Below are positions 1 to 64,000 of a stretch of DNA of 64,000 bases, one piece after another. This DNA comes from Stegostoma tigrinum (lineage: Eukaryota): NCBI RefSeq assembly GCF_030684315.1, contig NC_081382.1:34110620-34174619 (forward strand), given 5' to 3'. Made by a program: the position numbers and the translations under genes. Each line of letters begins with the position of its first letter. The first letter of the stretch is position 1. Below the pieces are notes generated by a model, which saw only the letters and a program-made list of their open reading frames with translations, had not been told where the DNA came from and searched no databases.

Positions 1-458
1 CTTTATTATGAACGCTAATTACAGTCACATTAGCTTTGTGGTTATATTCCTTCTGGATTCATTCTGAAGCTACAGCTTTGAACTCCCATTCTATAATGTA
101 GAATTGAAATCCATATTCTCTGAATCTTGAAGTGACAAAATTGAAGCACTCTTATCAGGCAGATTTGGTTGGCAGTCCTTATGGGTATGGTGTAGATTGT
201 GGGAGATCAAAGCACCTTCCTATTTATGAAATTTTGTTTCTGGTAATGAGGAGTGTTTTGGTTAGGCTCTATAGACTAAGTTTCACTCCAAGGTCCTGAT
301 ATTTTCTTGGGGAAGAAATGAGGATTTGGAATTCACTCATTTGGATGGCTGTACTCAAAAGGTGACTTTTGACAATAATATGGCTGCTTGCAGGAACTGA
401 TTTCAGTTAAAGCCAGAAAGTGGGAAGCAGTTGAATTATGCTATGCCCAATATGGGTA

Positions 459-818
459 GGCAGTAGTTTGGTGGCATTAACGCTGGACATTTAATCCAGA
501 GACCTAGGTAATGTTTTGGGGAACCAGATTAGAATACCACCACTGCAGGTGATGGAATTTGAATCAATAAAAATAAATCCGGAATTAGGAGTCTAGTGAT
601 GAATCTAATCCATTATTGATTAGTGAATCAGATGGGTTTTTCCAAGAATGCCCCTTTTAGAAAAGGAAATCTGTCATCCTTATCTCGTCTGGCCTATACA
701 TGACTCCAGAACCGCAGCAATATTGTTGACTTTTAAGTGACCTTGGGCAACTGGGGATGGGAAATGAATGCTAGTCTAGCCAGTAATACTGTTATCCTGT
801 CAATGAATAAGAAAAAAA
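459..818 (+). mobile_element. Decayed SINE-like shark repeat with LINE-type 3' tail
   Basis: Ends ...gggcaactggggatgggaaatgaatgctagtctagccag...aatgaataagaaaaaaa. Related copies occur at ~7290-7465/8365-8430 (- strand, split by a PLE) and ~35000-35350. Family not named with confidence. Confidence 0.5.
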
Positions 819-869
819 CGATTCATAGCCTTATGGTGAATGAATCATCTCCTGACTCTTCAGACCTTC

Positions 870-1080
870 CAACATGTACGAAACACAACACATGAATTTG
901 ATAGAATACGTTCCACTTATCTGGATGACTGCCGGCCCAAAACATGACACACAATCCTGGGCAAAACCTCTCGTCTGAAATGTTCACTCTTCCAATGCAA
1001 GTCGCCTGTAAGAACAGGGCACAACATTCACAAGGTTCACTGTAGCAAACTACCAAGGATCCTTCAATTGTACCTACCAA
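870..1080 (+). mobile_element. Very old non-LTR retrotransposon ORF2 C-terminal remnant
   Basis: gaatacgttccacttatctggatg (EYVPLIWM) resembles the EY.P..W motif of CR1/L2-group RT C-termini. The same family is seen in reverse at 14820-16060. Confidence 0.4.
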
Positions 1081-1350
1081 ACAAGCAATCCATTTGGAAG
1101 AACATGGCAGCACGTGCATAGGGTCACTGCCAAAGTTACTGTCCACGTTACACAATACCAAGATTTGGAAAAATTTCACTTTCTTTTTTTTCCCCAATTT
1201 GTCACATGCATAGATCCCCCTACCTGATTGCACTTTTGGCATTCCTACATGACATGAATTGCAGTGGTTCAAGATGATGATCATCAAATTATCAGGGGTG
1301 ATCAGGGATAAACCAAATACTTGGTTTCCCAAAATTGGTTTACAAGACAA

Positions 1351-1365
1351 CTGTGTATGAAAGTA
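1351..1365 (+). repeat. Left target-site duplication of the PLE palindrome (ctgtgtatgaaagta)
   Basis: Identical 15-mer at 4239-4253 directly after the right arm. Confidence 0.88.
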
Positions 1366-2842
1366 ATAAAATGTGAGGCTGGATGAACACAGCAGGCCAA
1401 GCAGCATCTCAGGAGCACAAAAGCTGACGTTTCGGGCCTAGACCCTTCATCAGAGAGGGGGATGGGGAGAGGGAACTGGAATAAATAGGGAGAGAGGGGG
1501 AGGCGGACCGAAGATGGAGAGTAAAGAAGATAGGTGGAGAGAGTATAGGTGGGGAGGTAGGGAAGGGATAGGTCAGTCCAGGGAAGGCGGACAGGTCAAG
1601 GAGGTGGGATGAGGTTAGTAGGTAGCTGGGGTTGCGGCTTGGGGTGGGAGGAAGGGATGAGTGAGAGGAAGAACCGGTTAGGGAGGCAGAGACAGGTTGG
1701 ACTGGTTTTGGGATGCAGTGGGTGGAGGTGAAGAGCTGGGCTGGTTGTGTGGTGCAGTGGGGGGAGGGGACGAACTGGGCTGGTTTAGGGATGCGGTGGG
1801 GGAAGGGGAGATTTTGAAACTGGTGAAGTCCACATTGATACCATTAGGCTGCAGGGTTCCTAGGCGGAATATGAGTTGCTGTTCCTGCAACCTTCGGGTG
1901 GCATCATTGTGGCACTGCAGGAGGCCCATGATGGACATGTCATCTAGAGAATGGGAGGGGGAGTGGAAATGTTTTGCGACTGGGAGGTGCAGTTGTTTGT
2001 TGCGAACTGAGCGGAGGTGTTCTGCAAAGCGGTCCCCAAGCCTCCGCTTGGTTTCCCCAATATAGAGGGAGCCGCACCGGGTACAGTGGATGCAGTATAC
2101 CACATTGGCAGATGTGCAGGTGAACCTCTGCTTAATGTGGAATGTCATCTTGGGGCCTGGGATGGGGGTGAGGGAGGAGGTGTGGGGACAGCTGTAGCAT
2201 TTCCTGCGGTTGCAGGGGAAGGTGCCAGGTGTGGTGGGGTTGGAGGGCAGTGTGGAGCGAACAAGGGAGTCAGGGAGAGGGTGGTCTCTCCGGAAAGCTG
2301 ACAGGGGAGGGGATGGAAAAATGTCTTGGGTGGTGGGGTCGGATTGTAAATGGCGGAAGTGTCAGAGGATAATGCGTTGTATCCGGAGGTTGGTAGGGTG
2401 GTGTGTGAGAACGAGGGGGATCCTCTTGGGGCGGTTGTGGCGGGGGCGGGGTGTGAGGGATGTGTTGCGGGAAATATGGGAGACGCGGTCAAGGGCGTTC
2501 TCGATCACTGTGGGGGGAAAGTCGCGGTCCTTGAAGAACTTGGACATCTGGGATGTGCGGGAGTGGAATGTCTTATCGTGGGAGCAGATGCGGCGGAGGC
2601 GGAGGAATTGGGAATAGGGGATGGAATTTTTGCAGGAGGGTGGGTGGGAGGAGGTGTATTGGAATTTTTGCAGGAGGGTGGGTGGGAGGAGGTGTATTGG
2701 AATTTTTGCAGGAGGGTGGGTGGGAGGAGGTGTATTGGAATTTTTGCAGGAGGGTGGGTGGGAGGAGGTGTATTGGAATTTTTGCAGGAGGGTGGGTGGG
2801 AGGAGGTGTATTGGAATTTTTGCAGGAGGGTGGGTGGGTGTA
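1366..2842 (-). mobile_element. Penelope-like element (Neptune type), 5'-truncated; left arm of palindrome
   Basis: The minus strand encodes the RT thumb (YTSSHPPSCKNSIPYSQFLRLRRICS), a Cys-rich linker and a GIY-YIG endonuclease (NVVYCIHCTRCGSLYIGETKRRLGDRFAEH). One CGA>TGA stop near 2362. Pyrimidine-rich 3' UTR. Confidence 0.92.
1426..1453 (-). ncRNA. Minimal hammerhead-ribozyme-like motif in PLE 3' end
   Basis: Minus strand CUGAUGA-A-GGGUCUAGGCCC-GAAA-CGUC: conserved CUGANGA and GAAA boxes, stem II, GUC triplet. Confidence 0.6.
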
Positions 2843-2916
2843 TACACCTCCTCCCACCCACCCTCCTGCAAAAATTCCAATACACCTCCTCCCACCCACC
2901 CTCCTGCAAAAATTCC
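2623..2916. repeat. 38-bp G-rich tandem array at palindrome apex
   Basis: Unit ggaatttttgcaggagggtgggtgggaggaggtgtatt starts at 2623, 2661, 2699, 2737 and 2775, with a partial copy at 2813. Two inverted copies follow at 2843-2916. Symmetry centre ggtgta|tacacc at 2842/2843. Confidence 0.95.
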
Positions 2917-4238
2917 ATCCCCTATTCCCAATTCCTCCGCCTCCGCCGCATCTGCTCCCACGATAAGACATTCCACTCCTGCACATCCCAGATGTCCAAG
3001 TTCTTTAAGGACCGCAACTTTCCCCCCACAGTGATCGAGAACGCCCTTGACCGCGTCTCCCGTATTTCCCGCAACACATCCTTCACACCCCGCCCCCGCC
3101 ACAACCGCCCCAAGAGGATCCCCCTCGTTCTCACACACCACCCTACCAACCTCCGGATACAACGCATTATCCTCCGACACTTCCGCCATTTACAATCCGA
3201 CCCCACCACCCAAGACATTTTTCCATCCCCTCCCCTGTCAGCTTTCCGGAGAGACCACCCTCTCCGTGACTCCCTTGTTCGCTCCACACTGCCCTCCAAC
3301 CCCACCACACCCGGCACCTTCCCCTGCAACCGCAGGAAATGCTACAGCTGTCCCCACACCTCCTCCCTCACCCCCATCCCAGGCCCCAAGATGACATTCC
3401 ACATTAAGCAGAGGTTCACCTGCACATCTGCCAATGTGGTATACTGCATCCACTGTACCCGGTGTGGCTTCCTCTACATTGGGGAAACCAAGCGGAGGCT
3501 TGGGGACCGCTTTGCAGAACACCTCCGCTCAGTTTGCAACAAACAACTGCACCTCCCAGTCGCAAACCATTTCCACTCCCCCTCCCATTCTCTAGATGAC
3601 ATGTCCATCATGGGCCTCCTGCAGTGCCACAATGATGCCACCCGAAGGTTGCAGGAACAGCGACTCATATTCCGCCTGGGAACCCTGCAGCCATATGGTA
3701 TCAATGTGGACTTCACCAGTTTCAAAATCTCCCCTTCCCCTACTGCATCCCTAAACCATCCCAGTTCGTCCCCTCCCCCCACAGCACCACACAACCAGCC
3801 CAGCTCTCCCCTCTCCCCCCCCCCCCCCCCCCCCCCACCCACTGCATCCCAAAACCAGTCCAACCTGTCTCTGCCTCCCTAACCGGTTCTTCCTCTCACC
3901 CATCCCTTCCTCCCACCTCATGCCGCACCTCCATTTCCTACCTACCACCTCATCCCACCTCCTTGACCTGTCCATCTTCCCTGGACTGACCTATCCCCTC
4001 CCTACCTCCCCACCTATACTCTCCTCTCTACCTATCTTGTTTTCTCTCCATCTTCGGTCCGCCTCCCCCTCTCTCCCTATTTATTCCAGTTCCCTCTCCC
4101 CCATCCCCCTCTCTGATGAAGGGTCTAGGCCCGAAACGTCAGCTTTTGTGCTCCTGAGATGCTGCTGGGGCTGCTGTGTTCATCCAGCCTCACATTTTAT
4201 ATCTTGGAATTCTCCAGCATCTGCAGTTCCTATTATCT
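2843..4238 (+). mobile_element. Penelope-like element (Neptune type), 5'-truncated; right arm of palindrome
   Basis: Open frame to the stop at 3882: RT thumb, CNRRKCYSCPH linker, GIY-YIG (VVYCIHCTRCGFLYIGETKRRL). Complete 3' end ...ctccagcatctgcagttcctattatct. Confidence 0.93.
4113..4140 (+). ncRNA. Minimal hammerhead-ribozyme-like motif
   Basis: ctgatga-a-gggtctaggccc-gaaa-cgtc. PLE pseudo-LTRs are known to carry minimal type I hammerheads. Confidence 0.62.
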
Positions 4239-6562
4239 CTGTGTATGAAAGTATACATGGCACATTCATTCCTCCATGCTATTATTGAAACCTTGAAAAT
4301 TGAGAAAAGTGAGACTGTTTTTAGACCCACTGGTGCTTATGATCTATCTGAATTGGTATACAGTTAAGGAGTTAAGATGAACCAGGTTCTTGAGTTGGAC
4401 ATTTTCTTTGAAACACTGATTAGCGAGTTGTATATATTTTGTTTGGTTGAATTGCTGTTTATTTGCGAATCTGAAATGTATGTCTACAAAATATTGACAA
4501 TATAGTCAGCAAAACCTAGAAACGATGCTTAAAAACTTTTACCTTAATAACCCTCACTGTAATGCAATTGTCATGATTTGGGTCACCAAAGGGTCTTTAA
4601 AAGTTTAGACTTAGCTGCTGACGTACAAAAGTTTAAAAAGGTCCTGCTTCCTGATGATTCAAAGGAAGTTTAGGAAGAAGCTTGGCTCCAAAATACTGAG
4701 CTGAGACTTGATCGGATTGTAATGAAAATAAACTTCTAATTGTATCCAAGAATAAATAGTCTGTTAGTCACTGAATGCAGTCGTGTTAATATGTCTGCAC
4801 ATGGATATGCAGCGCTACGAATGCCATCTCAAGACTTGTTTTATGAGACTAAGTTTTGACTTTTTGATACCATTTTAAGAATAAATAAGATTTCAATGTA
4901 GTGTCATTACGTAACAGCCACAGGGTAGTTAATTTTATTAAATTTATTAGATAATGACTAGTGCTTTATTTTTCTTCTGTGTGCTTGTACACATGTAGCT
5001 TTACAGCTTTTTTTTTGAAACACACACACACACCCGTCACTTGTTTAGCACTCCCAATGTGTTCCTAAAAATTGATGTGCTAAACCGTAACATGCGAATT
5101 GAAAGTCACTTTCCCATAGGGTATGATGTAATATGCATTATGTTCCTGACAGCGACTAGTTAGGTCAATCAGCTAGATGCTTAGCATGTGGTTCAGAATT
5201 ATATGTGGGCTCAATTCCGATTCTGGCTGAGATAAGCCTTGTTATCTTGCTTCTTGCTCTCTTGATAGTTAAAGGCAAAAACTGCTCAACATAAAACGTT
5301 GACAATGAGCTAAAGACTTGCCTTTGGGTAGAGAGCACAAAAATGAATTAATGTTCCTGACATTCAGTTACTTTTGTGGTTTAAAACCTGCATGAAGTTA
5401 ACAGTCTCAAAATGCCTTTCAACATTTTACTTCTATGAACTTACTACTCTTACTAACTTAGCTGTTGTTTGCCATTCCCCTCCCCTCCCCCAAACCCCCA
5501 CTTTGTCCTGCTCCCTGTCTCCCACACTAAGTTGCTCCTTCCTGCTTTCTGCGCTTTTTCCTTTCAGTTGCTGCTTCCTTGTCACTCCATTCTCTACTTC
5601 CTATCCATTTTCATTACCATCAATTCCATTCCCCCTCCTGATCCTTCTTTGCCCTGCATATTGCTTGTCCCCTCCCTCCTGTTCACATCCATTCTCTCCT
5701 GATCTCCTCACTTCTTTCTTCTTGCTGCTACTCTCCCATGCCCTCACTTATTACCTCTGTCAAGATTCGCCTACTAGCTATGCGTCAGTGGGAGTGCAGG
5801 AGGCCAGGAGAGAAAAAATTAAGGTCAAATTTTATTAAATTATGATGCTAAATCATATTAATGACTAATACAAATATAAATCAAGTACCGGAAACACAGA
5901 ACAGAATATTCTGAAAATGCACACCTACTTCTTTAGAGATAAATCAATATTATTCCAGCTAATCCTTGAACCATATTTCTTGTGTCTCTTCCGGACTGTC
6001 CCTCCCCACTCCTGACTTTGTGTCTCTTTCTTGTGTTTACGCCCTCACTTTTTTTTCCTCTCTTTCTGTCTCTGGTTCTCTTATACTTTCTCTGCCTTTC
6101 AGTTTGAGAGATTAATTGACAGAATTTGGAAAATGCAGAGGCTTATAATTGATATACATATGGATATTTGGAATGTTTTACATAAAAGAAGTTGCAAAGT
6201 TAAATGTGCGCATACACCAGTGACATTTATTTGCTAGACACTGTCTTTTAATAATGCTGTTGTAAAAATAACTGGAAATAATTTGTTTAGTTAGACATAG
6301 GCAAGAAGTTTACTTTAAAATGATTTTATTAGAATTAAGAATCAATAAAAATGACCTCCAAGGTTATTATGGCTGTGTATTCTATCAAGGCATGCTAAGG
6401 TAACTAATCTAAATGTTACTCCATGTATTTGTGAAATAAGCTCTTCCATTATTCATAATTGCATCAGTTTGAAAAGTTTAATGCAAAGCTCAGATCAGTA
6501 AACGGTTGTCATGAGACTGTGTTTTAAAATTACGTGCATTGTTAAAGCTGTTTGTTTTGCAG

Positions 6563-6710
6563 CATTCCACAAAATCCTATGTGATACCCCAGGAAACAAG
6601 GAAACTTTCAAGTCTGGAAGAATTGAAGCTAGTTGAGGAAAACTGCAGTTCAGTTATTAGCTCAGTTAAGTTTGAAGAAGCTGGTGGAATAACAATAGAA
6701 CTGAAAAAAG
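6563..6710 (+). CDS. ENG: Endoglin-like gene, internal exon 1 in window (orphan region), phase 0>1
   Basis: tttgttttgcAG|cat...aaaaag|GTaag. HSTKSYVIPQETRKLSSLEELKLVEENCSSVISSVKFEEAGGITIELKK(G). Joins in frame to 14574. Confidence 0.75.
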
Positions 6711-7470
6711 GTAAGTGTGTAGAGAAATCTTAATAATAGAGTTTCTTGTTGATGTTTGTGGGGAACATGCACAAAGCAATGTAAAATGTTGCAATTTTTT
6801 AACATTAAGATTGTAGCAACTCATTAAAGTTCATAAATGTGGGTAAAATCCAAACGCTGAAGTGAAATATTTGCTTCATAATCAAGTGTATCTGTAATGT
6901 AAAAATATACATGAAAACTTAAAAATGTTGAACAGGTCAAAGCAAAAAGAAAAGGAAGTTTTAACGTTTTGGTTTTAACATGCTTCCTAACCTGGCTCTT
7001 GCATTTGAAAAATTACTATGTGTGCTCATGTAAAAGTTGAATTTGTGAAATGGGTTTTTTTTATAACAACATTCATGGTTAACTTTTACGTGAATAATAT
7101 TTGAAGAGTTGTTGTTTTGCACATTTGATTTGGACAACAGAAAAGCCCAAAAACAAACCATTGCAATGGAAGAAACTAAAAAGTCACTGCACTAAGATTG
7201 CACGGTAATCATCATTTATAATCTCATCACCTCAATTTGAGCAAATAAAACATTACTGAAACACGTTTTATGTACTTCAGGTACTCATTTCCTTTTCTTT
7301 AATTTTACGGGACGTTGCTGTTGCTGGCTCAGCCAGCGTTAATTGCCCATCCCCAATTTTTCAGAGGGCAACTAGGATATGTTACATTGTGTGTCTGAAG
7401 TTGCATGTCAGTCAAACCAGGTTAGGATGGCAGTAAACAAGATACTTCTTTTCACAACAATCAGCCTGGC

Positions 7471-8364
7471 TGCTCCACACTGCCCTCCAACCCCACCACA
7501 CCCGGCACCTTCCCCTGCAACCGCAGGAAATGCTACACTTGCCCCTACACCTCCTCCCTCACCCCTATCCCAGCCCCAAGATGACATTCCACATTAAGCA
7601 GAGGTTCACCTGCATATCTGCCAATGTGGTATACTGCATCCACTGTACCCGGTGTGGCTCCCTCTACATTGGGGAAACCAAGCGGAGGCTTGGGGACCGC
7701 TTTGCAGAGCACCTCCGCTCAGTTCGCAACAAACAACTGCACCTCCCAGTCGCAAACCATTTCCACTCCCCCTCCAATTCTTTAGATGACATGTCCATCA
7801 TGGGCCGCCTGCAGTGCCACAATGATACCACCAGAAGGTTGCAGGAACAGCAACTCGTATTCCGCCTGGGAACCCTGCAGCCTAATGGTATCGATGTGGA
7901 CTTCACCAGTTTCAAAATCTCCCCTTCCCCAACCGCATCCCTAAACCAGCCCAGTTCGTCCCCTCCCCCCACTGCACCACACAACCAGCCCAGCTCTTCC
8001 CCTCCACCCACTGCATCCCAAAACCAGTCCAACCTGTCTCTGCCTCCCTAACCTGTTCTTCCTCTCACCCATCCCTTCCTCCCACCCCAAGCCGCACCCC
8101 CATCTACCTACTAACCTCATCCCACCTCCTTGACCTGTCCGTCTTCCCTGGACTGACCTATCCCTCCCTACCTTCCCACCTATACTCTCCTCTCTACCTA
8201 TCTTCTTTTCTCCATCTTCGGTCCGCCTCCCCCTCTCTCCCTATTTATTCCAGAACCCTCTCCTCAACCCCCTCTCTGATGAAGGGTCTAGGCCCGAAAC
8301 ATCAGCTTTTGTGCTCCTGAGATGCTGCTTGGCCTGCTGTGTTCGTCCAGCCTCACATTTTATA
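7471..8364 (+). mobile_element. Penelope-like element 3' fragment (GIY-YIG + 3' UTR)
   Basis: Near-identical to the palindrome arms (ORF 7530..8051). Hammerhead-like motif at 8276-8303 (AUC variant). Inserted into an older SINE-like repeat with the short direct repeat aatcagc on both sides. Confidence 0.9.
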
Positions 8365-8439
8365 ATCAGCATTGTTTACCTGGTCACCGTTAGGCTAGCT
8401 TTTAATTCTAGATTTTTATTGACTTCAAAACTTCAACTT

Positions 8440-8760
8440 TTATTCACTTATGGGACGTGAGTGTTATTGGCTGACCAGCATTTTATTGCTCGTCACGTGT
8501 TGTCCTTGAAGAAGATGGTGAGCTGCTGTTTTAAACTGCTGCAGCCGATGTGCTGAAGGTAGACCCACAATGTCATTCGGCAGAAAAATTCACAATATTG
8601 ACCCAGCAACAGTGAAGGCATGACAGTATATTTCCAAGCCAGGATGGTCAGTTGCTTGGAGGACACTTGCAGGTGATGGTCTTCTCATATATCAGCTGCC
8701 CTTGTTCTTTTAGGTGGAAGTGGCCATGTGTTTGGAATGTGTTACGTAAGAATCTTTGGC
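8440..8760 (-). mobile_element. Old LINE 3' remnant
   Basis: Similar to 14820-15100 (tatatttccaagccaggatgg...gcaggtgatggt...ctgcccttgttctttt). Confidence 0.5.
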
Positions 8761-9027
8761 AAAAGTGGGATTTATACTCATCTTGGAACTTTAAACTCAG
8801 ATTATTAGTCCAGTGACCATATCACTGCCCCACTATCTGTCCAGTTGCACTTGAGAAGGTGGTTGTGAGCCACGATCTTAAACCATTCCAGTTCATCTTG
8901 TGTCCCATAGTGCTGTTAAGAAGTGTTACAGGATTTTTTTTTTAATCCAGTGACGGCGAAGAATACCTATCCAGTTTGGACTTAGGATTCTATGTCTGGT
9001 TTGTATTAAAACTTGCAAGTGCTGGTC

Positions 9028-9520
9028 ATAGAGCTGTGCAGCATAGAAACAGACCTTTCAGTCCAACTTGTCCATGCTAACCAGATATCCTAAATTAAAT
9101 AAATGGTCCCATTTGTCAGCATTTGACCCTTACGCCTCTAAACCCTTCCTATTCATATAACCATCCAGATGCCTGTTAGATGTTGTAATTGTACCTCTGG
9201 CAGTTCGTTCCATACATGCACCACCCTCTGCTTGAAAAAGTCCCTTTTAAATCTTTCCCCTCTCACCTTACGCCTATGCCCTCTAGTTTTGGACTCGGCT
9301 ACCCTGATGAAAAGACCCTCAAGAATTTATAAGGTCCCCCCTCAGCCTCTAGTGTTCCAGGGAAAATAACCCCAGCCTATTTACCTTCTCGCTATAGCTC
9401 GAAACCTCCAACCCTGACAATATCCTTGTAAATCTTTTCAGCACCCTTTCAAGTTTCACAACAACTTTGCGTGACAGGGAGACCAGCACTGCATGTACTA
9501 TTCCAAAAGTGGCCAGGCGT
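9028..9520 (-). mobile_element. CR1/HER1 LINE 3' fragment
   Basis: ORF 9349..9618 has KLERVLKRFTRILSGLE..SYSEKVNRLGLFSLE, a CR1 RT C-terminus. CR1-type 3' UTR at the left end. Confidence 0.8.
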
Positions 9521-9792
9521 TCTTGTAGAACTTGACAAATTGTTCGGAGACTCTGGAAACAGATCAATGATTTATTCTCCTGTAAGCAGGGAGAGTTAGT
9601 CTTATCTCCATGAAGCACAATACAAAATATGTTGGGTTACAGATGCCTCCTAACTTTATATAAAATATCACAATACTATCATTCCCACGTTTCTTTGGCC
9701 AGGTGTAAAGATGTTTTCATCTTCATTCACACTGTTTAAATTTTCTATTATATTGAAACCTGTGGCTAGTATCTGGGTGATTCCAAAATCTG

Positions 9793-10012
9793 AGATAATA
9801 AAATGTGAGGCTGGATGAACACAGCAGGCCCAGCAACATCTCAGGAGCACAAAAGCTGACGTTTCGGGCCTAGACCCTTCATCAGATAATGAAGGGTCTA
9901 GGCCCGAAACGTCAGCTTTTGTGCTCCTGAGATGCTGCTGGGCCTGCTGTGTTCATCCAGCCTCACGTTTTATTATCTTGGATTCTCCAGCATCTGCAGT
10001 TCCCATTATCAC
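9793..10012. mobile_element. Miniature hairpin PLE insertion
   Basis: Inverted 3'-end copy 9793-9885 and direct copy 9889-10012. 15-bp TSD tgattccaaaatctg at 9778-9792 and 10013-10027. Confidence 0.9.
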
Positions 10013-10429
10013 TGATTCCAAAATCTGGCAATCATTCAATCCAATCCACTATTTTGTGTTGTAGGTAAATGCTGCATTAATATTACAGAAATTACTGTTA
10101 TTTTGCCACTTTTTTTGTAAAGGCTAGCCCTCTCAGAACAGCACACCAGTTAGAACTAATCTATATGAGAGATACCTTAGGACAATGCAGCAGTTTAAAT
10201 GCTAGTACTGATCCAGAGAATCCCCATGTTGAATGTAATTAATCTTTTAAAGTATGTGATAGTAAATTCTTCCATGGAAGAATAAACTATTTTCTGAAAT
10301 TCTAATAAAGTCTAACCATGTGTCATGAAAGAGAGCATTACCATTTTTGGTTTTCATTCAAAAACTGTAATAGAAGCTCCAATTTTCTTCACTGTCCAAC
10401 TGATGAGCAAGCGTAAGTGCTTCCTCAAG

Positions 10430-10860
10430 ACCATTAAGATATAGGAGCAGAATTTGACTATTCGGCCCATTTGAGTCTCCTCCGTGATTCAATCATGGCT
10501 GATCAGTTTCTCAACCCATTCTCTTGCTTTCTGTTTGTAACTTCCCATTAATATCCAAGAACCCATCTCCGCCTTAAGTACATTCAGAGACTTGGCTTCT
10601 GCAGTTTTGTGTGACACCTGAGTTCCACAGATTTACCACCCTGTAACCGAAGAAATGCCTTTTCCTCTCAGTTCTAAAGGATCATCTCTTCACACTGAGG
10701 CTGGAGTCTCAGGCCCTAGTCTTTCCTACTAGTGAAAATATCATACCCACATTCAGTCTACCCAGGCCCCCCCCCATATTCTGTAAGTTTCAATGAGATT
10801 GCCCCTTCATCCTTGCATCTCCATAGAGTATAGTCCCGGAGTCCTCAACCGCCTCTCGAT
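10430..10860 (-). mobile_element. CR1 LINE 3' end, decayed
   Basis: accattaagatataggagcagaat...ttcggcccatt...tcaatcatggctgat is a typical reverse-complemented shark CR1 tail. Confidence 0.65.
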
Positions 10861-11489
10861 TCCAATTCGGATTTTACTTGTGGGAGGTAACAACACCAAG
10901 ATCATACGTTGTTTCCATTTTGGCTGGGATATAACACGTGTCCATTTTCCCTTTATTCTTCCACTGGTCATATGGTTCATATCTGTAGAAAATCGAGGAG
11001 TGATTTTATCCTATAATTTATACTTGCTTTCTGCCAACCTTCACAATTGCCACTACAATTTAAGTTTTGTCTGAAAATTTGTTTCATTTTCAATGGTAAC
11101 CCCTACAAAATCAGTGAAGAATCTCCTCGTGGAGCTTGTTGAGTATGAGTTCCATTAGTAATAGGTTCCAGCTGGGCAGGCCGTCGCCTGTCACCTCAGC
11201 ACTTAAGCGCACCAAGGGATTATTCCCCACCAGGTAATGGGAATCCCCGTTGGTGGGTTCCCTATGTAGGAATCTTCCCAGTTTGCTTCAGGAACTTGGT
11301 ATGGAGGATTTTGCATGCAGCTGTCCCATGTTGTCACAGATGGTGGTCGTTCTTGGACTCCCAGCTCAACTGTTTATTTTGTGATGCTGTGGAGTCTGTG
11401 GACAATGTTTAGATTGATTGTGGATATTTACACTTTTTTTCATAAACTTGAAAAATCTTGTGTGTTTTTTTGTTGTACTTGATCTCTGT

Positions 11490-13270
11490 ACATCTGAGCC
11501 TTGGGCATTTGACATGGAGTGTGGACAGATTGGATGGTCACCTCGTGAGTCTGCTCCTGGGCCTAGCCACGCTGGGTATAAACAGGTCCAGGCAGCAGGC
11601 TGTGGAAGGGTCATCACTGCCCTTCTGCGGTTATGTTTGTGTCTGATGTCTTTGGAGAAGGAGCATGCAGTGTCCATCAGTACTCTAAATGCCTTTTGTC
11701 GGAGGTGGACACTGTTGGGGGATACACTGCTTTATTTCTCCTCCTACTCGGTTTTGATTTAGTTCCCCCTAACTCTGACTTGCATTGCCCATAATGGGCT
11801 TTGCTTGCAAAAACTCACATGGTGTTTAGGTGTTTTTACTAGTGGTGGTTATTTAGTTTTTAAAAAATGCAGAAAAAATGTGGCACTGATTTTGGTGGGC
11901 AGGTCACTCAGTTGTGTGAGTCTGTTTCTGTTTCCGGGTAGAAAAACAATAAAGCAGTTAACTCAGATGCCTAGAGTATGGTGTTAATAACATTAAGGTC
12001 AGGGGTTCAATCCCCATTCTGGCCAAACCTGCTGGCTTCCACCTAAGACTTTATTGTGGTCTTGTGGTTTAGTTGTAATTTCCCTAACTCTAAACCAGGA
12101 GGCCTGGGTCCCACCTGCTCCAGAGGTAATGTCCTATTATCTTTGAACGGGTTGACAAGAGAGAGAAAATAAGTAAAGTCAAAATGGTGCCCTTATTGGG
12201 CTTTGCATATAAATGTTTAATTGGTTGCCTGGGTATTTATTGATGGTGGTAGTCAGCAGTTTAGAATAAAAATGGTGATTTTATTGGTGGGAAGGTTGCT
12301 CAGTTGTGTATGATAACACTTGTGTGTAGAAAAACAAAGCCCAGAGGGCTATTATGGTGCAGAGGTAGTATCCCTACTTTTGAGCCAGGAGGCCCAGGCT
12401 CAATTCCCACCTGTTCCAGAGATGTGTAATAACAAACTTGAGCAGGTTGGTTAGTAACTAGGTTTTTTTTAAAAAGTGGATCTAATATGAAAAGGAAAGA
12501 ACGTAAAGCAGACCCTATGGGTATATCTGCCGACTGTCTTCTACTCTTCTGCAGTTAGGTTCATGCTTGGGTGTCATTTGAGAGGGAATATGTGATGTCC
12601 ATCAATGCTCTTGCTGTCCTTAGAGAAAGGTGGGCAATGTGTGGCATACAGTGCTTTATTTCCCACTCCAGCTCCATTTTGATTTAGTCCCTTCCCTCTT
12701 TCCTTACCTCCCCTCACTTCTGATGGTTTGCATTGCCTTTAATGGACTTAGCGTGTAAATATTTAATTAGCTGCACAGGTGATTACTGTTGGTGTTTAGT
12801 TGCTTTTTTTTGGAAAAAGCAACTAGTCGTGATGATTTTGGTACTGGGGCATGCGCTCAGTTGTGTATGATGACACTTCTAGGTATAAGGAAATGGAAGT
12901 AAAATAAAGCAGACCCAATACGAAAAGAGAAACAAAGAATGACCAGTGGGTCTGCTCTGCTGACTGTCTGTCTGCCACTCCTACCATGGTTATCTTCATG
13001 CCTGGATGTCATTTGAGAGGGAGCATGTGGTGTCCATCAATGCAGTCCAGTGTCTTTTGGAGAGCAGTGGGCATTGCAGGGTATATAGTGCTTTATTTCT
13101 CTACCTAACTTCACTTTTTTGATTTAATCCCTTCCTTCTCTCCCTATCTCCCTCCACCACCCCCACCCCCAACCCCTTCACTTTTGTGGTTTCCATTGCC
13201 CATTGATAGGGTTTGCTTGTTAATGTTTAATTGTCTAAAAGGGTGATTACTAGTGATATTTATAAACAAA
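11490..13270 (+). mobile_element. Cluster of four Tx1/L1-clade 3' ends interleaved with tRNA-derived sequences
   Basis: LLLGLATLGINRSRQQAVEG and SLEKEHAVSISTLNAFCRRW resemble a Tx1-like ORF2 C-terminus. The related gtgtccatca/gctttatttc and/or ctcagttgtgt segments recur in the ~11670-11915, ~12300, ~12595-12865 and ~13030-13100 regions. Confidence 0.55.
11952..12025 (+). pseudogene. tRNA-Ile(AAT)-derived pseudogene
   Basis: gcagttaactcagatgcctagagtatggtgttAATaacattaaggtcaggggttcaatccccattctggcca aligns by eye to vertebrate tRNA-Ile-AAT (GGTTAGCTCAGTTGGTTAGAGCGTGGTGCTAATAACGCCAAGGTCGCGGGTTCGATCCCCGTACGGGCCA). Stems are damaged. Confidence 0.65.
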
Positions 13271-13996
13271 AATAAAAATAGAAATTGCAGGCAAAGCTTG
13301 GGTAAAGTGACTTGAAACATTAGCTGATTTCTCTCCACAGGTGCTGCCAGACCTGTTGAACTTTTCCAGTAATTTCTGTTATTGTCTCTGTAGAAAAAGG
13401 CAGACCCAACTTTATTGGTGGTTAGTAGTTAAAACAAAAAAAAGTAATGATAATGGAGTAAAATTTGGTTACATGTGGAAAACTCATGAGGATATAAAGG
13501 AAAAGGAAATCAGATCCAGGAATGAATCTCAAACTGTCTGTCTTTGGCTGGAATTGCCTATGTATGCCATGAGTAGTGGTTCTATTTTAGTGTTCAACAA
13601 TGAATAATGTTCCTTTCTGGTCCGGTCACCCGAGTTATTACAGTTTAAAACTTTCAATTTTAAGCAGGTAGTCTTTGGTACCATTACATCCATCATTTTT
13701 TAAAAAAGGAAGTACTTACTTTAGCAAGTTTACTGAGTAGTTAACGTAAATCTAGGCAGTTTAATTAAAATGCTGTTTATGAATGTTCGAGCATATTAAT
13801 CAACCAACAATTCCAGATTCACAACCAATATTTTTATCTATTAATCCCACCTTGCTGGCTGTTTTGGGTATCAATAAAATTGAATTGTTAACCACTATTT
13901 TTGCAACTAATCTGTAGCTAAATCACTTTGAATATAGCATGGTGATTTATTTTGCTTTCGTTTTAGCATTTACTTTCTGCAGCTAGCTAGTAGTCT

Positions 13997-14122
13997 AGAT
14001 TAGATTCCCTACAATGTGGAAATAGGCCCTTTGGCCCAACATGTCCACACCGCCCCTTGATATATCCCACCCAGACCTGGTGCTGGGAGACTGCAGTGCT
14101 AACCACTGAGCCACCGTGCTGC
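13997..14122 (-). mobile_element. HE1-type SINE, internally deleted
   Basis: Reverse of head (gcagcacggtggctcagtggttagcactgc) joined to reverse of tail (ccacattgtagggaatctaatcta). Confidence 0.7.
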
Positions 14123-14340
14123 ACCATTAGAAAGAACTATTCTTCTCTGATCAAATATTTAACCTTGCTATTTGACTTAGAGATGTTTAACAATTCTATT
14201 TAGCTTGAAATTCTTTATTTGAAGCATTACATACCTTTTAATGAGGAAAAAGAAGTTGTTTTACAATCTAATTTTCTCCTTTTAACTTTTAGTTTTTAAC
14301 AGATTTTCTCACCATTAATACAGACAGTATTGAAAGGGAT

Positions 14341-14522
14341 AACACGGTGTGAAGCTGCATGAACACAGGCCAAGCAGCATCAGAAGAGCAGGAAAGTTTG
14401 ATGTTTCGAGTTGTCAAGCTTTCCTGCTCCTCTGATGCTGCTTGGCCTGCTGTGTTCATCCAGCTTCACACCATGTTATCTCAGATTCTCCAGCATCGGC
14501 AGTTCCTACTACCTCTCCAAGT
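14341..14522. mobile_element. Miniature hairpin PLE insertion (older subfamily)
   Basis: Inverted repeat of the gctgcttggcctgctgtgttcatccagcttcacacc end. 14-bp TSD gtattgaaagggat at 14327-14340 and 14523-14536. Confidence 0.82.
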
Positions 14523-14573
14523 GTATTGAAAGGGATCTTGCTTGAACTAAACTTACTTTTTTTTTGTAAACAG

Positions 14574-14739
14574 GTGAAACGTTCCCAAATAAATGTGAAC
14601 AAATGCCTTGCATCAGTGCTGACAATTATCTGGATCGCAAACCTCGCCAGGAAGACTTGGTGGGTTGTGTGACATCTGACCAACATGTTGTTCCTCAAAT
14701 CCACATCATAAACCTAATACCAATACCCAATTATTTCAG
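14574..14739 (+). CDS. ENG: Endoglin-like gene exon (orphan region), phase 1>2
   Basis: ttttgtaaacAG|gt...ttcag|GTacag. GETFPNKCEQMPCISADNYLDRKPRQEDLVGCVTSDQHVVPQIHIINLIPIPNYFR resembles betaglycan FPPKC..NYL..EGC..VHIIEL and endoglin VRGC..AHILRV. Confidence 0.85.
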
Positions 14740-14819
14740 GTACAGAATTTGTTGTGTATATTAACTACTCAAGAAAAGATTGAGTTTTTACTGTGTTTAT
14801 TTTGCTTATTCTTTCACTA

Positions 14820-16060
14820 GATTTGGGCTTACTGGTTGGCCAGCATTTTTGTTGTTCTACCCTAACTGAACTTTGGAGGTGCTGTTGAGCCACTTCTTGA
14901 AATGTGGTGTACCTGCACCCACGGTGATGTTGGGGAATTTCAAGACGTTGATCTAGCGGCAGTGATAATGGCAATTATAGTTTCCAAGCTAGGATGCTGT
15001 GTGGGCTGGAGGTATTCTTATGTGTCTACTGCCCTTCGCTTTTAAATGATAGAGGTTGTGAGTTTGGAAGGTACTGGCAAAGGAGATTTGGTGAATTGTT
15101 ACATTGCACCTTGTATTTGGTGCATACATCTACTAATCTACCAGTATTGGAGGAAATAAATGTTTATGGTGCTATTTGGAGTGTTACTAAAGTGTACTTT
15201 TTTTTTGTCCTGGATCGTGTAGAGCTGCACTTATCCAGACAACTGGATAGCATTCCATCGCATTCCTAATTTGTCTTGTTAGGTGGTAGGCAGTGTTTAG
15301 GAGTCAGGAATGAGGAGTTAGATGTGATGGAATTCGTTGGCCTTTAACCTGCTTTGGCAGCCACTGTGTTTACATGGCTTGCCCAGTTCAGTTTCTGGTT
15401 GATGGTAACCCCAAAGATGTTGACACTGGGAAATTCATCAATGGTAATCCTATTAAGTTTAAAGAAATATGGTTAGATTTCCTCTTGTTGAAGCTAGTTA
15501 TTGCCCAGCACTTGTGTGGTTTGAATGTTACTTACCACTTAAACAACCCAAGCCTGAATGTTGTCCAAGACTATGGACCTAGACTGCTTCAGTATCTTGA
15601 GTCATGAGTGGTGCTAAGCATTGTGTAATCATCAGCGAGCATGACCGCTTCTGATCTTATGGAAGGAATGTCATTGATATATCAGCTGAAGTTGTTCAGG
15701 AGACAGACCCCTCAAGAGCTCCTCTATTGATGTCCTGGAACTGAGATGATTGATCTCTAACACTACAGCCATCCTCAAACAATGGATTGATTTCCCCTTG
15801 GTTCCCTTTCACCTCACGTTTGCTAGGGCTCCTTGACTACCACATTCTGTCAGTTGCTGCCATGATGTTAACACTGATCACTGTCACTTATCTTTGTGTT
15901 CAGCTCTTTGTCCATGTTTGAACGAAAGCTGTAATTAGGTCAGAAGATGCATGGCCCTGATGAAACCTAAGTTAATATCAGTAAGTGTCACTTGATAACA
16001 CTGTCAGCAACCTCTTTCCTCATTTCGGTCAAGTGAAATTGGCCAAGTTGTATTTGTCCT
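14820..16060 (-). mobile_element. Old non-LTR retrotransposon (RT region), heavily decayed
   Basis: Reverse-strand RT-like remnants (cccagttcagtttctggttgatggtaacccc...; aatcatcagcgagcat corresponds to the ADD motif). Confidence 0.55.
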
Positions 16061-17062
16061 GCTTTTTCAAAGAGCCACTGTTGCTTTGTACGGAAGTAAT
16101 AAGGCTGACACAGTGATGTGTTTTGTTTGAAAAGTAAACTGGGTCATATATTCCATGACAGGGTGTAATCAATGAAAGTTCAACTTACATTTGATTTTAA
16201 AAAGTGAGTCCCTCATATGTTTTCATCTTTAATAATAAAAAATGTGAAATACTTAACTTTACAACATTTTGTCAGTTATTAAAAATATTGACTTCTGGAA
16301 AATGCAATAACCATAGCAAGAGTGAATAAAGTATTGAATATCAAATTAATCTGTAATTATTTCTTAAGCATCTACATAGCAATTTGATATAAATGTCACT
16401 GTTCATTAATGCTGCTGAGTGTATGTGATTTTTTAAAAAATTTGTCACAAATGCCACAAAAACCAAAATCTCTAAATTATCCACAGAGCACTGCTGTTGT
16501 CTAGGTGTTCAGTAACACTGTTGACATCTGCCTCCAGTGCAGCATAATTTTGAGGTTATTGACCTGCTCTGCAAACCAAAACAATTAGTTTCTATCTACC
16601 TTTCAAATCAAACTTTAAAATATCTCAGTTGGATAACCTCTTCATCTCCTGTACTCAGGTTGTACAGATAAGATCTGTATTTCAATATGCCCCTATTGTT
16701 CAGCACATTCATCACCCCGTATCATTTTGGTGAGTTTCTGCTGCATGCACTCCAAGGCTGATATATCCATTTGAGAACTGATGTCCAGAATTAAATGCCG
16801 AACTTGGATGCTGTTTAAATGGAATCTTCAACAATAGCAGCTTAATGTATTACTCTTTTGTATCTCAAGAGAGCTAGAATACTGGCTAAGATTCTGTTAC
16901 ATTTTTCATGTGCCTACTGTCTATCTACCATAGTCATTGGTTTCTGAACATGGACTGCAGTAAGCCCCTCTGCTGTTTTGCATTTTCTACCTTCTCAATC
17001 AGAAAATACCTTGATCTGTTTTTCTTGGGAGCCAGAGTGGATACTGAACATCTTTAAATTAA

Positions 17063-17150
17063 GAGATAACAAGATGTAGAGCTGGACGAACACATCAGGC
17101 CAAGCAGCATCTTAGCAGCAGGAAAGCTGACGTTTCAGGCTAGACCCTTT
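17063..17150 (-). mobile_element. Solo PLE 3'-end fragment
   Basis: agataacaagatgtagagctggacgaacacatcaggccaagcagcatc...ctgacgtttcaggctagaccctt. Confidence 0.75.
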
Positions 17151-18309
17151 AGAGAGATTGGTTTTCCTTTTGGATGTTGTCCAAATTGTCTACTAGGTAT
17201 TGTCTATTCCCAACATCCTTTTTTAATTTTTCCTCATTTCCATTGTTAGTTTCCTTTTTATCCTTGCAGTTTGGTTCCAATGCCCTTTTCAATTTATTCT
17301 AATGAATGTTTTCCTAACCAGTTTTGCTGTGTTAGGGTTTCATGTTTATTGCCAGACAAAGAAAATAATCTGAAAGATCTTGATTTCATTTTGCAGGGTG
17401 TTTGTTTATTGTGTGCATTCCCTTATTCTTTGATCGGAACATATTTTGTTAGTTGAGAAGGAAGCATATCCATATCATCTGGTATCAATATTATCATTAG
17501 TTTCTGTTGATAATGATCATGAATAAACTTTCAATTTGTTCCTTTAAAAATTCATTGTCTGCCATTTTAACCAGTTTAAAATGCCTGCCCACTGAAATCA
17601 TTTTTTCATTCTATTACCTTTAAATGTGTTTTATTTATATTGTTTCATAATTACTTGTATTCAAAATTGCATAAAAAGTGTAACTACATGGTATAGCATG
17701 TTTGCTAGGCTGTGTTGCTTTCCTTCAGTACAGTTAATCTAATTGGCTAGACCAATGCAAAAGATCAAGGAACCTCGAACACAGATTATAACCAGTGCAG
17801 ATAAACTTAGTACAAAGTGCATTAAATACCTTGAATAAATCACCCCTCCCCTTAATTTACTTAATCACCATGGCAGTTTTCCACTAATTTAATCTGTTTG
17901 CAGGTGTTTGATTAGGCTCTTCAAATTACACTTTTTGAGAAGTCTTGGAGCCTAAGACCACGAAGGAACCCAATTCCAGCTTGATACAGGGGTTTGTTCA
18001 TAAACATGGCCATTTTTTTTAACGTGAATCTGTACAAATCCTTGTTATTGCTCTGCCTGCTTTTCTCTGGGAAAAGAAAATAAGATTATAATATTTCACT
18101 TTATAATGTGAAGAGAATTTTACACAGCAGTGTACTGCAAACTGTTCTATATTGCTTGTATTTCCTGCAGCAATTGAAATGAATCAGACATGTGATATTT
18201 AAGAGCTGCAGTCATTTTGACTGGCACAGACAAAGCTATCTTCGCCATGCTTTGTGGTTGCAAATTTGCAGATTTCACACAGACCTTTTTGTGAAGTGAA
18301 GAAACCTCG

Positions 18310-20085
18310 AGATTAGGTACGCACTAAAACTAAAAGTACGCAGCTGCCACCAAGGCACGCTGGGGAGAGACCACTCTCTAAGGTCTTTCTGGTGAAGTTA
18401 AATGGGGTCCATTCAGTTGTTGGACCCCTCCCATTGCCTCAAATATGCATAAATATAATCTTGCACAAGTAAGAAATGCCATTTGGTTTATTGGAGAGTC
18501 AATCTCCAATGGTTTGTTTGTTCGTTTGTCTCTTCATTTGCTACTGTACAGCACCAATCTAGTGATTTATTTGTATATGAAAGTACTTTATGAATAAAGT
18601 ATATTTTAGAAATTAAGAAAAGCCATGTGGGGAAGACTGCTGTCCAAGGTCTTTCTGGCAAAGCACAGTGGGGGTTCTCTTCAGTTATCAGACCCTCTTG
18701 GTACCTCCAATGTATCGAAATACAGCCCTGCATAATTAAGCAATGTCCCAGGGTTTTTGAAATTGCAGGGCCAGTTCTTTATGTGCAGGGACTGTTCAGA
18801 ACTGCATCAGTAACTATGTACATAAAAATTCTTTTTTTATAAATAAAAGGTATATTTTTGCAATAAAAAAGCCTCAAGAGGCAGAAACTGTGCAGATGGG
18901 AGCACTGCTCCTTCTCCACTATGGGTAAAATGTAAATATCAGATGTGAGCTATTTATAGTGCTGCTGCACGTGGCGCAGATCTAGTCCATTCTTCAAGAA
19001 TGTGCCACTGCAGTCACCTGAGCCATCTTCCCCTTGAATGGGACTGTGCCCTCGGATACAATGTGCAAAGCTCTGGATAAGGAGGGGAGGGGCATACCCA
19101 ATACCACCCTCATCCTGTTAGCCACCTTTGTGTGGCTGTAGCAAGTTGTGTGTAGATCCTCGGTATATAAACACCAAGTGTCACAACATATTGAGGTTTT
19201 ACCCCTTCCCAGTGTTATGAAGGATGGGTCTGGCCTCTCTGCAAAGCACTCTAAGTATGTGGACTGTTATGTCCAGGAAAAGGAGAGGGTTAATTCTGTC
19301 AGGTGGTTCCCTGAGCAGACTGTGTCAAAGTAATTTGGCAGAATCCCTTTTTGCCAGAACTTTGCAACAAGCACCAAGACATAGCTTGGCTAGTGGTGAG
19401 AAGGATACAGTGTTAGATCCTTCATGTATGCCTACATTCTTTCCTCCATTCCATGCTACCTTCAAAGTGGGCTACGACTGGGGAGGAGAATGTCATACTT
19501 CACCTGTTAAAATGTGTCTCTGATAGGAAAGTTTAGATATAGATGTACTGACTTTTGTCGAGATTTGGCCCAAGCAGCTCCATAATGTCGGATCCTGTGA
19601 TGTATAGGCTGTTCCCTGGGACGCATTGATAAAAACATCATCTGCGCCTAGAAGGCCATCAACTTAATGAAAGTTGCTGTTTAGTCTGCCTGAAACCTGT
19701 TGATTTTCCAATGTAAAGTGTTGACCTCAACCAAGTGTAGGAGACTGGCACAATTCAAAGTCCAGGACTAAGTGCTGAGAAATACATTGAAGGTTGGAGC
19801 AGCTGCAACCAAGTTTCAGTGGGGAAAGACTACCATCTAAGATCTTTCTGTCAGAGTGTAATGAGGGTCTGTTAGGGTCTCAGACCACATTGTTGCCTGA
19901 AAATGAAATAGTTTCCTGCATGAGTAGATGCCTTTGTAAGTGCAACATGGAGGGTAGCTCTAGGGGATGTCAAAATCTAATGTCAATTTATCTTTCTCTC
20001 AGCAAAGACTGTACAAAACCTTCCTTGGACCTTTTGTGTGTACCCAAACATTTTTATGAATAACGTATATTTTTGAATTTAAAAA
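18310..20085 (+). mobile_element. Three stacked Tx1-like 3' ends
   Basis: The ORF2 end (...gcagctgccaccaagg/tggggaagactgctgtccaagg) and the tail tttatgaataaagtatatttt recur at ~18590, ~18840 and ~20055. Same family as 58450-60950. Confidence 0.6.
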
Positions 20086-21524
20086 ATCATCATGCACTGG
20101 CCCTATATGACATTGAGGGGAGAATTATTCCCTGAAAGTCCTTGATTACAAACCTTGAACTACAAAGCCTGCCATATCTCCTCTGATCTACTGACAGCTT
20201 CTCCTCAATCTCCAAGTCACAATTAGTTTCAAACTAAAATTCTACCAGACCAGGAGGCATGCAGATCCTGTTAACAAAATGGTTTCCTTCTGTCGTGGAA
20301 TCAGTAGTGTTTTGTATTGGTACTTGTAGTTTTTAGCTGCTGTCCCTAACTGAAAAGGGAAACTGCAAAGGGACCCCATTAATAGAAACAAACTCTGCTA
20401 GTTTCTAAGGAAACTAGCACTGAAACTGTATTTGGAAACTAAAATTTTGAGCATTACTGAATTTCTAGCATAGGAAGCATGGGATTGTAAAATAAATTCT
20501 TAAAAGATTTTCCGCACAAAGGCAGCCATTTGCACTGGATGAAAAATTACCACTCTGCTTAGCCCCACTATCCAGAACTTGGTGTGTAGCCCTTCTGTTG
20601 TACAGCATGTAAAAGGGCATGGATAAATTTTAAGCTCACCATATATGATCCCAGTGATGCAGTACAAGAAAGCTGAAGAAAATGAAGGCTATATTCAGAA
20701 ATTGAGAATAAGTGAGTGCACAGATTGCAACTGTACCTGTTACTTTGAGATACTTGGTGAATATACATACTGTAGATTTTCCAAGAAGAATTGAGAATGT
20801 CCTGTCTGCCAGCACCGTTTTGGTGAAGATGATGTCCATAGAATTCTGTGCATTGCTGTAATTTGGGTGTAGGCTGACCCATTGTGGTTTGGCAGGGGAT
20901 GGGGAGCTGAAATTCTCGAAGAAGAAAAGAATTTTTAAAAACGTTATAGTGGAGCATGACCTATGTGCTGAAGATACTGCTGAACTCATTTTAAAGACTT
21001 TTTTTGGTGTTAGCAATTTATACCTTAACACACAAACTGAGGTTGATGTTAACTTGTGTAAATTTGTTAATTGGGTGGTTGGACTTCAACAAAGTGAAAA
21101 GTCTTTTTAATCTGCTTCAATCTTGAGGCTGCATCCTTTTTAGCAAATAAGTGGAACTTTGGACTTCTTCCTTTTAAAGATTAGTTACTGGTCTCTACCC
21201 AGTGTGCTTCCCATTGAAGTGTACTTGTATGCAGCTTGGATCCTGTTTTCAAGCCTTAAGTGACTTTTTGACCAAGTAAGACTATAAAGGTGTTATTTGC
21301 CTAATTTAGCCTCCATCTTCACTACATCCATCCTATCAAAAACCTTTACATTTAAAGACCTTGGTTAGGACTCCCCACAGCCTTCTCTTGCTAAAAATAT
21401 GCTGCCTTTCACAAATTTGTGCTGTTCCAAAGTACCTCACAGCCAACGGTGTATCTTTGAAGATAAATTTCTCTTGTAGTGTGGGAAACTTGATAGCTCG
21501 TTTTGTGAGCAAGGGTTACTGATA

Positions 21525-21900
21525 TGGTCCCCTCTATACTGGGAAGACGAAACACTGATATCTGTGCTGTGCATGCACCAATCAACCCAACCTTTACATT
21601 GCCATCCACTTTAACTCCCCTAGTGATATGTCCATCCTTGGCATCCTCGACTGTAACAGTGAGGCCAAATGTAAACTGGAGGGACAATACTTCCCATTTC
21701 ACCTTGGGAGTTTACAGCCTAGTGACCTGAATATTGACTTCACCAGCTTCAAAATCTGTCCCCCCCCCCAACCCGTTCATCTTCCTACTCCTATCCACTC
21801 CACTTTTACCACTGACCAACCACAATAACCCCCTACCTACGTCCACCTATCTTCATCTCACCTACCCCCCAGCTCCACTCCATCCTCTATTTATTTCTGG
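21525..21900 (+). mobile_element. Decayed PLE GIY-YIG/3' UTR
   Basis: MSILGILDCNSEAKCKLEGQYFPFHLGSLQPSDLNIDFTSFKI is homologous to the endonuclease C-terminus of the young copies. Confidence 0.75.
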
Positions 21901-22921
21901 CTAGTAGCTAGTGAACACATCAGAATAATTTCTGAGATACTCAGTTCTTACACTTCTGTGCTCCAATGAATGCACCTATTATCGGCTTTTGATTCGTCAT
22001 TTTCGTGTTTTCCTAGTTGTCATCCCAATGAATCAGTGCTGCATCTTCATTGCTTTCTATATTAAGTTTCTCATGACTGCATCCCTTTAATGAATTTTCA
22101 AAAAACTAAAATAAAGTACAATAAAATAAAAACAGAATACATCTGATGAAAACTGTAAGGATTTAATTCTGACCAACAAATCACATCTATTCTTAAATAG
22201 TACAAAGTTGCACTGATATGATCCTGAAAAGTCTACATTTGCATTTTAGGATTGTCAGTTTGTTGATCAAAATTGTTTTTTCCTACCAATGTTCTGATCA
22301 CATCGAAATTTCTGTTATGTAAATCAAATGACTGGGTGGTCTTGTGGCCCAACTGTATTTCAACTTGTAAATACTTCTGGCATATTCCTATAGTGGCAAT
22401 ACAATTTCTGGTCAGCAATGGAGTGGAAAACCTATTGGAGCATTTACCATTACAACCAGCTCCAGACTGCAACCTGCAAGTAAAAGTCTATGTTCCAAAG
22501 CAACCTGGACTTCTTAGGCTGTTTAGCCATTTGGCCAGAGTCAGTGTAGATCAAATTAAGCAGCATGGGTTTGATTTCCAATCACCATGGATTTGGGTCT
22601 GGCCTCTTTGCCCTGCCCAGGGTGCATATCTCAGTAGTGGATCTGCCTTCAAGAAGGAAACTAGAATAGAAATAAATAATTACTTCCATGTTTTTAGATT
22701 AATGGACTTTTTTTCCTTTATGCTGTATACATATTTGTGAGCCTTCTGTAGTTTTCAACCTAGATATTCAGGAAGGCCACGTGATCCATCTATTATTATA
22801 CTAGACAATTTTCAAGTTATTTTAATTGCTTATTTATTATATAGTTATACATAAAATATTGTAACATGTATTTATCATTATACTCTTAACAAATCCCTTT
22901 TTTTGGGCTCTCAAAACTTAG

Positions 22922-23063
22922 GAGCTTGGAAGATAAGAGTGTTAACTTGAATGTTGAATTTACACATGGAAATAATTGCCCAACTGTGTACCTGGTTATA
23001 CAGAGCAATAAGCCTATAAACCTGAACATCAGTGGTGAAGTTCCTTCTTCATTACAACTTAAG
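22922..23063 (+). CDS. ENG: Endoglin-like gene exon (orphan region), phase 2>0
   Basis: aaacttAG|gagc...cttaag|GTaata. SLEDKSVNLNVEFTHGNNCPTVYLVIQSNKPINLNISGEVPSSLQLK. Phase-compatible on both sides. Confidence 0.8.
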
Positions 23064-23148
23064 GTAATAAAACAGTATCAGGGTCACATCATCAAAGTTA
23101 CTGCAGTCATTTAGAACATGTATTCTAAAGACAATTATTCAAAAATTT

Positions 23149-23490
23149 GGGATGGCATGGTGGCTCAGTGGTTAGCACTGCTGCCTTACAGCACCAGGAA
23201 CCTGGGTCAAGCTCCACCTTAGGCAACTGTCTAGCTTGCAGTTTGCACATTCTGTGTGTCAGTTTCCTCTTCGCGTTCCAGTATCCTCCTGCAGTCCAAG
23301 GATATGCAAGTTAGGAGGATTGGTCATGCCAAATTGCCCATAGTCTCCACAGATGTGTAGGCGAGTAGATTGGGCATGGGAACTGCAGGGTTATGAGGCA
23401 GGGGGGGGAGTTCTGGATGGGATGCAGTTTGGAGGTGTGTGTGGACTTGATAGGCTGAGTAGCCTGCTTCCACACTGTAGGGATTCTGTA
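23149..23490 (+). mobile_element. HE1-type V-SINE, decayed
   Basis: tRNA-like head ggtggctcagtggttagcactgctgcc, V-domain tttgcacattct, tail ccacactgtagggattct. Confidence 0.8.
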
Positions 23491-23790
23491 ACTCCATGAA
23501 TAAGCGTTAAATAGTAGTCTTTCATTTCATATTATTTTTCAAAATGTTTTAGTTATACAACTTTAATGTATTATGCTTAAAATGGGCAAGTTTAATATTC
23601 ATTAAGCAACTTAAGTTAAAATTGATTTTTATATTTCATCAATGTTGTTAAGAAAGTGTATTATGTACTTTTTTCCATGTATAAACCAATTTGACTTCAG
23701 ACAAAACAAAATTAGAAGGGTGCCTTCAATGATGACATTTGATTATAAATGATAATCAGATTTGAGTAACAACATTGCATAATTTCTCAG

Positions 23791-23962
23791 CTATCCCACA
23801 GAATTCATGCAACTTGGCCTGGATTGAAAACATCAGTTGTATCTAATCTGCCAAAAGCTTCAGAACAGTTGGTGGAGTGGGCCATTGAAAATGAACGTGG
23901 TGCTACATCGTTGACAGAGATTCCATTGTTTGATGAGATCAAACTTAAATGTAATCTTCGTG
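23791..23962 (+). CDS. ENG: Endoglin-like gene exon (end of orphan region), phase 0>1
   Basis: tttctcAG|cta...cgtg|GTaag. LSHRIHATWPGLKTSVVSNLPKASEQLVEWAIENERGATSLTEIPLFDEIKLKCNLR resembles the LP.T...L..WA.E....TS.TE.P orphan-domain motif. Confidence 0.88.
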
Positions 23963-24387
23963 GTAAGAGGAACTTCTTAAAGCTTTCTTTTGTTACCAAA
24001 GAAGTTATGAATTTAATGATAAACAAAAAGGTGAACCAAAAATGTGTGGAATGGGAAAATTACAAAATAAAAGCACAGTAAATTTAGAAAAGGCATTTGA
24101 GCCAAGTAGTGAATGCAAAGGGGTTTTTTTGCGCAAGTGCTAAGGAAGTAAGGTTTTAATTATTTGAGAAACTCGAGAGGTTCACATTATTCTTGGAAAG
24201 GAGAAGGTGAGGAGAAAGTTTAATAAAAGAATTTGGGATAAGGTAAGATTATAAGAGGATAAATATGGAGGAATGGTTTCTAGGGAAATGATAAGCAGAG
24301 GGCACTGTTTTGAGCCATGATTTAATGCAAAAATTTAGATCGGAATGTATCTTGTCTTTTTTCAGTTGTAGACTGAAATGAAAGAAG

Positions 24388-24797
24388 GGTGTTTAAGAAG
24401 GGTTGCAAGGATAATCCGGGTAATTATCGACCAGTGATCCTGACGTCAGTGGTAGGGAAGCAGCTGGAGAAAATACTGAGGGATAGGATCGATTCCCATT
24501 TGGAAGAAAATGGGCTTATCAGTGATAGGCAACATGGTTTTGTGCAGGGAAGGTCATGTCTTACCAACTTAATAGAATTCTTTGAGGACTTGACAAAGTT
24601 GATTGATGAGGGAAAGGCTGTAGATGTCATATACATGGACTTCAGTAAGGCATTTGATGGCAGGCTGATGGAGAAAGTGAAGTCACATGGGGTCCAGGGT
24701 GTGCTAACTAGATGGATAAAAAGCTGGCTAGGCAACAGGAGACAGAGTAGTAGTGGAAGGGGTGTGTCAAATTGGAGACCTGTGACCAGTGGTGTCA
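24388..24797 (+). mobile_element. CR1/HER1 RT fragment
   Basis: FKKGCKDNPGNYRPVILTSVVGK...QHGFVQGRSCLTNLIEFFE...YMDFSKAFD. Confidence 0.92.
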
Positions 24798-26685
24798 CTT
24801 CCCTTTATTTTAAGGCTATGCCCCCTAGTCCTAGTTACAACTGCTACTGGAAACCTCCCTGCCTCCACCTTATCTATTCCCTTCATAATCTTATGTTTCT
24901 ATAAGATCTCCCCTATTTTTCTGAATTCCAATGAGTATAAGCCCAGCCTATGCAGTCTGTCCTCATAGTCCAACCCTCTCAACTCTGGAATCAACGGAGT
25001 GAATCTCCTCTGCACCCCTCCAGTGCTAGTATATCCCTTCTCAAGGAGACTAAAACTGCACACAGTACTCCAGGTGTGCCCTCACTAGGACCCTATACAG
25101 CTGCAGCATAGCGTCTCTGTTTTTAAACTCCATCCCTCGAGCTATGGCAGATAAAATTCCATTTGCCTTTTTAATTACCTGCGGCATCTGCAATCCTACT
25201 TTTAGTGATTCATGCACAAGGACACCCAAGTCCCTCTGCACAGCTGTGTGCTGTAATTTTTTTTACCATTTAAAACATAGTCCATTTTGCTGTTATTCCT
25301 ACCAAAATGGATGCCCTCACACTTATCAACATTTTACTCCATCTGCCAGACCTTGCCCACTCACTTAGACTATCTATATCCCTCTGTAGACTTTGTGTCT
25401 TCTGCACACTTTGCTCTACCACTCACCTTAGTGTGATCTGCAAATTTTGACACACTACACTTAGTCCCCAACTCCAAATCATATACGTAAATTGTAAACA
25501 ATTGCGATCCCAACACTGATCCCTGAGACACACCACTAACCACTGACTGCCAACCAGAAAAACACCCATTTACTCCTACTCTTTGTTTTTTACTAGTCAT
25601 CCAATCCTCTATCCATGCCAATACATTACCTGTAATACTGTGCAACCTTATCTCATGTAGCAGCCTTTGCTGTGGCACCTTGTCAAATGTCTTCTGGAAA
25701 TCCAGATACACCACATCCACAGGCTCCCCATTGTCCAGCATGCAAGTAATGTCCTCAAAGAATTTCACCAAATTAGTTAAACATGACCTACCCTTCATGA
25801 GCCCATGCTGGGTGTTCCCAATGGGAGCATTTATATCCAGATGTCTTGCTATTTCTTCCTTAATGATAGATTCAAGCATTTTCCCCATTACTGAAGTTAA
25901 GTTAACTGGCCTACAGTTACCTGGTTTTTGTCTACTTCCTTTTTTAAAACAGTGGCGTCACATTGGCTGTTTTCCAATCCGTGGGAACCATCCCAGCGTC
26001 CAGTGAATTTTGGTACATAATTATTAGTGCATTTGCTATTTCCCCCATCACCTCTTTTAGTACCCTGGGATGCATTTTGTCAGGGCCAGGAGACTTGTCT
26101 ATCTTTAGCCCCATTAGCTTGCCCAGCACTGCCTCCTTAGTGGTGGTGATAGTTTCTAGGTCCTCACCTGCTATAACCTTCTTGCCATCAGTTTTCGGCA
26201 TGTTATTTGTGTCTTTGTTGTGAAGACCAACACAAAATAACTGTTTAATGCCTTGGCTATTTTCTCATTCCCAGTTATTAAATTGGCCTCCTCATCCTCT
26301 AACGGACCAATGTTTATCTTTGCCGCACTTTTATGAAATACATAGTTATAGAAACTTTTGCTGCCTGTTTTTATATTTTGAGCTAGTTTACTCACCATCT
26401 TCTTATGCTCCATCTGTATTTTAAATTCGACCGTACTGTGATCGCTCCTTCCGAGATGATCGCTAACTGTAAGATCACTAATTATTCCTGTCTTATTACA
26501 CAGGACTAGATCTAGGATAGCTTGCTTTCTCGTAGGTTCCATTACATATTGTTCAAGAAAATTGTCTCTGATGCATTCCATGAACCCCTCCTCAAGGCTG
26601 CCATGACTGACCTGGTTTGTCCAATCGGTATGTAGATTAAAACCCCCCATGATAATTGCTGTACCATTTTTATATGCAGTAAACA
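24798..26685 (-). mobile_element. CR1 LINE ORF2 (EN end-RT), frameshifted
   Basis: ORFs 26171..26758 (ILDLVLCN..DHLGRSDH), 25944..26201 (KSPGPDKMHPRVLKE), 25370..25888 (YLDFQKTFDKVP, GVSQGSVLG, KFADHTK) and 25050..25241 (HLEYCVQF). Confidence 0.92.
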
Positions 26686-26739
26686 TTACCACTAATGTTT
26701 TTTTTATCCTTAATGTTGGATCTGGGAAATCAGATGCAA

Positions 26740-29085
26740 ATAACAAGTATGACATCATTATAAGTGACTTTAATGTACATTTTGAGCTGGATAAATCTAA
26801 AACGCTACAATTCTGTGGAGGACAGGATCCTTAATTGTGTGGGAGATTGGTGGTTTTTTTTAGAGCATTATGTTGAGGAATTAACAGAGGAGCAGGCGAT
26901 TTTACATAATTATGCAATAGGAAAGGGTTCATTAATTTTGTCGAAGACAGTTTAAGCCAGAATGACTGTAGTGTGTTGGAATTTTTCATAAAATTTGCAT
27001 TAATGCCGTTTAACCCAAAACTAGGATCTTGTATCAAAACAAAGGAAACTGTTAACATGCTAGAGGCAAGTTGGCAGTGGTAAATTGGGAAAATACCTCT
27101 AAATGTACAGTGGTAGACTAACAAAGGCTAATATTTAAAGATATTTGGCTGCAAACAAATATACAATCACTCCCTTAAAGCATAAAAACCCAACTGGAGA
27201 AATAAGGCAACTGTTGAGATTGATGATTAATTGTATTAACTCAAAGGAGAAGACTTATAAAATTGTCAAACAGTAGTAGCACACTGAGAGGTGAGAGCAT
27301 TTTAGAATTCAGCAAAGTAAGAACAAGAAGCTGGTAAAGAATAGAATGTGCATATGAATGAGAAGATTCATAAACATAGACTTTTTAAAAACTTCTGTAG
27401 TTTTGTAAAAAGAACGTATCAGCAAAGATGAATGTTGGTCTGTGGCAAGCAGAGACAGGAGAATTTAAAACTGAGAAGTGATAGAGAAACTAATTAATTG
27501 GAGGAAGATAGTAGAAATCTCCAGAAAAAGAGATCCGAGGAATTTGTGATAATGATGGACCAAAGGAAATTAGTTTAATTTTTCCAGTGTATTATTTGCT
27601 CGGAATAAAAGTTGACAGAACCCCTGTACCTATAATCCACATCCCAGAGCGTTGAAAGGAATGGCCATGGAGGTTATGGGAAGATTGATTATCGTTCAAA
27701 TGTAGTAGATTTTGGAATGGTTCTTACAGAGCCCCATTTGGGGCAGCACGTTGGCTCAGTGGTTAGCACTGCTGCCTTACAGCACCAGGGACCCGGGTTC
27801 AATTCCACCCTCGGGCGACCGTCTGTGTGGAGTTTGCAGATTCTCCCAGTGACTGCGTGGTTTCCTCCGCGTGCTCTGATTTCCTTTCACTGTCTAAAAA
27901 ATGTGCAGGCTAGATGGATTGGCCATGGAAAATTGCCCATAGTGTTGGGGCATGTGTAGATTAGTTGGTTTATAGGGGGGATGGGTCTGGGTGGGATGCT
28001 CTGACGGTCGGTGTGGACTTGTTGGGCCAAGGATCCTGTTTCCACAGTGTAGGGAGTCTATGATGATTATTGATATAGTGACTTGTGATAAGAATGTGTC
28101 CCGATGCTATTTTTGAGAACAATCGTAAAGCACGATACGGCTGCAAACCACACAAGGAGAGGTTAGGTCATTTGAGCAACCACTCGGTCAGGGAAATGGA
28201 TTTTAAACAAATTTGATTGAATATTTTTTGAAGTGGCATTCAGGTGTATAGATGTGGGTTGATGTAGTTTATATGGATTTTAGCAAAGCCTTTGACCAAA
28301 TTCCACAGAGGAAACTTAACAAGAAGGCAAATGCACGGGCGGTCCAGGGTAAGTTAATACAGTTGGATTCAAAATCAGCTCAATTGTAGGAGACAGGGTG
28401 ATTACTGATGGCCGCTTTAGTGACTGGAACCTATGTCTAATGGTGTACCACAGGATCTGTTCTTTTTCTCCCCCCCCCCCAATTATTTGTTATTTATACA
28501 AACAAACAATGAGAAGTTGGGAGGTCATGCCGTACAGAACATTAGAGACGCCACTTTTGGAATACTGTGTGCAGTTCTGGTCTCCCAGCTATAGGAAGGA
28601 TGTTGTGAAACTTGAAAGTGTTCAGCAAAGACGTATGAAAATGTTACCAGCGTTGGAGAGTTTGAGCTAGAGGGGGATGCTGAATAGTCTGGGGCTATTT
28701 CCCTTGGAGTGTTAGGCTGAGGGTTGAGCTTAAAGAGGTTTATAAAATCATGGGGACACACCTAAGGTAATTAGACAAAGTCTTTTCCCTTTGGTGGGGT
28801 AGTCCAAAACTAGAGGGCATAGGTTTAAAATGAGAGAGGAAAGATTTAAAAGGCACCTAAGGGGCAACATTTTCAATGCAGAGGATGGTGTATATATGGA
28901 ATGAACTGCCAGAAGAAGTGGTGGGGGCTGGTACAATTACAGCATTTTAAAGGCATCTGGATGGGTATATGAATAGGAAGGGTTTACAGGGATATGGACC
29001 AAATGCTGGCAAATGGGACTAGATTAATTTAGGATATCTGGTTGACATGGATGAATTGGACTGAAGGGTCTGTTTCTATGACTGT
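26740..29085 (+). mobile_element. Decayed CR1 ORF2 pieces interrupted by an HE1 SINE
   Basis: Degenerate EN/RT remnants (gacttt aatg; tatatggattttagcaaagcctttgacc; LLEYCVQFWSPSYRKDVVKLE). CR1 tail ends ~29085. Confidence 0.7.
27740..28062 (+). mobile_element. HE1-type V-SINE
   Basis: gggcagcacgttggctcagtggttagcactgctgcc...cccgggttcaattcca...tgtggagtttgca...ccacagtgtagggagtctatga. Confidence 0.88.
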
Positions 29086-29119
29086 ATGAGGAGTTGTGTT
29101 AGTAAGTTTATAGTTTGTT

Positions 29120-29680
29120 TGCAACAAACAACTATACCTCCCAGTCGTGAACCATTTCAATTCCTCCCACCCGACTCCTCAGACAACATGTCCACACTGG
29201 ACCTCCTGCATTGCCACAATGACATCACCCGAAAGATGCAGGAACAGCATCTCATATATTTCGCTTGGGAACTCTGCAGCCCAAGGATATCAATGTGGAC
29301 TTCACAAGCTTCAAAATCTCCCTTCCCCGACCAAATGCCAAAATCAGCCCAGCTAGTCCCTGCCTCCTTAACCATTCCTCCCACCTCAAGCCCCACCCCC
29401 ATCCCCTACCCACTAAGCTCATCCCACCCCCCCCCCCCCCGACCTGTCCGTCCTCCCTGGACTGACCTATCCCCCCCCCAATTCCCCACCTACATTCACC
29501 TTCACTGGATCTAACACCACCTCTTTGATCCGTCTGTCTCCTCTCACCCTATCTCCTCCATTATCCATCTTCTATCCGCCTCCCCCTGTCTCCCTATTTA
29601 TTGCAGAATCCCCTTCCCCCTCCTCCATTCCTGAAGAAGGGTTCCGACCCAAAATGTCAAGTTTTCCTGCGCCTCTGATT
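29120..29680 (+). mobile_element. Decayed PLE 3' part
   Basis: DNMSTLDLLHCHNDITRKMQEQHLI and GTLQPKDINVDFTSFKIS. Degenerate hammerhead motif at ~29630. Confidence 0.8.
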
Positions 29681-29745
29681 AGAAGAATTAGAAGTGCAGG
29701 CGTATTGGAGGACTTTTTGGTTTTAAAAAGACGTGCATTTATGTA

Positions 29746-29960
29746 AAAACCGAAAGAACTGTGGATGCTGTAAATGCATGAACAAAAACAAAGTTGCTGG
29801 AAAAGCTCAGCAAGTCTGGCAGCATCTGTGAAGGAAAAAAACAGAGTTAACGTTTCGGGTCCGGTGACCCTTCCTCAGATCCAAAACATTAACTCTGTTT
29901 TTTTCTTTCACAGATGCTGCCAGACCTGCTGAGCTTTTCCAGCAACTTTGTTTTTGTTCA
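29746..29960. mobile_element. Miniature hairpin insertion, second PLE family
   Basis: aacaaaaacaaagttgctggaaaagctcagcaagtctggcagcatctgtgaag is inverted as ttcacagatgctgccagacctgctgagcttttccagcaactttgtttttgtt. The minus strand carries CUGAGGA-A-GGGUC-ACCG-GACCC-GAAA-CGUU (29846-29878). Confidence 0.78.
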
Positions 29961-30552
29961 TGCAATTATATAGAAATTTCCAAAACTTACTGTATGAGTT
30001 AAAGTACTTCACGTTTTGAGAGTAAAATGAGTACTTCTAATTCTCAACGATGGCTTCTGCCACGATGGTAACTGTGCTAAACTTCACTTGGTATCACTCA
30101 GAAACTCCACTGGCAGGGCACTTCCCACCCAGAGCAGTACAATGGGCTGGGAAATAACATGATTTGATGTCCTTTGTTTTCTCTAAGTCACTTTTCGGCC
30201 TTCTCTTTTGTTTCTTCTGTACTGTTCTGATGCCTTTTCAGTCCGCCTCCAGAAGTTATGACCATAAATTACACTTTCCCAGTTGTCAGTGTTATTGTCT
30301 GTTATCTTCATATCTCACTTGCAAGTATCCTTGGAGTGGAGGAATAGACCCCAAAGAGGTTGTAACCCATTGACTAGATCTTTTGAAGATCTTTGTCACC
30401 TGTTTAATTAATGTGAGCAGATTTTTGCAGATGCCAGTGGCTTAGCAATGAGTCTAAGTTGATAGAATTAACATGCTGAAAGATTTCTGGTTGGTGAGCT
30501 TTCTCTTGAAAGTGATGCTGAATATACATCCAAGACAGCAAAGGTAGAAACT

Positions 30553-31695
30553 AGAGGTAGTGGAACGGTGGTGGTGGGGGAATCACCAGATGAAATGAGG
30601 TTGTAACCATAGTAGACACAGTTGGCTGATGTTACATAGTAGGTTCGTGGTCCAGGGGAAGTGGGAGGAGGTATCACAGAGCTGGCACTCAGTCTCTGCA
30701 ATGTAGAGATCAGTCCACCAGACAACAACAGCATCACCCTTATCAGCAGGCATAATTACAAAGTCAGGTTTGGATCTGAGAGCATGGATTGCAGTCAATT
30801 CCCAGGAGGATAGGTTGGAATGGGTTGGGGCTGGGGATAGAGAAATTGAGGCAACCTATGTCCCATCAGCAGTTTTCAATGAACAGGTTGAGTGCAAGTA
30901 AAAGGCCAGAGGGAAGTGTCCAAGTCGAAGGAGAGTGTTGGAAGCGGACGAAGGTGTCTGTGGAATGGTGAGAGAAATCTTGCCCAGAGAAATGTGCAAG
31001 GAGGTAAAGGCGATGGAAGAAGAGCTCAACATCACGTGCCCAAAATTCATTAACGTGGGGACAGAGGGATAAAACTGAGACCTTTGCTGAGTACAAAACA
31101 TTCAGCATCAAATTGCGGAAGGTCAGGAGTGTTGGTGAATACACGGCAGAAGGTGGAGTTCAGAGAGTGGATGAAATCAGAGGGGAGGGGAGGTAGGTTC
31201 TGGAGGACCTTGGGTATCGCTAAGTTATTGCATCTTGTGTGCCTTGATGCTTGGAAGGAAGAGAAAAATATTCTTGTTAGTATGTTGATTGGAACTGGGC
31301 AGTGGCACAGGCCTGAGTCAGCATGATATGATGCAGTTGGAGAGAGAGGTTGTTGCATATGACGACGTGTGGTACTGAGTGTGGATCTCAGGAAGTGGCG
31401 AGAGCAGCTGTCTGTGGAACATTGAACATCACAAAGATACTTATGATCCTGGGTGGATTCAAAGCTCAAAGGATGAAACTTGAGTTAGAATCCAAGTGGG
31501 ATAAATTTGAGCCAGAGGCAGTCACTAAGGAATGTGATGTGGCTGTGGAAATGAGTTTTAGAAAAAACCTGGTCAAATACCAGGAGTGACAGTGAAATTG
31601 AAGGTGATGGGTAAGAAAAAAGAAAAATGTGCCCCCCCCCAAGATGGAACATCACGCAATTGTGTCAACTATGGTCACCAACCTCATTTCATCTG
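30553..31695 (-). mobile_element. Older PLE 5' ORF region (N-terminus to RT start) with short terminal inversion
   Basis: VFTNTPDLPQFDAECFVLSKGLSFIP and HALRSKPDFVIMPADKGDAVVVW (PLE VLSKGL and ADKG motifs). 31648-31695 is an inverted copy of 30587-30633. Confidence 0.75.
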
Positions 31696-32019
31696 AACTT
31701 TCTCTGAAGGTAGAAACTGCTTTGTCTTTTTCTTCCCTGTGTGATGAAAGTTTATAATATTATTACTTGAAAAGTGCGAAGTTTAAATTGAGGTAAATGA
31801 TTCTTTGCATTTATGTCTGTAGACATCTTTGTTTTGGGAAAAGATCAGAGTGTCACTTTAAATATTTTAATATGTTTTATGCTCATTAATTATTACTTCC
31901 TCTCATTTTTTTTTATTGTACCAGTTTGTTTCCAGGTGGCAGTGGGTGGAAGTTGTGGCAAAGGAAATTATTTCAAAAACAATATAGTTGACTAAGAAAT
32001 ATTTATCTCTTCTATACAG

Positions 32020-32129
32020 CAAATGATGTCCATACGTCTGTGCTGCAATCAGAGTCTCTAGACAACTATGTTAAATCTGTTCACTGTGGAGAATCAGAGA
32101 TGGAAATCATTGTCCGCAAAGATGGGAAG
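32020..32129 (+). CDS. ENG: Endoglin-like gene exon (linker + start of ZP-N), phase 1>0
   Basis: ctatacAG|ca...gggaag|GTaact. ANDVHTSVLQSESLDNYVKSVHCGESEMEIIVRKDGK has the C....M.+.+.K start of a ZP domain. Confidence 0.85.
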
Positions 32130-32483
32130 GTAACTGTCAAGTATACCGTCTTCCAATAAGTAGGTATTAGATTGGACTCAATAAGTACAAAGGCAGTGGG
32201 ATTTTGTTTTGGAGGTTGCAGCTGGGCACTTGTTTGGCACATGTAGTTTGCCAGCTTTGGGAAGACAGAGGGCAGATTATTGGCTGGCTTCAAAACTGGC
32301 TTGGGTCTAAAGCAAGTCATGGTAATTCAGCTCCTTTTGGACCATAAAATTTCAAGAAATACCGTAGGATTTTTCTTTAGCTATCAGAGTCCCTTTTAAG
32401 GGTCACTGTTCATCTGCGCGTTGCCTGATACAAATGTGTGGGCTTACTAATTCCCACATATTGTCAACTTGTTCCTGCATAGC

Positions 32484-32668
32484 GAGTTTTGAGATGATTT
32501 GTAGCTCAGGTTGAGGCTCTGGATGTAAGTTTGCTCGCTGAGCTGGAAGGTTTGTTTTCAGACATTTTCGTCACCATTCTAGGTAACATCATCAGTGAGC
32601 CTCCGACGAAGCGCTGGTGTTATGTCCCGCTCTCTATTTATCTGTTTAGGTTTCCTTGGGTTGGTGAT
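32484..32668 (-). mobile_element. 3' end of a third PLE-like family with hammerhead motif
   Basis: Minus strand ctgatga-t-gttacc-tagaat-ggtgac-gaaa-atgtc (32595-32561). Flanked by near-repeats gttcctgcata / gtccctgcata. Confidence 0.6.
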
Positions 32669-34183
32669 GTCCCTGCATATTGCAGTAAAATTAAAATTAA
32701 TTTTTATGTTGTTTAGGACCCTGAATTGAATAAATAAGCAGGCTGCTCAACCATTTACAGATTTCTCAGAAAATTGCATCATTTGTTACAGAAGACATTT
32801 AATTTTGTCCCCACTCTAAATAGTTGCAGTTTTAATTAACATTTTTATTAATTATTCAAATGTAATATTTCAAAAAACTAAATTTATCTAGCTTTCAGCT
32901 CAACTATATTTTCCTCAAAAACTGAATACTGCACATCTGAAGCAACAACAGAAAATTTTGCCAGTTGTTGGCATCCACTGGAGAATGAAACAGTGGAATA
33001 TAATGTCCTTCATCAAGGAGAATTTGATAGGAGGAGGGCTTTTAGTTAGGTAGGAGGTTGGCAGGTGAGCACCTTGCTGCCATCCCATCACCCAGCAAAA
33101 TTAACTTCGGGTAGGGATGCACTTGGATGGCCGTCCTCTGATCCTTCCCAACTTGTTATCAATTGAGGCCCATAAGTCAGTAATTAACAGAACATTGGGA
33201 TGACCTGTTTGTTGTCACATGGGAAGCCAAAGTAGAAAATTGTGGCAAATTGCTTTCAGCCTCTTGGACCGCTTCACCTCTTTGGTACCGATGAGCATTG
33301 AGAGACTCTACCTGTTGGAGGATGGGACTTCTTTCCTAGAGTTTCTTGATTCCTGGGGAAGACTTACCACTGTTCAGTTATTTGCCATGTTGCGGGACTC
33401 TCGCCAATTCTGCTGACACATAAAATTAAAACTGCCATAGAGTTAGCATTTCAAGTTGACCTTTCATTAGATCTGGAGAAAGGTAGAAATGTAACGAGTT
33501 TTAAGTAGATACAAAGGCAAGAGAGAAAATAAGGAAAGAACAAAAATGGCAACAAAAAAAAGTGAAAGAAAATGTCAGTGGGAAATGCATACAAAATATC
33601 AAAATAATTGCCATCAACCACAGTCCAAAGCAACAGATGCTCTGGTTCTGAGCTGAAATTGTTGATCTGGGAACTGAACTTATTGATCTTGGTCAAAGAG
33701 TCTGAAGCCCCTAATTGAAATATGAGATAATATTCCTCAAGCCTGCATTGAGCTTTTATCATGACAATAGAGTGTGTACGGTGAAAGTGGAGTGCCATTA
33801 AAATGGCAAATGGAAACTCAGAATATGTTTACTGACAGGAGATGTTAGCTAAGTAGCGTTTCAAATGCTGAGGGGGGAGAAGGAAAGATGTATTTGGTGG
33901 TATGATATTGGAAATGGTAGAAATTGCAGAGGATAATTTTGTTGAATCCAGTAGTTCATACGTGGATGGTGAGTTTGTGGGCAGGATCCTGTTCAGAGTG
34001 ACTAGAAAGGTGCAGGAAATGGAACAGACACAGCTGAGTACAGTGAGAGGGAATCCTCAAGGAAAAGTGTTTCTCATTGCTACCATGTAGTTGCAGTAGT
34101 TTTTATCGATCCTGGGTTTGTGTATTAAAATTTGAGTGTTTTTTATTTTCCATTTACTTCTACTCTTTTTTTCCTTTCTACAG

Positions 34184-34315
34184 AAGCCAATTCAGGAAAT
34201 AACATTACTGGATGATAATTGCAAAGGAAACAGTAATGAAACACATTTCTACCTGAAGTACATCCCTTACACAGAATGTAACACTACTGAAAGCGGAGGC
34301 AACTACATAAACAAG
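34184..34315 (+). CDS. ENG: Endoglin-like gene exon (ZP-N), phase 0>0
   Basis: ttcctttctacAG|aag...aacaag|GTacaa. KPIQEITLLDDNCKGNSNETHFYLKYIPYTECNTTESGGNYINK matches the ZP-N TL.D..C.....TH.....Y..C pattern. Confidence 0.9.
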
Positions 34316-34357
34316 GTACAATTTATCTCTTGAGAGATAGAGAATTGCAAAATAGAT

Positions 34358-34702
34358 GGGCAGCATTGTGGCTCAGCAATTAATGCTGCTGCCTCCGCCA
34401 GGGACCTGGATTCGATTCCAGCCTTGGGCAATTGTCTGTGTGGAGTTTGCACATTCTGTCCACATGTTTGTGTGGGTTTCCTTCTGGTGCTCTTGTTTTC
34501 TCCCACAGTCCAAAGGTGTGCAGGTTAGGTGGATTGGCTGTGTAAAATTGCCCTTAGTGTCCAGGAATGCGTCGGTAGGTGGGTTAACTTTAGGAAATGT
34601 GGGGTTACATGCAAAGGGTAGGTTCTGGGTCGGATGGCCCTTCACCGGGTTGGTGTGGACCTGATGGGCTGAGTGGCCTGTTACTGCACTGTATGGATTC
34701 TG
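34358..34702 (+). mobile_element. HE1-type V-SINE
   Basis: Head gggcagcattgtggctcagc, V-domain gtgtggagtttgcacattct...tcccacagtccaaag. Confidence 0.85.
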
Positions 34703-34817
34703 TCTTTAAAAATGTAGAGAGAATATATGTCAAATTTATCCAGGCCTACGGCTTGTTTTTCACTTAAACCAATCAACTTAGAAAATCAACTCTAACCAAA
34801 CATTCCTTTCTGTACAG

Positions 34818-34859
34818 CTAAAGGTGAAGTTGTACAATGGAACTGAAATCGTACATGAT
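34818..34859 (+). CDS. ENG: Endoglin-like gene 42-bp exon, phase 0>0
   Basis: cctttctgtacAG|cta...catgat|GTaagt. LKVKLYNGTEIVHD. Strong splice sites, at the position of the small exon of mammalian ENG. Confidence 0.8.
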
Positions 34860-36512
34860 GTAAGTAATCTTTCCAATGTATGTACCCGATACAAACAAGT
34901 TTTGTTGAACATAACCAGTCTGGAAATTTGAAACGTAACTAAAAATCCTTTGCAAAGTACAAGCATAATACATGATTCATAATCCATGGTAGATCCTGAA
35001 GTGGAATAAAATGCTAGTTTCATTAATAATGATTGTGAAACTACTGAATTGTCATAAAAACCCATCTGGCTCACTAATGTATTTCAGGAAGCGTCTTTAT
35101 CGTCTGGCTTACGTGTTACGCAAAACCCAAAGCAGCATGGTTAACTCTTAACTGGTCTCTGGAATGCCCTTAGAAAATACTTAGTCATATCAAAACAAGT
35201 ACACTAAATTGCATTGTGGATGCACCTACAGTCTACCACACAGACATGATTGGTTCAAGAAAATGGCTCACAGGAGCAGTTGGGATATATGTGCAGTCAA
35301 AGTTATCCTTGACAATGAGGTTTATATCCCGTATTTAAATTATAATTTAAAAAATAATTGAAGTCTGCTGCTATTACCATCAATGGCACAATAACGACTA
35401 ACAGAACCATGATCTGCCCACTTTTTAACATTTATCTGCCATGCATTTTAGAAGAAAAAAGTATGATTTTGCTTCAGTGAACTCATGATTCTGCATTGTG
35501 TGCTAGTTGCTTGACCAGAGATTATATTTAGGTCAACAAATCAGTTAAACAATGAGAACGGTCATTACTGGAATGCTTCTTGGATGTGAGGAATATCAGA
35601 TCAGCCATGATCCTGTTGAATGGTGGAGCAGACTCAAGGGGCTGAACAGCCTACTCCTGTTCCTATTCCTTATAGTCGTACTCCTTTTGTAAGGTTCTAC
35701 AATTATTGCAAACATCCATTCAACGTGTCTAGGATGCTAATGATGAGAGCTGACAAGGAAGACTGTTCCTTCTGAAGTCACTATTTGAAGAATTGCTCCA
35801 TTCCTAGCTGAAAAGGTTCCCCTATCTGGAGCAGGCCTCACTTCCTGAAAATATATGGTCGGTGTTACTTATTTATAGTTTTCTAGCAATAATGGATGTG
35901 TGAATTAATCCTGAAAGCACTAATGGAAACTCAGAATGCATTATAAAATACGGCATTTTACAATTAAATGTGACCTGCAAGGCAAGAGATTTCCTTAATA
36001 AGTAACTATTATCTGACAAGTTTCTATGCAAAGTAGCTTTCTGGTTTTTGATTTTCTTAGGTTGGATTTTTAGCCTGTGCTGGAGTGAAGGATAGAGATA
36101 GGCAGGTACTGAAAATGGCACCTCCAGCAAATGTTAGTTCGCAAAGCTGCATATATGGTATGGCAAGACTGTCTGTGCACAACTGGCTCGTAACTGCTTA
36201 ATTAACAACTACTTAAGACGCATGAAAAGAGGTTGACAGGTGTGGAAACAGCAGATCAAGGCACCAGTGCTGTGGAGGTTTAGCCTCAGGCCACCTTGTA
36301 AAATCAGTTTCCTGATCACTATTGCCATTTGGCTGTAAAGGACATTGTTATTCTACATTTATAAAAGTCTTGAGAGAACGTGACTCCTTTTTGAAGCACC
36401 CTTTCCTCAATTACATACTATGGCTTTCTCCTACTGTTTTCAAGCTAGATTAATCTGATTGGCCATCCGGCTGCTGTCCTGAATTGAACAGCACCTGTTA
36501 ACTGCTAATTGG

Positions 36513-36688
36513 TGGGTCTGGCAGCATCTATGAAGGGAAAAAAACAGTTGACGTTTCGGGTTCGATGACCCTTCGTCACAAAGTTAACTCTGTTTCCTCC
36601 TTCACAGATGCTGCCAGACCTGCTGAGCTTTTCCAACAACTTTGTTTTTGTTCCTGATTTACAGCATCCGCAGTTCTTTTGGTTTTTA
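36513..36688. mobile_element. Miniature hairpin insertion (second PLE family)
   Basis: ggtctggcagcatct ... agatgctgccagacc inverted pair. TSD-like aactgctaattgg (36500-36512) / aactgttaattgg (36689-36701). Confidence 0.72.
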
Positions 36689-36824
36689 AACTGTTAATTG
36701 GCTACTGATTTTTAAAAAAACTCACATTAAATAACTGTTTTCGCACTGTCATTTTTTGTAGCAGGTTTGCAAGCCTGCGGGGAAAATCTAACCAGAAGAC
36801 TTGTAGCATTTTGAATGTTACAAT

Positions 36825-37910
36825 ACCGCTTAAGCCGTTTGATTTATTGTCACGTGTTCTGAAGTATGATGAAAAGCTTTGTTTACAAGCAGTACAGGCA
36901 GGGCAGCACGGTGGCTGTGGTTAGCACTGCAGCCTCACAGCGCCAGGGAACCGGGTTCAATTCCAGCCTCGGGCGACTGTCTGTGTGGAGTTTGCACATT
37001 CTCCCTGTGTCTGCGTGTGTTTCCTCCGGGTGCTCTGGTTTCCTCCCACAGTCCAAAGATGTGCATGCTAGGTGGATTGGCCATGCTAAATTACCCGTAG
37101 TGCTCAGGGGTGAATGGGTTACAGGGGGATGGGTCTGGGTGGGATTCTTCAAGGAGCGGTGTGGACTTGTTGGGCCAAAGGGCCTGTTTCCACACTGTAG
37201 GGAATCTAATCTAATCATTAAGCAAGGATGTACAGATCAGAAGTTGTAAAAAGACTTAGATAGCAACATACAGGTTGCATTGCACAGGGCACGCACTAGG
37301 CAGGATCAATGTTAGCAAGATCAGCATTATTTGAAACTAGAGAGTCTATTGATCAGTCAAATAGCAGCTGGAAAGAAGCTGTTCCTGAACCTACTAGTGT
37401 GTGTGTGTTCAGGTTTCTGTATTTTCTCCCCGAAGGAAGAGGTAGGAGATCATTGCGGGGTGCCCTGGGTCTCTGATTTTGGCAGCCTTCCACAACCGCT
37501 GTGTGAAAGGAGCCTGTGGGTGGAAGATTGGCTTCTGTGATGGTCTGGTCTGGTCCGTGTACACCACCTTTTGTACTACTTTTTTAGGGTCCTGGGAAGA
37601 GTAGTTCCATAGGGTCCGTTATGCACCTAGACAGTATGCTTTCAGTGGTGCATCTGTAGAAGTTGGTGAGGGTCTTTATGGACATTCCAGATTTCCTGAG
37701 GAGGAAGAAGAAGCATTGTTGTGCCTTCTTGACTGTCACATCTACGTGGGAGGTCCAGGACAGGTCGTCCGTTATCGTCATTCGTAAGAACTTGATGCTC
37801 TCCACCCTCTCAACCTCAGTTCTATTGCTATAGACATGGTGTTCTCCTTTCTTTTTGAAGTCAGTGATCAGTTCTGTAGATTTTCCGACATTGAGAGAGA
37901 GGTTGCCATG
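36825..37910 (-). mobile_element. Rex1/Babar-type LINE 3' part, interrupted by an HE1 SINE
   Basis: ESIKFLRMTITDDLSWTSHVDVTVKKAQQCFFFL..LTNFYRCTTESIL is a Rex1-type RT C-terminus. Confidence 0.75.
36901..37216 (+). mobile_element. HE1-type V-SINE, young
   Basis: gggcagcacggtggct...ccgggttcaattccagcc...gtgtggagtttgcacattctccctgtgtctgcg...cacactgtagggaatctaatctaatc. Confidence 0.9.
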
Positions 37911-38104
37911 ATCTATTAATCCAGTCTCTTCACTAATTCATCAAAGGCATGGGATCAAACTGCGTTCTAGTGATTTGATTACATAATGTAACAAGACACT
38001 TCAATGTAGAAAGGTTCATGTGTTGAGCAACCAGTATGCTACATTTCAGAGTGCAGTCTTTTGAATGAAATTTTAAACTGAGATCCTGGCTGCTTTCAAA
38101 GAGC

Positions 38105-38311
38105 AAAGAAAATTACAGTACAGGAACAGGCCCCTCAGCACTCCAAGCCTGCACCGACATGCTGCCCGTTACAACTAAAAACTTGTACCTTCTTGGGACT
38201 GTATCCCTCTGTTCCCATCCTATTCATATATTTGTCAAGATGCCCTTTAAAAGTCACTATCGTATCTGCTTCCACTAACTCCCTGGGGAACGAGTTCCAG
38301 GCATCCACCAC

Positions 38312-38342
<31 letters not shown>

Positions 38343-38825
38343 ATAAATAAATAAATGACTCTTACATCACCTTTAAACTTTGCCCCTCGCACCTTAAACC
38401 TGTGGCCCCTGGTAACTGACTGTTCCGCCCTGGGAAAAAGCTTCTGACTGTCCAGTCTGTCCATGCCCTTCATAATCTTGTAGACCTCTATCAGGTCCCT
38501 CCTCAACCTCAGTCGTTCCAGTGAGACAACCCAAGTTTCTCCAACCTCTCCTCATAGCTAATGCCCTCCATACCAGGCAACATCCTGGTAAATCTTTCCT
38601 GTACTCTCTCCAAAGCCACCACATTCCTTCAGGTGCTGCGGCGACCAGAATTGAATACAATATTCCAAATGCGGCCAAACTAAGGTTCTATAAAGCTGCA
38701 ACATTACCTGCCAATTTTTAAATCTGCTGCCCCAGCCAATGAAGGCAAGCATGCCATATGCCTTGTTTACTGCCTTTTCCATCTGCCTAGCCACTTTTTC
38801 AATGACCTGTACGCCCAGATCCCTT
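38105..38825 (-). mobile_element. CR1 LINE 3' part with internal (TG)n
   Basis: HLEYCIQFWSP and RRDLIEVYKIMKGMDRLD...TRGHRFKVRG. Microsatellite at 38312-38342. Confidence 0.88.
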
Positions 38826-39197
38826 TCAGAGAGGAATATAAAAATGATCCCATATCCAGAGGTACATTTGATGGGGATCAGGGGAATTTTGTTACCCAAT
38901 ATGAATCTATTAGATAACATCCCTTAACTAGTAGGTTACCTATGTTGTTGTAGGAGCTTGCTTTATCAAGTTAAGTGCAGCATTTGTCTACATTATGTGT
39001 AGACTACACATGAAAGATAAATAATTAGCTCACTGCAGAACACAATGGGATATCTTGAAGTAATGAAAAGAGCTTTCTTCTTAATTTATTGCCTGCTTGT
39101 GCGTTCATTCATAATCGTGTGTTCATTTAAAATTCTCTTTAATAAATAAGAAAATATTGTGATTTATGGTTTTATTTTCTCATTTTTCCTTAATCAG

Positions 39198-39341
39198 GTG
39201 CATTGCCCACGAGTACAAGAAGTTTGTGATCTTGTTACACATAACATGATTGGCGATGAATCATATATCAGAATTTTTGGGCATTGTGACTTTAAAAAGC
39301 CATTCTCAAAGATTTACAACAACACAAATGTCAATGGAGAG
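39198..39341 (+). CDS. ENG: Endoglin-like gene exon (ZP-N/ZP-C boundary), phase 0>0
   Basis: ttttccttaatcAG|gtg...ggagag|GTacag. VHCPRVQEVCDLVTHNMIGDESYIRIFGHCDFKKPFSKIYNNTNVNGE (compare ENG KKVHC). Confidence 0.85.
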
Positions 39342-39415
39342 GTACAGTAATAGTTTACTTCAATTTTAAATTAGTTTAATGCTTACATGTTTGGCCTATA
39401 ATTGGCTATGAGTTA

Positions 39416-40380
39416 AGAACATAAATAGGAGCAGGAGTACACTGTTCAACCACTCAAACCTGCTCTACTGTTTAATAACCTCTTGATATTTCAAAAATCT
39501 ATTGATCTTCTCTTTTAAATTTTTTTATGTTCTAGCTCCACAACTCTCTGGCTTAGAGAATTTTGGATAATCACTACCCTCTGAATGGATAAATTCCTTT
39601 GTATCCACAGTTTTAAATGAATGGCTCCTCAGTCTTTAACTGTATTCTCATTTTCCCCCAGTAGTGGAAACATCTCAACCATCGGGCCCGAAACGTCAGC
39701 TTTTGTGCTCCTAAGATGCTGCTTGGCCTGCTGTGTTCATCCAGCTTCACACTTGGTTAGCTTCATTCCAGGAGTCAGCTTTGTGAATCTCTCTTTAAAG
39801 TACCTGTAATGGCAGGACATTCTTTAAGCACAGGGACCAAAATTGTACATAGAACTCCAGGTGCAACTTCACCAACATCTTGTGCAGTTGTAACAAGACT
39901 TGCCTATTTTTAAACTTGAAACTCCTCGCAGTAAATGTCAAAATTCCATTTGCTGTTTTAATTACTTTCTGCACCTGCATTCTAACTTCCTGTTTCATGT
40001 ACAGGAACACCCAGACAACTCTGCGCTGTGTTTGTTGGAATGTGTTTCCATTTAAATACTAGGCTGTCTTTTGATCTTTTCTACTAAAGTACATGGCCTA
40101 CATTTGCCTGCATTAAAATCCATTTGGAAATGTTTGCCCACTGACTCAACTATCCATATCCTCTTGCAGATTTCTTGTGTCCTCATTGCAACATACCCTC
40201 CTCTTATTTGGTGTCATCAGCAAATTTTGATACATTCACTCTGCCTGCTCCTCTAAGTTATTAATATAAGTTGTAAATAATTGAAGTCCAAGAGCTGATC
40301 CCTGTGTCACAGCATTAGTTATGTCTTCCCAGCCTTAAAAAGATACATTCATTCTAACTGTCTTCCATATTTTATCCATA
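39416..40380 (-). mobile_element. CR1 LINE fragment with small PLE end inserted (~39683-39760)
   Basis: VQKVIKTANGILTF..KLHLEFYVQFWS; aaaatttgctgatgacacc (KFADDT) on the minus strand. Confidence 0.75.
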
Positions 40381-42931
40381 CCTCAGTTCAGCTTAGCAGC
40401 TTTGGCAGCATCTGTGGAGAGAAACCAGACTTAATATTTTAGGTCAAGTGACCCTTGCTCAGCATCTCTGCTGTCTCTTCTTTTAAAAATTTTTTTCAGA
40501 AACTTCCCTTCATTGAACCTTCATTGAAACTTCCTTTCCGCTCATCAGTTTAAAACGCTTTCAGCAAACCTGATTATGTGATTCAGCAGGACACTGGTCT
40601 TGTCATAGTTCAAATGAAGCCCTTCCCAATGGACCAATGCTGTCTTTCCCCAGTCTGTTTTCCTGTGATATTGCAGTTTGACCCTTAAAAGTAGAAACAG
40701 GTAGGAGGGGCTTTCTGTCACTGGGTTTTATCTCCTTCCACTGGAACCCTTCTGGCATGGAAGTCTATTTTTTTTCTTTATGTTGGTGTCGTCCCTGTAT
40801 TTGTTTGAGAAGATGCTGTCCTCTCTCACTCCTTTTAAGGTACTAGTAACCACCCAAGTTCTCCTCTCTTCCACTTCGGTACTGATTATTATCTCCACAC
40901 CCTGCACCTGCTTTTTAATTTGTGATCAGAATCATCTACTGAAATCTTCACAAAACACATGCAGGTGATGCATGTAAATTGATTTGACACAATTAATTTA
41001 TTGGTCAGGAAGCCAGAGTCTGTGTAACATCAACAAGTCATAAACTTTGCTCAAAGTTAAACTGTGGTAGCTTTCATTTTTGGAATCCTTGCTGACTACT
41101 CTTCATTATGTTTCCAGATGTTTTCTGTTTCATCTTTTCAGGAAGAATGCCATTATCTTTCCTGCCACCACTTTAATTCTTAATGTTCTCTGGATATGTC
41201 CTAACTGTTTTTAAATAAAAGAATCACGTTAGATTTCCGCAGGTGCTTGGTTATTGTTCACTTTTCTAATAAATTTTTATCCATATGTGATAGTACCTGT
41301 GCTACCCCTTGACTAAGTTTTAATGAGTGCAGATCTAACCTATCAGGTCAAAGGCTTTTATTCTGCACCAACTAGTTTTATCAATGGTCTTTTCACACAC
41401 TGCACACACACCCTTTCTAAGTGTATCTTGTTTGATCTTATTTTTGATGTCATGTTGCTTTAAACAAGCAGTCAAAAAACTTGGTTTGACAACTCTCATA
41501 CAAAAAAAACTGTTTCTATTAATATTAAAGTAATACCCTAGATAGCCATCCTCTTTGCTTGCCTGGCACTTAAAATCCTCCTGACTTTTTAGAATTGTGT
41601 CCCCCTTTTCTAGATTATCAATTACATGATACACCATACTGTGTCTTGCATATGAATTGAATGTTCCTGGTTTGTTCTGTTCCCTCAATGAAACATGAAA
41701 TCTTATCTAATCCATACTTGAACTGGCTAATCTTACAATAGTTAGGTTTAGATGATTAATGGGCGATTCAGCAGCATTGGCAAAAATATCTTTTGATCTG
41801 GGAATCAGTTGTGAATTGTTTGTGATGTGTGATCAACAAGAAAACACTGAAAGTAAATATATCTATTCCCATATATATTGTTAAAGGCAAGGAAAAAAAA
41901 ACCTCATTTAATGCATGATCAATGAGACTGAAGCAAGTTATTCGTCCAAAGTACATTATAGGCTTAACTTGTTCTCAATTTAATTGTATGCACATTTAAC
42001 AAGAGATTTGTAATAAAATGTAATTATTGTAACATGAATGAAGAACATATTAAGAGAATTAATGAAAAATGAAATCATATTTGATTAAATTAGTCATATA
42101 AATAAAATTCAAAGTTTGAAATTCAAGCACAACCTTTAATTGTTTGCATCTTGCTTTGAAATTTGATTTTGCCGAACTGATTATGAGAATTTATTCAGCT
42201 TTTTATGGCTGTGTTGTTTGGATTTACAGTTATATTTTTCCCTAGATATTCAACTTCATTGAATCCTCCTCCATCTAAAGAACCCACTATAACTGCCAGT
42301 ATCTATTGCTTGTTACTCCTTTTGCTGTGTATTACAGGGTTTAATTGATCTACAAGTGTAACACAGGATGAGTTAATTGGCAGCCATTTTATCATTGCAC
42401 CTAAGCATTCCACTGAAATTCACAATGATAATCCAGATTGTTTTTGGAGATTCACATCCAAGTCTCATGCTGATTTTGGTTTTTTGACATTAAAAGCATT
42501 GGCTTTACATTTGTGCAATGAACAATAAATTGGCTGCTGATTCTGTATAATTGCCTTTTGAACTGCTAGCATAAACCACGTTGACGCTGAGGATTAAGCT
42601 GGTATCAATGTGGAAAGAGTGTAGGATTGTTTGTCACATATCCACTGGGAACTGATGAACTTGATCGTATTGACATTGTCTCAGCACCCCATTCTTCACT
42701 TGTATTCTGTGAAACTTTTCTTCCTGAGCATTTGCTTTCAAAATTAGTATTTTCAGAGACTGAAATATTAACTTTATCAAAATGATTAATAAATTAGTAA
42801 AAGGAACTGATTTTTTTAACCTAAACCTATGGAAATGTACTGCAATATGATGTCCTGTTTTAATGGTGAAGCTGTCTTATACACACATATATGTTAGTAT
42901 TGCATAACTTTGAAAATTCATATTTTTGTAG

Positions 42932-43210
42932 ATTTTACTCCCTTCACTTGGACAAAATCAGAATGCATTTGGAATTGACATGAAGCTTCAAAACTGTTCT
43001 CTCATCCCAAGATTTGCAGTCAATTCGGTCAATAAAAGTGTCCTTCTTCCTAAAATCTCAGTGACTGTAATACATGCAAAATCACACAAAACCAAGTGTA
43101 CAAATGAAGTCATAAACCACTACCCATTCTGGTTTCTCTTCCATAATTCATGGAGCCCAGTTGTTGAGGAAGCAGTCTTGGAATGTTCTCAAGCAGCATG
43201 TACTTCTGGG
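42932..43210 (+). CDS. ENG: Endoglin-like gene exon (ZP-C), phase 0>0
   Basis: tttttgtAG|att...tctggg|GTaagt. ILLPSLGQNQNAFGIDMKLQNCSLIP...HYPFWFLFHNSWSPVVEEAVLECSQAACTSG (L..C, F.F and L.C...C ZP-C pattern). Confidence 0.85.
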
Positions 43211-43421
43211 GTAAGTCAGTGTTCTGCAGTGCAACAATATTATTGGTTTACTCAAGAGTTTTAACAATATCAACTCTTTACCATCTGAAATCTCACTGTT
43301 TGCTGATTTTTCTATATCTTAAATTTTTACTCATGATGTCATACTTTTTAAATTACGTAATGTAATATTTATAAAATTGGTTAAGGGAAAGCTTGGCATA
43401 AGAGTTTTCAAAAACAGGAAT

Positions 43422-43640
43422 GGAACAAAATCAGAAATTGTTGGGAAAAACTCAGCAGGGTAGGCAGCATTTGTGGAGAGAAAGCAGTGTTAATGTTTCA
43501 TGCTCAGTGACCCTTTTTCAGAATGGTTCTGAAACGTTAACTCTGCTTTCTCTCCACAGATGCTGCTTGATCTGATTAGTTTTTTCAGCAACTTCTGATT
43601 TTGTTTCCGATTTCCAGCATCTGCAGTTCTTTGAGATTCT
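43422..43640. mobile_element. Miniature hairpin insertion (second PLE family), decayed
   Basis: aacaaaatcagaaattgttg...ggcagcatttgtggagagaaagcag is inverted as ctgctttctctccacagatgctgc...caacttctgattttgtt, followed by a tail. Confidence 0.7.
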
Positions 43641-43685
43641 TTAGTTTATTTGGAAAACAAAGTGAAAACATCTGGGGAAATGATG

Positions 43686-43800
43686 AGATTACAAGGTGTA
43701 GAGCTGGATGAATATGCTGCTCTGATGCTGCTTGGCCTGCTGTGTTCATCCAGCTCTGCACCTTGTTATCTCAGATTCTCCAGCATCTGCAGCTCCTACT
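43686..43800. mobile_element. Miniature hairpin PLE insertion
   Basis: gagattacaaggtgtagagctggatgaa / ttcatccagctctgcaccttgttatctc. Flanking repeat atctggggaaatgatg at 43670-43685 and 43801-43816. Confidence 0.82.
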
Positions 43801-46800
43801 ATCTGGGGAAATGATGTCAATATTTTTGCTTTGTGACTATTTCTTTCGGCATCTATGAATAAAAGAAATGAAAATTCATTTGAAGCATAACAGTACTATG
43901 TCAAATGTAGCTACTTAGCTATTGTTTGTCAATTGTATGAAAAGAATAATAAACTTGTATATTTGAGCAGTTAGGAAATTTGAAGGAAAATGAACCCCGA
44001 GATCTTGTTTATTCCTTGGGTTAAAAGCTTCTCAGTCTATAAGCATGCATCACTCACACTGAGTTCATCCAAATAATACTTTTTCTGTTATTCCTAGTCT
44101 TGCTTTGATATGAGAAGGATAAATAAAACGTTGAAAATTGACAACCATAGCCCTCCGCATCCTAGTAAGTTCAGTTTTCTGTTGAAGCACAAAATTTTTG
44201 TTTGTGTAAGTGTTGCCATTAAAATGTTTAATTTCCATATATGCTTTCATTATGCTTTTCATTTTTACTTTGAACGTTATTAGTTGTTTGCAATGGTGTA
44301 ACAAAAGGTAAAGAAGTGAAGACAAATGAGTAGAAATGAGAATGAAGGCATAAAAGAACAATAATCCTTTTCATCCTGTTGAGTCTGTTGGAAAGATCTA
44401 TTTCCTTAGATGAGTTTAGAACAGATGTTATTGTATTTATAAAACAAAACTGAACAGTCAAAGGACCTACAGTGTAGAAATTAGAAATACCAGAAATCAT
44501 ACCAGACCAGAAATACAGCATTTGCAATAAGGCTGGGGTGTGGGCTTCTGAAACTGGTGTTAAGACACACTGCACATAGATTTATTTTCTGCATTATATT
44601 ACCTCTTTGATAGGACAAATGCTTTGGTAATCAAGCTCCACCACTCTAAGTTGTGCCAAAATTATATCACCAATTTTTTCTATTATATCACCAAACTAGT
44701 CAATTTGTTTCTTTTTAATTACCGTAATATAGGATGAAAGAAACTTTTCCCAGATTTCTTATGAATTCAAAAATAACTCATTTAAAGAATATATTTTAAT
44801 GGACAAATCTGATTATGAATGAAGCTACTATTCAGAATTAAACTATATCCTGCACATTCATACGTGACAAAATATAATACAGCACTGCAGTGATTAGTTG
44901 GATTCCTAGATGAGACACATTTGCAATTAGCAAACACTACTGTTTAGAAGTGTCTCTCAAATGTCTGAATCATAGGAGATAGCATATGAATGTGCCAAAG
45001 TGGTATGTGATTGGACCATAATCAGGAGTGTAAAAAATTGTCAGACTAAATATTTCATTCATCAAAAGAGAATGGACCTAACCACCATCTTTGCATAGTT
45101 GACAGTCCACTTACATCAAATTGGCTCAACGGCAACTTGTGTAATGCCTCATAGGGTGTTATAAAATAATTTGCATGGCTCAGGCAGTGTAAAGAGATGT
45201 TGGGAGAGAAGGTGAAATGTTTGGTTGAAGAGTTAGATTTGAGGAAGTGTCATCAAGGAGGAATGTGACATAGGCAAAACGACAGAGGTAGGGAATTCCA
45301 GAGCTTCAGACTTGGGTAAATGAAGACATGGCCGCCAACAGTAGGGCAGTATTAATTAGGAGTGCACAAGAGGCCCGAATTAGAAGAGGACAGTCCTCTC
45401 AAAGGATTGGGAAGGGCAAGGGAGTGGGGACTGAAGGTAAGTATGAGAATTTTAAAATCACAATATTGCTTGACTCACAGCTATTTTATTTCTACATTGA
45501 TTCCAGACCGGGCAATGTGCATTTAAGGCATTTAAACAAAATCAGTAGAAAGTTACACCATGCCTTTACCATGTGCTTGCCAGTTTGATAGTGAGAAAAA
45601 TACTAGTTGTCTACTTAAAGTTTCTGTGTCTTTATGAAGACAGCAAGCACAGAATCAAGACTGTATAGTCTGACATATTGTAGCAATCTAATCCAAGACG
45701 TCTACCTCAACGAGGATCTGATCTTCATAATGTATGATTTTAAGGACTAATATGTAAGGAACGCTCAAGCCGTATTACAGTAATAAGTGTTTTACTCATG
45801 AATCCACATCAGGAGCCAATATGAGTCGGCAAGCACAGGGCTTGTAGGAAACAGAATTTGTTGCCAGTGAAGACACATGGTGTGCAGAATTTTTGATAAC
45901 CCCATATTTACAGACTTGACCTTGTGAATTCAATTACATCATCCCTTAAATTGGCTTTCGCTAGTCAATTATTTCTCAATTTTGTTGCCCTTTGATCTTC
46001 CCAATGCCACTTGACCCCTAGACATGCTGGTTTTCTAGTTATGTTGCCTGCTTTCTGAATCTTTCAGCATTATGCAAATTTGCTTGGGTCAGCATTATCA
46101 ATTCCCATCAAAATGTTCACCTCAAAGTCTGTTTTTCTAAAGAAACCAGATGAAAATTCTTAACCTTTTGTTTAATTTAGTTCCTCATACCAAAAATCAT
46201 TTTTATTTGCTCATTTCTCTGCTTTCTCAAGAACAAACATATCCTTCCTTTTAATTAGGTGATCAGATTTTGATGCAGTAAATAAAAGCCTAAAGTTCAG
46301 CTACTTCAAATGGAATATTGCGCAGAACTTCATGGATGGCCTAGCAAGGAAAATGCATTATTCTGAATATCATTAAACCAGAGATAACAAAAATCAGTAG
46401 GTTGAGCTTTTTGGTCTCTTTTGAACTTGCCACTGTCAAGCAGAGCAGGTAGATAGTGAATTATGTAATTAAATAAAGGTGACTTGGTGATAGGATACTA
46501 GTCTCTGTAGAGCTTTTTCATCAAAGCTCTTTGACGTTCAACGCTTCCCAACCCCTCAGCGTTAAAGAAATATTCTGTATTTCTGCTTTACCTACCAATA
46601 TTGATAATCTCATCAGCCTTGAGGAAAATTCTGGAATCTGTAATAAAGGATGCAGTAACAGAACACTTAAGCAAACTAGAAAATAATGATAGATTGGGCA
46701 AAGCCAGCATGGATCTGTGAAAATGAAATGCTGCTAAACCAACATACATAGACCTTTTGAGCATATAACGAGATAAGGGAGAACATGAAATTCCATCTGC

Positions 46801-47376
46801 CAAATGTTTGGTCTCTCATTTAGCATCTCCAAATTCCTCAAAAGTTCTTTGCATCATCTTCTGACTTCACACTTTATATCTAGTTTTGTGTTACCTAACC
46901 TCTAAAGTAGACCATTTATCAAAAGATTCACGAAAATCCAAATATTCCACATCCTGTGTTCTTTCTCTTATCTATTTTGCTAGTTACATCCTCAACAAAA
47001 ACTCTAGGTTTGTAAGTCTTGGATTTCTGTCTTTAATAGTGGGTGTTGTATTCTTAAATAACACTGTAAATGGAGGTGATTGCTCATTCAAACAAGATAA
47101 CAGGTTTATTCTCTGAACAGCACTCAGACTGCATCCGCAAAGATTACATAAGACTTCCTGATCATTGTCCCTCTCCCGACCACTACTTTCGCCAGTAACC
47201 AGTCTTCAAGCACTATGAAGCCATACCCATTTGCTTCTGTACACTCGCTGACCTATTGTCCTGGTTTTTTGAAGGAGCTTGCCACCACCCTCGTTACTAC
47301 TACTACCTTTTGTACTAGCCCCCTTCTGAAGTGTGCTATTTATCTCTGTTGCGTGGTCAACTGTATTGTTGTAGTC

Positions 47377-47561
47377 TTCTATCCACCTCCCCCTCTCTCC
47401 CTATTTATTTCAGAACCCTCTTCCCCTCCACCATTTCTGATGAAGGGTCTCGGCTCGAAAAGTCTGCTTTTGTGCTCCTGAGATGCTGCTGGGCCTGCTG
47501 TGTTCATCCAGCCTCACATTTTATTATCTTGGATTCTCCAGCATCTGCAGTTCCCATTATC
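47377..47561 (+). mobile_element. 5'-truncated PLE 3' end with full tail, no inversion
   Basis: 17-bp TSD actgtattgttgtagtc at 47360-47376 and 47562-47578. Hammerhead-like motif at 47437-47464. Confidence 0.88.
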
Positions 47562-48349
47562 ACTGTATTGTTGTAGTCATGTTCTTTGGGAATGTCCAAC
47601 TCTGAGACCCTCTGTTGCTCCCCACTAGACCGTATCATCAGCATCTTGAGGAATGTGAGAATATCAACTACGGTTATTCAACCCGGAGAAGTCACAATAT
47701 TCAGTGTATTTCTTTTGATATATTCATAGACCCCTTCCCCTTTTTGTTTGGGTCACCCTTATTGCAACCAACCAGTTGGACCATTGATTTCCCAATTTGT
47801 ATTTAACTAGTTACTTGAATGTTTGATGTCTGGCTCAGAAATTTAGTCTCACTATGCTCGTCCATCTCCTGCTCATTTGGAAAGTGGCTCTTTTTCAAAT
47901 ATAGGGATCTGGGATTCATACCAGGACTTACCTCATGAAGACTGTGGATATCAGTTATTTTCTCAAGCTTATCCTAAACTTTATTAACATGATTCTGTCT
48001 TGGTGTAAGCAGTTCTTTAGATCTCGTTTGCCACTGAGCTTGGGTGAATGGCACATGCTTAGCAGACTCTGTATCACATTCCCCTAACCATCCCATCTCT
48101 GCATTTGAACTATAGGGCTCCTTCCCAGCCCATTCCTCCAATGGGTGCTGCCATGAGTCCAATATATCCGGCATTGTTTGGTTTCACTCATTGATACCTT
48201 GCACCCATGTGTCCGTCTTGCCTAGGTTAGCCCACTCTCTATCAGCCTGGTCTCCAGCCATAAACTCTGGCTAAGGGGCCTGTTTGGCCCTGACCCTGGT
48301 CCCTTATTTGGTAAGTTTCTGTTTCTATGCTCTAATTTCTAAGCAGCTA

Positions 48350-49325
48350 CTAACCATAATCACCAGGCATATTAGCCAAGGCTTAGAGTTGAAGAGCAGG
48401 GAAGTATGTTGGAACTGTATAAAATGTTGGTTAGGCCACAGCAAGAGTATTATGTGCTGTTCTGAAATCCACATTATAGGAGGGATGTGATTGTATTAGA
48501 GATGGCGCAGAGGAGATTTACTAGGATATTGCATGGACTAGAGAGTTCTGATTATGATGAGCGATTGGATAAACTGGGGTTGATTTCCTTGGAGCAGTGG
48601 AGACTGAGTGGGCACATGATTGAAGTGTATAAAATTATGAGGATCATAGATAAGTTTGATAGGAAATTTTTCCCCTTTTGAATGCTCAGTGACCGGGGTG
48701 CATATATTTAAGTTAATTTAGTTTAATGTTACATGTATCTGAGTACAGTGGGAAGTTTTGTTTTGCGAGCAGTACAGATATATAACAACATTCAAGGATC
48801 ATAGGTGTTTGGACCAAGTAAGTTATGCTTTGGCATCGCAAGTACCCATCTAAATACTTCTTAAATGTTGAGGGTTTCTGCCTCTACCACCCTTGCAGGC
48901 AGTAAATTCTAGATTCCAACCACCTCTGGAAGATTATGGCTGCATTGGAGGTGCACAAAAGCAAGATCAACATGAGATTTGAAATTGGATCAGCCCATTC
49001 AGGAGTCTAATAACAGCAGGGAAGAAGCTATTCTTGAACCTGTTGGTACACGAGTTCAAGCTTCTGTATCTTCTATCTGAGACAATGTGAAGAAAAGAAT
49101 TCTCATCCAGAGGTGGTTGGAATCTAGAATTTACTGCCTGCGAGGGTGGTAGAGGCAGAAACCCTCAACATTTAAGAAGTATTTAGATGGGGACTTGTGA
49201 TGCCAAAGCATTCAAGGCTATGGCCAAGTGCTGTAAAATAGAAGTCGAATAGGTAGGTGCAGTTTTTAACTGGCGCAGACATGATGGGCTGAAGGGTTTC
49301 TTCCTGTCTGTAGATCTCTGTCTCC
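48350..49325 (+). mobile_element. CR1 3' part interrupted by a Rex1-like fragment (~48713-49082, - strand)
   Basis: LEMAQRRFTRILHGLESSDYDERLDKLGLISLEQWRLSGHMIEVYKIM. The insert resembles 36830-37430. Confidence 0.72.
48825..49211. repeat. 106-bp inverted duplication (48825-48930 / 49106-49211)
   Basis: Arms differ at only 3 positions by eye; 175-bp spacer. Confidence 0.9.
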
Positions 49326-51009
49326 ATGATATTAGCATCTCTCATGGATTGCTTGGGTTGCAGCACTGTTCTACCATTCCTGTCAACTAACCTTTTCATT
49401 TTATCTACAATGAATTTTGTTGTTGAACTTTGGTTCCCAACTAGAAGTGCCAAGTCGTTACCCACAATCACATAGCGTAGTTTCTCCTAGCTCTATGGCT
49501 ATGATCTATCTGTGACCTTGCCACACAGTGGTTCTCACTTCAATCTCTCTCACGCCTTTGTACCTAAAGGTGTTTAGGGGACTGGCCCAGTGGTTATGAA
49601 ATGGGGTTGTTCCACCTGTTCGGTTTGCAGCCCTGCTTGCTGTCCCTTTGTTTCACCTTACAGTCTGCAAGTTTGTCTTGTTTCACTCAGTGCCTCTAAC
49701 CATCTAGCCAGTATGACCTGTGTGTGCAAGTAAAGGTACTTGCCCACTTTGTATATCTGTTTCTCTTGCTTCCTGGCTAGGCCAATTGTTGTAGTCTAAA
49801 ATGATACTGTAAACAGGCAGCATTCACCTCTTAAACAAGACAACAGATTCATTCTACAAATATGCCTAGGGCAACAGCACTCTAAGACTGCATCCCTAAT
49901 CAATTTAAGTTGCATGTCAATACATTTTCCAGTTATATCAGTTACATGGATTTCCTGATTGTCCTCAGATTACAAGATATGTGCAGGGATTACAGTATTT
50001 CTCACTACTGTGTAAACCCAGACAGGCCTCTAATTTACAAAGTAAAATTAAACAGTTTCACCAGTCAGAGTGTGTTCTGCAGTGCTGGAGCCCTATGTAG
50101 TACTAATCAGGTGCCAGACAGTTCCACAACAGTGGTATCTTCTGTGTATTAAAACAATTCCTCACCCCACCCAGCATGGCATTCATCTCATCCAGAGACT
50201 AACTGATCCTTTTGGTTTACAGTACTATTGGTGGAATGTTTTTGAAAATGTTGGTAACAATATTGATAAAGGAGACCAGATGGTTGAAGCATACTTAAAT
50301 TTTCGGAAGGCTTTTGATAAATTAGGAGGTGGTTAGAAAAATTTAAGTTCATGGGACCGGAGGTAATGTACTGCCATGGCTTAATGATTGGCTAACAGGC
50401 AGAAAACAGAATAGAAATAAATAGTTTGTTCTCCTATTGGAAGACAGTGACCAGAGCAGAACCACAAAGATAAGTACATAGGGCCCCAGCTGTTCACGAT
50501 GTAACTGTTGGAACCAAATACAGTATTTCAAAATTTGTGGATGATCCGAAACTAAGTGTGAATGTGTAGGAGCAAATTGTTGTACATGCTGGAATCAGTA
50601 CTAAAAACAAAAAATGCTGGAAATCAATGGGTCAGGCAGCATCCACGGAGAGAGCAAGCCAACATTTTGAGTCTAAATGACTCTTCGTAAATATAGTGGA
50701 ATATCCTTTGTTGTTACATGTGCAGAAGTACACGAGTACAGTGAAAAGCTTACAATGCTAACCCACATGGTGCCATCTTAGATATAAAGTAATTAGGCAC
50801 AGGTTTTAGACACAAAATAGAGAAATAAAGGAAAAAGTTATATTACTTAGTTATTCATAATACAAATTAGAAAAATGAGAAATAAAGCTAAAAGGATATG
50901 CATTACAAACTTTTTAAAAAGAACCCACAGTAAGTCGGCGCAGGGGGCTTCGCATGTGGTCTGACTGGGTTCACAAGCCACCAATCGTCCACACCAGGAG
51001 CGAGTTAAC

Positions 51010-51725
51010 AATCTGAAGGTGTTGAATTCGATATCAAGTCCTGAAGGTTGAAAAGTGCCTAGTCTGAAGATGAGATGCTGTTCCTTCAATTTGTGATGTG
51101 ATTTGCTTGAGCTTGCTGAGGACAGACTAGTGGGCACGTGAACTGGATCCTGTGTTAAAATGACCAGCTACAGGAAGGTTGGGGTCATGCTTACACATGA
51201 GCCGGAGATGTTCTGCAAAGCAGTCACCCAATCTGCGTTTGGCTTCTGCAATGTAGAGTAAATCACATTGGATTCAGTGAATGCAGTAGATCAGATCGGG
51301 GGAGGTACAAATGAAATGCTGTTTCACCTGGAAAGACTGTTTAGCCTGTTGGATGGTGAACAAGGAAGAAGTGAAGGGGCAGGTGTTGCATCTTCTGTGC
51401 TTCCAGGGGAAGGGACTTGGTGTTGGTAGTTATCGAAGAGGATTAGGGTGTCCCAGAGAGAACAATCCCTATGAAATGCAGACATGGGAGTGAGGGGAAG
51501 ATGTGTTTGGTGGTGGCTTTCTGCTGGACTTGTCTGAAGTAGCAGAGAAAGACCTTTTGAATGCAGAGGCTGGTGAGATGAAAAATGAGGATGGGGAGAC
51601 CTAATCATGAAGTTGTGAGCAATGGGAAGGGGTGTAAGGACAGAAGTGCTGGTGGTAGATTGAAAGGGCCCTCAAATGCATCCAACCACAGAGTGTGGGG
51701 GATCACAGTTATGGAAGAAGGAAGC
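51010..51725 (-). mobile_element. Decayed PLE (thumb-GIY-YIG)
   Basis: KLKEQHLIFRLGTFQPSGLDIEFNTF and PMSAFHRDCSLWDTL. Confidence 0.75.
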
Positions 51726-51744
51726 CATAAATGTTCACCAGACT

Positions 51745-52190
51745 CCATCCTGGGATGTTGAGACTATTCTGTGAGGAAAGATTGGACAAACTGGGCTTGT
51801 ATTCTCTTGGGTTTTGAAGAATGAGAGGTGATTTCATTGAATTTTACAAAATACTTAAGAGGATAGACAGGATAAATGCAGATAAGATGTTTCCCTGCTT
51901 GAACCATACAGCACAATTTGAAAGTAAATGAGATACTATTTAGGTTCAAAATAAGAATTTTATTTTTGACTCTAAATGTTATGAATCTTTGGAATTCTCT
52001 GCTAGTGTTGTGGAAGTGTAAGTTTAGATAATGCTTAGGGTAGAGGTTGATTAATTTCTGTTTACCAAGGGCAAAAAAGTGTATTGGGAATAGGGTGAGT
52101 AAAAGGCATTGAAGCTGTCCATCAGTCATTATCATATTGAATCGCAGGGCAGGTTTAGTTGGCTGGATGGCCTACTCCTGTTCCCTTTTC
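51745..52190 (+). mobile_element. CR1 3' end
   Basis: gaggaaagattggacaaactgggcttgtattctctt...gagaggtgatttcattgaa...cctactcctgttcc. Confidence 0.7.
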
Positions 52191-54289
52191 ACTTTACTCC
52201 TACTAATGGTCCAAGGCAGGTTTAATAGAGACTCCTTGAGACAATGTAAAGACCTTCAAACAGTAGGCACTCTGTGGGAAAGGCTATAAATCACATAATA
52301 GGAGCATGTGGATAGAATAGAGCAATTTTGGATGACTTTAATCTTCAATTTGATTGGGTCAATGAAATTGGAAATGCATGTTTGGGTGATTAGCTTTCCT
52401 GTCTTTGTTTCCAAGGTTAAATGTTTTGATGCCGGTTTACTGTTGTCTTGTCCCGTCCCCTTGGCAGTGTCTTCAGCTGTAGAAATTTCTATATGTATAT
52501 TATACTTCAGTAAGATTACGTTTTCCATCTTGCAATGTGCTGAAACAACTGTAGAGTATATTGAATTTTGAAAAATGACCACCAGTGTATGTGTTTCTTT
52601 TACATCCGTTTCTTTCAACACTGAGATGTAAATCGTCTGATGCAGGGGTTTTGGGTACTTTAAGTGCCAATAACTTCTCTCTTTCTTAATTTTTTAAAAA
52701 CTAATTTTAACATTTTGTAGTTCCTCATTCTTTTTAATTAGTCTCTAGATTTGATTTCTGGGAGATTGTTAGGAGCTCTTATGCCCCATTATAAAATCTT
52801 CTGACTATGTTTGAAATGGGCTAACATCTGTTTTTGCTCATGCTTTCTACAAACCTATAGAAGCCTTCAGGTGTTTTTTTTAAATTTCCCACTGGTTTAC
52901 TTTCATTCTATTTTCCTTTTTATTAATCTTTTCTCTTGGTCCTCCTTTGCAGAGTTCTAAAGTGCTTCTTCAGGTTTACCATTATTTTAACTTCTTTATT
53001 AGGTCAAACAAAGGCATTTATACAATTCTTGTTTGTTAGCCATGGTTGGAACACATTCATTGCTGAGTTTTTGTCTTAGAAAAGAATTTACTTTTGTTCA
53101 GTTTAAGACCCTAGTTTCTGATTTGACTGCCTAGTTTCTGATCTGTTTTACTATTGATCTTTTAAGCTGATTCTGGAGTTCTTAGATTTGGAATGAGTTA
53201 AATCTGTAGTAATGGTTTGAATGGTCTCTTCTGGCTTTTGTCTTGTCAAAGCTGTAAAGGCTGAGACTGAAACTTGGCAGTTGTCTTCTATTCTTTGACA
53301 GCTTGCATCTGAGGTCCTTTCCAGTTCTTTCCCAGTAATTACAGTTACCATGGTTATGAACTTGAAATGTCAAGACAAGTTTGCTCTTGAGAAGAAGTGG
53401 AAGTTGACCTTATTGGCAGTGTATCAAAAATTTGGAATGTATGATCATTTAGAGAGAGGATGCGGGGGATTTGTTTGTAACTTCCATATGGAAAGCAACC
53501 AGTATAAACAGGCATCAATAATGTGACAAGAGCAAGAAAAATTGAGATTAGTAGTTTCATAATGTATAGCAGTTGAGCTTTAGAGAAAAAATGTTTTGTT
53601 GGTTAGGTTTTAGATGAACAATATCCCAAGGACTTTCTGTTTTGTTGTTTCTTTAAACCTTTTCTTCCAGCAGTCTCCTGAAGCTTAGACCAAGTAGACA
53701 GCCTTGTTTGAACAATTTTTACAACTTGGTTGACAGGCCTGAAGTTTTGACTAGCTGTAGTATGTCGTGAATTCAGTGTGTCTAATTTTAAATTTGGTTC
53801 TAGTGATAGGTGTGCAGTGTCAAAATATTACCTCTCCTATGTGAAGTAGACCAGGAGCATTGCCAGGTTCTTTTGGTTTTCTTGATCTTGTTTTCCAAGG
53901 CGCATATTAATACATTTTACAGCATTGAACAGTATCAGAGCCATTGTTGCTCTCCCATTTGCTGGAATTAGTTACTTTAGAATAGTTTAGTGATTTTTTG
54001 GGTCTAACTGATTCCAAATGACATTAGGTAGCATTAAATTACAAATCCTCACAGAGTTGTATATATTTTTCACAATTTTCTGGAAAAAAATTAACATTTT
54101 TTCCTACAATATGAACAAAAGTGTAATATTTATCAGCCATAATTTGTTCATTTTTCAGCTGCATATGTTCTGATTACAATTGCAGAGGACACCCCCTCTA
54201 ACAGTACGAGAGAAATAGAAAAACAAGTATGTAGATGTAAAGTAATCTGCTAATGACAATAAAGCATTTCAACTTGCCCAACATTAAGT

Positions 54290-54670
54290 GGGATAATCAT
54301 TCTGTGAAAAGTTTAGAGGTGGAATTCTTAAAAGTTTCATCGAGGGTACTGTTATTCAAGAAGTGAGCAAGGGATAAACCAAGAAATTAGAAGCTAGTTC
54401 AATCTAATCTCGGTGGCGAGAAACTATTGGAAGTAATTCTGAGGGGCAGAATTAATTTTCATTTGAGAGGCATCGATTAATCAACTACAGCCAGCGTGCT
54501 TTTGTTAAGGAGGAAGTTATGTCTGACCAACTGGATTGATTTTTGTTTATTTTTTGTAGAGGTGATCAAGTGTGTAGATGAGGGCAAAGCTTTGGATGTA
54601 GTCTACTTAGACTTCAGTAATGCTTTGGATTAGGGAAACATGGGAGACTGATAGCTTAGGAAAGAGTCTG
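54290..54670 (+). mobile_element. CR1 RT fragment, decayed
   Basis: tcatg/ttatgtctgaccaac...gatgagggcaaagctttggatgtagtctacttagacttcagtaatgcttt (DEGKALDVVYLDFSNAF). Confidence 0.7.
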
Positions 54671-54679
54671 TAGATACGT

Positions 54680-57600
54680 CCCTGTCTGCCCTATGACACT
54701 GCTGTTGTCTCCTCCCTGTGTGTGGCCAACCCTGGCTCAGAGACACAAGACCAATGATCCCATCTGGACCAGCTCAGTGCCCTGAGGGACAATTCCAAAT
54801 ATTTCATCCAGTCTGTCATTGCTTCCTTTGATACAAACTTCATGACCATTACTTCGGGGGGCTATCCATGACCACGAGTGGCCTGTGTCCCTTACCGGTC
54901 TCATGAGATTGGCGTGAATTTGCTGACAGTGTTTGAAGCCATTCTCATAGGTGAAGGAGTGATAATAGTGGCATCATATTAATGCACAGGATTCACATGA
55001 TCCCACTTTCTCCCCAGTCTGGTAGCCTGCATTTGTCTGCTGAAAAATAGCTTCTGGCTGTTTTGTTTATTCGTACCATGCTAGGATGCCTTTAGTGCAC
55101 TTGTTCTAGCATCTTCTGTCTTAACGGGAGAGGAGTAACAGCTCTTATTCCCCTACATTAACTCCCAACTCCTGGACAGGTAAGGGCATAGTTCTGGGAG
55201 GTTTCCATGAATGGTCCTCCCTTTGAAGACTAAGTCTACCACTTGGTTCAAAACCAGATTGTTCCAAGTAACATTCTGCACCTGATTAGCTGGCACCAGC
55301 GTTTTGGCATCTTGGGAGAAATACACACTTTTCAGGTTGTAGTATTCCCCGGTAAAAGCAGCCTTGACAGGGCATCTGTGATGCTGTACTTCTCTGCCTG
55401 TCGGTATTTGTTGTCATATGAGTGGGCTGACAGAGCCAGTGCCCATCTCTTCAGGTGTGCTGTAAATGGGCCAGAAATGGAGCTTAGACGTCTATGGTCA
55501 GTCAGTAACTTGAAGTGTGTGCCGAGGAATTGGGTGAACTTTTTCAATGTCAGATACAATGCTCAGTCCTCCTTTTTCAACTTGAACATAATTCTCGTCA
55601 GTCTTTATTAGTGACCTCAATGCAAATGCAATGGGCCCTTCCTGTCCATTCAGTAATATGTGCAAGAATACAACGCCTACACCAACCCCATAGAAGCATC
55701 ACACGCTAATGGTAGTGTCAAGTTTGAGTCGACATGTGTTAACATTGCCAACATTTTTAAGGCTTACTTTACCACCTCATTCCAAGCTACCTCACATTCC
55801 TGGGCCATTTCCACAGACACCCTTTTCTGAGCAACCAATGCAGGGATTTTAACAGTTACCAGAACTTGCTTTAGTAATTCACAAATCCCAGGAATGAGTT
55901 CAGTCGAGTCGCATTCTCTGGTTTAGTGGCCTTTGTGATAGCCTCCATCTTCTTGGGTGCTTTGTGGACTTCCTCCCCATCAATTACATGGCCCGAGTAA
56001 GGAGCCTTTTTTAAAAACAAAAATTGTATTTCCTCCTTTTTTGCTTGTAGGCCATGTTCCTGCAATCTTTTTTGGGTTCCTTCTTAATTTTTTGTTTCAA
56101 ATGCTGCTGTTCCAAGGATTCAGTAATCAAAATATCATCCACACAACACTGGATTCTAGCAACCTGCTTAATATTTGATCCATGTCTACATAATGCAGGG
56201 TATTCCTCTGGAACATAGCTGGTACTGATGCGATGCCTACAAGCCATTGCCTGTAGCAGAAAAGTCCCCTGTGTGTCACTAGCATCAGCAGCAGCTGAGA
56301 CTCTCTCATGACCTGCATCTATACATAGGGCTGTAACAGCTACATATTTAAAAATTTCATGTCCCCCGCCAGTCCACTGAATAGATCTTTGGAGTCAAAA
56401 GGGGTATTGGCCCACTGGGTTGACTGTGATCTTAAAGTCGCCACTAATCTTTACCATACGATCTGTTTTTAAGACCAAAACAATGGGAGTGACTTGCTCA
56501 CTGGTGGTTACTAGTTCTACTGGTCCCAGATTCACCACCCATTCCAGTTTTGCCTCTACTTTCGGCCAGATGGCGTATCGTACCAGATGCATCTTCAGAC
56601 TCCTGAGCGTCGGGTTTCAGCTGTAATGTAATTTTAACTCCTTTTTGTTTCCCCCAGGATCCCTTTGAAGGCATCTTTATGCTTGTTCACGATCTGTTGC
56701 CAACCCATGTTTGAGTTCACCCAGCCTATTAAGCATACCCCAGTTTAACCATAAGTTTTATAACCAGCGGTGTCTAAATAATGCGAAGTGTTTGCCTTTT
56801 GCCATGCAATATAACAGTTCTACACACTGGCCTCTTAACTGTACTTTCAGCAGTACGTAGCCCTTCAGTGACACCACTTGTTCTATGTATGTTCATAGTA
56901 TAATCTTGGTAGACTTCAGTCCTAGTGCCCTCAATTTCATCTTATAGACAGATTTGTAAATCAGCGGCCCCACTGTGCCTATATCCACTTCCATTTTTAC
57001 TGTCTTCCTCTTTGGCTTTGGGAAGAACCCAGAAACAATCAATTTCACACTCAGTTTAACTGAAACTGCTGACTCTGGGCCATCTTATGCAGACCAGCTG
57101 GCACTGCCTACTCCCAGGCTGGTAGCACGTACCTTATGCGTTGTCCTCAGGGTTGTTTCTTTCTAACTCTCTTTATTTGGGTTGTACCTGGCAGTCTCAG
57201 GCAATATGACCTACTCGCTTAAACCTGTGGCACTGGGCTTCTCGAGTCCAACATGTTGACTCCTTTTAACCATTCTTGCCACATCGGCTGCACTTTGCCA
57301 AGCTTTTACTACTTGATATACCCTGGCATTGTCAAGCAACTGGGTTGCCTTGCTTGTGGCCAACTCCATTGTGATAGCATATTTAAAAGCTGTCACAAAA
57401 TCCAGGTATCTCCTTTTTCGGGTGACTTAAAATCAAAGGCCACAAGCCAAATGGTCCCACAAGGCTTGGAGGAACCTTCCTAATTTGCAGTGTTCACTAA
57501 CTTCTTTAAGGTGGCCACAAATTGGGCAATGGATTCTCTTCTATGCTATATGCTGTACCTGTTTGTAATAATGGAAATAACCGCTATCATCAGCAACTTA

Positions 57601-58443
57601 TTTGCGCAATAATTTCATAACACTTAACATCACTCTGGGAATGCCTTGTCTGCAGGTTTCTCTGGTTGCACCAGACTGCTGAGAATTGCAAAGGTCTTGC
57701 TTCCAATGGTACTTAAGAAAACTGGTACCAAGGTGACCTCAGCCACTTTGTTTGCCTTTAAGAACAAATTAAAGTATTCCATTATAAAGGGCAGTTTTCT
57801 GACTCTTCATCAAATGAACCCATCACCCCAAACTGGACCGCCATTTTGTTTTCCCACCACTTGAGTCTAGTAATTTGCAGCCTGAGTCCCTTTGGTGAAT
57901 GCTGTCCATGTCAGCTGCTTCCTCATCATCTGCGCTAGTGTACCGTTCCTCCTGGTGTCACCCACACCCTGAGTCCCCTCGCAAGTGCTCTCTGTGACAA
58001 TTTCAGTAACCCCGTTGCATACTGTCATCTTTAGCCATTGGTCAGAGGCCCTTCATAACTGCTGCTCTTGGCCCAATTACTGGTTTCCGTTTCCTTCCTG
58101 GCATGCACTGCGGCCTTAATCCTCTCATGACCACTTGCTTAATGTTACCTCCTTACACCGTTTGTGAAGTCTGGGTGTCCTTTCTAGACTGGAAAAAAAA
58201 AACATCTAGTTCATGTGCTAGATCTCGCTCTCGTTGCCAAATGTTAAGCTGGTGCTTCCTTTGCAGCCAGGAATTATATAGCATGTAGACAAATGGTAAA
58301 TCTGAATAGGAATAGTTTATTACCGATGCTCCACGACTTGCATCTCCACAACTAGTTCTAGACTGGACCCGAGCTCTGCCACTGAGTTACCTGTCCTGCT
58401 GCCTTAAAGGGGCAGATACCCAGCCCCAAGTACATTCATCACA
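54680..58443 (-). mobile_element. Ty3/Gypsy LTR retrotransposon remnant (5' LTR, PBS, gag, PR, RT, RNase H), 3' part missing
   Basis: YAIWPKVEAKL..TPIVLVLKTDRMVKISGDFKITVNP; THRGLFCY..GIASVPAMFQR; CCVDDILIT; FKLLTDHRRL..LKRWALALSAHSY..DALSRL. PBS tggcaacgag at 58239-58230. Putative LTR TGTGATG...AACA at 58443-58242. Confidence 0.85.
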
Positions 58444-58449
58444 CAAAGC

Positions 58450-60950
58450 ACCATACTCTTTGCCCCGCTTCCCAAATGCAGTTGTGGGCCAATAGTGCTG
58501 GCCAGGTGTGCGATGAGGGCGATGGCCAGCAACATGGAGAGGAGAGCAGGCAAGAAGAGCAATGCGGCAGACTGCAGTGAGGGGAGAGGCCAGAGAGACA
58601 GTGGCAAGGTTTTTCCCCAGCAGGACTAATGGTAGGGTGGGAAGCAGAAATGGGGCATACTACTTTTGGTTCCAATGAGCTGTGGATGAAACAATGGGGG
58701 GAGGGGAGCTGCAAAAAGAAGAGTAGGATAGTGAAGGAGACGCAGCAACAAGGGCTGCAGTATAACTGGTTCCAGTTACAGTGTGGTCCGGGAGCGCGAT
58801 GTTTTCATCACTGGTACCAACTGATTGGCCAAGACTTTCTGGAGGTGTATAATCATATGCTTCTTGCAAGTAGCAAGTGCGATTCAGTGAGGAAATATCA
58901 CCGTCATCCATAAACGGAAGTGGGAGAGAGAGGAAATTAGAAATTGGAGACCAATTTCACTGCTGAATGGAAATTACAAAATCCTGTCTAAGGTCATTGC
59001 TAAATGGGTCAGATCTGCTCAGGGATCAATGATTCACCCTGACCAACATGTGCTATACAGGGCAGGGCAATCTGAGAGCCTTGCGCTCCTCAGGGATGCA
59101 ATGCTCCATGTGCAGGACAGGGAGGAGTGGGGGGGGGTGGGGGTGAACACCTGCCTCATCAGCCTAGACCAGGAGAAGGCCTTTGACAGGATATCATATA
59201 CCTACAAGTGGGACGTGGTCTGTAAAATGGGCCTTGGGGAGGAAATCTATAATTGGATCTGACTGCTCATCACCAACATCAGTAGTGCAGTTTCAATTAA
59301 GGGTGGGAAGCAGAAAGTTTCCCTATCAGATCCAGAATCAGGCAGGGCAGGCAACACTCTCCTGCCCTGTATCTGTGGTGCTTAGAGCCTTTTGCCGAAT
59401 CCATTAGGAAGGATGCAAGCCTGGGAGGGGTGACTATTCAGGGAGTGGAGGCCTGCAGGTCAAAGCCTGCCTGTACATAGATGATGATGTCATTTTCTGA
59501 TCTGATTCACTGTTGGTGCGAAACTCATAAGCATCTACAACCAGTTTGAACTGGCCTTGGGAGCTAAGGTAAATCGAGTCAAGAGTAAGGCCAAGTTCTT
59601 TGAGAACTGGGCCAACTGACCCTTTATCCCCTTCGCCGTCAGGACAGATCACCCAAAGGTGCTGGGAATATGAGTAAAAGGGGCTGGGGCATGCGCAAAG
59701 ACTTGGGAGGAGCATATTACCAAATTGAGACAGAAACTGGGCTTTTGTGTGCATGCCCCGTCTCTGTTGCGAATAAAAATGTCACTGTTGTTGTTCATGG
59801 TATAGGTCTGGCCCGTTCTCAGAAGCTGCACCATTTCAGTCATCCAAGCCATTTTCCCCTTCAACTGGACATCTAAGGTGGACCGTGTCTGCAGGAATAT
59901 AATGTGCAAAGTTTTAGATAAGCAGGAGAAGAACATACTCAATATCACTGTCTGGCTGATAGCCACCTTTGTGTGTGTGGCTGCATCAAGATGTACATGG
60001 ACTTCAAGCTTCAGTATGTACTGAGGTTCTGCCATTCCCTGGTGATGCTAAGGGTGGGATTGACCTTGTTGCCGTGGAACACTCCCAAGTAGTTGGACTT
60101 TTCGGTGTCTCCTGTGCTTTTGTGAAGAAATTTGCAAAGCAAAACACCTTTGACTACAGTTCCATCTGGAAGTGGTCAGCATGTAGGAAATTCCTGCTGG
60201 AAAAGGAGAGGGTGGATCCTGTCTGGTTGTTTCCTGAGTAGACTGTCATAGTTGTTTAGCAGAATGCCTCATCACTAGAACTTTCCAACAAGCACCTAGA
60301 CACTGCTTGGCTGCTAGTGAGAATGGCACTGCCTGTGAGATCCCTTCATGTACATCAGAACACCCTGCACTACTGCACACTGCCATCAGAGTGGCTGTGG
60401 GGATTAGAAACTGTCAAAAACCTTCTGCAATGTGCCTTTGCAAAGGAAGTCTGGAGAAAGATGCATTGGCTTTTGTCAAGGTTTTTACTAAGCATCTCTA
60501 TGATGCAGGGTTCTGTGCTCAGTTTCCTGGGATGCGTACCAAGACAAACATTAACTGCGCTTGGCTCTTTGGTCTACCTGAAACCTGTTGGTCTTTCCAA
60601 GCAAGGAGTTGAACCTAACAGAGTGTAGACTGGCACATTTCAAGCTCCTGGACTGTGTGCTGAGGAACGCACTAAAGCCTAGGACAGCTGCCACCAAAGC
60701 ACAGTGGGGAACAACCACTGTCTCAGGTTTTTCAGCCGAAGTACAATGAGGGCCTGTTCAGTTATTGGATGCCCCCTCCACCTCAACTATATGTAACTGT
60801 AATCAAAAACCAGAAAGAAATGCCTTTGGTTTGTTTGTTGGATTGAGTCAGTCTTTGTTTCTTTATACATTACTGTACAGAGCCAAACTGCGTTAGTGAC
60901 TATGTATGCATATGAAGATATTTTTATGTAAATTTCTGAAATTAAAAAAC
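58450..60950 (+). mobile_element. Tx1-clade LINE ORF2 (RT to 3' end), frameshifted
   Basis: NWRPISLLN..YKILSKVIA; IHPDQ; CLISLDQEKAFDRIS; LYIDDD; ETVKNLLQCAFAKEVW (zinc-knuckle region). A/T-rich tail at ~60920-60950. Confidence 0.85.
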
Positions 60951-61929
60951 TTCCTGTTCAAGTGCAACAGTAAGATATACAGATATTATTAAGGGCAGTG
61001 GCCAGCAACTAGTTGTACATTGAGGGAGAGATACCAACAGACAACACACTGCATCTGGTTTCAGTGTGTTTTTTTTGTCCACAATGATAAAGCCAACAGC
61101 ACCAACATCTTATACAAGTAGTGGGGAATATACCATCATTAAAGATGGAGGTTTGGCTAGCCAAACTGAGGCAGCAGCAAATTTGCACTGCTTCCAGTTC
61201 AAGTGCACTGTCATGATACCAACGTCCTGTTCAAGTTAGCAGATGTGCTGTAATTTTTCTGTCTTCGCGTGTTCACTGAGTGTTGTGAGGAAATAATAAC
61301 TATTATTTTGAGACTTGTCAGCAAAAGCTCAGATCTTACAACTAATTGACAAAATATTAATTCCTCAAAATGTATAACAATATAGTTTAAAATAAATTCT
61401 AACACCTACTTTTAGTTCAGCAAACTGTTAAGTGCAAATATATTTATATATGCATGCCCTAGTTCTGACCTTGAGTTAGCTTCTCAATCATTTGTGCAGT
61501 TTTAAATATGCTGACAAAGGCATGCTGATGTCAGTAACATTCTTTTAAAAAGGACAAATTTTGGTGCTGAAATGTTTATAGTCATTAAGTTATTGTTTCA
61601 GGCAGACCTGAAATCTGATCTTCCTTCCTATTTTACAGTGTTGTGTGTCATTCCTATAACTGCTTTTCCTTCCCTCCCTCTGCAGCTTTGCATGGGCTGA
61701 GCCTTTCCAAATTTTCATGTTTCCTGCTTCTCTTTGTCTCATTCCCAAGACAGCATAGACAAAAAAAATGTGCAATTAATTGGATTTGGCTCTGTAAGGT
61801 GAGCGCAAATTCATTTTAACCAACGTTTGCATGCTATTTTAAAGCTTTATATTTTACATTTTTATTTAAAGCAATTGACTGAGGTAAAGTTGGTTGTTCA
61901 CCTTAGAAACCAAAACACAAATCAGTGCT

Positions 61930-62335
61930 AAGATAACATGGCATGAAGCTGGATGAACATAGCAGGCCGAGTAGGAAAGTTTGATGTTTCGGGGTCAGAC
62001 CCTTCTTCAGAAATGGGGGAGGGGAAGGGGATTCTGAAATAAATAAGGAGACAGGGTAAGGCGGATAGAAGATGGATAAAGGAGAAGATAGGGTGAGAGA
62101 AGATAGACAGATCAAAGAGGCGGGGTTAGAGCCAGTGAAGGTGAATGTAGCTGGGGAGTTAGGGAGGCTTCAGGTCAGTCCAGGGAGAACCCACATGTCA
62201 AGGAGGTGGGATGAGGTTAGTGAGTAGGAGATGGGTGTAGGGCTTGAGTTGGGAGGAATGGTTAGGGAGGCGGGGGACTAGCTGGGCTGGTTTTGGGATG
62301 TGGTCGGGAGAGGAGATTTTGAAGCTTGTGAAATT
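61930..62335 (-). mobile_element. PLE 3' UTR fragment
   Basis: Reverse of the cttcacaagcttcaaaatctc...ctgaagaagggtctgaccccgaaacatcaa...gttatct end. Confidence 0.8.
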
Positions 62336-63185
62336 TTGAGGTTTTGAAGCTTTCTGAAACAATGTAATTTTAAAAATATGTTCTAGATTTCAGTTTGGAA
62401 TTTGTTTATTTAATGTTTAATGATCAGTATGTCAATATACCTTTTAAGTGACACGCCGATGATACCATCACTGTCATAGCATTTGACCTAAGGGCATGAA
62501 GGTCATCCTCCGAATCACTTTTAAGTGTAACATGCCACAAGAAGTATGCTACTATGTGTAACTTCGTAGCTTAACATTAGCCCAGATGTTGTGTCTGATG
62601 GATGTCATGTTTATTTGTAATTGTAAGCTTGTAATAAATAACTGATTATTCAATGTCACAATATTCATGCCTAGTTTCCAGTGCCACAAAGGATAACACA
62701 ACATTGCCGCATCAGGTAAAATACCCCACTGATGTGCAAAATCACATCAAGCTCAAGGATAAATAGAAGTGGATCCTTAAATAAAAGAAAGTCAGCTCAG
62801 ATTTCCCAAAAATACAAATTGTGTTTATCTAACTTAATTGAGTTCTTTGGTGAAATAATAGAGAGGGTTGATGAATAGGACTGAGGGTCCATCGTTAATG
62901 TGAACTCTCGACTCTGTTTCTCTTTACTGAAATTGCCTGGTCTGAAGATTTTTGGCATTTTTTGACTTTTATCTCTTGGAGAACTATATGTACAGCTAAT
63001 GAAAATGCACATAGCAACAGTGCATTGACATGCTGAAACTCTGCAACAGAGACTGTCAGTGGCACAAACGTTGCAGACATATTTGGAATTGTGTCCCAAC
63101 TTGTAGTTCCTTCTTCCTGGAACACTAGCCTCAAGTTTGAGGTGGCCACAAGAGGGATGAGAGTGGTGTGCTGTTACTCGAACCC

Positions 63186-63332
63186 TTACAGTGTGGAAAC
63201 AGGCCCTTCAGCCCAACAAGTCCACACCGAACCCCAGAGCACCCCATCCCCCGTAACCCACCCATTCTATACATCCCCGAACACTGTGGGCAATTTAGCA
63301 TGGCCATTCACCTAATCTGTACATCTTTGGAC
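63186..63332 (-). mobile_element. HE1-type SINE 3' half
   Basis: tacagtgtggaaacaggcccttcagcccaacaagtccacaccg...gggcaatttagcatggccattcacctaatctgtacatctttggac. Confidence 0.8.
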
Positions 63333-63948
63333 ATCATTGTCATTAGCCATATTGGTCTGTCTGAGTGAATGAGAGAGAAAGAGACTACCTATGCACCAGG
63401 GCCTGGTGCATATCTGTAACTGCATCGAAGCCAAGAGCAGCAGCCTCTGGTTGTGCTCTACTAGCGTATCTATGATGAGGATGACTGCCTTGTGCATTTC
63501 TGCAAGCAGAGATAAGTGAGCAGGCTGCCTCCATTTTATCTGAGGCAACATGGCAGCACGTTATACATGTGGCTGAGTTTGGAGACCACTTTGCTAAGCA
63601 GAGCACTGAGTGGTTCTGTGGAGGTTACCTCCTCTGCAAATGCATGTTTTTTGAATGAGGTGTAAATACAGATATTTGATACTAGATGTGTATGCTTCAG
63701 AAAGAAGGAACATTGAAAAGGACAGTTAAACCTTGGCCAGGTCTGCATCATCTATTATGTGTGAGAGGGGATCTATTCAGGACTGTCTTTAACAGTAATG
63801 CAAAGCAAGCAGGTGAAAATAAGTTTTGAATTACATTGACCTGGATTAAAAGGACCCTTCTAAAAATAAACTTGGATTAGGTTGTTGATGAAACCCTTTT
63901 GAGACTTTCAAGTCCTGTCCCAACTCCAACCACTTCCCCATGTAGCTG

Positions 63949-64000
63949 GGATAACAAAGTGTGGAGCTGGATGAACACAGCAGTCCAAGCCGCATCTTAG
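63949..64000 (-). mobile_element. PLE 3' end running off the window
   Basis: gataacaaagtgtggagctggatgaacacagcagtccaagccgcatc. Confidence 0.7.

Follow-up and report, generated by a model that had tools for sequence, protein, structure and literature searches.

A head-to-head Penelope-like element insertion in Stegostoma tigrinum and a probable stop-and-stutter site at its centre

How does a retroelement come to be written twice, face to face, within a single target site, and why do both copies end at the same place? These questions are raised by a 2.9-kb inverted structure in the window, the 64,000-nucleotide stretch of Stegostoma tigrinum contig NC_081382.1 analysed here. The structure is one insertion of a Penelope-like element (PLE) in the family's usual head-to-head layout (Table 1). 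The layout by itself is an already published form of PLE insertion, in the available parts of PMC8557442 and PMC3846280, the first of which calls the mechanism of such inverted structures undefined. The point that goes beyond the known layout is a stop-and-stutter hotspot at the site where the two arms end.

One insertion in a familiar layout

A first, sequence-only reading had proposed that the unit was inserted in one event, bounded by a 15-bp direct repeat. Alignment of arms and flanks bears out the repeat. A contig from a related species aligns with the window from position 4239 onward; at its loose end, 27 of 30 letters agree with left-flank positions 1321-1350. This is the empty site that the reading had proposed to look for, with one copy of the 15-mer. 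With the target-site duplication (TSD) around the whole unit, the one-event insertion stands. A left-flank contig from the same related-species run ended at 1315 and is uninformative. Contigs from two samples of S. tigrinum itself cross both flank-element borders (679-1387 and 4217-4960), reaching 22 letters inside the element where the bridging rule asks for 31. Single bases at 4272 and 4290 are missing from the assembly and present in all three runs.

Table 1. Features of the inverted insertion, in window coordinates
Feature	Position	Strand	Basis or remark
Target-site duplication, left 15-bp copy	1351..1365	+	single copy at the related species' empty site
Left arm: 5'-truncated PLE copy, tail-less	1366..2659	-	arm alignment, ORFs
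Hammerhead-like motif, left arm	1426..1453	-	by eye
38-nt units, left arm: five identical and one 27-nt partial	2622..2838	-	five seams
Self-complementary 12-bp joint	2837..2848	.	2-nt overlap with left array end
38-nt units, right arm: two copies	2842..2917	+	one seam; native sequence is second copy
3' part of PLE reading frame, open: RT thumb, linker, endonuclease	2881..3882	+	right-arm ORF
CX4CXXC motif, upstream of GIY-YIG	3325..3351	+	Neptune/Nematis-type linker; definition in the available part of PMC8557442
C-rich insertion, 22 nt, right arm only	~3809..3830	+	arm alignment
Tract with another subfamily's alleles	3918..4043 (outer limits 3886-4188)	+	same contig: best donor at a distance of 238 kb
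Hammerhead-like motif, right arm	4113..4140	+	by eye
38-nt tail, right arm only	4201..4238	+	arm alignment
Target-site duplication, right 15-bp copy	4239..4253	+	direct repeat and empty site

The left arm holds the RT thumb, the Cys linker, the GIY-YIG region and the 3' end, with one in-frame stop. The open frame of the right arm matches the Pfam GIY-YIG model at E=0.003, and a longer sister copy, L051, adds an RVT_1 match upstream in the same frame (E=1e-5), both under the curated cut-off. By these sub-cut-off matches the element has a single ORF with RT followed by a C-terminal GIY-YIG domain, as EN+ PLEs do, and it shares with them the inverted 5'-truncated copy, the 30-40-bp tail at one end and the TSD. 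The CX2-5CxxC linker between RT and EN is that of Neptune and Nematis, taken together as one type; its presence does not fit the Penelope/Poseidon clade, which has none. Of the hammerhead ribozyme motif expected in the terminal repeat of EN+ PLEs, both arms carry a candidate, picked out by eye from the core letters; an Rfam search gave no hammerhead match at E<=5, and as a monomer the right-arm motif's fold is not distinctive (z=-0.9).

The arm alignment agrees with the earlier claim of a 38-nt tail on the right arm and none on the left, and such a head-to-head pair, tailed on one side, is the norm in this family. Among the TSD-bounded pairs examined, 53 have arms of at least 250 nt, and exactly one arm is tailed in all 53, pairs without a TSD having been removed beforehand; those include L036, L050, L091 and L120, with a tail on both arms or on neither. 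One further locus, L167, has a TSD and no tail. The present locus does not stand out either: the same centre occurs in 17 more palindromes of 2.5-2.7 kb with a TSD.

The nearest published likeness is rotifer Pen2a_Av, described in the available part of PMC3846280 as an inverted 5'-truncated copy with a one-sided tail of 30-40 bp. Both are head-to-head units with one tailed end, a single TSD around the whole and GIY-YIG after the RT thumb. However, the TSD is 15 bp here and 8-10 bp in the rotifer, and, unlike Pen2a_Av, this locus has both 1.3-kb arms stopped at one site and a tandem array at their joint.

The centre and the probable stop-and-stutter site

The sequence-only reading had described the arms as reverse complements around a central joint. 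The inverted arms and the self-complementary joint at 2842/2843 hold, but the symmetry around the centre does not: the perfect mirror is 6+6 nt only, the arms measure 1477 nt (left) and 1396 nt (right), and about 144 nt remain unpaired at the centre. The excess comes from unequal numbers of a 38-nt unit, about 5.7 on the left, where the native sequence is the first copy, against 2 on the right. This array had been absent from the earlier description. The right-arm seam is identical to those of the left arm, and all six exact matches to it in the assembly lie at this locus. Rfam models over the centre gave miRNA hairpins only, below the gathering score. The reading had also found the persistence of so long a palindrome notable; it is less surprising, because the centre is asymmetric by these 144 nt or so and the arms differ by 2.9%. 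The identity of the units is no measure of the array's youth: by estimate, about two changes would be expected over 290 nt, so that zero is uninformative.

The same site recurs in the genome. Near-symmetric centres are found there at 24 loci, 18 of them long TSD-bounded pairs; two downstream controls have 9 and 6 (p=0.0003). Seams of re-copying number 65 at 40 loci, while two controls give 11 at 10 loci and 16 at 13 loci (p=1e-6). The units at the 40 loci measure 26-39 nt, under search patterns that detect 25-39 nt only; the unit of L137 is 68 nt. An unselected sample of 65 ends has 5 that lie no more than 30 nt from the site, where about 2.5 are expected, too few by themselves to show a hotspot. 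Units run head to tail with up to 8 seams, homology at most seams is 0-1 nt, and re-entry, judged by eye, lies within two T of one point at about 36 of the 40 loci. The array ends the arm, at its 5' end, in all 14 other loci fetched (of 39), and 34 of 37 copies that reach the hotspot continue past it; the repeats thus arose during insertion. In three arrays different seams occur side by side, a sign that copying took place in separate rounds. The arms are likely equal because the copying enzyme would tend to stall at one spot and re-copy the same short stretch; such a stutter is found at 40 places in the genome. The open-access main texts searched mention neither sites where PLEs stall or stutter nor palindromes of PLEs in sharks, and the available part of 10.64898/2026.07.22.740005 does not treat palindromes.

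Two candidate causes of the stall were set aside. A G-quadruplex as a sufficient cause is not supported: the site ranks mid-list by G4Hunter (1.6), and at a G-richer site stutter is seen at only 13 loci. Nor is a structural block supported, the upstream RNA being not unusually structured.

There is always the possibility that the array, or the entire mirror, is a long-read or assembly artefact: small assembly errors adjoin the locus, its units are all identical, and the short-read contigs end just inside the element. We give this hardly any credence, given the TSD, the empty site, both junctions in short-read contigs, arms that have diverged each in its own way, and arrays with varied seams at 5' ends elsewhere, with and without a mirror.

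Divergence of the arms

Aligned with each other, the arms match in 1292 columns and mismatch in 37, with private changes on each; blastn gives 95.1% over 1360 nt. CpG transitions, as which many of the differences had been described, account for only 10 of the 37 substitutions, and 13 lie within 3886-4100, the region that holds a foreign-subfamily tract; to its left and right the sequence is that of the arm's own subfamily. The earlier description did not mention this tract. Over 287 columns it differs from its best donor at 4, from the left arm at 22 and from other copies at 10 or more; that donor is also the top genome-wide non-self match. The added divergence is a tract of the other subfamily, probably gained by gene conversion from this copy. 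Discordant diagnostic sites between the two arms (23 of 75) are the most among the 53 pairs and suggested an origin of the arms from two RNA templates of different subfamilies. For this locus that origin is rejected, because the foreign stretch lies inside the arm and the tail belongs to the subfamily of the arm itself. Other pairs show smaller discordance, for example L086 with 13 of 33.

Among pairs with at most 4 unpaired central bases (n=5) the arms differ by 0-0.46%, while the median of the other 25 is 2.5%. That perfect centres survive only in young copies is a hint at most, the measure itself growing with age. Arm-to-arm conversion would imitate the same link, and L165 is an old pair with a near-symmetric centre.

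Making the two arms

The account we favour, with moderate confidence, is an EN+ PLE insertion primed from both nicks, with both cDNAs stalling at the hotspot, re-copying of 38 nt, and end joining. A 15-nt staggered cut would let both nicks prime reverse transcription; the two cDNAs, copying the same source RNA species, would each begin at its own RNA start site, and the 38 nt between those sites would leave one arm with a tail and the other without. Some 1.3 kb in, just beyond a G-rich stretch of cDNA, stops would be 2-3 times more frequent than average, and the enzyme would restart at a near-fixed earlier point with little or no homology, so that the slipped-back enzyme may copy the 38 nt several times before the ends are joined. 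One cDNA end would then snap back by a few bases, a step that is likely at this joint, and anneal over 2 nt to the other. Ectopic conversion from the nearby copy would later have replaced 126-300 nt of the right arm.

The start has a model in vitro: in the available part of PMC11167929, the PLE protein PAc (Poseidon of Anolis) nicks and extends both strands and initiates at two sites on the RNA, one at either limit of the tail, as proposed here, and its starts are independent of homology, like our proposed restarts; neither a stalling hotspot nor re-copying is reported in that part. The present element has the Neptune/Nematis-type Cys linker that Poseidon is without. In L1 twin priming, too, two target nicks prime two cDNAs, which are joined via microhomology; however, each L1 arm is copied from a different part of the RNA, an inversion-deletion, whereas in the present unit both arms begin with the 3' end and their overlap is complete, which gives a palindrome.

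The sequence-only reading had offered twin priming or fold-back synthesis. The first is retained; the second, in which a single tailed cDNA would fold back on itself at the centre and be copied all along except for the last 38 nt, now seems improbable. Copying one cDNA cannot make the tail-less arm the longer. Among 41 unselected pairs that arm has the greater 5' reach in 31 (p=0.0015), a bias that disfavours fold-back and favours priming from both nicks at the level of the family, though it does not decide this locus. Fold-back would give the zero-spacer joint and the equal truncation, but the hotspot accounts for the latter and extra slips are required to go from 2 units to 5.7. Snap-back of R2 cDNA at 5' junctions is known (PMC11204384, in its available part), a single internal deletion is common to both arms of L176, and here the arms have in common the unique seam as well as a rare allele at 3347-3348 that only two other places carry; the allele also counts in favour of our preferred account. 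Two independent stutters would hardly yield an identical, locus-unique seam, which suggests that copying crossed the centre.

The shared seam would also be explained if the array already stood in the source RNA, transcribed from a truncated parent, with cDNAs ended after 5.7 and 2 units; a longer tail-less arm is compatible with this. Yet the assembly contains no parent bearing the seam, and the origin of the array is merely shifted one step earlier; we consider this very improbable.

It is also conceivable, if unlikely, that the arms were twin-primed while array and joint are scars of host end joining, polymerase theta extending, releasing and re-annealing the cDNA end. Joints in this PLE family often show overlaps of 0-4 nt and short mirrored bits, and this polymerase makes templated insertions iteratively, with minimal pairing as the primer (PMC12426944, available part). 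Those insertions are, however, generally under 25 bp and patchwork, against head-to-tail units of the lengths given above, and the focused re-entry, often without native homology, speaks against it. Template jumping and snap-back by R2, and polymerase theta insertions, do resemble our case in that the cDNA 3' end is extended further before closure of the 5' junction, but repeated same-sense re-copying from a near-fixed internal point is not described for either in the available parts of PMC11204384 and PMC12426944.

More tentatively, going beyond the favoured account of priming from both nicks, the seams may record a rudimentary telomerase-like addition by a Penelope-type RT, which would, at a defined internal RNA site, release a G-rich cDNA end and re-engage a fixed template point, repeatedly and without homology. 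The telomerase RT fold is related to that of PLEs (PMC8557442, available part), and in telomerase as in these arrays a short stretch of template is copied repeatedly into G-rich DNA; folding of the nascent telomerase product into a G-quadruplex is treated in the available part of 10.1101/435545. Telomerase, however, realigns processively through a built-in region homologous to the product end, whereas these arrays show 0-1 nt of homology at most seams and variable units.

This family of loci is valuable as a record of mechanism, its arm-length bias supporting priming from both nicks. The stop-and-stutter site supplies a defined template of 40 nt for testing if re-copying without homology is within the reach of a telomerase-related RT, and the equal-centred 2.6-kb palindromes, of varied ages, form a natural series for the lifetime of perfect palindromes in a vertebrate germ line. 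If the telomerase-like reading is true, the 40 arrays would preserve, in fossil form, the step that could have given rise to telomerase translocation, and the same stall would yield families of equal-armed kilobase palindromes.

A single insertion of two inverted arms

The palindrome consists of two arms of a Penelope-like element (PLE), joined head to head at 2842/2843 between target-site duplications (TSDs). The sequence-only reading had stated that one direct repeat bounds the unit and that the left arm lacks the last 38 or so nucleotides of the right, and the arm alignment bears out both points: these 38 nucleotides, the tail, are found on the right arm only. It had also described the arms as reverse complements around a centre, which is true over about 1330 aligned columns with 37 substitutions, but not of the arrays of a 38-nt unit, which makes up the 5' end of the truncated element's native sequence and whose copy numbers differ between the arms; the perfect mirror at the joint spans 12 bp. 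Its "many" CpG transitions come down to 10 of the 37 substitutions.

The empty site that it proposed to look for in a relative is present in run X1, reads of a related species: a contig aligns from 4239 rightwards (722 nt of flank, with 44 other letters and 7 gaps) and, before 4239, matches the left flank at 27 of 30 letters, thus joining the two flanks with a single 15-mer. Contigs of two Stegostoma tigrinum samples cross both junctions; this evidence reaches 22 letters into the element on each side, the centre being outside its reach. Single bases at 4272 and 4290, missing from the assembly, are present in all three runs, related species included. The palindrome is a real insertion, of the ordinary kind, and that it or its array is an artefact is hardly credible.

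In the right arm, an open frame includes a thumb-like sequence, a linker of the form CX4CXXC and a region that matches GIY-YIG weakly; a weak match to RVT_1 comes from a sister copy that is longer. Judged by its linker motif, with the definition that separates these clades in the relevant passages of PMC8557442, the element is classed as Neptune/Nematis-like, not Poseidon.

At diagnostic sites the arms are discordant in 23 of 75 cases, the highest of 53 pairs, and the right arm contains a foreign tract. Its best donor, also the top non-self match genome-wide, is a lone copy that lies on the same contig at a distance of 238 kb; over 287 columns it shows 4 differences and the left arm 22. Later ectopic gene conversion would be the simplest reading.

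Coordinates of the palindrome and of other features (L-numbers are loci fetched around family copies; G000 contigs belong to the genome assembly)
Feature	Position	Remark
TSDs	1351-1365, 4239-4253	identical 15-mers enclosing the whole unit
Left arm (-)	1366-2842	38-nt unit: 5 copies and a 27-nt partial
Right arm (+)	2843-4238	38-nt unit: 2 copies
Tail	4201-4238	
Foreign tract, right arm	3918-4043	other-subfamily alleles; own alleles up to 3885 and from 4189
Left-arm stretch	matching 3693-3744	variant alleles also in other copies; smaller than the right-arm tract
Lone family copy	7472-8367	0.9 kb, tail-less; 95.5% like left arm, 92.4% like right
Short head-to-head termini, same family	9793-10012	joined near a hammerhead-like motif; one arm tailed; flanking direct repeat seen by eye
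Short inverted pairs of related termini	14338-14520, 29771-29968, 43419-43612	older, more diverged
Inverted repeat	48825-48933 / 49103-49211	109 nt, 96% alike, 170 nt between; not of the PLE family's termini
L086	G000:C27:8999000-9005000	TSD-bounded pair; arms 10% different, 13/33 diagnostic sites discordant; candidate for two RNA templates or conversion
L176	G000:C51:6531300-6534600	palindrome, same centre; one ~425-nt internal deletion in both arms, compatible with a source RNA that had the deletion or with copying between arms
L137	G000:C2:100445218-100448249	at least 6 re-copies of 68 nt, ending at the same site
29-nt unit	G000:C22:48887093	8 seams
L139, L144, L174, L175, L141		2.6-kb palindromes; 0-3 central unpaired bases, 0-6 arm differences
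L136, L142, L146		joints with pieces from non-adjacent positions: forward template jumps before arm end

Origin of the head-to-head layout

The 98 loci fetched around family copies yield 65 candidate head-to-head pairs. The tail was counted in 43 of them (TSD, both arms at least 250 nt) and in 10 pairs from later-fetched loci: it lies on exactly one arm in 53 of 53, four pairs with tails on both arms or neither having been excluded beforehand for want of a good TSD. Joints mostly overlap by 0-4 nt. Head-to-head arms with a one-sided tail are the family norm; sections of PMC3846280 and PMC8557442 describe an inverted truncated copy, a tail and a TSD in PLE insertions.

Two origins had been proposed: fold-back, in which one cDNA snaps back and is copied, and twin priming, in which cDNAs start from both target nicks. 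Of 41 unselected pairs, 31 have a tail-less arm that exceeds the tailed one in length (p=0.0015). Since a tailed cDNA folded back can give no tail-less arm reaching further 5', and a tail-less one can give no tail, this bias favours twin priming at the level of the family. Parts of PMC11167929 report that a PLE protein in vitro nicks and extends both strands, and that two RNA start sites bound the tail. Whole-arm fold-back at the palindrome itself could explain why both arms share a rare allele, known from only two other places, and an array seam (the junction between re-copied units) whose 6 genome occurrences all lie within the palindrome, on both arms; we consider it improbable.

A stop-and-stutter site

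Both arms stop about 1.3 kb into the element. A pattern search for ends mirrored within 30 nt gives 24 loci at this site; two control sites further downstream, to which more copies extend, give 9 and 6. Eighteen of the 24 are pairs enclosed by TSDs and 2.5-2.9 kb long; 17 of these carry the tail on one arm only, and in several the arms show 0-6 differences. The palindrome is one of at least 18 insertions with its centre. A second pattern, for re-copied units of 25-39 nt, gives 65 seams at 40 loci here; the controls have 11 seams at 10 loci and 16 at 13, so that stutter also occurs elsewhere, three to four times more rarely. Of the 39 other loci, 14 were fetched, and in all 14 the arm terminates in its array; by contrast, 34 of 37 copies reaching the site continue beyond it; the repeats thus formed at insertion, not by later slippage.

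Departure points spread over about 15 nt, and re-entry, by eye, lies no more than two T from a single point in some 36 of 40 loci; the palindrome, which re-enters 8 nt further back, is one of the exceptions. Three arrays have mixed seams. Among 65 ends in an unselected sample, only 5 lie in a 30-nt stretch around the site; this is some two times the expected number and not significant by itself. Neither G4 score nor RNA structure, the causes examined, accounts for the site.

Our best reading, a probable one, is twin priming with stalling and re-copying by the reverse transcriptase (RT): both nicks would prime cDNAs, synthesis would stall at the site, leaving the arms about equal, and the RT would re-copy a short stretch. 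That host end-joining made the array is rather unlikely, and that the source RNA already carried it, very improbable. No publication on such a site was found in the main texts of the open-access papers searched. The useful residue of the analysis is this stop-and-stutter hotspot.
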